Assembly: GCA_002104945.1 (NCBI GenBank)
Contig: MCFH01000036.1
Span: 372,001-436,000 of the forward strand
Direction: 5' to 3'
Source of the DNA: Piromyces finnis finn
Lineage: Eukaryota > Fungi > Neocallimastigomycota
DNA length: 64,000 nucleotides
The notes under the pieces were generated by a model that was given only the letters and a program-made list of their open reading frames with translations, searched no databases and was not told the origin of the DNA. A program made the position numbers and the translations under genes. Below are positions 1-64,000 of this stretch, in pieces; positions within the stretch are counted from its first letter, which is position 1, and each line of letters begins with the position of its first letter.

Positions 1-3000
1 TAATAAAATTAAAAAGCTTTATTTATTATATGAATTCAATTATTTTATTTTATTTTATTTTATATTTTTTTGAATATCTATTCTGAAAGATGTTAATATA
101 AAATATTTTTCAAAATAAAGTTCAAGTATAAAAGAAAGTTTTTTTTATCTTTTTCAAACTACTGTTGTTAAAAGAAATCTATTAACATTTATAGTTTTTT
201 TTTGAATTGATTTATTAAATCTTAAATTCTTAATCTTGCATATTTTAATATTAAACAATTTACTTTTATGAGTTTTTTTCATTAAAATCACAATTAATAA
301 ATGCAAAGATTATTAAATTTTTAAAAAAAAAATTATAGAGTTAAAATATTTTATATTTTATATCTTATTACTTTTGATATTTTTAATTTAAAAATAACAC
401 AATATTATAATTAGTTTTTTTTTCTTTTCTTTTTTAAAGAAAACAATTTTATTTCTTTCAAGTTATTATTTTTTTGTGATTATTTTTTATTTTAATTTTT
501 TTAATAATTATTTTAGTTATTTCTCAGTATTAATAATAATTTTAACTTATTAATTTTTAAATTGAACTTTATTAGGAAAACAGTTATCAATACCTAAAAA
601 CCTTATTTAATAATATAATTGAATATTACTATAAATGTTATATAAACATAAATTAATGTAATATTGGAATAGATTATAATGTAGTTTTTTAGTACATTTT
701 ATTTAGTACATTAGTGTATTTATCATATTTTTATAATCATGTGATAAATTAAAGTATTTATAGTATTTAATATAAACAGTTAAACAAACTTTATAGTTAG
801 ATTTTGGTATAAATTAGTAGAAAATATAGTAAATTAGTCTCTATCTAAGAATATAATAGTTAGGAGAAGATATTCTTAAGATCATATAATATTAAGTATG
901 TATTTGAATAATTTATAAATAAAGTATATAAGTCAACTCACAAATCCTGAGTGTATTGAACCGAGTTGTATCAAATACTAATAAAAATATATTAAATTCT
1001 AATTTTAAATGAGCTAATGCATGTAAAAAATATGTATTGCTTAATCAAGCAAATTGGACAAATATATTTATATATCAATTAACAATTAATCTAATTCATA
1101 ATATTTTATTAACTATTTTTTTAAAAGAAATAGAGAACTAGTATTTTTCTTTTTTTTTTTTTTGTTTTAATTTTTATGTACCTTTTTTTTTTCTTTTCCT
1201 TTTTTTTTTTATAAGAATAGAGTATTCATTTTATTCATTAATCATTTATATTTTTTAAAAGTTGATGCACTTTTCATTTTAAATTGAAATTATAAAATTG
1301 TTACACAACAATTTCTAATTAAATTTAATAATTAAATGAATACATATAAAGATTAAGTAGATCTATTAATTTATATAAATGAATGTATTATTATTTATAT
1401 TAATAAATAATTAATATTAAATAAAAACATAAAAACTTTAAAACTTTAAATAGTCATTACCAAAAAATAAATAAATAAATAAATAAATAAATGAATTTTA
1501 AATATTTAATTAATTAAAATTAATGAATATATTTAATAAATAAATAAATAAATAATAATAAAATTAATTATTAGAATTTTAAAAACAATTAAAGCGTTCA
1601 ATTGATTTAAATACATTTAAATATTTTATTTATTTATTTAAATACTATTTATACTTATTTTAATTAAAAAAAAAAATTAATTAAAAAGAAATGATTAAAA
1701 AAGGAAATCTTTTTTGTAATTAAAAGTCATATTTTCATCAGTGTAAAACGGTAGAACGCTGAATAAATAGTATTAAAATCTTTATTCTATTTTTATTTCT
1801 ATAGATGGTTAATACCCATGAAATAATTATAACCAACTAAATAAGTAACCTATAAACTAAAAAAGTAGTAATATTCAAAGTACTTTGCAATAAATATGCT
1901 TTTTAAATAGTATTGTATTTATGGATTCCATTTAATTAAATATATTTAATTAAATATTAATTTTTTTTATATTAATAGGATATAAAAGGAAATCTTTTAT
2001 ATTATCTTAAACGACCAATTTGTTGATGAAACTGTCACACTGCTTATCATGAGAATAATTTAAGGTAACAATGCTAGCAACAACAATTGATAAAGGTAAT
2101 GAATTTGTTGCGGAACAAATTTAGAATTCTATCTCTATAGAAGTTGGTAAATATTTTATTATTTTATCTTTGTACATAAATAGTTATTTTTTTTCATATT
2201 TTATACTAGAGATATGTCATATATAGCTATATTACAAATCATACCAGGCAGTACTACCTAAAATTTATTATTAATCTTTTTTATACAAGTTAAATAGTTA
2301 TGGTAACAATATCGTAAAAATTTGTTGTTTAATTACTTTAAAGGATGAGTTTTAGAGAAAAGTAAAATCGAGTAAAATAATAGTATTATAAAAGAAGAAT
2401 TAAAAAATGTATTTTACCATAGAGTGTTTCTATTCTTTTTTTATTATTATTTTCTATTACTTGAATAATCTTGGTAATAAAAGGTTTTTTATTCATATAA
2501 TATTTATTACAAAAAATAAAAAACTTTTAATGAGAAATCAAAAAGGTCCTTTTTTTTTATTTCTTCATTTTTACATAAATATTCTAATGAAATAGAAAAA
2601 ACAAAAGTAAAAAGATAATAATAAATATTAAAAGTGCTGCTATTTTTGAAGGCCTTTTTTTTTTTTGAATTCTTCTAAAATAAAGTGAATACTTTTTCTT
2701 TTTTAAAAAAAAGGAGGTTCATTTTGTTATTATTTAAATGAACAAATAAATTAATAAATAAATAAATGTGTATCATATTTAATTAATATTTATTAATATT
2801 ATATCTTCTATTCATTTATTTATTCAACTATTCTTTTATAATCCGTTGAAATATTTTCAAAAACCTCTTACATATTATAGTATATTTGATTATATGTATT
2901 ATTAAATTGAATATATAAAAAGAATTAATTATGAATTGAATTAATATGAATTACGATTTCATAAATATAATATATTAATTATATATTTTTTTAATTAACA

Positions 3001-4892
3001 TTTTTTTTATATAATAGAAATAAATAATAAAATATAATAAATATATTCTCATATATATATTGTAATATATTGTGGGATCATACAAAATATATGAATAAAT
3101 TATTTTATTAATAATTAAAGTTATTAATCATTTAATTAATAAGGTGAAAAATCGATTTATTTATTTCTACATATATTATAATACAATTCGTATATATCAA
3201 CACAAATTCCATCTATTTAAATATATGCTAAATAAATATATTGAATTTTTATTGGATAAAATACTTCTAATTAAATCGTAGAAAAAATAAAATTTAAAAA
3301 AAAAATAAATTGATTCATATATTAAATAATATATTAAAGTCTATCTTTTTATTGATTATTATATATACGATTTATTTTTTTTTTTGTAATTTTTTTTAAT
3401 TATTCATTGTTTTTTTATTCTGTAAAATTAAATAGACAAAGTAATATTCTGTAAATGCAATATATTCTAATATATATTCTAATATATTATTATATCACTT
3501 TTCAATTTTCAATTTTTTTTTTTAAAAAATAAATAAATAAAAAGAAAACTTTTTCTTTTTTTTTTTTTCTCTAAAATAATTTTTTTTTTAAAAATTAGAG
3601 TAAACTTTATTTACTGAAATAGCTTTTAATTTATATTAAGAGAAAAATAAGAAAAATTCTAATTAACTTTTACAAAATAAAGCAAAGATTACTTAGAAGC
3701 TAAAATCATAAAGTATTAAAAAAGAGAGAAAAAAAATAAAAAATAGTAAAATAAAAATATTTTCACATCACACAACTTCACACTAGCTTAATATAGTATT
3801 TACTATTTTCTTTTTTTTTTTTTTTTATATTATTAAAAGATTTTTTATTTTTTTATTTTTTTTTAAATATTATTAAGAAAAGCGTATTTTTTGATATAAT
3901 TTATTTTTTTTCAAAAACGATTTTATATTAATATATCATATAGTCAAAGATAAATATAATATTCATTAAAAGAATATCATTTATTAAAATTATAAATATA
4001 TAGTATAAAATTAGCTCTCATTAAGCACTAATATTGAAAAATAATAATTTAGTATATCAATAAAAATAAAGATTTAATCTAATAACTATTGAAGAGAAAA
4101 TATATTAAAAAAGAAAAATTCATTGAAATTCTTAAAAAATATATTTAAAAACATTCAAATAGCAAAAAAAAAAAAATTGAAATAAAAATTTTTCTTTAAA
4201 ATAATAAAAAGAAAAAAAATAATAAAAACGAAAAACAAAATAAAACAAAAACGAAAAGAATTTAAATAAAAATTCAAACAAAATCAAAAGCAAAATAATA
4301 AACAAGAAAAAAAGAAATAATAATAATAAAAAAAACAATAACAATTTTATTTATAAGAAAAATAGTTTATACACAATAAAATACCAATTTATTATTGTTT
4401 TTAATTATTTAAAAGTATTTTTTAATTATAAAAATATAGAATAATAAAAAATAATAATAATTAATATTTTATAAAACGATATAACGCATATAACTTATAA
4501 AGAAACAGGAAAAAGAAAGATTATATATATTTAAATCTTCTTTTTTTATTATTTTAATTATTTATTTTAATTTATATTTATACATTTTTTTTAATTAATT
4601 ATCTACAAATTAATTTGTAAATATTATTCGGCAAATTAACATTTAACTTTTTTTTTATATTAGTTTTAAATTAATTTTATTATATTTAATTATTTCATTT
4701 ACTTTATTATTGAAAAATTAGCATTATTTATCATTTATTTATTAATTTAATTCATTACTTATCAATTAAATATTCATAATCATTAATTATTATCCGATAG
4801 GAGTTTAAGAGTAAAAATATTACAAAAATAAAAATTAAAAAATAGTTTAAAGATAAATAATAAAAGTTTTTATAATTTAAAACGACGTTAAA

Positions 4893-6836
4893 ATGGTTAA
4901 AGAAAATACTGAACAACCAGCTTTAGCAAATTCTGCTTCAGTTTCCAGTCTTAAGGAAAAAAAGGCAAAGGATGCAAAAAAGTTAAAAAACAGAGTAAAT
5001 ATAATATATTAATTGTGTTATAAAGAACTTAATAAATAAAATTTATTATGTATATCTAATAGTAAATTAATACATATAACTTTAAAACATTTATTTTAGA
5101 GAAGTAAAATGAAATTAAATAATAAGAAAAGTTTAGCAGAATTAACTAAACCAGAATTAAAACTTCAACAAGAAATGCTTAAGGTCTGGAAAAGTACTAA
5201 CACTAGTATTACTGGTGCTCTTGAAAAGGGTAGAGAAGCTGATATTTATACTTCTTCCTTAAAAGCTATTATTTCTTATGTAATTATGAAGAAAATGTTC
5301 CTTTCTGTTAGAGATATTTTAAGTGAAAGTTCAGTTGAAAGTTTAAGTACTTCATTTGTTATTAGATTTGTTAAAAAAGCTAAGGAATTTGGTAATCCAT
5401 TTGAAACTGATGATGAACATACTGCTTTAATTTTAGTTTCCCTCCGTTATCATTTAGAACCATATACTATTGCTGGAGCAGCCTGGAAGTTAGCTGAAGG
5501 TGATATTAACAGAGCTCTTGCCCTCTTATGTCCAAAGCATTACTCTATGAAAAATAGAGATTTTGAATTTGTTGGTCAAGAAGCTGCCTACTTAAGAGCC
5601 TACTGGAAAGGTGGTATTAAGCTTAACGATCCAGATAACGAAAAAATGGACAAATTATCGAAAATTGCTGATAAATTTGATGATAGTATGATTACTGTTT
5701 GGAAACGTCTTTATTCTTGTGTTAACAAATCCAATAACCCAATGGGTGTTAATCAATTCGTTAATATGTTAGGTGGTTTATCCTTAAATGGTTTCTGGTC
5801 AATGGAAACTTTAATTGAACTTCTTCAAAGAGTATTAACTTTAGATTGGTTAGATAAACGTTTTGGTGACTCTGGTAGAGTTGTTAGTCGTATATGGAAA
5901 AGACTTTACTCAACTACAAACAATGTTATTAATCGTCAAGAACAAAAAGAACTCACTGATGAAGAATTATTGAAGAATGGCCTTAAGGATTTAAAACTTT
6001 CAAGAACTGGACTTACTCTTGATTCTGCTAAGAAAAGTAATATTATTAATGAATTAGAAAAGAAGCGCGAATTTGTTGAACGCCTTAGTATTGCTTGTGA
6101 ATTAACACCATACAAGAAGAATGAAATCGCTATGTACTTTGATTTACCAGAATTATATGGTGCTGCTTCTCATTATGTTATGGTTGATGAAGATCCAATT
6201 ATTAATCAATTCCTTCGTTACTGTGGTCCATGTAAGAAGTATCCAATTTACTATGCTCGTGAAGCTCTTAAGTTAACTGACCATCATTTAACCAAGACTT
6301 TAGATATGCTTGCTTGGTGGAAGGAATATCGTAATCCATTTATTATTTCAGCTGATAAGTTCTGGGAATTAGCTCTTCAAACCTGTGATTTAGATGAAGA
6401 AATTATATATGAAAACTTTGGTAATATTGACGATTTTAATGGTTTAATGGAAGAATTAATTAAAAATGAATCATTCCGTTGTAAGGAAGAACTCGAAAGT
6501 GAAGAAAAGAAATTCATTAAGGTCTTTACTCAATTAGCTAATGGTGGTGATGAAGATAGCACTAAGACCTATAGTAAAGGTCAAGAAGAAAGTGATGATA
6601 AAAAATCAACCTCTGTTTACAAACCACCAAGCAAACGTGGTATTTATGGAGTAACTCATGCTTCTGTTATTCATAAACGCCATTCTATGAATTTCAATAG
6701 AAAAGATTCCTTCAGTGAAGATGCTACCGAATTACCAAAAACCGAAGGTGAAGCTGCTGATCAATTATTCGGAAATAATGATGACGATGATACTGCTGCT
6801 TCTCTTTTAAATCCAGTTGCTGCTGATCAATTTTAA
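4893..6836 (+). CDS. Hypothetical helical protein (~612 aa), 2 exons (4893-4994, 5100-6836), with UBA-like motifs
   Basis: The 575-aa ORF 5109..6836 extends in frame through a GT-AG intron (4995-5099) to an ATG at 4893 (MVKENTEQPALANS...). Codon usage (aag, cgt, ggt, ttc, tac) looks like a genuinely expressed gene. No family recognised with confidence. Confidence 0.8.
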
Positions 6837-7866
6837 ATTTAGTTTTTTTTTATAAAAATTATAATAATCAAATAACAATGATTACTTTAGTGGTTATTTT
6901 CAATAAGATAAAAAAAAGAATCATTTACCCAATTTTTTATTTATACATATTTGTGTAAATAAAACCCTTGTTAAGATTATCTAATATAATTAATTATTAA
7001 AAATAAATAGGGTAAGGTTTTAATTTAATTATAGATTATTATATATAAATAAATTATAACTCTATATTAAAAATGATACTAATATGTATTTATATAATAT
7101 AATATAATATATATGTAATTATTAGGTTAAAGCATTAAAATAGTATTCAATAGGGTAAAAAGTATTTAAGGATACAAATTTTTATTTTTTTTATTCAAAT
7201 TAGAAAAACAATATAGTAAATTTTTTTTATTGAGTTATTAGTTTTCGTCTACAATAATAGAGTTAAGGGAAAAAGAAAAGAGAAAACTAATGAAAAAAAA
7301 TTGAAAAGGGGAAAATAACACACTAAAATGATTTATGCATATTTATTATTATTTAATTATTTTTTTTTAAATGTTTTTAATTTTTAAAAAGAAAAAATAT
7401 TTTATTAAATATATCTTTGGTAATATTTTTTATTTTTTAAACTCACACATTCATTATAAAAACATATCTTACCATGTATATATTTTAAAATCTTTTTTCT
7501 TTTCATATTAACAATTTTATTTTATATAAATCATTTTAATTCGTATTTATATATATATATTTAGTTTTAATTATTTTATTACTAATAATTCATTGCACAT
7601 ATTAATAAAATTTAAAAAAAAAAAAAAAAAATTGAAAAATTTTTATATAAAGAATTATTTGTGTAGAATGTGAAAGTTTTTAATGAATTATCTTTTGGAT
7701 TTAAGAAAAATATGGTATTTTTGAAAAATTATGATTTTTTAAATATTTGGTAATAATAATATTAATTTTGGTAATCAATTTGACTTTTTTTGTGGTAGAA
7801 GTTTTGAGTTGATTTAATTTTTATTTAGGATATGATTTAGATGAATTTATTAAATGGAATAAAATC

Positions 7867-7878
7867 TACCGTGAGCTA
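7867..7878 (+). repeat. Outer target-site duplication TACCGTGAGCTA (partner at 19143-19154)
   Basis: Exact 12-bp direct repeat flanking both LINE copies; the right copy directly follows the poly(A) of copy 2. Confidence 0.9.
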
Positions 7879-7890
7879 CCCTCTTGGAAT

Positions 7891-8138
7891 CCCTCTTGGG
7901 AACGTGCCTTCATTTATTTAATAAATGTAGTTTCTCAAGGGGGTCTACTCATGCTCATGGTACTGAGAGAGTAGAAAGAATTAAATCCAAGTATTGCGCA
8001 ATGGATGCTTGGTGCCCTCTTAGGAATGTGCCTTCATTTATTTAATAAATGTAATTTCTCAAGGGGGTCTACTCATGCTCATGGTACTGAGAGAGTAGAA
8101 AGAATTAAATCCAAGCATTGCGCAATGGATGCTTGGTT
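7891..8138 (+). repeat. Two tandem 124-bp 5' monomers of LINE copy 1 (one monomer in copy 2, ~13579-13702)
   Basis: CCCTCTT starts recur at 7891 and 8015; ATTGCGCAAT recurs at 7993 and 8117 (period 124); the units differ by a few substitutions. Confidence 0.95.
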
Positions 8139-8781
8139 AGTCTTTAAGGGAAAATTATTAAGACTAAGCTCATGGTACTGAGCGATTAAAAAACATTTTA
8201 TTCATCAAATTTAAGTATTTGATGAATAAGTGAATGTTTGATTTTTCAGGTAAGTTTGTATAGTATTTAATTAGAAGAGTAATACATTTTGTTGCTGTAT
8301 TTTTTCTTTTATTCATGTATTCATGTAGTACTACTCTTCTCTTGTAAGAATCCAATGTAGTCAACTTTAGCATTTGCATTGTACTTTTATATTCATGTAG
8401 CTATTGTTGTATTGTTTCTTGTAAGAGACTGATTCACTCTACATCATGTAAAAATACTATTCACAAGCTTTCTGGTGTCGACATTCTTGATTCAAATTTT
8501 TTACCAATTTAAATATTTAATGAAAAGTAAAGTCAAACAAGTTTAGTGTCAAAAAGCGAATCGAATTTACTAACAACAAACCAAAACTAGAATTTTTAAA
8601 GAAAATTTACAACTAGAATTCAAAAAAAAGAAACTTTAAACAAAGCATCGTAACAATTTTTGTACTATCCAGTACTTTTAAGAAGAGAGAGAGAGACAGA
8701 TTTTTTTCCATATACGTTATATTTGTAATTTTTATTAGTATTTATTTTATATTCAATATTTTTTAATTAGAATTTATTATC

Positions 8782-11700
8782 ATGTCAGTCCTTTATATTA
8801 AAGATAAGAATTATATCAGACGTGGTACCCGGTCTTATGGTATCCCCTTAGATGATATTCGCTCCTTCTTTATCCGTGGTATTCGATCATGGTCAGTAAA
8901 TATGCTATGGGAAAAACTCGAGGTTATTCTAGAAGATAAATTTAATTCAGTTATTAGTGTTAAATATTTTCAAACTTTCAATGATCACTTTTTCTTAGTC
9001 AAGGTTCATGGTTCATCAAAAGATTGTATTAAAATCTTACACATGTTAAAGAAGAAACTTTCAGTTACCTCAATTTCCTTTTCAGCTCGTAGTAGAAGGA
9101 ATCACAAATACACTTTTTCCACTCTCAAACGTAAAATTTTAGTTTCTAATAAACATCAACATTCTATTCAACAATCATTTCAACAATCAGTTCAACAATC
9201 TCATCAACAATCCGATCTTCAACAAGATCTTCAACAGGATCTTCAACAAGTTTCCCATCATGAAAATATTCCAGATCTACAGCAAACACAATTTCAATCT
9301 CAACATTCAACAATTAATTCTAATAGTTCTATCAACTCTGATAACAGTTCAATAGTTGATAGTTCTTCAGTTTCACAGCCATCTAGTAATAGTTCTACTT
9401 ATTCCTCTGATGCATCATCCATTAATAACGATGACTTTAATAATAATAATAATAGCAACGATTCTTCCTCATCCAACAAGCCTGATAACTTTTCTTTTTG
9501 TCTTAGTTGGAACACCAATGGGTGGAATCATGAAAAGAGGGATAGTATTAGCTATTTCACAGCTATTTTCAAACCATTATTCTTATGTTTCCAAGAAACT
9601 GGTAATGGTTCTGGTTCGAATACAGATTATCCTTGTCGTGTTACTTTGCGAAACTATAGACACTTTTTCAAGAAAGCTGACGAATCAGTTCCGGGAATGA
9701 GAGGTTTATATTTAGGTTTTCACAATTCGTGTCAAGCCTCACTTGAAAACTTCTCTGGAAAGTATATTATTTCTATTTATACTTTTAGTCTCTGGAATAG
9801 ATTCAAATGCTCGATTGGAAATGTTTATATGCCTCATAGTCATCACAACATCTATGTTGATCATGCAAAGTTAGAAGTTCGCTTGTGGTTACAAACTCAT
9901 TCATCCCATCCATCGATTCTTGTTGGTGATTTTAATATGTCTAAAGTAAAATTATCCAACTGGTTATCAACTAATGGATTAGGAGATTGGGAAATTCTTC
10001 CGCTTAGAGGGTCTACTATCTCTTGGACTCGAGGTGATCAATCTTCCGACATTGACCATGCTCTTATCAATTCGAAGATGAAAGATCTTATTCACTCAGG
10101 ATCATTTATAAATAATTTTTATCCTGTATCAGACCATAAGCCACTTCTTATTAATGGTAAAATTATTCCTATGGAAGATTTTTCTAATGACTTTAACGTT
10201 CCTAAGAAAATTCTGAAATGGAATAGATTAAAATGTACTGAGGAAAAGGAATCTATTCTCAGTCATAATAAATTCCAAATACTTTCAGCAAAATTCAACG
10301 ATCCTAATGCTTCTACAGATGAACTTTCCAAAGAATTTACTTCAACTGCTTTTTCAATTGCAGACGAGCTCAGTATTACCTCAGCAAATAATGTTATAAA
10401 GTCTTCATTTCATATTTCACAACAAATTTTTAATCTCCAAAAAATCAAAATGAAGTTGTATAAGAGATTTAAAAAAGAAAGAATTTATGATATAGATGAA
10501 TTTATTAAAAGAATTAAAATCTACCGTAAGCTCATTGATTACATCCACAAAAGATGTAATGAATTTAGGAAGCAAGAATATCTTCATTGGATTAAAACAG
10601 GATGTGAGTATATGAAGAGTCATAATCCTAAGAAGGCCTGGAAATGGATCAAAAAAACTGCAAAAATTGGAAAAGATTCTTTCTTTATTGCTCAACCAAT
10701 TAAAAACAAAAATGGAGAATTAGTTGTTGCTACGGAAGAACAACTAGATGTGTGGCATGATCATTTCGAAAATCTTGCATCAGATCCAAGTGGTGTAAGT
10801 CTTGATTTGGAGCATTGGTATGAAGAACCAACGAATAAACGTTTTTCACTTCCTATGCTTGATGAGTGGGATATCAACCAAGATATTAGTATTGATGAAG
10901 TCAAGTCAGCTATCCTCTCTACTCCAAATTATAAAGCATCAGGTCCGGATGGTATTCCAATTGAATTTTACAAAGCATTAATTCCATCAAGTAATGATTC
11001 TAATAATGCTACAGATAATAATTCTTCTGGTAATACTACTTCAGATAATGATGCTCATGGTTTAAATTTTATTCTTAAATTATTTAACCGTATTTGGGAT
11101 GGAGATTTCCCCAACTCATGGAATGAATCCAGTATTGTTTCTATTCCTAAGAAGGGAGATTTGACAGATTGTGATAACTATCGAGGTATATCACTTATCA
11201 ATAATGGTATTAAGTTGATCTCCAAAATTGTCACCACTAGAATCTCAGAATATGGTCTAAAGAATAATTTCATTAGACCTGAACAATTTGGTTTTCGAAA
11301 AAAGGAAGAAAGTATCAGTCTTTTCATTTCAATCCAAGAAATATGCCGTAGACGTCAATTAGATAATAAAGAGACATATTTGGCCTTTTTAGATCTCAGG
11401 AAAGCATACGATTCAGTCCCAATCGGTAATATTCTCCATAAATTAGATTGTTTAGGAATCCGAGGTAAGAGTTTACAATTTATCAAAAATTTATATTTAA
11501 CATCTAAGGCTAATGTCAAATTAGATGGACAATTCTCGAAATCTTTTGATGTGAAGAAAGGAGTCCGTCAAGGTTGCCCTCTTTCTCCTATTCTCTTTAA
11601 TCTCTTTATTAATGATATATTTAGAGAGTGCGAAGATCTAGGAGTCAGTTTAGGTGACACTCGATGCTGTGGTGGACTTTTTGCAGATGATATAGTTATT

Positions 11701-13305
11701 TGTGCTCCAACAAGAGGATGCTTAAAAAAGATGCTTAGAAGAGTTAATGAATGGGCACTGTATAATGAAATGGAATTTGGTATCCAGAAATGTTCAACGA
11801 TGGTGATTCGTCCTGAATCAATAGAAAATCAGAACAAGAGAGATCCAACATTTTACTTAGCAGGACAACCCATTCCAACTACTGATTGCTATACTTATCT
11901 TGGTGTTCCATTTGATAAGAATCTGTCCCTTAAACCAGTAATTAAAGCTCTTAATAACAAGGTTTTGAAAGGACTTTTCTCAGTCAGTAAATTCTTAAGA
12001 AATCCTAATATTCCTATTCCTTTCAAAAAACTAGTACTTAACTCACAAGTGATTAGCAGAGTTTCATACTTTGCACCATTACTTGGATCCAACAAAGCTA
12101 GGTCTAGGATTGCTCAGAAGCATGTTAACAAAGGAATACGATGGGTTGCCGGAGTTCATAAAGCTGTATCGTTTATATCTTTATACTCTATCTCAAAAGA
12201 TTTGAATATTCCTCCATTGTCAGCCAAATGTGCGTTAGCTCAGGTTAGATGTTTTAACAAATGGAAAAACTCAAATTGTATTATCTCACACCTTGTCAAT
12301 TACATTCCTAAATTTAGAAAATACACGTGGTGCAAATCAAGTAGGACACTTGATAAAAAATTAAAGAAACATGGAGATGTTAAAGCAGTTAAAAACTTTT
12401 ATTGGAAAGATCTCAAAGGGAATTCAATCAAAGCGCAATATTATGATGATAATAAATTTATTGAAACTAAAGATTTTATTAAATTATGTTATGAGTACCC
12501 AGAGTTTGCCTATGGCTTCTACTGGCTATTGAAAGCAAGAAGCGGATACAAGTTGGATGCTAGAGTTGCCAAAGCTGCCAAATTTGTTGATCCAGTTTGT
12601 CCTAACTACTGTCCATGTTGCAAGTGTGGAGATCAAAGTATTAAACATTGGTTATTAGATTGTCCAACATTTAGAGATATCCGTATTAAACATTATGATT
12701 CCATAGTCCAGCTATTAAATTTTTTCAGTCAACGTAATTCCAATAGTCCTATCAATAATAATGAAATTGATAATATCAGTAGAGATAGTAATAACATTAA
12801 TAGTAATAGTAACAATAGTAGTAATAACAATAGTAATAGTAACAATAGTAATAGTAACAATAGTAATAATAACAATAATAGAAATAATAATATTAGTAAT
12901 GATAGCAATAGTGAAGATAATAATTCTAATTTAGATAGTAATTTAGTTAATGATAGTAATAGTTCTAATAATCCGGTGAATATTAATGTGTATGATTATT
13001 CTAGTGTGTGCAGTAAAATATTTAAATTCCTTCTTGGGGGAAGAAGTTTTAACAATATCAATTACAATTCAAGGGAATGGAAAGAACTTTGTAAGCGTCA
13101 GATTCAATCTGGTACTAATGAAGGAGCACCATTCTTGACGGTAACCGCGGAACTTCTAACCAAAATCATGCCTTTTGCTATTGGCCAGCAATGGTCAATG
13201 TTCAAAAGGTTTGAAGCAACATCCAAGAGCGTCAATGCTGAAGAAACAGTAAGACAGGCCAGGAGGGCCAGCGCAACCAATGGAGATCATAATTTTGTTC
13301 CATGA
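8782..13305 (+). CDS. LINE polyprotein: N-terminal basic domain, Q/S-rich linker, APE endonuclease, reverse transcriptase, C-terminal Cys/His zinc-binding motif
   Basis: APE motifs SWNTNG, CFQETG, VGDFN, IDH, SDHKP. RT motifs SGPDGIP, IPKKGD, YRGISL, QFGFR, FLDLRKAYDSV, GVRQGCPLSP, LFADD, YTYLG. C-terminal CPCCKC..SIKHWLLDC. No RNase H or integrase motifs seen. Confidence 0.95.
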   Translation: MSVLYIKDKNYIRRGTRSYGIPLDDIRSFFIRGIRSWSVNMLWEKLEVILEDKFNSVISVKYFQTFNDHFFLVKVHGSSKDCIKILHMLKKKLSVTSISFSARSRRNHKYTFSTLKRKILVSNKHQHSIQQSFQQSVQQSHQQSDLQQDLQQDLQQVSHHENIPDLQQTQFQSQHSTINSNSSINSDNSSIVDSSSVSQPSSNSSTYSSDASSINNDDFNNNNNSNDSSSSNKPDNFSFCLSWNTNGWNHEKRDSISYFTAIFKPLFLCFQETGNGSGSNTDYPCRVTLRNYRHFFKKADESVPGMRGLYLGFHNSCQASLENFSGKYIISIYTFSLWNRFKCSIGNVYMPHSHHNIYVDHAKLEVRLWLQTHSSHPSILVGDFNMSKVKLSNWLSTNGLGDWEILPLRGSTISWTRGDQSSDIDHALINSKMKDLIHSGSFINNFYPVSDHKPLLINGKIIPMEDFSNDFNVPKKILKWNRLKCTEEKESILSHNKFQILSAKFNDPNASTDELSKEFTSTAFSIADELSITSANNVIKSSFHISQQIFNLQKIKMKLYKRFKKERIYDIDEFIKRIKIYRKLIDYIHKRCNEFRKQEYLHWIKTGCEYMKSHNPKKAWKWIKKTAKIGKDSFFIAQPIKNKNGELVVATEEQLDVWHDHFENLASDPSGVSLDLEHWYEEPTNKRFSLPMLDEWDINQDISIDEVKSAILSTPNYKASGPDGIPIEFYKALIPSSNDSNNATDNNSSGNTTSDNDAHGLNFILKLFNRIWDGDFPNSWNESSIVSIPKKGDLTDCDNYRGISLINNGIKLISKIVTTRISEYGLKNNFIRPEQFGFRKKEESISLFISIQEICRRRQLDNKETYLAFLDLRKAYDSVPIGNILHKLDCLGIRGKSLQFIKNLYLTSKANVKLDGQFSKSFDVKKGVRQGCPLSPILFNLFINDIFRECEDLGVSLGDTRCCGGLFADDIVICAPTRGCLKKMLRRVNEWALYNEMEFGIQKCSTMVIRPESIENQNKRDPTFYLAGQPIPTTDCYTYLGVPFDKNLSLKPVIKALNNKVLKGLFSVSKFLRNPNIPIPFKKLVLNSQVISRVSYFAPLLGSNKARSRIAQKHVNKGIRWVAGVHKAVSFISLYSISKDLNIPPLSAKCALAQVRCFNKWKNSNCIISHLVNYIPKFRKYTWCKSSRTLDKKLKKHGDVKAVKNFYWKDLKGNSIKAQYYDDNKFIETKDFIKLCYEYPEFAYGFYWLLKARSGYKLDARVAKAAKFVDPVCPNYCPCCKCGDQSIKHWLLDCPTFRDIRIKHYDSIVQLLNFFSQRNSNSPINNNEIDNISRDSNNINSNSNNSSNNNSNSNNSNSNNSNNNNNRNNNISNDSNSEDNNSNLDSNLVNDSNSSNNPVNINVYDYSSVCSKIFKFLLGGRSFNNINYNSREWKELCKRQIQSGTNEGAPFLTVTAELLTKIMPFAIGQQWSMFKRFEATSKSVNAEETVRQARRASATNGDHNFVP

Positions 13306-13538
13306 CAAAATTTTGATCTTTGGCTCGGTGTCCCATTGGAAGTCAAATACAATTATTATACTTTAGTATGATAGTGGCTTTCTTACTTTAATTAAAATTA
13401 CTAGAATACATTATACCCAATTTTTATTCATTTGTGTTTATTTAAACATATTTTTTTTATTTTTATTATTTTTAATTATTTATTACATGTATTATAATTT
13501 TAATTAAATTAATAATAAAGTTTAAAATATTTGATGCC

Positions 13539-13576
<38 letters not shown>

Positions 13577-13579
<3 letters not shown>

Positions 13580-13589
13580 CCTCTTGGAA
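13577..13589 (+). repeat. Inner target-site duplication TACCCTCTTGGAA (partner at 7877-7889)
   Basis: Exact 13-bp direct repeat; the right copy directly follows the poly(A) of copy 1 and is also the 5' end of copy 2. Confidence 0.8.
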
Positions 13590-14346
13590 ACGTGCCTTCA
13601 TTTATTTAATAAATGTAGTTTCTCTAGGGGGTCTACTCATGCTCATGGTACTGAGAGAGTAGAAAGAATTAAATCCAAGTATTGCGCAATGGATGCTTGG
13701 TTAGTCTTTAAGGGAAAATTATTAGGACTAAGCTCATGGTACTGAGCGATTAAAAAACATTTATCCATCGAATTTAAGTATTTGATGAATAAGTTGAATG
13801 TTTGATATTCAGGTAAGTTTGTATAGTATTTAATTAGAAGAGTAATACATTTTGTTGCTGTATTTTTTCTTTTATTCATGTATTCTTGTAGTACTACTCT
13901 TCTCTTGTAAGAATCCAATGTAGTCAACTTTAGCATTTGCATTGTATTTTTATATTCATGTAGCTATTGTTGTATTGTTTCTTGTAAGAGACTGATTCAC
14001 TCTACATCATGTAAAAATACTATTCACAAGCTTTCTGGTGTCGACATTCTTGATTCAAATTTTTACCAATTTAAATATTTAATGAAAAGTAAAGTCAAAC
14101 AAGTTTAGTGTCAAAAAGCGAATCAAATTTACTAACAACAAACCAAAACTAGAATTTTTAAAGAAAATTTACAACTAGAATTCAAAAAAGAAACTTTAAA
14201 CAAAGCATCGTAACAATTTTTGTACTATCCAGCCAGTACTTTTAAGAAGAGAGAGAGAGACAGATTTTTTTCCATATACGTTATATTTATAATTTTTATT
14301 AGTATTTATTTTATATTCAATATTTTTTTAATTAGAATTTATTATC

Positions 14347-17300
14347 ATGTCAGTCCTTTATATTAAAGATAAGAATTATATCAGACGTGGTACCCGGTCT
14401 CATGGTATCCCCTTAGATGATATTCGCTCCTTCTTTATCCGTGGTATTCGATCATGGTCAGTAAATATGCTATGGGAAAAACTCGAGGTTATTCTAGAAG
14501 ATAAATTTAATTCAGTTATTAGTGTTAAATATTTTCAAACTTTCAATGATCACTTTTTCTTAGTCAAGGTTCATGGTTCATCGAAAGATTGTATTAAAAT
14601 CTTACACATGTTAAAGAAGAAACTTTCAGTTACCTCAATTTCCTTTTCAGCTCGTAGTAGAAGGAATCACAAATACACTTTTTCCACACTCAAACGTAAA
14701 ATTTTAGTTTCTAATAAACATCAACTTTCAATTCAACAATCACTTCAACAATCAGTTCAACAATCTCATCAACAATCCGATCTTCAACAAGATCTTCAAC
14801 AGGATCTTCAACAAGTTTCCCATCATGAAAATATTCCAGATCTACAGCAAACACAATTTCAATCTCAACATTCAACAATTAATTCTAATAGCTCTATCAA
14901 CTCTGCTAACAGTTCAATAGTTGATAGTTCTTCAGTTTCACAGCCATCTAGTAATAGTTCTACTTATTCCTCTGATGCATCATCCATTAATAATGATGAC
15001 CTTGATAATAATAATAATAGCAACGATTCTTCCTCATCCAACAAGCCTGATAACTTTTCTTTTTGTCTTAGTTGGAACACCAATGGGTGGAATCACGAAA
15101 AGAGAGATAGTATTAGCTATTTCACAGCTATTTTCAAACCATTATTTTTATGTTTCCAAGAAACTGGTAATGGTTCTGGTTCGAATACAGATTATCCTTG
15201 TCGTGTTACTTTGCGAAACTATAGACACTTTTTCAAGAAAGCTGACGAATCAGTTCCAGGAATGAGAGGTTTATATTTAGGTTTTCACAATTCGTGTCAA
15301 GCCTCACTTGAAAACTTCTCTGGAAAGTATATTATTTCTATTTATACTTTTAGTCTCTGGAATAGATTCAAATGCTCGATTGGAAATGTTTATATGCCTC
15401 ATAGTCATCACAACATCTATGTTGATCATGCAAAGTTAGAAGTTCGCTTGTGGTTACAAACTCATTCATCCCATCCATCGATTCTTGTTGGTGATTTTAA
15501 TATGTCTAAAGTAAAATTATCCAACTGGTTATCAACTAATGGATTAGGAGATTGGGAAATTCTTCCGCTTAGAGGGTCGACTATCTCTTGGACTCGAGGT
15601 GATCAATCTTCCGACATTGACCATGCTCTTATCAATTCGAAGATGAAAGATCTTATTCACTCAGGATCATTTATAAATAATTTTTATCCTGTATCAGACC
15701 ATAAGCCACTTCTTATTAATGGTAAAATTATTCCTATGGAAGGTTTTTCTAATGACTTTAATGTTCCTAAGAAAATTCTGAAATGGAATAGATTAAAATG
15801 TATTGAGGAAAAGGAATCTATTCTCAGTCATAATAAATTCCAAATACTTTCAGCAAAATTCAACGATCCTAATGTTTCTACAGATGAACTTTCCAAAGAG
15901 TTTACTTCAACTGCTTTTTCAATTGCAGACGAGCTCAGTATTACCTCAGCTAATAATGTTATAAAGTCTTCATTTCATATTTCACAACAAATTTTTAATC
16001 TTCAAAAAATCAAAATGAAGTTGTATAAGAGATTTAAAAAAGAAAGAATTTATGATATAGATGAATTTATTAAAAGAATTAAAATCTACCGTAAGCTCAT
16101 TGATTACATCCACAAAAGATGTAATGAATTTAGGAAGCAAGAATATCTTCATTGGATTAAAACAGGATGTGAGTATATGAAGAGTCATAATCCTAAGAAG
16201 GCCTGGAAATGGATCAAGAAAACTGCAAAAATTGGAAAAGATTCTTTCTTTATTGCTCAACCAATTAAAAACAAAAATGGAGAATTAGTTGTTGCTACAG
16301 AAGAACAACTTGAAGTGTGGCATGATCATTTCGAAAACCTTGCATCAGATCCAAGTGGTGTAAGTCTTGATTTGGAGCATTGGTATGAAGAACCAACGAA
16401 TAAACGTTTTTCACTTCCTATGCTTGATGAATGGGATATCAACCAAGATATTATTATTGATGAAGTCAAGTCAGCTATCCTCTCTACTCCAAATTATAAA
16501 GCATCAGGTCCAGATGGTATTCCAATTGAATTTTACAAAGCATTAATTCCATCAAGTAATGATTCTAATAATGCTACAGGTAATAATTCTTCTGGTAATA
16601 CTACTTCAGATAATGATGCTCATGGTTTAAATTTTATTCTTAAATTATTTAACCGTATTTGGGATGGAGATTTCCCCAACTCATGGAATGAATCCAGTAT
16701 TGTTTCTATTCCTAAGAAGGGAGATTTGACAGATTGTGATAACTATCGAGGTATATCACTTATCAATAATGGTATTAAGTTGATTTCCAAAATTGTCACC
16801 ACTAGAATTTCAGAATATGGTCTAAAGAATAATTTCATTAGACCTGAACAATTTGGTTTTCGAAAAAAGGAAGAAAGTATCAGTCTTTTCATTTCAATCC
16901 AAGAAATATGCCGTAGACGTCAATTAGATAATAAAGAGACATATTTGGCCTTTTTTGATCTCAGGAAAGCATACGATTCAGTCCCAATCGGTAATATTCT
17001 CCATAAATTAGATTGTTTAGGAATCCGAGGTAAGAGTTTACAATTTATCAAAAATTTATATTTAACATCTAAGGCTAATGTCAAATTAGATGGACAATTC
17101 TCGAAATCTTTTGATGTGAAGAAAGGAGTCCGTCAAGGTTGCCCTCTTTCTCCTATTCTCTTTAATCTCTTTATTAATGATATATTTAAAGAGTGAAGAT
17201 CTAGGAGTCAGTTTAGGTGACACTCGATGCTGTGGTGGACTTTTTGCAGATGATATAGTTATTTGTGCTCCAACAAGAGGATACTTAAAAAAGATGCTTA

Positions 17301-18874
17301 GAAGAGTTAATGAATGGGCCTTGTATAATGAAATGGAATTTGGTATCCAGAAATGTTCAACGATGGTGATTCGTCCTGAATCAATAGAAAATCAGAACAA
17401 GAGAGATCCAACATTTTACTTAGCAGGACAACCCATTCCAACTACTGATTGTTATACTTATCTTGGTGTTCCATTTGATAAGAATCTGTCCCTTAAACCA
17501 GTAATTAAAGCTCTTAATAACAAGGTTTTGAAAGGACTTTTCTCAGTCAGTAAATTCTTAAGAAATCCTAATATTCCTATTCCTTTCAAAAAGCTAGTAC
17601 TTAACTCACAAGTGATTAGCAGAGTTTCATACTTTGCACCATTACTTGGATCCAACAAAGCTAGGTCTAGGATTGCTCAGAAGCATGTTAACAAAGGAAT
17701 ACGATGGATTGCCGGAGTTCATAAAGCTGTATCGTTTATATCTTTATACTCTATCTCAAAAGATTTGAATATTCCTCCATTGTCAGCCAAATGTGCTTTA
17801 GCTCAGGTTAGATGTTTTAACAAATGGAAAAACTCAAATTGTATTATCTCACACCTTGTCAATTACATTCCTAAATTTAGAAAATACACGTGGTGCAAAT
17901 CACTTGATAAAAAATTAAAGAAACATGGAGATGTTAAAGCAGTTAAAAACTTTTATTGGAAAGATCTCAAAGGGAATTCAATCAAAGCGCAATATTATGA
18001 TGATAATAAATTTATTGAAACTAAAGATTTTATCAAATTATGTTATGAATACCCAGAGTTTGCCTATGGCTTCTACTGGCTATTGAAAGCAAGAAGCGGA
18101 TACAAGTTGGATGCTAGAGTTGCCAAAGCTGCTAAATTTGTTGATCCAGTTTGTCCTAACTACTGTCCATGTTGCAAGTGTGGTGTTCAAAGTATTAAAC
18201 ATTGGTTATTAGATTGTCCAACATTTAGAGATATCCGTATTAAACATTATGATTCCATAGTCCAGCTACTAAATTTTTTCAGTCAATGTAATTCCAATAG
18301 TCCTATCAATAATAATGAAATTGATAATATCAGTAGAGATAGCAATAACAGTAATAGTAATAGTAACAATAATAATAATAACAATAGTAATAATAACAAT
18401 AGTAGTAATAGTAATAATAGAAATAGTAATAATAACAATAGTAGTAATAGAAATAATAATATTAATAATGATAGCAATAGTGAAGATAATAATTCTAATT
18501 TAGATAGTAATTTAGTTAATGATAGTAATAGTTCTAATAATCCGGTGAATATTAATGTGTATGATTATTCTAGTGTGTGCAGTAAAATATTTAAATTCCT
18601 TCTTGGGGGAAGAAGTTTTAACAATATTAATTACAATTCAAGGGAATGGAAAGAACTTTGTAAGCGTCAGATTCAATCTGGTACTAACGAAGGAACACCA
18701 TTCTTGACGGTAACCGCGGAACTTCTAACCAAAATCATGCCTTTTGCTATTGGCCAGCAATGGACAATGTTCAAAAGGTTTGAAGCAACATCCAAGAGCG
18801 TCAATGCTGAAGAAACAGTAAGACAGGCCAGGAGGGCCAGCGCAACCAATGGAGATCATAATTTTGTTCCATGA
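14347..18874 (+). pseudogene. Disrupted LINE polyprotein (split into ORFs 14347..17196 and 17177..18874)
   Basis: GAGTGCGAAGAT in copy 1 reads GAGTGAAGAT here: a 2-nt deletion at ~17194, between GVRQGCPLSP and LFADD. There is also an in-frame 9-nt deletion (SRT lost, ~17901). Confidence 0.85.
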
Positions 18875-19111
18875 CAAAATTTTGATCTTTGGCTCGGTGT
18901 CCCATTGGAAGTCAAATACAATTATTATACTTTAGTATGATAGTGGCTTTCTTACTTTAATTAAAATTACTAGAATACATTATACCCAATTTTTATTCAT
19001 TTGTGTTTATTTAAACATATTTTTTTTATTTTTATTTTTATTTTTTAATTTTTTATTACATGTATTATAATTTTAATTAAATTAATAATAAAGTTTATAA
19101 TATTTGATGCC

Positions 19112-19145
<34 letters not shown>

Positions 19146-19217
19146 CGTGAGCTAATCAATTATATCCATAAAAGATATAATGAGTATAGGAAACAAGAAT
19201 ATCTTTATTAGATTAAA

Positions 19218-19512
19218 ACAATATCAATTATAATTCAAGGGAATGGGAAGAACTTTGCAAGTGCCAGATTCGATCGGACACTTATGAAGGAATATCATTC
19301 TTGACGGGTAACAGCGGAACTTCTAACCAAAATCATTCCTTTTGTTATTGACCAGCAATAGTCAATGTTCAAAAGGTTTGAAACAACATCCAAGAGCGTC
19401 AATGCTGAAGAAACAGTAAGACAGGCCAGGAGGGTCAGCACAACCAATGGAGATCATAATTTTGTCCCATGATAAAATTTTGATCTTTGATGCTGTTTAA
19501 AAAAAAAAAAAA
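19218..19512 (+). mobile_element. 5'-truncated, diverged relic of the same LINE family (copy 3)
   Basis: Matches the last ~260 nt of the ORF (..TCCAAGAGCGTCAATGCTGAAGAAACAGTAAGACAGGCCAGG..) with stops and indels, followed by a shortened 3'UTR and a 14-nt poly(A). Confidence 0.9.
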
Positions 19513-19530
19513 CTTAAGATTAAAGGATTA

Positions 19531-19571
<41 letters not shown>

Positions 19572-20299
19572 CAATTAGCAGAAAAGAAAATTCAAAGAAA
19601 AATTTAACTTTAGGAAAGTTTATAATTTGATTCCAATTTTTAATATTCCTTACCAAACTCAACAACTTTGGGATTTTTTATTCTTTGAAAAGGAATATAG
19701 TTTTCAATGATAAATATTTTAAAAAGACTTTTACAATTTATTATAGAGCATATATTAATAATATCCATTTATTATCAATCCATATTGTTTAACTCTTTTT
19801 TTTTTTTTTTTTATTATATGTTTTAATTTTTTTTTTCTTTGGGAGGGTATTATTTTTTAATTATATTTTTAATTTTTCTTATTCATTTCTTCGTAGTGTT
19901 TTTTTTTTTTTTTTTTTTTTTTAATTTATTTTTTAGCTATTCCTAAAGCTATTAATTATTTCTTTTACATATATATTATTAATGAATTATTTTTATATAT
20001 GTCTATCTAATTATCTAATTCATCAATACGATACAATAGGTTATTTAAAAATTTAAATGCCTATAATATATATAATATGAATATTGATTTGTAAATATTT
20101 TATTTTTAGGATTTTAATTATATATAATAAATTATGATATAATTATGTAATATCTATAATTTTTATGAGATATTGTTACATAAAAACGTTTTATAATAAT
20201 ATTTTATAATAAATATATGATTTTTTTTTTGAATAAGTAAATAACTTTTTCTTAAAAGTCATATTTACTTTAATTATTTACAATTGTACTTTGATCATC

Positions 20300-23050
20300 A
20301 CTAACTTTTTGAAAAAAGGAAATATTTTTTTTAGATACTTCAAATAATCTTTTTGTATCTGGACAGAATGATTTTGCCCTAACAATAAGAGTATAGTGTT
20401 AATGAACAGGATAAAAATGATTTGACTAATTTATCTGTAGCAATTAAATCATTTTTTACACTCATAATAATACAATAAATGGTATACATTGAGAAATACC
20501 ATATTGAATACCTTTACCATTAATTACACGTTTTCTATTTTCTTTAATGAGTTTACTATAATAAAGTTGACTACATTGCTTTTCTAAATTACGAGCTTTT
20601 ATAGTATTTATATTATTTGATGACACAACAACAATTTCAGCACTCTTTAACTTATAATAACGTATATTCCTACAATTGCAATAATTATAATTAAAAGACC
20701 TAATACAACAAGACAAGTCTAAAGAATTTACAAATACTAAGGTAAAACCAACAATGAGAGAAGTTATGACTTCTAATATAAAACCAATGTATATACTAAA
20801 TCCTTGAACTACTGAAGAATCTTTAAGGTATTGAATCGTATTATTATCTTTGTCATTTGATGCAAAAAGAAAATATTTTTTCTCTAAAAATATAGGTTAC
20901 ATTTTCCCCAGAAAAAGAATGTCCACTAAATTGTAAAGTATAGAATACAAAACTACCGGGACCAAGACAAATGAATTTATTTATATTGTTATTATCATCT
21001 GTGGCAATTAAATATTTTGTAACTCATATAGGAAGGGTACAACCATTGAATACATTTCCTAACCAACCTACAAAATTATCAATAATATAATTTTATACAA
21101 TAGGTAAAGTAATGACTAAAAAGACTTTTTATTGGGATTGATTCGTCACTTAAATATTCATTATCTAAATATTCATGAATATCAGAAGATGTGTGACTCT
21201 TTATTTGAACGTTTTCTTGAAGCTATTGATTTTTTATTTCTTCATTATCCATTTCATACTTTGACTTATTTTCAGTTAATTCTTTTAATCTTTTTAAAAT
21301 TTTTCTTGAATTAACAATACCAATAATATGTCTAATTGAGGATAAAAGCATCATACTACCAATAGCCATATCACCAATAATATTTAAAATATCACCTCTT
21401 TTCATAATATAATTAGTTACATTTTTAAAGAATAAACCTACAAAGATGAATCCTACAGCAAGCACACCTCCAAATAAAATACCTTTTATGATAAATTTAT
21501 AAATTCCATAATTTCTGGTAGGCTTTAATAAATTCATAAAGATATCAATATGTTTTCTTTCAATATTCAATGAGAGATTATTGTTAATAATATTGAGAAT
21601 TTTTTTTGATGTATTCAATGGTAGAATCAAAAGCCTTTTTACTTTTTTTGTCGAAAAATTTAGTAAAACTAATTGAAATATCTTTTGTTTTATTGATCAT
21701 TTTTTTTGAACAGATTATAGTATATAGCATATAGTATTATAAATAATATAGAATAGTTAGTTTATTTATATTATTTGTATTATTTATATTATTTCATTAT
21801 ATATTATATTTAAAATATTAATATTTACCATCAATTATAAAGGCTATAATCACAGCAGCTAATAAAACTATATATATTAATGTTTAAAATAATTATTTAA
21901 AAATATTAATATTTTTTTATATATATTATGATAAAACTTTATCTCTAAAAATTTATTGATATGCATACTTTAGGATAATTTCCATTAACTTTTAAATGCA
22001 AAAATATAACGTATAATAAAAGTAGTGACATTTTTGAAAATTTTTCCAATACTAATCCCATTACTTTCACCAATTAACGCAATATCTTTATTTATGTTTA
22101 TTATTAATTCATCTATTTTTTCTTTATCTTTTTTCGTCAATATTTTAATTTAAAGAAGCTATTATGGTATATTAATAATTAATATTTAACACACTAATAA
22201 TATACTATTTCTATACTAATATTTATGCTATATAATAAAAAATATATATTTTGTATTTAATACAATACGAACCACTGTATAATTTTGAATGGAGTCTACT
22301 ACTAATACGAAAAGAACCATAATCTAAAGTAATATAGGCTATATATCCAGTTATTAATGCAATACCAGTAATAATAGCAAATTTATAGACAATACTGTAT
22401 AACTTATCCATTGAGTCATTAATCTTTTAATAAAAAATTAAATGGGAATTTATGATCATAATTTTAATTACTTTTATTATTATATACTATATAGTAAAGA
22501 GAGAAAAAAAAAAAAACTACACTTTCAAAGCTTAATTGGGCATTACTACTTTGAGTATTTCGCATATTAGAAATTATGGCTTCAATATTTATTTCTGGAT
22601 GCTTCATTATAAAATCAAGAATTTCGATAGGATTTCGTGTTTTAGCTATTTCCATTAATTACATAACAGTATTATCCTTTTATACAAAATAAGGAGAATA
22701 TAATTTAAAGATTAAAAATAATTTTTTAGTATAATTTTATAATAATAAAAATAAATATATAGAATTACATCCTTTATATTTAAGGTTGCCTTGACTTTTT
22801 TTATTAATTGTAACTGATAAAAGTGTATTTAATAGATCTCCTAATAAAGATAGTCTTGAGCATACATATATTAATTAGTTTATTTAATAATTATTTAATA
22901 TTTTTTAAAAAATAAAGAATAAGTAGTAATTACAAAAAAGGTAAAACAACATTCAAGCATTATGGAAAAAGTAATACCAATTAATACCAAAATTTTTTTT
23001 AGTTTCAGTACTTTTGATATTTTTAAAACTGTTTTCATTTTTAGCTATCA
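20300..23050 (-). pseudogene. Decayed full-size ABCB/MDR (P-glycoprotein-like) ABC transporter gene retaining TMD1 and TMD2 but lacking NBD1
   Basis: Manual translation gives collinear matches to ABCB segments: LIGITFSIMLECVLP (TM1), YSIVYKFAIITGIALITGYIAY (TM2), DELIININKDIALIGESNGISIGKIFKNVTTFI..WKL, LSLNIERKHIDIFMNLLKPTRNYGI, SDESIPIKSLF, FYTLQFSGHSFSGENVTYIFRE, DSSVVQG, NRKRVINGKGIQYGISQ, SFCPDTKR. Contains in-frame stops and frameshifts. Confidence 0.8.
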
Positions 23051-23280
23051 TTTCTATTTTATTTTTCGCTTTTTCATCTTTTTCTTTTTTTAATATAGTG
23101 TTTTTTATATATATTTTTTGTTTCGTTTTAATAAAAAAAGAGAAGAATTAAAACTATTTATATTCCTTTTAAAAAATCTGTTTGTTAGTAAATAACATTA
23201 TCCATTTTTTCATTTTTATAATTCATTTTTTTTTTAAGACTTCCATATATCCTCATCTAACCCATGAATTATATATGATA

Positions 23281-23700
23281 TGTGAATGTACATTATTGTA
23301 CGTTACCACATCAGTACGACGTCGGCACAATCACCCTTCTGGGCAGGGCTAATATGGAATGGCTTATTGCTCTTAACGATCCTTTCATACAAGACCAAAC
23401 TACCAACACCAGTGATCTCCTTGAACCTGTATTAGCGAAGGATAATTAACGATGAGAACAACCCTCAAAGATCATAGTTAGTAGTCTGTGAATTTATTGA
23501 TACCCCTTCCTATGAATATTCTAAACAACAGAGGAAAAACCGCTAGTAACGGAGAAAACTGCCTATCAGAATTAGAATAGAGTCTGGTGGCATGATTATA
23601 CTTACTTGAATTAACCTTTAACCCCTATTCTTTTGGGGCAAACCTGAAACAGGAAAATCGCTAAAGAACTGTCAATGGCGGGGGTTGAACCAGGAGCCTT
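23281..23700 (-). other. GC-richer island headed by a tRNA-3'-half/B-box-like sequence (possible SINE or repeat relic)
   Basis: The minus strand reads GGCTCCTGGTTCAACCCCCGCCATTGACA, matching B-box GGTTCRANNCC with tRNA-like spacing to the 3' end. No A-box or 5' half is present. Confidence 0.35.
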
Positions 23701-26700
23701 ATGAAATTTTTATAATTCATAAATTATATTATTGTATTATATATTTTAAGTTTTGTATTAATAATCTTTCAAATCATCTTTCATTCAATAAGGTAAAAAA
23801 ATTAATTTATATGACTCTTTTTTTTTTAAATAAAATTAGGAATAATATCCAATAAAAATAAAAGACTTTTTAAAATCTTGTGTAACACTACCAAAATATA
23901 TCCAAAAGAGAATAAATCAAAATTAAAAAAAAAAATTTTTAAAGATGTAATTTTCCTTTGTTCTTTCTTTTATTATAATTATATTTTTAATAGTAAATAT
24001 TAATAAAGGGAATAGTTAAAAATATAGTAGTAAATAAAAGCATCTATTTATATTATATTATTATATATGTTATTCTTTTTTTAAAGTTAGGCATTATTCA
24101 TTTAACATTTTCATTTTGTATATTAAAAAAATAATTTAAAAATTACTCTTGTTTTTTTAATAAATTTTGGATCGGATATCAAGTCATTAAAATTTTAAAA
24201 AATATTTTAAAAAATATTTTAATATTATTTGTATGAAATATCAATACATTATTTAAATTATATACACATTATTGATGTTATATACATATTCTAATATTAT
24301 TTTACTAATTACTCTATATTTTTTTATAAGAAGTATATAAATTTATTAATTGATAATCAATCTTTTGATAACTTTATTAATCACTAAATATAAAACAATA
24401 TATATCAAAATCAAATAATAAAGAAATTTATGAAAAATACCTTTAAAATGTTAGAAATTTAATCCTTGAATAAATGGATATAATAATTCATGTTGTTCAT
24501 ATATTACGTGTAATACTAAAAATTACTATTCTATGAAATAAAAATTAGAATATAATAAATCTAACCTATGTTACACTTTTAGTCAACAACAATAGTATTA
24601 CTAATGGTGACATTACTTTTACTAATGATTATGAATACGAATAATGCTATAAAACTATTATAGAAAACTAGTACTACTACTAATCTATTACAACATCAGA
24701 GGTTATCCTTACTGATACTTTTTCCTTCCGAATTTTTAAAAAAAATTCGGTAATGAAGATGATATAAAAAAATATGTGACTTTGAACATATTATTATTAA
24801 ATTCATATAGTTTTGTTATAATATTAACTATTTCCTATAATGTATAAGAATGTAATACAAGTGTAAGAACTTGTAATGTAAAATAATACTATAGATGTAT
24901 TATCCATACAATTCCAGCCTTATTATTGGTCATTTGGTTATTAGGTAGGCTTCATTCGTATAAATAGAATAGTGAATAATTATTATTAAGAGGGCTTCTT
25001 GTTTTTAGTTAAAGTTTTAATAGTTAACAACGACGAAGTTAATGTTTTAGTTTTAGTATTTAGACAGAATAGAAATATTGGAATGTAATAAATAAAGTTA
25101 TTAATAAAACATATATTATTAAAATTAAATTCTTTCTATACATAAAATTAACCCGTATCAATGAAATTGTCACATGATACCATTTCTTTTATATTTATAG
25201 AATGAAGAAAATCTATTTTAATATATTTATGAATTTCTATAATAATATTAATATTATATTGTATCCACATTAGAAAAATAAGAATAATAAGAATATATTG
25301 ATTTATTATTGAATTTAATTATTAAATTAAAAATTCACCACAATTTAATTTATTTTAATTAGTTTTTCAAATGTAATATATTGTATCATATAATGTAATA
25401 TATTTAGTTAATATTTGAATTATAAAAGAAAAAAAGAATGTCGTTATTCAGCAGCTATAAGAAAAAAAAAATCTAAATTTCTTTAATAACGATTTAAAGT
25501 TAAACGCTTTAATAATCATTATAAACATATTATTATGTTTATATTTTATTATTTAATAATGATAATAAAACTTGGTTATTTCTTACTACCTTTAGTTGAT
25601 GGCGCTTTTTTTTTTTTTTTTTGAGTAAAAACATTTTATAATAATTAAGGTTTATGCACATTTAAGATTTTATAAATAAATAAATAAATGGATAATAAAA
25701 TTCGAATTTAATTTGGTTATTATTAAATATAAAATTCATATATTATAATATATAGTATTTACATTTAATAATATAATAATTTGTATTCTTTTCATAATGA
25801 ATAATAATTAAAAAAAGATAATTAAAAAAACACCAACAACTAATAATGAATAATAATGAATAGTATAAAGAAAACTTGTAAAATGTTGAGCAAGGTATAA
25901 TGAAATGAAATAGGTATTTATTGAAATTCAAATAGTATTTTTAAGAAAATATATTCCAGTTTCCCTTTCTAATCAATATTATAGAATTCTTTTTTAAAGA
26001 AATTATATTTGAATATAAAAAGTAATAATTAAAATGATTCAAAAATCATATTTATTAATAAAAAAAGTGTAATATCTTTGTAATCCGTTATATTTTCATA
26101 ATATAAATATCTAATATTGGCATCATTAGTCAATATTTGTTTCTTTTTTTTTTTCATATTTATTTATTATTCTTTCATGCTTATTTTACCATTCATTATT
26201 ACTACTACTACTAATAATAATAAAAAAAGCTTTTTGACTTTTATTTTTTTTTATAATGAATGATTTATTTTGTACACCTTTTTTCTTTTGGTATACGAAC
26301 TATATTTAATAATAAAACTAAGAAAAAGTGGTAAAAAAAATTTTTTTTTTTAATTATTAATTATTTACATTTTTCTATTATTTAAATATTGTTAAAGAAA
26401 AAAAAAAAAAATTAAAGAAAAAAGAAAAGAAATAAAATTATAAAAAAAAAAAAAAAACTAATCTAAAATATTAAATAAAAACATTTTCTTTTTTATAAAA
26501 AAGAAAATATGTTATATAATTAGTAATAATATACTCATAATAATAACTTTAATAATAATAAAATATAAAAAAAGGTGAATATATAATTAATTATATTACC
26601 AATACTAATTATTAATAATATGTAAAAATATATTAGCGTAAAAAACAAGGTAAAAAAAAAAAAAAAAAAAAAAAAATTGTAAAACTAATTTTAAATTTTG

Positions 26701-27813
26701 AAAAAAAAAAGAAGAGTTATTTCAATTTTAATTTGAAATTTAAAAAGTTAAAAAGTCAAGCAAAATTTTAACAATAATTTCCATAGAAAGAATTATTACA
26801 ATTTTTATAAAATTTATATTTAACCAAATAAATATTACATTTAATTACCACACTTTACCATTTTATTTAAACTTTTACTCTATAAAATATTATAAATAAT
26901 ATAAATGAAAAACTAATTCATTTTTTTATATCAATTATTTAAATATTATGTATATAGTTTTTATAATTTATTATTATTATTACTATTAATATTTCAAAGG
27001 AAAAAGTCATATTTTTTATATTTTTTTTTTTAAAAAAAGGAGTTTAAATAATAATAGTATATTTGTTATTATTTTATTATCCTTTTAAACACACTCATTT
27101 AATCCAAAAATTATTCAAACTTTTAATAATAATGGATTACTAAAGTTTTTAATTAACGAGACATTTTGAACATTCATTGAATATTTCTTAAACCTAAAAT
27201 CAATAATATATAGTTTCATAAAAGTTTGAATATATATTTAATATTTCACGTAAAAGAAATACAGTAATATTCACTTTATATCTTTATATTTGAACTTTAA
27301 AAATATCTATTAATATCAAGTCAAAAATAATAAATATTTAATATCAAATCATATTTTATTTTTTTTTATATTTTTAATGTTTTATATATTTATTATTTTT
27401 ATCTTCAAATTAATACACATACTATAAATACTTATCATTAATATTATCAATATACTAATAAATGTAAATTCTTCGTTTATTATTGATTTTATAACATTGA
27501 TAAAGGAAAATATAATTCATTGTAAATTATCATTGTTGACAACATATTTTTGAGTTCATTATAAAATTCATTTTTATTAATAGAAATTCCAACAATCTAC
27601 ATAGTTTATAGCATAAAAGGAAAAAAGAAAGAAAGAAAGAAAAAAGAAAAAAAAAAACTAACCAATTATAAAGTTGAAAGAATATATTATACAAATAATC
27701 TGTAATTTATTCATTTTATATTTTTTATATTATTATATATCCAAAAAGGCTCAAATTATATATTACTTTTTTTTTTTTGTTATTCAGCTTCACATTTAAC
27801 ATACTTTGAAAAA

Positions 27814-30800
27814 ATGAATGTAGAATTTCTAACTTTAGCTGTTTCAATTGTTTTATTAGTTCTTATTATATTAATCTTAGCATTAAAGTTGAAAAGTGAT
27901 GATAAAAAACAAAAATATAAAAGGTCATCATCACTAGCCCTTTACAATTCAAATTATAATTCAAATAAAAATTCCAACGAAAATCTTTATCAAAATGAAA
28001 TATATCGTATGGAGAGTAATGATAATGGTAGTAATGTAAGTAGTGCTAACAATAGTACAAGCCCAAATGATATTGTTAATATTGAAGACAACATACCGTT
28101 TAATAGTGTAAACGGTGCTAATAATAATAAAAAGAAAAAAATGTCAAACTATTTTACTACTAATCCATTAAAATCACTCTTTAATTCTGATTCAAATGAA
28201 GAAACATTAAATTCTATGGAGAAAGATAATTTGAATTATTATCAAAAAAATAATAGTAATACAAAATACTCAACAATTAATAATCATCCTAATCCATATT
28301 ATGCTGAAAGAGGAATAGGTGTAAAAAGTCAAAATAATAATCCTGGTTTTTCTCATATAGATAATCAAAGAGCTTCATTAACAACAAATATAGATATAGA
28401 AGAACCTAATAAAATACACTTAAATCAATATAATCCACGTTATAATATTACTTATAGAAACAGAAATGATTTTGTAGAAGAAAATCAATTAAATAATGAT
28501 GGAAAAAATAAAGTATCAACTAATATTATGGTTAATCCACCAACAGAAGGAATTCTTGTAAACAGAAAAGCCAATAATAGTCCGTTAGAAAAAACGAATT
28601 CTTCAATAAAAGGTCGTGTATCATTTTATGATCCATATCGTGATGAAATTCTAAGACAGGACTCAACATCATCTTCAATCCAAGTATACCCAAATAACAA
28701 TAATAATTATAATAATAATAGTAATAACAATCTACGTCCACCAAGTATGGATGAAAATAATCTTCCATCTTTTGAAGATTTTATTAATTCTGTAGATGGT
28801 TTTGGCAAAGAAAATATTACTAAAAAAATGGATTTTGATGAAAATATTGACAATTCTTTAATGAAAGAAAGACGCATGTCAACTTCTAACCCAATCTTGG
28901 ATAATACTCCAAAAATTAATATAGAAGATATTGAAACAAAATCTCAATCCCTACCAAGAAAAAAATCAAAAACATTGTCTTGGGGACCTCCATCTGTCTA
29001 TGCTATTAATAATGAAGATGATTCTCAAAGTGATTCTTCTAGCTTTGTTGGAGAAAGAGGTTTTTTCCAACCCAATTTCTCACCACAAAACTTTGAAGAT
29101 AATGCTTCTTTCGATTCTACTTTCTCGGCAACTTCATTTGATACCAAATGTAAAACACAATTTAATACTCAATATAACTCTAAATATGAAAGACCTGAGT
29201 TAATCAGCAGTCTTGTAAAACCAAAAAAACCAAAACTTCCACCAATTGTACCTAGATCAACTTCTCTCCATGTACCTCCTCCAATCATGGCTAACAGAAA
29301 TAGTTTCGTTGGTATGAATATGAATAACACGGGCAATATGAATATAAATAATATGAATAATATGAATAATATAAATAATATAAATAACATGAATAATATG
29401 AATAATATGAACAATATGAACAATATGAATAATATAAATAACATGAATAATATAAATAACATGAATAATATAAATAACATGAATAACATGAATAATATGA
29501 ATAATATGAATAATATGAATAATGTGAATAATATGAATAATATGAACAATATGAATAACATGAGCAATATGAATAGCATGAATAACATGAATAATATGAA
29601 CAATATGAACAGCATGAATAACATGAGCAATATGAATAGCATGAATAACATGAATAATATGAACAATATGAACAGCATGAATAACATGAGCAATATGAAT
29701 AGCATGGATAATATGAATAATATGAACAGCATAAACACTATGAATAATATGAACAATATGAACAATATGAATAATATAAATAACATGAATAATGTCAATA
29801 ATATGAACAATATGAACAATATGAATAATGAGAATAATGAGAATAATATGAATAATATGAATAATATGAATAGTATAAACAGTATGAATAATGTGAACAA
29901 TATAAATAATATGAACAAATTATATACTAATAATATAGATAATCCAAATCAGGATAAAACAACTATAACCAATACTTTAAATGAAAATAACAGTAATGAT
30001 CCCAATATTAATAACAATTCATTCAATACTGAAAGTAATCCAATTGATAAATCTGTAAATGATATGAATAATACATCAATATACAGTAATAATCATAGTA
30101 CTGGAGAATATGTAAATAATGAAAACAGAAATGTTGTTAGTAAAAATGATGAAATTCAAAACAATAGCACTCAAGGAAATGATAATCCTTCCGAATACTT
30201 CAAAAATCAACAAAAATTCCAAGAAAATTATGATAAATCAAAGCAACTTTATCAACAAACTGTTCAAGAAAATCAAAATCTTATTAATAACTTTATTTCT
30301 GGTTCAGCAGCTACCCCAATTATAGGTAGCAACAACAACAACAACAACAATAACATAAATTCAAATGATGAATCTATGTTTAGTCCAAATCTTTCACATT
30401 TATCTTCAAGGAATAGCGTTCAAAGCTATCAAGATTCTTCTTTTGCTATCATGACAAATTCATCTGCCATTATGGATAGTTCAATTATATCTCATTCAAA
30501 TCGATCATCTCTTAATCCTGATAGTATAAATAGTATTACTTCATCAGCAAATCAACATCAAGTATTAAATAATTCAGTTTCTTCTATAATTGAACATCAA
30601 CCTTCTAATTCAAATCAACTATTAATTAATGCAGTATCAAATAATGTTATAATTAATAAAAATCCTTTATCAACAGATGTTCTTCTTAATCAGCAACAAA
30701 TTATTAATCATCAAACTGATAGTGCTTCTATTACTAGTCAATCATCCATTATGAGTAGCCAAAGCTCAATTCAAAATTCACCTATTGTTTCTGCAACTGT

Positions 30801-31776
30801 TATGGGTAGCCAAAGTTCAATTCAAAATTCACCTGTTGTTTCTGCAACTGTTCCTTCAAGTCAAACCAATTCACTTAAAAATCTAGCCATAAATAATAAT
30901 AATGGTAGTAGTTCTACTTTAGATACAATGAATAGTTACACTTCACCTTCTCTCCAACCAGTGAGCAAATCCCCATTTATTACCTCTAGTACTTCGCCTT
31001 CTCTCCAACCAACAAGTACGTCACCATATATTACTTCTAATGTTTCACCTTCTCTCCAACCAACAAGTACATCACCATATATTACTTCTAATGCTTCACC
31101 TTCTATAAATTCAGTTGTTCCTAATCAAGCTTTATCTCCTCAAATTTCACCATCTATTAATCCACTCATCATTACCACTCAAGGCCAACAATCTATCAAT
31201 ACTGAAAGTTCTTCATCTCTCACATCAACAACAACTCAAGCATTAACAGTGGTAAATGATAATAATAATGTACCTACTGTAATGATTTCACAGCAGAATA
31301 GTTTTCCAAATCAAACTTCCATAACTTCGATTCCTAATCCTAATATATCAGAAATCGTTAGTAATGGAGCTCAAACGAATGAAAATTTCAACAATTCTTC
31401 ATATCAACCTACTTCAGCTGATAAATCTATTATTAATAATCTTTCTAACATACCAGAGATCTACAATAGTACTGTAGAGAGTATTGATTTTGATACTACT
31501 ATCTCTTCCTCGTATTTTGAAGGATCACTTTCTAGCACCTCACAAGCTCAATTTTCTTCAAATATTTATGTAGAAAATATAAACGCTAATTCAAACATGT
31601 CAACAGAAAATTTTATTCCAAAAGCAAGTGTTGACAAATTAATGGTTGATCGACCATTTAATAGTCATAGAATAAGTAATAATCCATTCATTAATGATAT
31701 GGTTAGCAACAGTAGCAATAGTATTATCAGTAATCCAGAAAATAATATAGATGATGACAATCCATTCAATATATAA
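27814..31776 (+). CDS. 1320-aa single-exon protein: N-terminal membrane anchor plus a disordered N/S-rich body with an (MNN)n tract
   Basis: Uninterrupted ORF; hydrophobic FLTLAVSIVLLVLIILILAL followed by basic residues; no globular domain recognised. Confidence 0.8.
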   Translation: MNVEFLTLAVSIVLLVLIILILALKLKSDDKKQKYKRSSSLALYNSNYNSNKNSNENLYQNEIYRMESNDNGSNVSSANNSTSPNDIVNIEDNIPFNSVNGANNNKKKKMSNYFTTNPLKSLFNSDSNEETLNSMEKDNLNYYQKNNSNTKYSTINNHPNPYYAERGIGVKSQNNNPGFSHIDNQRASLTTNIDIEEPNKIHLNQYNPRYNITYRNRNDFVEENQLNNDGKNKVSTNIMVNPPTEGILVNRKANNSPLEKTNSSIKGRVSFYDPYRDEILRQDSTSSSIQVYPNNNNNYNNNSNNNLRPPSMDENNLPSFEDFINSVDGFGKENITKKMDFDENIDNSLMKERRMSTSNPILDNTPKINIEDIETKSQSLPRKKSKTLSWGPPSVYAINNEDDSQSDSSSFVGERGFFQPNFSPQNFEDNASFDSTFSATSFDTKCKTQFNTQYNSKYERPELISSLVKPKKPKLPPIVPRSTSLHVPPPIMANRNSFVGMNMNNTGNMNINNMNNMNNINNINNMNNMNNMNNMNNMNNINNMNNINNMNNINNMNNMNNMNNMNNMNNVNNMNNMNNMNNMSNMNSMNNMNNMNNMNSMNNMSNMNSMNNMNNMNNMNSMNNMSNMNSMDNMNNMNSINTMNNMNNMNNMNNINNMNNVNNMNNMNNMNNENNENNMNNMNNMNSINSMNNVNNINNMNKLYTNNIDNPNQDKTTITNTLNENNSNDPNINNNSFNTESNPIDKSVNDMNNTSIYSNNHSTGEYVNNENRNVVSKNDEIQNNSTQGNDNPSEYFKNQQKFQENYDKSKQLYQQTVQENQNLINNFISGSAATPIIGSNNNNNNNNINSNDESMFSPNLSHLSSRNSVQSYQDSSFAIMTNSSAIMDSSIISHSNRSSLNPDSINSITSSANQHQVLNNSVSSIIEHQPSNSNQLLINAVSNNVIINKNPLSTDVLLNQQQIINHQTDSASITSQSSIMSSQSSIQNSPIVSATVMGSQSSIQNSPVVSATVPSSQTNSLKNLAINNNNGSSSTLDTMNSYTSPSLQPVSKSPFITSSTSPSLQPTSTSPYITSNVSPSLQPTSTSPYITSNASPSINSVVPNQALSPQISPSINPLIITTQGQQSINTESSSSLTSTTTQALTVVNDNNNVPTVMISQQNSFPNQTSITSIPNPNISEIVSNGAQTNENFNNSSYQPTSADKSIINNLSNIPEIYNSTVESIDFDTTISSSYFEGSLSSTSQAQFSSNIYVENINANSNMSTENFIPKASVDKLMVDRPFNSHRISNNPFINDMVSNSSNSIISNPENNIDDDNPFNI
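29338..29915 (+). repeat. Coding 9-bp minisatellite (ATGAATAAY)n encoding (MNN)n, containing a 63-bp higher-order repeat
   Basis: About 65 MNN-type triplets; the unit MNNMSNMNSMNNMNNMNNMNS restarts at 29551, 29614 and 29677. Confidence 0.95.
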
Positions 31777-31853
31777 TAAAGTATAAGAATTAAAATTTAA
31801 AGGTTAAAATTAATATATATATCTACATATATTATAATTATTGTTGGGACTAA

Positions 31854-31885
<32 letters not shown>

Positions 31886-32463
31886 TAATAATAATAGTAT
31901 TATAATATCATAGTAATAATAATAAAAAATATTATTTTATTCTATCTATTAAATATAATGAATATACTAATATTATTTTTTATTAATCTTTCCTTAATTA
32001 ATTAGTTATTATTATTATTTTATTTTTATTATTTACTTTATTGTAAATAATACCATATGGATTCAAGAAATATTCAATAATAGTTGATTATTAATAATAT
32101 ATATATTATTAATAATAAGAAAAATTTTAATATTTATACATATTAATAATTTTAGAAATATTTTATTAATAAATAAAATAGAAAGTGTAAAAAAAAAAAA
32201 AAAAAGAAAAAGAAAAAGACAGAAAAAATATTAAATATAAATATAATGTATATAAATAAATAAATAATAATATATATTTTTATATTAAAAAAAAAAAATT
32301 AAATATTTTTTGCATTTTTAATTTTTTTTGACTTTTTATTTCTTTAATTTTTAATGTTACTCAATATAATAAATATATTTTTTATTTTATTTTTATCTTT
32401 TTTTCTCTAGACTTATTTTCAATAGTATCGTTGAATTTTTTTTTTTATATATATATATTAAAA

Positions 32464-35991
<3,528 letters not shown>

Positions 35992-36459
35992 GTTTAACAA
36001 TAAGGGCTAGCAATATAAGAAAAAGCTTAATTGAAATATATCTTTATTATATTTTTTTTAGGCAATTAAAAATTTGTTTACTTTATGTTTCTTATTTATT
36101 ATTAAAATAAGTAATTAAATAAATTTTGATTAATTTTGTAAAAAAAAAAAAAAATTAAAATTGTGATTGCTTAAGTTTCTTTTATAAAAGATTGCCTATT
36201 TAAATAATATAGTTTATTAATAATGTATATATTTTTATTTATTTGTTATAAAAATAAAAAAATAATAATAAAACATTTATTTAGTAATAATTAATATATT
36301 CATTTATATATATATAATTATTTATTTATTTCTCTATTGTTATTTATTTATTTATAAGGAATAAATTATTTAATTATTATGTTTATATTTATTTATTAAT
36401 ATATGCCAATTTATTTAAATGTTATTAATTTATTTAAATGTTATTAATTTATTCATTTA

Positions 36460-36841
<382 letters not shown>

Positions 36842-37453
36842 CTTTGTTTTATTATTAAATACTTGTAATAATAACCATTACTATGAATATTTGATACCTT
36901 TTTTATTACTATTTTTATGATATATTAAAGTTTTCAATAAAATGCTCTTTGGTCAAAAAGGTTGGCTAAACTCTTTATATTAGTAATTATGAAACTTTCT
37001 TTTTTTTACTACCATTTATATTAAAATAAAATTTTAATTATTATGAAATTGGTGATATAAATTAATTAATTAATTATACAACAATTTTAATTCGATTTTT
37101 CCATAATTTATTGAAACAAAAAATATAAATAATAATTAAAATCCTTAACTTTAAAAAAAGTAAAATAAAGTATAGAGATTTCAAAAAACATTTAAATCTT
37201 TATAACAAAGAAATTTTAAAAATATACCAATAATAAAACATTAAAAAATAAGTAAACTATAAAAAAATATATATTAAATATTAATTCTCACCATCTTTTA
37301 AATAAAATCAATTAATTTTTATAAGACATAATTAATAAAAAATAGTATTTCAATATCATAAGGATAAAATCAATAAATTGAATTTTAAAAAAAATAATAA
37401 AAATAATTATATATAGTAATAACAATAAATATACAAGATATATAAACTATACT

Positions 37454-39166
37454 ATGAATAAAAATTCAAATTATTCAAATTTAAATTATGAAACTGGATA
37501 TAACTATAAACAATATAAAGGGAATTTCTTAGTACCATTTCTAGAAGAAAAACAAGTCACAATTGTATATGTTCATGGTTTTTTAGGAAGCAAAAAAACT
37601 TTCCATGAATTTCCAGATATAATAAAAGATAAATTAAAATTATACAATGTTGAGGTATATAATAAGGTAAAATACAACAGTTTCCAATAAAAAATAATAT
37701 AATTTATGCATATTTTATAGTCATACAAAATCAATTATTATTATTGAAAAAAAAAATAGTAATGAAGATAAATCAATAAGATAATAAAATAATAATAATT
37801 ATTTTTAAAATAAAATAAATAAGATATTTCCAGCTTTTGATACTAATGGTGTATTTGAAGATTTTGTTAATATGATTATATCTTGGTTATACTCACAAGA
37901 AATAATACATCCAATTATACTAATGGGACATTCCATGGTAAGGAAATTCAATCGAAAATAATAATAATATATATATATAAAAGAAAAGAAAGCTAATTTA
38001 AAAGCTTAATATATATTTACAATTTAAAGGGTGGTATTCTCAATGCTGATGTATATAGGTATGTGTTTAATAAATTTAAAAAACAATAAAATTATTATTA
38101 AGTTTTTTATCATTTATATATTCTTTTTTAATAATATTATAGAAAAATATCAAAAGGAGATGTTAGTCCAGAGCTTAAAGATAAAAAGCCACCAAAAATT
38201 GTTGGTGTCTTTGGATTTGATACCCCGTACTTTGGTCTTTCAAGTTCTGTTGCTGGAGGTGGTGTTAGAAAATTAAAAGAATCATTAACAAAAGCTTCTA
38301 AAAAAGTATCTTCTAAATTAGCAGAAAATTATACTAATGAAATGAACGACGAAATGAAATTATTAGAAGATGGACAAAACAATTATAGTAATCAGAGAGA
38401 AATTCCAGAATGCAGTAGTGAAAGTAGTTTTTCTCAAGATATTAAAATAATACAACAAGTAAATAAAAATACAATTACTAATATTGCTAATAATAGTGGT
38501 AATAGTGGTAAAAAACGTTGGAGATTATTAAGTAGTGTTGTTTTAAGTGCAGCAAATGTAGCAGCATTTGGATCTGCGTTATTAGATTCTGAAACAAGAG
38601 GTGTTTTAATTAATAACGGTAATCAACATTGGAACGAAAAAACTCAATGTATTATTAATTACGCAAAATTTTTGGAACCCTTAATGGAAATTCGAAATCA
38701 ATATCAAAGAGTAGACGATTTAATTAATGGTGCTAGAAGAAGTATAATGTATGGTGGGGAACGTTTCAAATTTAAAAACTATTATCCTATTGTAAGTAAT
38801 TATATTTAATATTGGAATTTAAATGATATATAACTAAATATAATATATATTTCTAAAAATCATGTTATTATACTGTTTAATATTTCATATACTTTACTTA
38901 ATATATGATATGCAATATACATTTATTATATATATTAAAAGACTCAAATTAATAAAAACGGAACAACTAACAGTTCAACATTTATTTGTTTACCACAAGA
39001 TACAAGATACTTAAAATATTTTGATCCTGTTCTAGGACCAAGTAATTCACCAGACGTCGTTTACTCTCATACTAAAATGTTCAATTCCCAACTTAATTTA
39101 GAAAATATGAACAAATTAATAGAGAAATGTTTAATAGATTTATACAAAGTTATTAAAAGTATGTGA
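37454..39166 (+). CDS. Alpha/beta-hydrolase (DUF676/lipase-like); exons 37454-37666, 37824-37937, 38030-38058, 38143-38791, 38942-39166
   Basis: VYVHGFLG oxyanion motif, GHSM|GG nucleophile elbow split by an intron, GFDTPYFGL, C-terminal DVVYSHTKMF (candidate catalytic His); GT-AG junctions keep frame. Confidence 0.85.
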
Positions 39167-42100
39167 ATCGTTTATAAATTTCCATTTTTTATTATTTTTT
39201 TAAAACATACATTAAAAAAGTAAATAATATCTTTTTTTTCTTTCTTAATTTTAACTTTTATTCTTTATATTTATTTATTAAAACAATAGGTCTATATTAA
39301 GACTACTCTTTCAATCATATACATAAATATCTTTAAAATACTTTTAAAAAAACATCATAATGTATTAGCCAAAATATTATCGTTTCTTTTTTTTAGTATT
39401 ATTATTATTATTTAAATTAAAAGTATCTTATATCTTATTATTATATTTATTATATTACCATTAATTTATTATATTACCATTAATATAAACTAAACACAAA
39501 CAATCTTTTTAAATTAATTTGCATTTGCGTACACTTCAATCGAAACTTGTAAAGAAAAAAAGATATATAAAAATCTTAATAATTTAAGTATATATTAACA
39601 ATCAAACTGTTTTATACAATTTAATAATGATAACAACAATAATAATAACTATAACTAAATAAATAAAAATATAAATAAATACAATAAATGATTGATTAGT
39701 CGAATTATATCACCAAATTGTATTGGTTTAATTTTTTATTTTAGTATTCATTCATTACCTGAAGTTAATTGAATAGTAAATTTTTTCTCTTAGTAGTAAT
39801 AAAATTCTCTTCTACATTAGAATATTTTCTTAAACATAATATCCTCTCATGTTCTCAGTATTGTTCTTAATTATATATCATTTTTAGGTTCGAATAAATT
39901 TTACAGTTTACATTTTAATTTTTCTAAAACGGAATAACTAAATATGAACTTAAAATTAATTTGTTTAACTTATTACCAATATGCCAATATTGTAGTGATA
40001 TCAACAGTATCTAAATTTAAATTTACTCATTTGGTCTTAATATATTCATATCTAATATATTTATAATAGTTTAATTCTTTTGAAAATGTTTTTTTTTTTT
40101 TTTTAATATTTTCATTTTTTCATTTGAAGTCGTTAAACATTCCAGATGGCCCAAAAATATTATTTCGAAAACCATCTCAACTTTTACTTATTTTGTATCT
40201 TCTAAGCGGAAAAAATATTAAATATTAAATTTTAAAAAATCTTAATTTTTTTTACTTATATTTTTATCATTTTTTAACTTTTTTTATATACATGTATATT
40301 ATTTAGTTATTTGCTTTAATTGTATCAATTAAACTTTAAAAATAATTTTCCTTAGTTTTGATTATTTCTACATCTTTATTAGTATATTTATATTTACTAT
40401 TAATTTAGCATATTGCTGTTATTATTAAAGTTTAAGAATAATTATTAATGTAATATATATATTTTTTTACTCTTTTTATAAGAATATAATTATTGAATAT
40501 ATTTCAATAATCATTTCATTTTATATCAAAATTAATAATTGACATTTCTTAAGAAATTAAGAAACTATTTTTGATTAATAATACTGTATTAATTTATAAT
40601 ATTTTTTTATCCTTTTTATCATAACTTTATCATAAAATATATGTGCATATATAAAGTATAAAAAATGAAATTAAAGGTTATTTTCTTTTTTTAAAATAGA
40701 TTATTCTTGGATTTTTAGAAAATATATATATTTAGGTTTGTTATTAAAAAAAAAATTACTTGGATGAAACAAATCTATTAAATTATTTTTAATTTGTAAA
40801 TAGAAAATATATACATAATATACAAATATAATAATAGAATAACAAATTAGTGTGGAAAAATTATTTTTTATCTAAAAGAGTTATTTTTTCTTTTATGTCT
40901 TTACTTAAAACATTTTAATTTTATTGCATCATCAGCATCGTTACCTTTCTATTATTATTGCATAAATGAATACAAATACATTAACAGAATACTTAAAATG
41001 TAACTTTAAATTACAATTTTAGTTTACCTGATTTTTAAAACTTGCATTTACATAAATTGTTTATTTAATAATGTATCACATCTTTAATAAAATGATAAAT
41101 TCAAGATAAAAATATTAACTTTATTATTTATAATATAAAAAATTTTAGTAGTTTATACTTTTTGCGAATATTAAAACTAAAATAATTAATGTGTATTATT
41201 ATATTATATTAAAATAATAATACATATTATATAGACAAATTTTTTAATCAATAAAACACTTCGATTTACTAATAAAAAAATGGAATTGTAAAATTTCAAA
41301 TAAAGAAATAAACAAGATATTTTAATTTATACAAAAATTAGATATGACGTGTTAAACCTTAATAGTAAAAATGGGATTATATTATTAATACTAAATAATA
41401 ATAGTTTTTTCAACATTGATAATTTAAAAAAATATATTATAATTAAATTTAATATTAAAAAGTTGACATTATTAAAATTAAAAATTATATTTTTTTTAAA
41501 AAAAAAAAAAAGTTTCTTGATGATATATTCAAATACTTTAATAAAAAAAAAAAAAAAGAAAAATATTATATATTTTAAACTTTGAGTTATTTAATATAGA
41601 TGACATATTTTTTAAATATTTAAAAATAATTTAATTGATTTTGGTTTGATAAAAATTATTATTTTAAAAAAAAATAAAAAAAACAAAATTTATTATTGTA
41701 CTTTTCAGATCAACTAAATATTAAATATATATTATTTTTCCATAATATTTTTATACAAAAAAATATTAGAAAAGAAAAATATTGAATAATATATATATAT
41801 TTATATAACCTAAAAAAATAATAATTATCACTAACTATTATAATAATTTTATTTTTAAATCAAGGTTAATTACTAATAATAATAATTAAATATTTTAATT
41901 TTTTTTTTTTTTTTTGTTATTAAATAAGTCCTTATAACAAATGAAATAAAATATAAATAAAAAATTATTAATTTAAAAAAAAAAAAAAATTAACTACAAT
42001 TATAAACTCAAATAATTATGCATTGTTTTATTCTTTTTAATTTCATGCAGAATAATTAATCTTTTTTTTTTACCTTTTTATATATGAAGTCTTCCAATAA

Positions 42101-42527
42101 AAACTTTAATGCTTTAAAGTATAAATACATTTATAATTTCAATTTTGTACTTACTTTTTTTTAATTATTCAAAGAAAAAAAAAAAGTAACTGTATAAAAT
42201 TCATTAAAATAATATTAAGAAAAAATATATATTTATATTGGGATTGATTATTTTCAAACTTCAAAAGAAAATTAATTGTATATAATTATATACCCATATT
42301 TAATATAATAATTCAATTCCAGCTACTTTCAATATTTTCTATATATTTATTTCTGGAAAATCTTTTTCATATTTAATATACAATAAAATACATTTGATAC
42401 ATAATTAAAAAGATACATTAAAAAAAATATTAGTTTTAAATTAAATATTTTTTCTTTAACAATTCAAAAAATACAATAGACTTATATTTATTGTACAGAT
42501 AAATATAATATATAAATTAATACTTTA

Positions 42528-45500
42528 ATGGATTTCCTTATAGATCAGAATAATATTTTACAGACAAAAGACAATGTTTCACCTGCATCTAATAAAACAA
42601 TAGATTATTCAGATGATTATGAAGTTGATAAAAGAATTCATATAATAATCATCATAAGTTCGGTGATTACTGGTGTAATATTAATGTCTACTTTTTGGGC
42701 AAATCGTAATTACTACTTAATTCGATACCGTGGTTTTAGAACAGCTTTTGCTATTGGTTGTGGGAGTTTTATAAATATGGCCATTACACCAGTATGCAAT
42801 TAATACATACCAATAATAGCATATATATTATATTAAAAAAAAAAAAAAAAGATATTGACTTAGAACTAAAAATTTAAAAAATATATTCTATATATGTTTA
42901 CTTTTATATATTCTAAATATTTTATGATTGCTTTCAAACTATTCTTCTTTATTTCAATACACAATTTTATATTATCTTATAATTCTCAAACATTAATTAT
43001 GATTTATGTATAATTTATATAGTTTATATTTTATTTTGAACTACCATGTTACAGTATATATAAATTATATTTATTTATTTATTTTACTTTTCAAATAAAA
43101 AAAACATTAATTATATTTCTATTTACTTCAACTCTAATAGTTAATTTCATTGTTAACTCAATATTCTCATCTCTTGCCATGATTCTGTAATTATATATTT
43201 ATAATATTTACAATATTCATATATATACATAAATATAATTTTGAATTTTATTTCTCACTTATATATACATAAATTCATTATAAAAATGTAAAAATATATT
43301 AATGGATAATAACACTTGCTAATAAATAATGAAAATTAATTATTAAATTATCAGTATGACCTCAAGATATATGAAGATTATTATTTTAAATAAGCAAAAT
43401 TTAATAAAATCAAATTTTTTAGATATCAACATGAAAGAAAGTAAAAGAAAACTAAGTGAACCACAATACAATGAAAATGAAAGTAATAAACAAGTATATT
43501 TTATTATTGAACCTAATGAGTTTATTAAACATTATGATGACCTAATTACTATGGTATCTATTTCCTTATTTATTTTTCGGTTTTATTTTTATAAAAAAAT
43601 ATAATAAAAAATAATTTGCTATGTTAATTCATATATTTCATTAAATAAAATAAAATTACATTTTTCTATACATTTTTATAATTAACTAATTCTAAATTTA
43701 TATTTCCATAGAAAGTAACAAATATTATATCGGCATCAGTTTTTTCAATTATTTTTGTATTAATTATTGTTGTTTTTTTCATTGCATGGGATGATTTATG
43801 GGGCAAATGCACTTCAAAATCATGGATTATATTTTTACCAGTAATGATAGCTACCTTTTTCTCACTTTTATTTAACATATACACCCTTCTTTATTCATTA
43901 AAAAATCTTTCGTTTGAAAAAATTTTAGATATTTCTCTTTGTAATTTTGGTACTTTTCTCGGTAATAAATTATTTTAATTGAATTTAAAGATTTTTTAAA
44001 TATAAATAATATATATACTTATACACTCTCATTATTCGCAATTAAATATATAATAATTATAATCAAATGTTTTCAACTATAAATTGTAAAATAATATGAC
44101 TATAGGAATCATATTATATATTTTATCTAAAATAAAAATTATTAAATTCAGTAGTGCTTCATATTTCTTTTATTCACCTTTTATCTTCTGTATTATCAGT
44201 TGTAATATAATACCACTTGTGGAATTGTTTTGGAGCAAATATATTACCAAAAAGAAGGTGTGACTTTTTTTTCATATATTATTATTACATATTTTTAAAA
44301 AATATATATTGAATGAACTTCCTTTTAGTTTTTCATGATAATAATAATAATAATAATACTAAATTCCAAATTCTATTACTTTAATATAAATATGATTTTA
44401 TAAAATATTTTAATAATAATAATAATGTAGAAAGTTTCTAAAACTGAATTTATTAAGTTATTAACTAGTAAAAAATATATTGAAATAATGAAGGTATAAT
44501 ACTTTGCAAAATATTATTTACTTTTTTAAATTAATAATATCATTAGTAATATTTCTAATAATTAATTTATACATAAAATAAAGGTATATTCAATTAAATA
44601 TCTTTGTGTTGAAAATATTTTGTTCTGGGAATTAAATATGAAATTGTTGAAAAAAGTATGTTCAGATTATTACGACGAAATTAAACAAATAAGAAAAGTA
44701 GAAAGCTTTAGTCGTAAATTTAGCAGTTGTAGTAGCAATAATAATAAACTTGCCACTCTAAATGAATTAGATTGTACTAATACAAGTATTATTAGAACAG
44801 CAGAATGTGACGAATCGTACACAGAACAATCTTCTATAAGAAGAAATAGTGCAGCAACAGAAGACTATAATTATAATAATGGAGAATTCAATAAAAAAAA
44901 AAGTATTGTTCAATCATCTAAAGAAGATAATCAAGCATTCCCATCTATTTCATATGATACTTTTAATCGTAACGATGACAATTATACTGATGTTAAACCC
45001 AATAATTATTTTGACACTTTAATAATGGAAAATTCATGTAATGTAAATATCTTTAGTAATGCAAGTAATTCTAGTAATGTCTACGAAAGCGAAAGTTCAG
45101 ATCTTTCATCAAAAAAAAGTCAATCCTTTGAAGTTAAATTGAATATTGAATCATCAGATATAAAAAAAATAGTATTTGATCAAATTTTTAAGGAATTAGT
45201 AATTCCAGAAGTGTTTTGGACCACTATCTTTAAGAAAATGATTTCAATCGATGAAAAGTATATAGAATATTATAATAAAATTTATGATATTTATATAAAT
45301 CCACAAGGTGTAGTTCCTCTTAAAATATCATTAAATAATGTAAAAGTTATTGGATCAAAAATAAATCGATCTGAATATTCCCATGATATGTTCTTCCCTG
45401 TAGGCATATATATTTTTTTTATTTTTAAGAAATAAAATATTGTTATATAATAGTAAACTTATTTAATCTTCTAACATCTTAATTTTATAAATATACCAGA

Positions 45501-45559
45501 TACTAAATGAAGTAGCTTCTTTAATTTATGAACATGTTTATCTCAATCTTGATATCTAA
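42528..45559 (+). CDS. 7TM-RGS protein (seven-transmembrane domain fused to a C-terminal RGS domain), multi-exon
   Basis: About seven hydrophobic segments in exons at ~42528-42791, ~43140, ~43710-43961 and ~44150-44258. RGS-like motifs FIKLL, YLCVENILFWE, KIYDIYINPQGVVPLKIS, MFFP|ILNEVASLIYEHVY. Some internal exon borders are uncertain. Confidence 0.75.
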
Positions 45560-46106
45560 TAGAATTTTTGATTATAAACTAGCTTTTTTTTATAATTTTT
45601 GATATCATTACAGCATATTAATTACTATATTATTTTATTATACAAGATTAATCATTACTACATCTATTTTTTTTTGCTTGACTATGTTATTTTAACTGAA
45701 AATAAAATAATCTCAACAAATTGTTTTAAATTAAGTATTTCATCAATTTATAAAAAAAACTACTACTCACATTATTAATAAAAACATTATTTTGAGTATA
45801 TTTTAAAAGCATTGTTAATATGTATTGTTATATCTTATGATAAATTGCATTTATTATTATAATTTTAATATATTTATCAAATATTCAAAATAATAAAAAA
45901 AAAGTTATATTTATTTTCATTATATTAATATAATGAATATAAAATTTTATATTACATATATATAAATATAATTATCAAAATTAGAATGAAAATTTGTTAA
46001 AGGAAAATTTTTTCCTAAAAAAAAATGGTCTTTTGAAAAAATATTTATTTTTTTATTTTTATTCTTTATTATATTTTAATAATAAAAAAATTTTAAATTT
46101 ATAAAC

Positions 46107-46786
46107 TTAATTACTAAATTTTGATAACCATCGGTTTATTAGTAAATGTTCGATTTTTCCTCGTGGGCAATAATTCCTTAATGAACAATATTCTGTAGAG
46201 TTTTCGGAATTAGGTAGTTTACTGTTCAAAATAATGTTACAAATTTTTTGAGAATTCTGTTGAAGTTGATTAGCTAATGCTTGATTCTGACTTTGATAAG
46301 TATTAAAATAAGATTTTCTATTGAAATATAATAAGAAAACATGAAAAATGAATTTAATCATTCAAAATTTCAATAATTCCAAAGTTATTTTCATTTTATA
46401 TTGTTTATACCTATTGTGAGCATTATTATAATCTTCCAAAATTTGATTAATTAGATTGCAATTAACAATTTTTAATTCTTCAAGACCATTAATAATATTT
46501 GATAATATATATAGTTCTTGTTGTTTTGAATTATCATTGTTATTAGTATTTTTGATATTATTTATTAATGTTTCATTTTCTTGATACTTTTATATATATG
46601 AAATCATAATTTTTTTTCGAAAATATAATAAGACATTAATTCTTTGTATTTGTACTTATGATAAATAACAAACTACTATATTAAATTATATAATATTATA
46701 TTATTATATAATTACCTTTTTTAAATAATTAATTAATAAGCCAATATCATAATCATTCTTTACGGAATCATTCATATTATTATTAC

Positions 46787-46817
<31 letters not shown>

Positions 46818-49800
46818 ATTATTGTTATTGTTATTGTTATTGTTATTGTTATTGTTATTGTTATTGTTATTGTTGCTGCTGTTAGTATTATTATTATTAT
46901 TGTTGATGGTGGTGTTTATATTACTGATATTATTTTTATTGTTATTATTAATAAGAGTAGTATTTGTTATTGTATTTATAATAGAATTGACGCTATTATT
47001 TGTATTTGTTGAATTATTTAGTATAGTATTATTATTTGACATGTTATTCATATATAAGTTTGATTGTTGTTGTTGTTGTTGTTGGCCAAATGTATTAATA
47101 TTATTTTCAATATTATTCAAATTTTGAATTGAAAGATAATTAGGATTCACTGAATTTTGTTTTATTTTCTCGATATCACAAGTATCTAATGCTCGTTTTT
47201 CTATATATAGGCTATTAGAACTTCTATTGTTATTAGTAATAATATCATTAACACTATATTTATTCAATTCATTAGAAAGTTCATCCATATTTTGTGGGGT
47301 ATGTGTTATTAACTGACGTTTTGTTTTTTTAGATTGATCTTTACTTTTGGAATTGTTACTACTATTATTGGTGTTATTTGTGTTAGCATTATTTTCAATA
47401 ACAATAGAACTATTATTATAGCTATTACTACTACTTGTTGTACCACTAGTATTACTATTTATTGTATTACCAAAATTAGCATTAATCATTCTAGTGATGC
47501 TACTTGTTTTACTACTACTCTTTATAGTATTATTATTTATATCGTCATGATTAAACTTTGATGTACCAATATCACTTTGGTCTATAATATTATCAGAATT
47601 ATTAATACCATAATTTTGATATAATGGGGTTCTATTAGTAAAGTCACGTCTAGATAAGCGTGAATTGGATTGATGAGATAATTGCTTATCTCCTTGAATA
47701 CTATTAGACACCTGACGTGGGGTCATTTCCATATAATTTCTTCCACTACTAACATAATTAACGCTTTGTTGTTGTATTTTTATTTCATTTCAAAAAATGT
47801 ATATAATATAAATTGAAAATAAATGTTTTTTTAATTATATTTTTTAAATAAATAATAAAAGATATACACGCATTCAAGTAATTTATATAAATCATATATT
47901 ATATACCTTATATTTTTTCCATTTGTCATATCAAAAAATGATGATTCTGATGAAGAATGACCATATACAGAAACTGAGTTTTTCCTTGACTTGTTAAATA
48001 AAATTTAAAAAAGATTATATATATTAATATACTAATAGCTTTTAAATTATAGGTAAATGATGTGAATTAAATAAAATAGAAACATTTAATTTATATATAT
48101 GTAAAATCACTTTTATATACTTTTATTGTTGATATAGTATCAAAATCCCATTGGATACTTCTATTTATAATATTTATAATAAAATAATCAATGATTAAAA
48201 AAATTGAATATATGACATATTTTAATCCTTAATAATAATATATTATAGAGAAGAAAATTGTTAAATAAATAATATAGATTTCGAATGAAATCATTCAAAG
48301 AATAAAATAAAATAATTTATTTTACTTTCTATCATCTTCATTATTATCAATATAGTCATTATCATCTTCAGGTGTTAAATCCGTTATATTTCCTTTAAGT
48401 TTATTCAATAATTGTTTCTTTTTTGTTTTCTTATTTATATCAGAATTATCTTTTTGCCAATTTTTATATCTTTTTACTAAATCTGTTAATGCGGTATTGG
48501 GTTTATTGTCTTTATTTTTTGTTATAAATGAATGATTTAATAATTCTTTCGCCGACGGGCGCTATTCATATAAAAAAATATATTTAAATTTAGATTTATA
48601 TGATAATATATATATTAGATTATTTTATAAAATATTTTTTTTTCTTTTAATTCATTTCGTTCGGTTAGAATTTAAAATATATATATAAATACCTCTATTT
48701 GAGATTTTGTTAAACATAAAGATACAAAATGTTGAAATTCAGAAGAAAAACCTTCATCTTCTCCCAATTTTGCGGATGGGCTTTTTGGTATCATAGTCAA
48801 GGCTTTAATAGGACTCTGATTAGCGTAAGGGGGAAGACCTCTATGTTTATATAAGTAATTATATATTAATTTTTTAAATTTAAATTAAATATATATATAT
48901 TGGTATGTACTTTGCTAATTCAATAGCTGTAATTCCTAGAGACCAAATATCTGCCTATTATATTGCATTTCAATATATATATTATTTGTTGTTATTAAAA
49001 ATTTTCCAGGTTGATTTTAGAAAAAAAAAAATTAATTATATAATAAATTTATTTTTCTTTTTTAGCACTGATATATGTACTTTTGAATCATAGCCTGCTT
49101 GTAGAATAACTTCTGGTGCCATCCAAAATCTTTTTGACATAAATAACATTATTACATTAGCATTTATGTTGATATTGTTTTTTATTATTTTTTAATGAGA
49201 AATAATATATTATATAAAATAAAAAAAAAATTCAACAATATATCAAAATGAGAATAATAATATATATAAATTAATAATTAATATAAATAATGAACAATAT
49301 TCAAATAAATAATATGACGAATAATAAAATGTATATGATAAATTACGGCGTTCCAACAAACGTATTTCTCTTATTTTTATTTCCTAATTGACCAGCAACT
49401 CCAAAATCAGCTAACTTTACATTACCTTCATTAGATACCAAAACATTGGCAGCTACAAATTATATTATCAATAGATAAAAAGAAATTAGGTAAAATTTAC
49501 TATAATTAAATAGTTTTTTCAATTATTTATCTTACATTTATAATTTTTTATTTTTTTTTCTTAAATAATAATAAAATCACCTTTTATATCACGATGAATT
49601 TTTCCAGAACTATGAAGATAAACAAGACCTTTTAACATCTCTCTAATAATAATTGATACATAATATTCATTTATAGGTCCAGGTCTTATCTTTATTTATT
49701 ATTATTTTTGATTCGAGTAATATAATAAAATTATATAAATACATTGTCATTTTTTGATAATTTAAAAATAAAAAAGTTATTAACTACATAATTTAATTTA

Positions 49801-50768
49801 AACATCATATTGAATAAACTATTTTTTATTTTAATTTTTTATCTTATATACCAAATCCCAGCATGAACCACCAGACATATATTCCATTACTAGAATTTTA
49901 TATTAAAATAAAAAAAAAAGAAATCATCATTAATATTAATATTCATTCTTTCAGTAGTACTATTTTTTTCTTTCTTTTAATTATATCACAATTTTATTTT
50001 TGTGACTTTGAACAATTGAAAGAACAGTAATAAATCATTTTATAGAAAAATAAAGAGCATTTATATATTGGCATCAAATTCAAATACCTATCCAAAGTTT
50101 AGTATCAACTATATATGAAGCATAATATTTTGTAATATAAGGGGTATCACATTGTGATAATACAGTAATTTCTTTTTGAATATCAGATATATCTTCATCA
50201 ATATCTAAATTGAAAGATATAACATGCATGGATAATAATATTTAATAAAATTATTAATAAAAGTTATTGATTCCAAATTCAATAATAATGGCTTATCAAT
50301 AGATAATAAAATAAAATTAAATAAGAATAAAACCTTCTAAATCTAGCTCTTTGATTGCAACTATTTCATATGTTTCATTATCTCTTGCTTTCCAAACTTC
50401 ACCAAAAGAACCTTTACCAATTTTTTCTATAAAAGTAAATTTTTGGTTAAGTTGCCGTGAATTGTTATTATTTGGTGTACTACCATTATTAATATTATAA
50501 CCATTATTGTTGATGGTGTTGATGGTATTGGTGGCGGTGTTGTTATTGCTAATAATGATATTTTTCTATGATATAATATAAATATAAATATAAATATGTT
50601 TTTAAAATGTTGTATATAAAAAATAGAGGAATAGAAAAGAGGAAGAATAAGATTCCATATTATTAAAATAAAATTTATTAACAATTTATATAAACGAAAA
50701 AAAATAAAATATATAAATATTAACTAATACATATATTTTATTATTGAAAATATTTTTACCATTTTCAT
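46107..50768 (-). CDS. STE20-family (GCK-III/MST3/Sid1-like) Ser/Thr kinase with a long N/Q-rich C-terminal tail, multi-exon
   Basis: Exonic motifs [56 protein letters not shown]|[24 protein letters not shown]|[19 protein letters not shown]|[13 protein letters not shown]. The start (9-nt exon 50768-50760) is tentative. Confidence 0.9.
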
Positions 50769-50913
50769 GTTATTTTATTCTTTTTTTAAAAAAAAAAAAT
50801 ATAAAATTATATGTATTTTGACATATAGTTTAAATATTTCTTAGGAGAAAAATAAAAAAATTAAATCAATTAACATTCAATTTAACCAATATAAATCAAG
50901 TATAATTAAAATG

Positions 50914-50956
<43 letters not shown>

Positions 50957-51655
50957 AATAAAAACTTTTTTTTGCCTAATAAATAATTTGAGTTTTATTT
51001 CAAAATCTTGTTATTATTTTTAAGATTTAAATTATTTAATTTTATATTTAATAGAGTTAATATTTTATTTTATATAAATGACATTACCATGACTACTATT
51101 ACCATAATTATTATGACAACTATGGTTATAATATATATTTTAATGACGTTGATGATGACAATGCTTATGTATTATAATCATTGTCTTTAGTATTATATTA
51201 TTGTTGGTACTACAATAACTAGTATCAATTGTTTAATCCTTAGTAAGCTTCCTTTATTTTAAGTTAAAATTTTTATACTTTATTTTTTTTATTATTATTA
51301 TTATTATTTTTGACATTATTAAAAAATATATATGAAAGCGCCATTATGAAAATACAATAGTACATTACATATTTATGCAGATATTATTTCCTTACCATAG
51401 ATTTATCAAACCCTAATAAGAATAGTATATACTTATCAAAACACTAATTAAAAAATAAAATAAAATAATAATAATAATAACTTAATAAAAATTATCCACC
51501 ATACAAACTTTGATTATAGTAATTTTAAATAATTTTAACTTTTCAAGTTGGATAAAAAAAAAACTCTAATTAAGTAAAAAAAAACATTTGATTTTTAAAT
51601 TTCCATTATAGAATTTGATATCTGAAAAATAAAAAAAAGTTTTTAATCTAATTAG

Positions 51656-51870
<215 letters not shown>

Positions 51871-52277
51871 ATAATTATTATTTATATAAAGTAAAAATAT
51901 CAATATTTCCTAAAAAATTAAGTTCATGTTTATAATAAAAATTCATAAAGTTTTTACAGAAAATCATAAAATTTACTCAAAAAAATAAAAAAAAAAGGGA
52001 AAAAAAAAGAAACTATATGAAAAAAGTTTTGAGGATTAGTAATAATTAGTTTTTATTTTTCTTTTCGTTTTAATTATAACGATATTTAAAATAATAATAA
52101 TAATAATAATAATAAATACGATAATTAATTAATAACAATGAATAAAAGTTAAAATATTAAAATAACTTGGAAAAATATATATATATATTTAAATTATATA
52201 ATAGAAAAGAAAAATATATAAAAAAAAAGGTGCAATAATATTTAACATATTTTTAAATAAACTTATATTCTATTTTT

Positions 52278-54414
52278 TTATTCTAATGAAACATGACTTA
52301 GTGCTTTTTCTAATGGTTTTATAGTAACATTATCAGTTTTATTATTAGTCTTATCTAAATAAGTTTGTTTATTGGAAAAAGATTCTTCATTTATCTTTAT
52401 TGGATTTTCATTGATATTATTTCTTGAATGACTACCTTCTTTCTGATAATATTTAAATTCAGGTCTTATTTTCATAATTTTATTATAATATTTATGCCTG
52501 CTTTGACTATTTAACAACCCTTCTATTTCTTTTACCATATTTTTTGTGTTGTTCTTTTTTAAAGGGATATTTTCTTTCTCGCTAAAAAAAATTAATTCAT
52601 CCGCTGATTTTTTGTTTTTTTCTATGGTATTATTTAATGTTGGGAATGATGATTTATCATCATTTATTTCTATCTCTTTATTAATATTGTCAATATTATT
52701 AGTTGATGAAATGGTGGTGGTAGAGTTGACAGATGGTAAGCCTATATTGGTAGTATGATTCTCAATATCATTAATATTTGTGTCAGTATTAGCTATATCT
52801 TTAGTTTTACTTTCTTCAATCGCGATATTTGAGTCATTTGTTGAATCTGGAAATTCTTTCTGACGACTTATTTGCTTTTCCTTAGGCGATATAGAATGAA
52901 TAATATTATCATCCATATTCATTACATCTTGTTTACCCTTCTTTATATCTATATCATTATTGTTATTGTTGCAATCTTTATCATTATTATTATTACTATT
53001 GTTGTTGTTATCATTATCATTATCCTTATTCTTGTTGCTGTTGTTGTTATTATTATTGTTGTTGTCACCATTATTATTATTATTATTTTTAATTATTTCA
53101 AGGTTTAAATTTTTATTTTTTTCTTTTATTTGAGACTCTTTTTGACAAGAAATGCATTCCCAATAACTATGTTGACCATCTTCCATAATAATTCTTATAA
53201 AATTATTTTTCTTTTGACAGTAATTACAATAAATTCTATGACATTTATGACATGATGCACCTTCTTTTTCAGTACATAAATTACATAAACGTACATGGCA
53301 TGAAGGATTAGAACACTCGTTAAAAAGAAAATCATTACTTATATAGGTATATTTTGGTGGTACTTCATTAGTGTCATTATTATACAAGTAATTTTGGTAT
53401 TGTTTAACTGCTTCTTGACAAGTATTACATAATAAAATCATCCTATTCTTTTTATTACTATTGTTATTACTGCAAATTGTACAAATAGTATGACTTTCGT
53501 TTTGACATAATCGTTTAAAACACTTTTCACATCTTTTTGATAATAATAAAGGAATACAATCTTTACAACATATTACTGAATGGTCAACTTGGGTATCATG
53601 AGTATTATTCATAAAAGTTAACTTTTTATTGTTTTCATTTTTATCTAAAAATGTTTTAAAATATTAATTAAAAAATATTAGTATTATATAAAAATTATTG
53701 TTAACAATTAAATTTGGCATTTATTTATTTATTTTTATTTAAATAACACTATTAATTAAATATTTTATTTGATTTAAATAATATCATTATACTTATAAAC
53801 TAGTAAAAAAAAAAATAAATAAATAAAATAAAATAAAAAAAAACTAAATTCATATCAAAAATTCATAATATAAAATAAAAGTAATTTAAATGATTTTTTA
53901 TATTACCTATATCCATATGTAAATGTGATTTCTCTATTGTATTAAAATGGCAACAACCCCAGGATATAGGATTTTCTTGACAATTATTACATACAGGTAT
54001 TTGACAACCTATGCATATTTGATATGAAGAAACAACTTGGTTATAACACTTTTTACAAACTGTCTTATCCTCAAGTTGATTCTTATATTTTTTGTGAAGG
54101 TCTTCAATATTTTTTTCATATTCTTGATCAAAATTTTTCCTTTTAATAAGTTCAGTACTTTGAAATTCTTTTAAACGTTTTTGATTTTGTAAAAGTCTTC
54201 TTCTGAATGTTTCATGAATTTGAGCTTCCTCTTTTTTAATATCTTCCAATTCTTGTTCTAAATTATCTATATTTTGATGATATTGTTGGGTAACAGATAG
54301 TAAAGCTACAACAGATTCAGGTAAAACTTTTGAATCTGGCTGTTTTCTCTTTCTTTCAAAAGAATTGAAATTAAAATTTACATGTTCTTGTTCCTGTATT
54401 TTATTATTAATCAT
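52278..54414 (-). CDS. Coiled-coil plus multiple CxxC zinc-finger-like repeats protein; exons ~54414-53906 and 53644-52278
   Basis: Two ORFs join in frame through a GT-AG intron; about 12 CxxC-type pairs; the N-terminus may have further upstream exons. Confidence 0.7.
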
Positions 54415-55321
54415 TTTTACTATATCATTCTATAATAATATTTTTTTTCTGCTCGCTTATCTATTTTTTTACTTTCTATTATATTGATTATTAATCGATT
54501 ATAAAAAGAAGAAATAATGTATAAACCTCTATCATTCAATAAATATCTATTTCTTATGAGATATATAGATATAATAAATTAAATGCTTTTAATACTGAAA
54601 GCAATTAAAAAATAATAAATAAAAAATTGTTTAAATAATTTATTAATATGTACTTTTGAATATTATATATATATATATATATGTACTTTTAATTGAACTT
54701 ATTGAGATTTAAAATAACTATAAAAATAATAAAATCAACTTTTTTATATTTTTAACATTCATCCATTTCAATTTAATTTTCAATACTATATAATATTATA
54801 TCTTTTTTAAAAAAAAAAAAAAAAATTATCCAATAAATAGAATAACTGAATTGGCCCTACATGATCTTAATTATATTAAAAATTCATAATTAAATCAAAA
54901 ACTTTAAATATATTAAAAATTATTAACCATTTTTTATAATTTCCTTGTATAAATAATATTATATTTCAAGACAGTAACAGTTAAAAAATGACTATACAAA
55001 AAAGGTATATTTTTACAATACTAGATACATATTAAATAGAAATTGAATACTTATATATATGAAATGTATAAAATTAAAGCAATGATAACAATGGTTTATC
55101 AATTTTTTAATAGTTTTATTATATTAATTATAGGCTCATAAATATAAAAAATAAAAAGTTTTGTAGATTCCACTAATTTGTTTTTTACATAAATAATTAT
55201 AAAATTAAATAATATTTATAACGGTTTAATGTTGTTAGATTATATTCATTTTACTTTTACTGTGTGAAGTTTAATAATTATATTGAATAATAATAAAGAT
55301 TTTTTTAGGTATAAAATGCAA

Positions 55322-57610
55322 TTAGATTAAATCAGCAACTATTTGAATTGGATGGAATGGAATTGAATTGATTGAATTGATAAGAATTAAAAATAAAATG
55401 GAAAAAGAATAAAAAATAATAATAATTAGTCTCTATATTATTAATATTAATATATTATTATTATTATTATTATTAAATAAATTCGAAATTACTATTAATT
55501 GGCATTTCATCAATTTGTGTACTGTAATATTGTTCTATATCACGAAGAATCTTAATTTCATCATTCTTTACAAAGTTGATAGCTATATATTAATGATGAT
55601 AACATTGATATAAAATAATGAATATTTTAATATACTTTATATATATTTTTTTATATATATCGAATCTTCCATTTAATAATTAATATTCCCTTTAACTTAC
55701 CAACACCCTTTCTACCAAAACGACCTGAACGACCAATTCTTTTAATATATAGAAATATTGTTAAATTATTATTATCAATTTTTTTTTAATTTTCTATTTT
55801 AAATTATTTTATTATCTTATTGCTATTTATTTATTTATTCGTTTATTTATTCATTTATTTATTTATTTATTTGTTTATTTATTTGTTTATTTATTTATTT
55901 ATTAATTAATAAAAATTTAAGATTTCATACCTGTGAATGTAATTTTCACGATCAAGCGGTAAATCGTAATTTATAACAGTAGAAATTTGTTGAACATCAA
56001 TACCTCTAGCCCAAACATCAGTAGTAATTAAAACACGACTGTTTATTATATTTAATAAAATTGGTTATATTTATTAAATTAAATTATTACTTTTTTTTTC
56101 ATTCATTTTAATGAATTATTTTTTGTTGAAAATTTTGTATTTAAATTTCTTAATTATTTTTTTAATCTTACTCTGCTTTATTTCTCTTTACTGTATATAT
56201 AAATATAATAATTTATTTAATTCTATTTTTAATTACCTTTTTCCTTGTCTGAATTCTTGCATAATGGCATCACGTTCCTTTTGTGGCATATCACCATGCA
56301 TAGATGATATAGTGAAATTAGCTTCTCTCATTTTTTCAGTTAACCAATCAACCTTCTTTCTAGTATTACAGAAAATAACTGCTTGAATAATTGTAAAGGA
56401 ATCATATAAATCACAAAGGGTATCAAATTTCCATTCTTCAAGTTCAACAGGTACAAAGAATTGTTTTATACCTTCTAAAGTCAATTCATCACGCTTAACT
56501 AAAACTCTAATTGGATCAGTCATGAATTTTGAAGTCATTTCTAAAATATCATTTGGAAGAGTAGCACTAAGTAAAACAACTTGTGTCTTTGGTGGTAAAT
56601 AACGGAAAACGTTGTAAATTTGATCCTTAAAACCTTTATTTAACATTTCATCAGCTTCATCTAAAATCAACATTTTAACATGACGAGTTCTTAAAGTTCT
56701 TCTACGAATCATATCACCAACACGACCTGGTGTACCTGAAATAATATGTTGTCCATATTCTAACTTTTTAATATCTTCACTAATATTAGTACCACCAATA
56801 CAAGCATGACATTGTACATTCATATAATCACCTAAAGCTAATACAACACTTTGAATTTGAGTAGCAAGTTCACGAGTTGGTGATAAAACAATAGCTTGAG
56901 TTTCTCTGGTTTTTGTATCAATTCTTTGTAACATTGAAATGGCAAAGGTAGCTGTTTTACCAGTACCAGATTGAGCTTGAGCAATAACATCACGACCCTT
57001 TATTATAGGAACAATAGCACGTTGTTGAATTGAAGAAGGTTTTTCAAAATCTTTTTATTATTATTAATAATGATAATATTATTGTTATTTCAAATAGCAT
57101 ATATATATATATTGTTTTATTTTTTGTGTTAATAATGTTTAAGATTTTGGTTGAATTAAAATATTAATTTTAATTGCAATATTTAAATATATTGAAATGT
57201 TTTGTATTAAAATTATTTCAATTATGATTTATATATAAAAAGAAGAGTAATTAAAATTCAAAATTTTTAAATATATATATAAAAGAAAAAAGAAAAAGAA
57301 AAAAGAAAAAGAAAATAAAATTAATAAGAATGTTCCTTTTTTTTTATCATTATTCATTTTATAAATAATATCAATCTATAATCCATTTTATGAAGCTGTA
57401 AAATCTTTTTTAATATAAATTTTAAAAATATACTTATAGAAAGAAAGAAAAAAGTAATAAATATATATTTCATTAAATAAAAAAATATTAATTACTGTAA
57501 GCGTAAATTCCTCTTAAAAGATTTTCTTTTAAGTTCATAGCTTCAAAGGTTGGAACAACCTTGACTTCTTCACTTGTTTCAAAAGTGGTCTTATCATTAT
57601 CCATATCCAT
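55322..57610 (-). CDS. FAL1: DEAD-box RNA helicase eIF4A-III (exon junction complex core); exons 57610-57496, 57050-56237, 56038-55931, 55738-55701, 55582-55493, 55338-55322
   Basis: [35 protein letters not shown]. eIF4A3-type features: [49 protein letters not shown]-terminal EMPINIADLI. Confidence 0.95.
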
Positions 57611-59658
57611 TTTGGTTTAGTACTAAAATTTAAATAATTATTTAATAGTGTTTATTTATATTATTAAATTAATAAAAATATATTTATGTAGTGAATAAAA
57701 TAAAAATAATATATAAAACTTTATTATAAATTTATTCTTATATTATACTTTTATGTTTTTATTTAATAAAATCTTACATTTCTTATTTAGATATAAAAAA
57801 AAGTGGTAATTAATTTAAGAATAAAAAATAATTATTAATAAATAAAAAAAAATAATTTATTATATAAAATTTTTATTAAAAATATTTTTATATTAAAAAT
57901 ATTTTTTTATTGGTTATTAAAATTATTTTGACCAATAATGAATTGAAGTACAATAAAATAATTAATATTTTTATTTAAAAAAAATCATCTTTTAAAATTT
58001 TAAATAAAAAAAAGTAGCTATAAGATTTAAAAAAAAAAATAAAAATATTACAATAATACTTAAATGTTACTTATTTGTTTATATCATAAAAAATGCAGTT
58101 TCAAATAATAATTAATGTTCTTTTATATATACAATTTAGCTGTTACTAAAGATTACAGTAATTAAGGATATCAAATATTATATAATTTTAAATAATGTTT
58201 GATTTCTATTTCCTCTTTAAAATTTAGTTTTCACACAAATGATAAAATTACAATATATTAAATTTTAAATGGAACTATTTAGTTTTTCTTTTGGTTTTTT
58301 ATATTATATATATATATATAATTGTTTGTATATATATATAAAAATTTCAAAATTTATACTTATTAAAATTATTTAATTCTTTAATTTGCTGAATATTAGC
58401 AATATTATCAATGTTTAAGTAAATATTTTTAAAAAAAAAAATAAAATTATTTACATTTTAATTACTTTATTATAAATTAATAGTTTTAAGTATACACTAT
58501 GTTATAATAATAATATAAAGAGTATTGGTATTAAAGGAATTATTTAATATAGCTATGCTCTATGTCCTTTTTTATATTTTTAGAGGGTATTACTGAAGGG
58601 ATAGTTAATTAAACTTATAAGATATTAGTCAACATTTTCCTAAGAATCACTATTAAAAAAATTTTAATAAATGAAAAATATATTTATTAAATTATATTTA
58701 AATAATAATAATTCTAATATTACATTTATGCTTGAATTATGACTTTTGTATTATTATTGCTTTTCCTAGAGTCATATTATTGTTTATTTTTATAATAGCA
58801 GTATATATTAAATAAAAATATATAGTAACCTTAAGAAATGTATATATACAAATTCTTATCGCCAAAATAAGCATTTCAATAATAATAAGTTTACAGTCTA
58901 TTATTCCCAGAGTTTTAACTATACCACACTTTTGAAAACTTTCTCAAAATAAGAAATACATATTATTTATTTTATTAGTATTAATAAGTATTAATACATA
59001 TTCATATATTAAAAGAAAATAAATTATTCATTAATATTAATATTCAAATAATATATATTAATATATTATCATAGTACCATCATGCATATCATGTATTACT
59101 ATTATATTATAAATATATATATTATATACTTTTCTAATTAATTATTCTTTAACATATTCAAAAAGAAAAGAAAAAAAAAACTAGGTAAAATAGAAATATA
59201 GATTTTATTATTTATTCATTCTTAATATATATTATAAATAGATCATAATTTATATTTTAAATGCATATAGTAATATAATTTTTTAACTTTATTTATTATT
59301 TAAATATATTAATGAGTTTTTTTTTTTTTTTTTAAATTCAATTACCAACATAACTACTCAAAGAATTAAAAAGTAAACATTTGTTTAAAAGTCTATAATC
59401 TAATTTCTATTATACTAATTCTTTATTCTGTATAAGTTTATAGTAAAATAAAAAAAAAAAAGAATACTTAACTTTAATAATTAGTAAATTTTCATAATTA
59501 ATAATATTTAGAATCATTTATATTAATATCTTTAAAAAAATTTCTTCTCTTTCCTATTTACTATGTTAACTCTATATATATATATAATAAAATGTTTATA
59601 CTGTAAATTTTAGTAATTTCAACTAGATATAAATAATGTATTTAAAGTTTATTTTATT

Positions 59659-59680
59659 ATTATAATTATTATTATTATTA

Positions 59681-59775
<95 letters not shown>

Positions 59776-59791
59776 GTTATTGTTATTATTA
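59659..59791. repeat. (TTA)n microsatellite
   Basis: Direct reading. Confidence 0.95.
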
Positions 59792-62700
59792 TTTTTATAA
59801 TAAATAGATTGATCTTTACATATTTTTATTAAGAAATGTAAAAATGATCAAATTTTTACAGATTTTTTTACCATGGAAAATAAGTTTTAGTTTCATATAA
59901 ACATTTAATATAAATGATACTTTTCATTTAAGCTTTTAACCTTAACTTTAATAATTAAAATATCCGATACCAAACAAATGAAAAATAATTTTATAAACTA
60001 TTTATTATTAATAATATAATGAATTATTTTATTAAAAAAAAATAGACAGAGATAAAGTATTTATTTTGAGATTTTGGTGAATGAATTTACTTTCATACTA
60101 ATATTTCTTAATTTTGATGAACCATTTAATGTAAATCATTTATTTTTATTTTCATGCCTTCTTTACTTTATTATTAAATAACCGGGGTGGTTTTACATTC
60201 ATATTACAATTTGAAAAATAAATAATACTTTTTTATTTTTTTCTACTTTATCACTAAATAAACGGTTTTTTTCACATTCATATTACAATTTTAGGAATAA
60301 ATAATATTTTTTATTTTTAACATTTTATACTGGTTCATACTATTTTAAATATTTATTGTCTTCGTATATTATTAAAGATTTTAAAGAAGTTTGAAATTAT
60401 AGATATATTCCTAAAATATTATAAAAAAATACATTAATAACATCATATTATCATTTATTAAAAAGCATTTTTTAAATGGTATGGAATTCTATTTTCACTA
60501 AAATTTTCTGGATTAATTAAAAAATGGTAAAAAAAAAAAAAAAAAAAAAAAGATAAAGTATTCAAAACATTATATTATATTAAAAGGTTTATTATTAAAT
60601 AGTTTTTCCAATAAATAATAATAATATATAAAAAAAAACTAACCAATATAATTTATCATTTTATTATTATTATTTATATTTGTAATGATAACAAAAATAA
60701 GGGAATAAAATAAAAATAATAAAGAAATACCATCATTTTTCATTTATTAAAATTCCCTAAACACTTACACAACTTATAAAAAATATTTATTATTAATATT
60801 AGTAAATAATATTATGATTTTTAATAATGGATTGATATTTTATAGTAGGTTTTAATAGTTTTATTTTTTAATATATTAATTTCTATATATGGATATATTA
60901 AAATTTTATATTTTATTATTAGTTATTAAATAATGAAATCAATGGACTAAATAATTATAATTACAAAAAAAAAAAAAAAGATTAAGTATTCATTCATAAC
61001 AGTAATAATAACAATAATAATAATAATAATAATAATAGAAGAAGAAATAAAAATGCATTATAATAATAAGGATACCTAATAATAAGGATAGAAAAAAAAC
61101 AAAAAACGTATTTATAATAATGATAAATAATAAATGACAAAGTATTGAGACTAAATAATAAATATATTTACACTGAAAAAACAAAATCTAATACATAACT
61201 TAATTATTCCTATTAAAATTTTTAAAATCAGGTGTAACTTTATTTATTATTAATTAATTAATAAAATAAAGCAAACACTAAAAATTATATATATAATTTA
61301 AGAGTAAAAATAACTCAATGAATCTTTTATCATTTAGATCATCATTGAATTCCTATTTTATCTTATCTCTTTGACATTGACACTCTTTATAACAATAAAT
61401 TTAATACCTATGAATTGAATCATTCCTATTGATTAATTATAAAAAATGAAATTGCAAATATAGTTTTTTCATTTATTAAAAAACATTTTTTTAAAAAAAA
61501 GCTACGTCTTAGTATATTACCATACTTTTTTTCTTAAAAATAAAATGACGATATTCTTGAATATATATTACCTATATATATATATATCAAATTATTATAG
61601 AAATAACAAAGAACAATGAACTATGAAAAATAAATATTAAAAATGTATCTTACAATTTTCTTCTTTTTTTCATTTCATTATAAAAATTATATTCAAACTT
61701 TGCATATTATTATTTTTTTATTATATCTTTTGAAAAACGATAATTATGATATATCTATATAGCCTATCAATTAAAATATCAGAAATATCTATATATTACA
61801 TATAGAGAGAGAGAAAGAATAATTATAATGCTGAGTATATTATATTTATAATGGAAAATAAATAAATAAAAAACACCATACTAAATAAATGAATGGAATA
61901 ATAAAAAATTATTAGCCAAAAAAAAAAAAAAGCTTGGAAGTGTCAAGCTTTTAACAAAAAAATAAAACTTAAAAATAAATTAATACTATAATAGTAAATA
62001 TGTAGTTGATAATTAGCATTACCTAATACAAATTTCAATAGTAATGAAATGATTTAAAGAGAATGATAATAAAAGTTGGCATAAAAATTTGTTATTACAA
62101 AGGAATTTATTATTTAAATTGATGCATTATACACTTTTTATATATACATCTATAATATTGAATAATAATAAATAACCAGTTTAATGAAATAAATAATTAA
62201 TATAAATTTAAAAATTTTTTAGGTTCAAAAAAATATATTAATTTTAAATGTTTAAATCTTAAATATTATTATTTAAACTTTTGAAATGTAAGTTACATAT
62301 ATTACAATTAATTTTTAAAAAATTTTGGTTCACATTATTGGTTATAATATAGTAGTTCCTAAATCTTATTCACTAAAAAATAGGTAATAATTAAAATTTT
62401 AATTTTTTGGTATAATTACAGATTTTTAAAAACAACGATTTCAAGTTTAAAAAAACTCTTTTTTTTTTAAATATATTCCTATGAAGTGAAATATATAATT
62501 TTTTAAAATTAAAAAAAAATGAATGCTATAATCTTTATCTTGGCTAAATGTTTTTTTTTTAATATACATAGTTCATGGCTTCATTTTCAATTTTCATTCT
62601 ATAAATATCCTTTAAATAATCATTCATTCAATTATTACACAATTATAGTAAAAAATAATGTATACATATAATTGTTTTTTTATATAAAATAAAAAAAAAA

Positions 62701-64000
62701 GTAACAAAGATACTCTTATGATTAAAAAAAAGTACACACTTATTAAAATTATTGAATCATCATATATAGCCAAAAAAAAAAAAAAAAAAAAAAAGTATTA
62801 TTGTCATCACATATAGCCATTTAATCAAACAAGTAAAAAGTGTCAAAAAAAAAAGTAATACTACTTAATATTTAATTGGTTTCTTGATATAAATTAAAAT
62901 ACTTTGGGTATATATTATAAATATATCCTTAATATAGATGTAATATAACAATGCATTATATAATAATGATATATCCTTTTATGTTTATAATAAAATTGAT
63001 TAAGCCTTAATATACATTCAAAATATTACTTTTTAAAAAGTTTATATTTTACATAAATTATATATTAGAATATAAAGTATAGAATGGAGTAATATAATAT
63101 ACTATACTATAATAATATATAAATTTGATAGTATATATTATTGTAATATATTGGTTTGTACTTTTAATATATCAAATAACTAATTTATTTAATTTATTTT
63201 GTATTACAAATACATTTATAATATGTCGTACAAACATGGTTCATATAATAATTTGTCTTTTGCATGAGAATGTTACAACACCATAAAAATTATATAATAA
63301 AAATTAACAATGAAATATATTGCATTATACTTGGATATATAATAATTAAATTTCAAAAAGAATATTTAAGGAATACCTTTTTTCCTTCATTAATAAATTT
63401 TTAATTTTAAAATTTTATTTCAAGTTGAATACTTGGTTTTAAAAAAACGAATTGTATTTAAAGAAGAATAAAATGCTTTGAAAGTACTAGAGTATTTTTA
63501 AATCTTTTTTTAATGTATTTATGTATATTTATGTATATATTAGAATAGTTAAAAAACAAAAAAAAGATAAAAATATTTTATTAAATAATTATTTCAAAAA
63601 TATATGAATTTATAAATACTATCAAAATACTTAATATTTGATATAAAAGTGCAATGTAAAATTAATTATTTCTATTATTGAAAAGAAATTAAACCAAATA
63701 CAATATATAAAATTTATTAGTATTATATTTTATAAAAAAAAAAAAAAAAACATTCTCGTTGTTTAAATACGATATAGAAAACATTATAGAATTTATTAAA
63801 AAAAAGAATAATAATAAATATTATTTACAACCCTATCCAATTATTTGTAAATATTTGTAAAATAATAATAAAAAAAAAAGAGATAGAGAAATAATTTATC
63901 AATATATTAGTACATATTATCAGGTAAATATTTATTTTATCATGTTTATTATACTTATATATAAATATTTTTTTATTAAGAATATAATATTCATTAAAAG

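Follow-up and report, generated by a model that had tools for sequence, protein, structure and literature searches.

Three nested copies of one LINE in Piromyces finnis and a probable, non-exclusive tendency to land in its own kind

Why would a LINE come to rest within a few nucleotides of the 5′ end of another copy of itself? The question is raised by two full-length copies in a 64,000-nucleotide stretch of DNA (the window) from the anaerobic gut fungus Piromyces finnis (contig MCFH01000036.1). Anaerobic gut fungal genomes are very AT-rich and laden with repeats, and a literature search found no paper describing their LINEs. The original prediction explained the arrangement by a word in the DNA: an APE endonuclease that nicks preferentially at C|TACC (bottom strand GGTA|G), a word that the outer target-site duplication (TSD) and the element's initial CCC had rebuilt. 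The best explanation is probably that three copies of one family, all on the plus strand, are nested in one another, and that the family is prone, non-exclusively, to landing in itself.

Anatomy of the nest

Two full-length copies form a head-to-tail dimer within the remains of a third, relic copy 0 (Table 1). Copies 1 and 2 are 97.9% identical, with 86 substitutions between them. Private changes are about three times as numerous in copy 2, which also carries the sole frame-breaking deletion. Copy 2 holds the family-majority base at 17 of the 25 listed positions where copy 1 departs from it, and the remaining differences between the copies are mostly private to copy 2. The outer, frameshifted copy 2 is farther from the family majority and is the older, as had been proposed; the inner, intact copy 1 is the younger.

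The dimer is enclosed by a 12-bp TSD and copy 1 by a 13-bp TSD, and the copies end in tails of A35, A28 and A14. Each TSD word occurs exactly twice in the window, with zero occurrences expected from shuffles. On either side of the dimer (7831-7878 and 19155-19512) the DNA belongs to an earlier copy of this LINE, 5′-truncated and internally deleted. Relic positions 19155-19220 match element positions 10534-10599, the internal deletion follows, and 19217-19489 is 91.5% identical to element positions 13051-13322. The relic's 3′ UTR is shortened, and its A14 tail (19499-19512) is followed by CTTAAG. Rejoined with the 12-mer counted once, the flanks align to element positions 10486-10599 without a gap, with 98 of 114 positions identical (86%). 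They therefore constitute a paralogous empty site, by which the 12-bp TSD is proven and the nest is seen to have three levels. The earlier claim of nested TSDs from two successive insertions is upheld by both the paired words and the gapless flanks. The partial 5′ repeat at 7879-7890, which that claim was meant to explain, consists of the tip of copy 2 (7879-7889) and a filler T, and it fits the 13-bp inner TSD. The ends of the relic itself show only a weak resemblance, ATTTAGGAT vs ATTAAAGGAT, which falls short of a TSD call. As an example of nesting, the locus is a clean one, with three levels and a built-in empty-site control.

A 302-nt contig from a DNA run that may derive from the source sample spans 7750-7916 with zero differences, at a single-copy depth of 143. 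Because this match is exact, assembly noise does not account for the outer 5′ junction, for the detached 11-nt tip or for the T added at 7890. Short-read support reaches the outer 5′ junction, and the inner and outer 3′ junctions are without read confirmation. The inner junction (13576/13577) is not bridged because the A35 tail exceeds the 31-letter assembly word; a 60-nt word search for it sampled only three words, with matches from unrelated organisms. The nested-TSD dimer is confirmed as a real observation.

The anatomy, the TSDs and the order of insertion (the relic first, copy 2 next, copy 1 last) are evident at the locus, and the order fits the divergence since copy 2 has both more private changes and the only frame-breaking deletion. 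In the proposed history, copy 0 would have been in place beforehand, already 5′-truncated and internally deleted. Target-primed reverse transcription would then have placed copy 2 in it, at the site corresponding to element position 10522, with 12 bp duplicated. Copy 1 would have followed, with its first nick 2 nt upstream of the copy 2 5′ end; the resulting 13-bp duplication would comprise 2 nt of the old TSD and the first 11 nt of copy 2, with one untemplated T added. The reverse order, in which copy 2 would have entered the A-tail of an earlier copy 1, was rejected: it accounts neither for the 7879-7890 piece with its T nor for the 13/13 identity, and the more advanced decay of copy 2 speaks against it.

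Table 1. Features of the nested locus and other self-nesting junctions (window positions)
Feature	Positions	Strand	Remarks
Relic copy 0, left part	7831-7866	+	homologous to element positions 10486-10521
Outer TSD left, TACCGTGAGCTA	7867-7878	+	within relic copy 0; matches 10522-10533 of intact copies
Inner TSD left, TACCCTCTTGGAA	7877-7889	+	includes the tip of copy 2 (7879-7889), detached from its 5′ end
Filler T, one extra nucleotide at copy 1 5′ junction	7890	+	
Copy 1 (inner, younger full-length LINE)	7891-13576	+	A35 tail, two 124-bp 5′ monomers, intact ORF
Copy 1 5′ monomers	7891-8014 and 8015-8137	+	
Copy 1 ORF, 1507 aa, intact	8782-13305	+	
Copy 1 APE domain	about 9502-10137	+	
Copy 1 RT domain	about 11143-11910	+	
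Copy 1 putative Cys/His knuckle	about 12601-12675	+	
Copy 1 A35 tail	13542-13576	+	
Inner TSD right, TACCCTCTTGGAA	13577-13589	+	
Copy 2 (outer, older full-length LINE)	13579-19142	+	one monomer, A28 tail
Copy 2 monomer	13579-13701	+	
Copy 2 ORF pieces	14347-17196 and 17177-18874	+	frame interrupted near 17194 by a 2-bp deletion
Copy 2 A28 tail	19115-19142	+	
Outer TSD right, TACCGTGAGCTA	19143-19154	+	
Relic copy 0, right part	19155-19512	+	LINE homology, then A14 tail
Other nested junction positions	7921, 8082, 10599, 10897, 11514, 13077, 13657		genomic contigs

The element and its family

By its predicted protein and its read depth, the element appears to be an autonomous, transcribed, single-ORF LINE of the L1 type with APE and RT domains, in an anaerobic gut fungus. 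Pfam matches place an APE domain (PF03372, 31.5 bits, cut-off 24.5) at about aa 241-452, N-terminal to the RT domain (RVT_1, 124 bits, aa 788-1043). The closest solved structure in a PDB sequence search is human L1 ORF2p (2e-33), with R2 at 3e-18. A zf-RVT match after the RT is weak (E 0.034), and the translation shows a C..C..H..C pattern. Pfam matches nothing in the N-terminal 230 aa. There is no separate ORF1: the 5′ region contains no ORF of at least 100 aa other than the single 1507-aa frame. The closest relative in the protein collection has only 69% identity.

The family is transcribed, because depth in the RNA run climbs in the 3′ direction and that of DNA is even. In total, 10,725 contigs were placed on the element, with a summed depth thousands of times the single-copy depth. 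Setting a summed depth of about 4e5 against about 150 for single-copy sequence gives a rough genome share that may reach a fifth or more, depth not being copy number; at such abundance, some chance nesting is expected. Within the window, self-BLAST found no other repeat families, tblastn found no further LINE copies, inspection of the A- and T-runs found no further clear insertion with a TSD, and no TTAGGG-type telomere repeat is present. Targeting of tRNA genes, as by the TRE elements of Dictyostelium, was considered and rejected: the window contains no tRNA and no Rfam family.

Landing sites: own copies, a short word or chance

Self-nesting recurs elsewhere in the genome. Among the best-supported 12 of 20 filler-bearing joints in DNA contigs, nine others lead from an older copy to a new 5′ start, each at single-copy depth. 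All nine are co-oriented (P about 0.002) and five lie in the monomer, a region covering 4% of the element (P about 2e-5), although both figures come from these best 12 of 20 joints and may partly reflect that selection. Three independent events, distinguished by their filler bases, fall on monomer position 31 (7921), and 1-nt fillers of G, C or A occur at other nested junctions. Insertion into own copies, with matching orientation and mainly at the 5′ monomer, appears to be a real but non-exclusive tendency of the family, and it builds head-to-tail arrays. The outer target in the window is itself part of an earlier copy of this LINE, which shifts the reading from a sequence word to landing in own copies. 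We infer a bias that comes from targeting rather than from the survival of harmless insertions.

Preferential nicking at C|TACC is an unlikely account of the nest. Both reconstructed nick sites do read C|TACC without a T-run, as first described, and share a T at +6. The word is rare (3e-4 per strand position), and the relic was struck at its only CTACC, the equivalent of 10521; self-preference leaves the word's presence at two of two window nick sites unexplained. However, of the 38 CTACC occurrences in the window 34 are empty, among them the internal ones of the two full copies, 10521 in copy 1 and 16086 in copy 2. At the seven other self-nesting positions (genomic contigs, best 12 of 20 joints), TACC is absent 8-18 nt upstream in every case, and four, including the triple hot spot 7921, have no TAC within 30 nt. 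After the poly(A), where the word model foresaw TACC, the relic has CTTAAG, and the flanks of four related elements read TTTTTAAAC, CCGAATTC, CAATTCTA and TCTTAATT, none beginning with TACC. These come from a metagenome scan with contig look-ups that yielded nothing closer than relatives, on collapsed contigs of about 5 kb, of which four had a usable 3′ flank.

The sample behind the word is n=2 young insertions (2/2); for two sites to have so rare a word in common is unusual, but the case was picked after the fact out of hundreds of notes on LINEs. The original prediction also had the element creating a target at its own 5′ junction. This is the case at the single locus here, but it gives no general rule for array building, since the "CTA" of the second site derives from the outer TSD in the flank and not from the element. 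C|TACC as a general target is not supported and is at most a minor contributor; any preference for TACC would be weak and non-exclusive, and the locus does not establish a new target motif. Of the sequence-preferring APE element once envisaged, the APE domain stands, and specificity of the R1/Tx1/TRAS type is not supported, with most CTACC sites unoccupied.

A still less likely account dispenses with targeting: in a LINE-saturated genome, genic insertions would be purged while copies inside old copies survive, and the nest would be a product of chance and selection. The extreme abundance of the family, in contig number and in summed depth, speaks for it, as do nested junctions at many body positions, such as 10599, 10897, 11514 and 13077. 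Survival bias nevertheless leaves unexplained three independent events at one nucleotide and an insertion lying no more than 2 nt from a 5′ end. Nor does it account for the surplus of junctions in the 124-250-bp monomer (P about 2e-5) or for the 9/9 co-orientation (P about 0.002), as found in the best 12 of 20 joints.

It is very improbable that the dimer arose in a single event, in which a single round of reverse transcription, on reaching the 5′ end of a first LINE RNA, switched to the poly(A) of a second and produced both copies at once with the outer TSD only. LINE 5′ ends are known to show template jumps and filler bases, and at another locus a short partial 5′ piece is followed by a 15-nt filler and then a full 5′ start (8082 to 7891). 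Applied to the window, however, a single event requires three jumps as well as two coincidences: the last 2 nt of the outer TSD must recur as the "TA" that separates A35 from copy 2, and the 11-nt piece 7879-7889 must bear the GGAA of copy 2 and not the GGGAA of copy 1. Two ordinary insertions with 12- and 13-bp TSDs account for everything, and the unequal private divergence of the copies fits two dates.

An assembly artefact is hardly credible: although the inner and 3′ junctions lack independent read confirmation, a mis-join or over-expanded repeat in the long-read assembly would not yield two matched, overlapping TSD pairs or flanks that rejoin into a contiguous 10486-10599 homologue, and the 5′ junction was recovered in a short-read contig at single-copy depth.

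Successive insertions by a family that favours its own copies remain the preferred reading. In a more specific form, which is offered tentatively and is possible rather than likely, an L1-like APE LINE actively recognises its own 5′ end or promoter monomer, inserts in the same orientation and repeatedly at identical nucleotides, and builds head-to-tail arrays. One possible route for such recognition is pairing of the element RNA with homologous DNA or an open promoter. APE-class endonucleases are usually thought to be limited to short nick-site preferences. Self-directed insertion may also be the origin of the element's own tandem 5′ monomers.

Known systems and significance

R1, Tx1 and TRAS/SART place essentially all copies at one defined target. 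At its two window sites, the present element resembles them in having an APE endonuclease, a nick word that is not T-rich and no pairing with poly(A); unlike theirs, its junctions are scattered over many positions, and most CTACC words are empty. In Drosophila, R1 tandems, jockey and other elements form head-to-tail dimers by double insertion at one site, with the target duplication kept in the junction (PMC5932611). The dimer in the window is likewise a head-to-tail non-LTR dimer from two insertions with the target duplication retained. R1 dimers have strict rDNA specificity and a 33-nt duplication, whereas the second insertion here was offset onto the 5′ junction of the first copy, giving TSDs that overlap but are not identical.

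Zepp of Chlorella and Coccomyxa is a poly(A)-tailed LINE found in clusters of mutually nested elements (PMC3446292) and is grouped with L1 elements (PMC5203782). Both Zepp and the present element are APE/L1-type, poly(A)-tailed and nested within their own kind. Zepp copies, mostly truncated, gather in about one GC-rich cluster per chromosome, and these clusters are considered centromeric or telomeric. Unlike Zepp, this element is AT-rich and extremely abundant, has a single ORF and tandem 5′ monomers, and repeatedly hits its own 5′ monomer or tip.

Among fungi, Cnl1 (Cryptococcus) and MoTeR (Magnaporthe) are non-LTR elements reported to prefer their own copies as targets and to form head-to-tail arrays, and their sequence specificity is still undefined (PMC12810828; bioRxiv 10.1101/2021.08.11.455996). 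Cnl1 belongs to the R2 superfamily, is subtelomeric and adjoins telomere repeats (PMC12810828). The present element shares with them the fungal host, insertion into own copies and head-to-tail arrays. It differs from these elements, whose RLE is C-terminal to the RT, in its N-terminal APE, its L1-like RT and the lack of a telomere repeat in the window. Self-nesting is thus already known from LINEs such as Zepp, and by comparison the behaviour here appears to be a non-exclusive self-preference of the Zepp/Cnl1 kind.

With Zepp on one side and the RLE-type Cnl1 on the other, the family can serve as an APE-type counterpart; for Cnl1 the rule of target choice is described as still undefined (PMC12810828). 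If active self-recognition is true, it would mean self-directed targeting by an endonuclease class credited with short nick-site preferences only. If the family piles into its own copies, this would explain how the genome tolerates thousands of active elements, and it would explain the origin of LINE arrays and perhaps of the tandem promoter monomers.

A three-level nest on a single strand

Two copies of one 5.6-kb element, both with a poly(A) tail and in the same orientation, occupy 7891-19142 as a dimer and are 97.9% identical to each other. The window is very AT-rich, with a G+C content of 12-25% away from the element and about 30% within it. The ORF contains an APE endonuclease domain (PF03372, 31.5 bits; cut-off 24.5), a reverse transcriptase domain (RVT_1, 124 bits), and a weak zinc-knuckle match, and a single 2-bp deletion near 17194 in copy 2 is the only frame-breaking difference between the copies. 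The nearest solved relative of its product is human L1 ORF2p (2e-33), with R2 behind at 3e-18. Its protein relatives share at most 69% identity and come from rumen and gut metagenomes, Orpinomyces, and Neocallimastix, which identifies the host as an anaerobic gut fungus. Four close relatives (P0121, P0122, P0135, and P0149) are filed under Methanobrevibacter and Gammaproteobacteria MAGs and are almost certainly mis-binned fungal contigs. The family is transcribed: RNA-run depth climbs toward the 3′ end, whereas DNA-run depth stays even.

Features of the nested LINE locus and of family junctions (window coordinates)
Feature	Position	Strand	Details
Copy 1 (inner)	7891-13576	+	two tandem 124-bp 5′ monomers, A35 tail
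Copy 1 ORF	8782-13305	+	intact, 1507 aa
Copy 2 (outer)	13579-19142	+	single monomer, A28 tail
Copy 2 ORF pieces	14347-17196 and 17177-18874	+	ORF split
Relic, left piece	7831-7877	+	matches element 10486-10532
Relic, right piece	19143-19220	+	matches element 10521-10599
Relic, distal piece	19217-19489	+	matches element 13051-13322, 91.5%
Relic tail	19499-19512	+	A14
Self-nesting junctions	7921 (three times; fillers G, C, A), 8082, 10599, 10897, 11514, 13077, 13657		DNA contigs

The dimer is flanked left and right by pieces of an old copy of the same LINE (the relic, or copy 0), which the original prediction overlooked. When the flanks are rejoined with the 12-mer counted once, they align without gaps to copy 1 at 10486-10599 (98/114 identical), and intact copies read TACCGTAAGCTC at the outer insertion site. 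The element's own sequence thus serves as a paralogous empty site and proves that 12 bp were duplicated. All three copies are nested on a single strand: copy 2 sits inside the 5′-truncated, internally deleted relic, and copy 1 sits at the 5′ junction of copy 2.

Within the window, the 12-mer of the outer TSD, TACCGTGAGCTA, occurs only at 7867-7878 and 19143-19154, and the 13-mer of the inner TSD around copy 1, TACCCTCTTGGAA, only at 7877-7889 and 13577-13589; shuffled sequence gave zero matches to either. The two overlapping duplications and their nested-TSD reading, both originally proposed, are upheld. From left to right, the outer TSD is followed by the first 11 nt of copy 2, an extra T, and copy 1 with its A35; the 13-mer then recurs, continuing into the rest of copy 2 with its A28 and the outer TSD. 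A 302-nt DNA-run contig spans 7750-7916 with zero differences at depth 143, a level like the 148-178 of other unique junctions. Short-read data, from a run that may derive from the source sample, therefore contain the 5′ junction, the detached tip at 7879-7889, and the extra T. The contigs cover 7750-13720 and support the outer 5′ junction; at the inner junction, the A35 tail is too long for contigs built from 31-letter words to cross.

The two copies differ by 86 substitutions. At the 25 listed positions where more than half of the family depth stands against copy 1, copy 2 carries the family base in 17. The remaining differences are mostly copy 2 bases found in under 10% of the family, so that copy 2 lies at about three times the distance of copy 1 from the family majority. 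Because copy 2 is more diverged and carries the frameshift, the order relic, copy 2, copy 1 fits the sequence, in agreement with the earlier view of an older outer and a younger, intact inner copy. Insertion of copy 2 into the A-tail of copy 1, or a single-event template jump, would each need a coincidental match of the 11-nt piece at 7879-7889 and of the TA at 13577-13578, and both disregard that this 11-mer bears the GGAA variant of copy 2 rather than the GGGAA of copy 1.

Target choice and self-nesting

Self-nesting is a habit of this LINE family. In further junctions found in DNA contigs, all with the depth of a single copy, an older copy is followed by filler and then by a new 5′ start. 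Among the best 12 of 20 filler-bearing joints, selected by software, all nine listed junctions have the new copy in the orientation of the older one (P about 0.002). Five of the nine lie within the monomer region, which makes up about 4% of the element (P about 2e-5; 0.003 by distinct sites). The 15-nt filler at 8082 is a partial 5′ tip and repeats the arrangement of tip, filler, and full start found at 7879-7891; insertions at the tip are thus recurrent. With a family this abundant (10,725 contigs; summed depth about 4e5 and single-copy depth about 150, a ratio that does not give a copy number), chance alone should produce some nesting. Many single-copy deletion joints also lie in the LINE body of family contigs covering 7750-13720 (e.g., 9552>13409, 10911>12226, and 11853>12920); internal deletion, as in the relic, is therefore common among copies.

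The original prediction proposed a sequence-preferring element with C|TACC as a shared target. Both young insertions have their first-strand nick at C|TACC and share a T at +6, CTACC is rare (38 sites in the window, both strands counted; 3e-4 per position), and the relic's only CTACC is the site that was hit. The agreement is notable, but the sample is two, chosen after the fact. Of the CTACC sites in the window, 34 carry no insertion, among them the internal sites of both full copies (10521 and 16086). TACC or CTACC lies 8-18 nt upstream at 0/7 of the other self-nesting positions, and no TAC is present within 30 nt of four of these seven, including the triple hot spot 7921. CTTAAG follows the tail of the relic itself, and the readable 3′ flanks of four related elements (51-70% protein identity) are TTTTTAAAC, CCGAATTCTAT, CAATTCTATT, and TCTTAATTTAAG. 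C|TACC specificity is unproven and unlikely to hold generally. Nor can the element's 5′ junction be a general self-made target, as had been suggested, because the CTA of the second CTACC comes from the flanking outer TSD. Separately, two related LINEs from rumen data, of different subfamilies (L016:5563-5575 and L018:5589-5600), share the 8-mer AATTCTAT, located no more than 3 nt past the poly(A), which may reflect chance or a common target.

Leader, monomers, and 3′ end

In one genomic DNA contig (depth 247), precisely 77 nt of the 5′ leader (8662-8738) are missing, a stretch with GT at its start and TTTTATTAG at its end. This contig looks like a copy from a spliced transcript, and a functional intron may therefore lie in the leader; the spliced form was not seen in RNA contigs. 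New copies in genomic contigs start exactly where a monomer starts (7890-7893 or 8015-8024; monomers 7891-8137 and 13579-13701), which suggests that every monomer sets its own transcription start, like the promoter monomers of mouse L1.

About 200 bp of 3′ UTR (within 13323-13530, beyond the distal match) are absent from the relic, with the break between two TTTGAT-like words, whereas roughly the last 15 nt ahead of its tail (TTTGATGC.GTT) are retained. This terminal word is conserved in relatives as TTTGCTGCCGTT and may be what the reverse transcriptase recognises. A T33 run at 19533-19565, 20 nt past the relic's A14, and T17 and T24 runs further right could belong to the tail of a poly(A) element on the minus strand, for example a SINE; DNA from the T33 run to about 19925 gave no Rfam or tRNA match.

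Relation to known LINEs

A literature search found no paper on LINEs of anaerobic gut fungi. The original comparison with R1, Tx1, and TRAS is not supported: junctions occur at many positions and most CTACC words are empty, whereas strict site-specificity defines those elements. Cnl1 of Cryptococcus is reported to insert into its own copies, with its specificity still undefined, but it is subtelomeric and belongs to the R2 superfamily (PMC12810828, bioRxiv 10.1101/2021.08.11.455996). Head-to-tail dimers of non-LTR elements are known to arise when two copies insert at one site, and a target duplication then persists in the junction (PMC5932611). Zepp, an L1-like LINE of green algae, is known from clusters of nested copies (PMC3446292, PMC5203782), and the gut-fungus element works like it in nesting within itself. 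The locus is a genuine three-level self-nest of an active L1-like LINE, a behaviour already known from Zepp.
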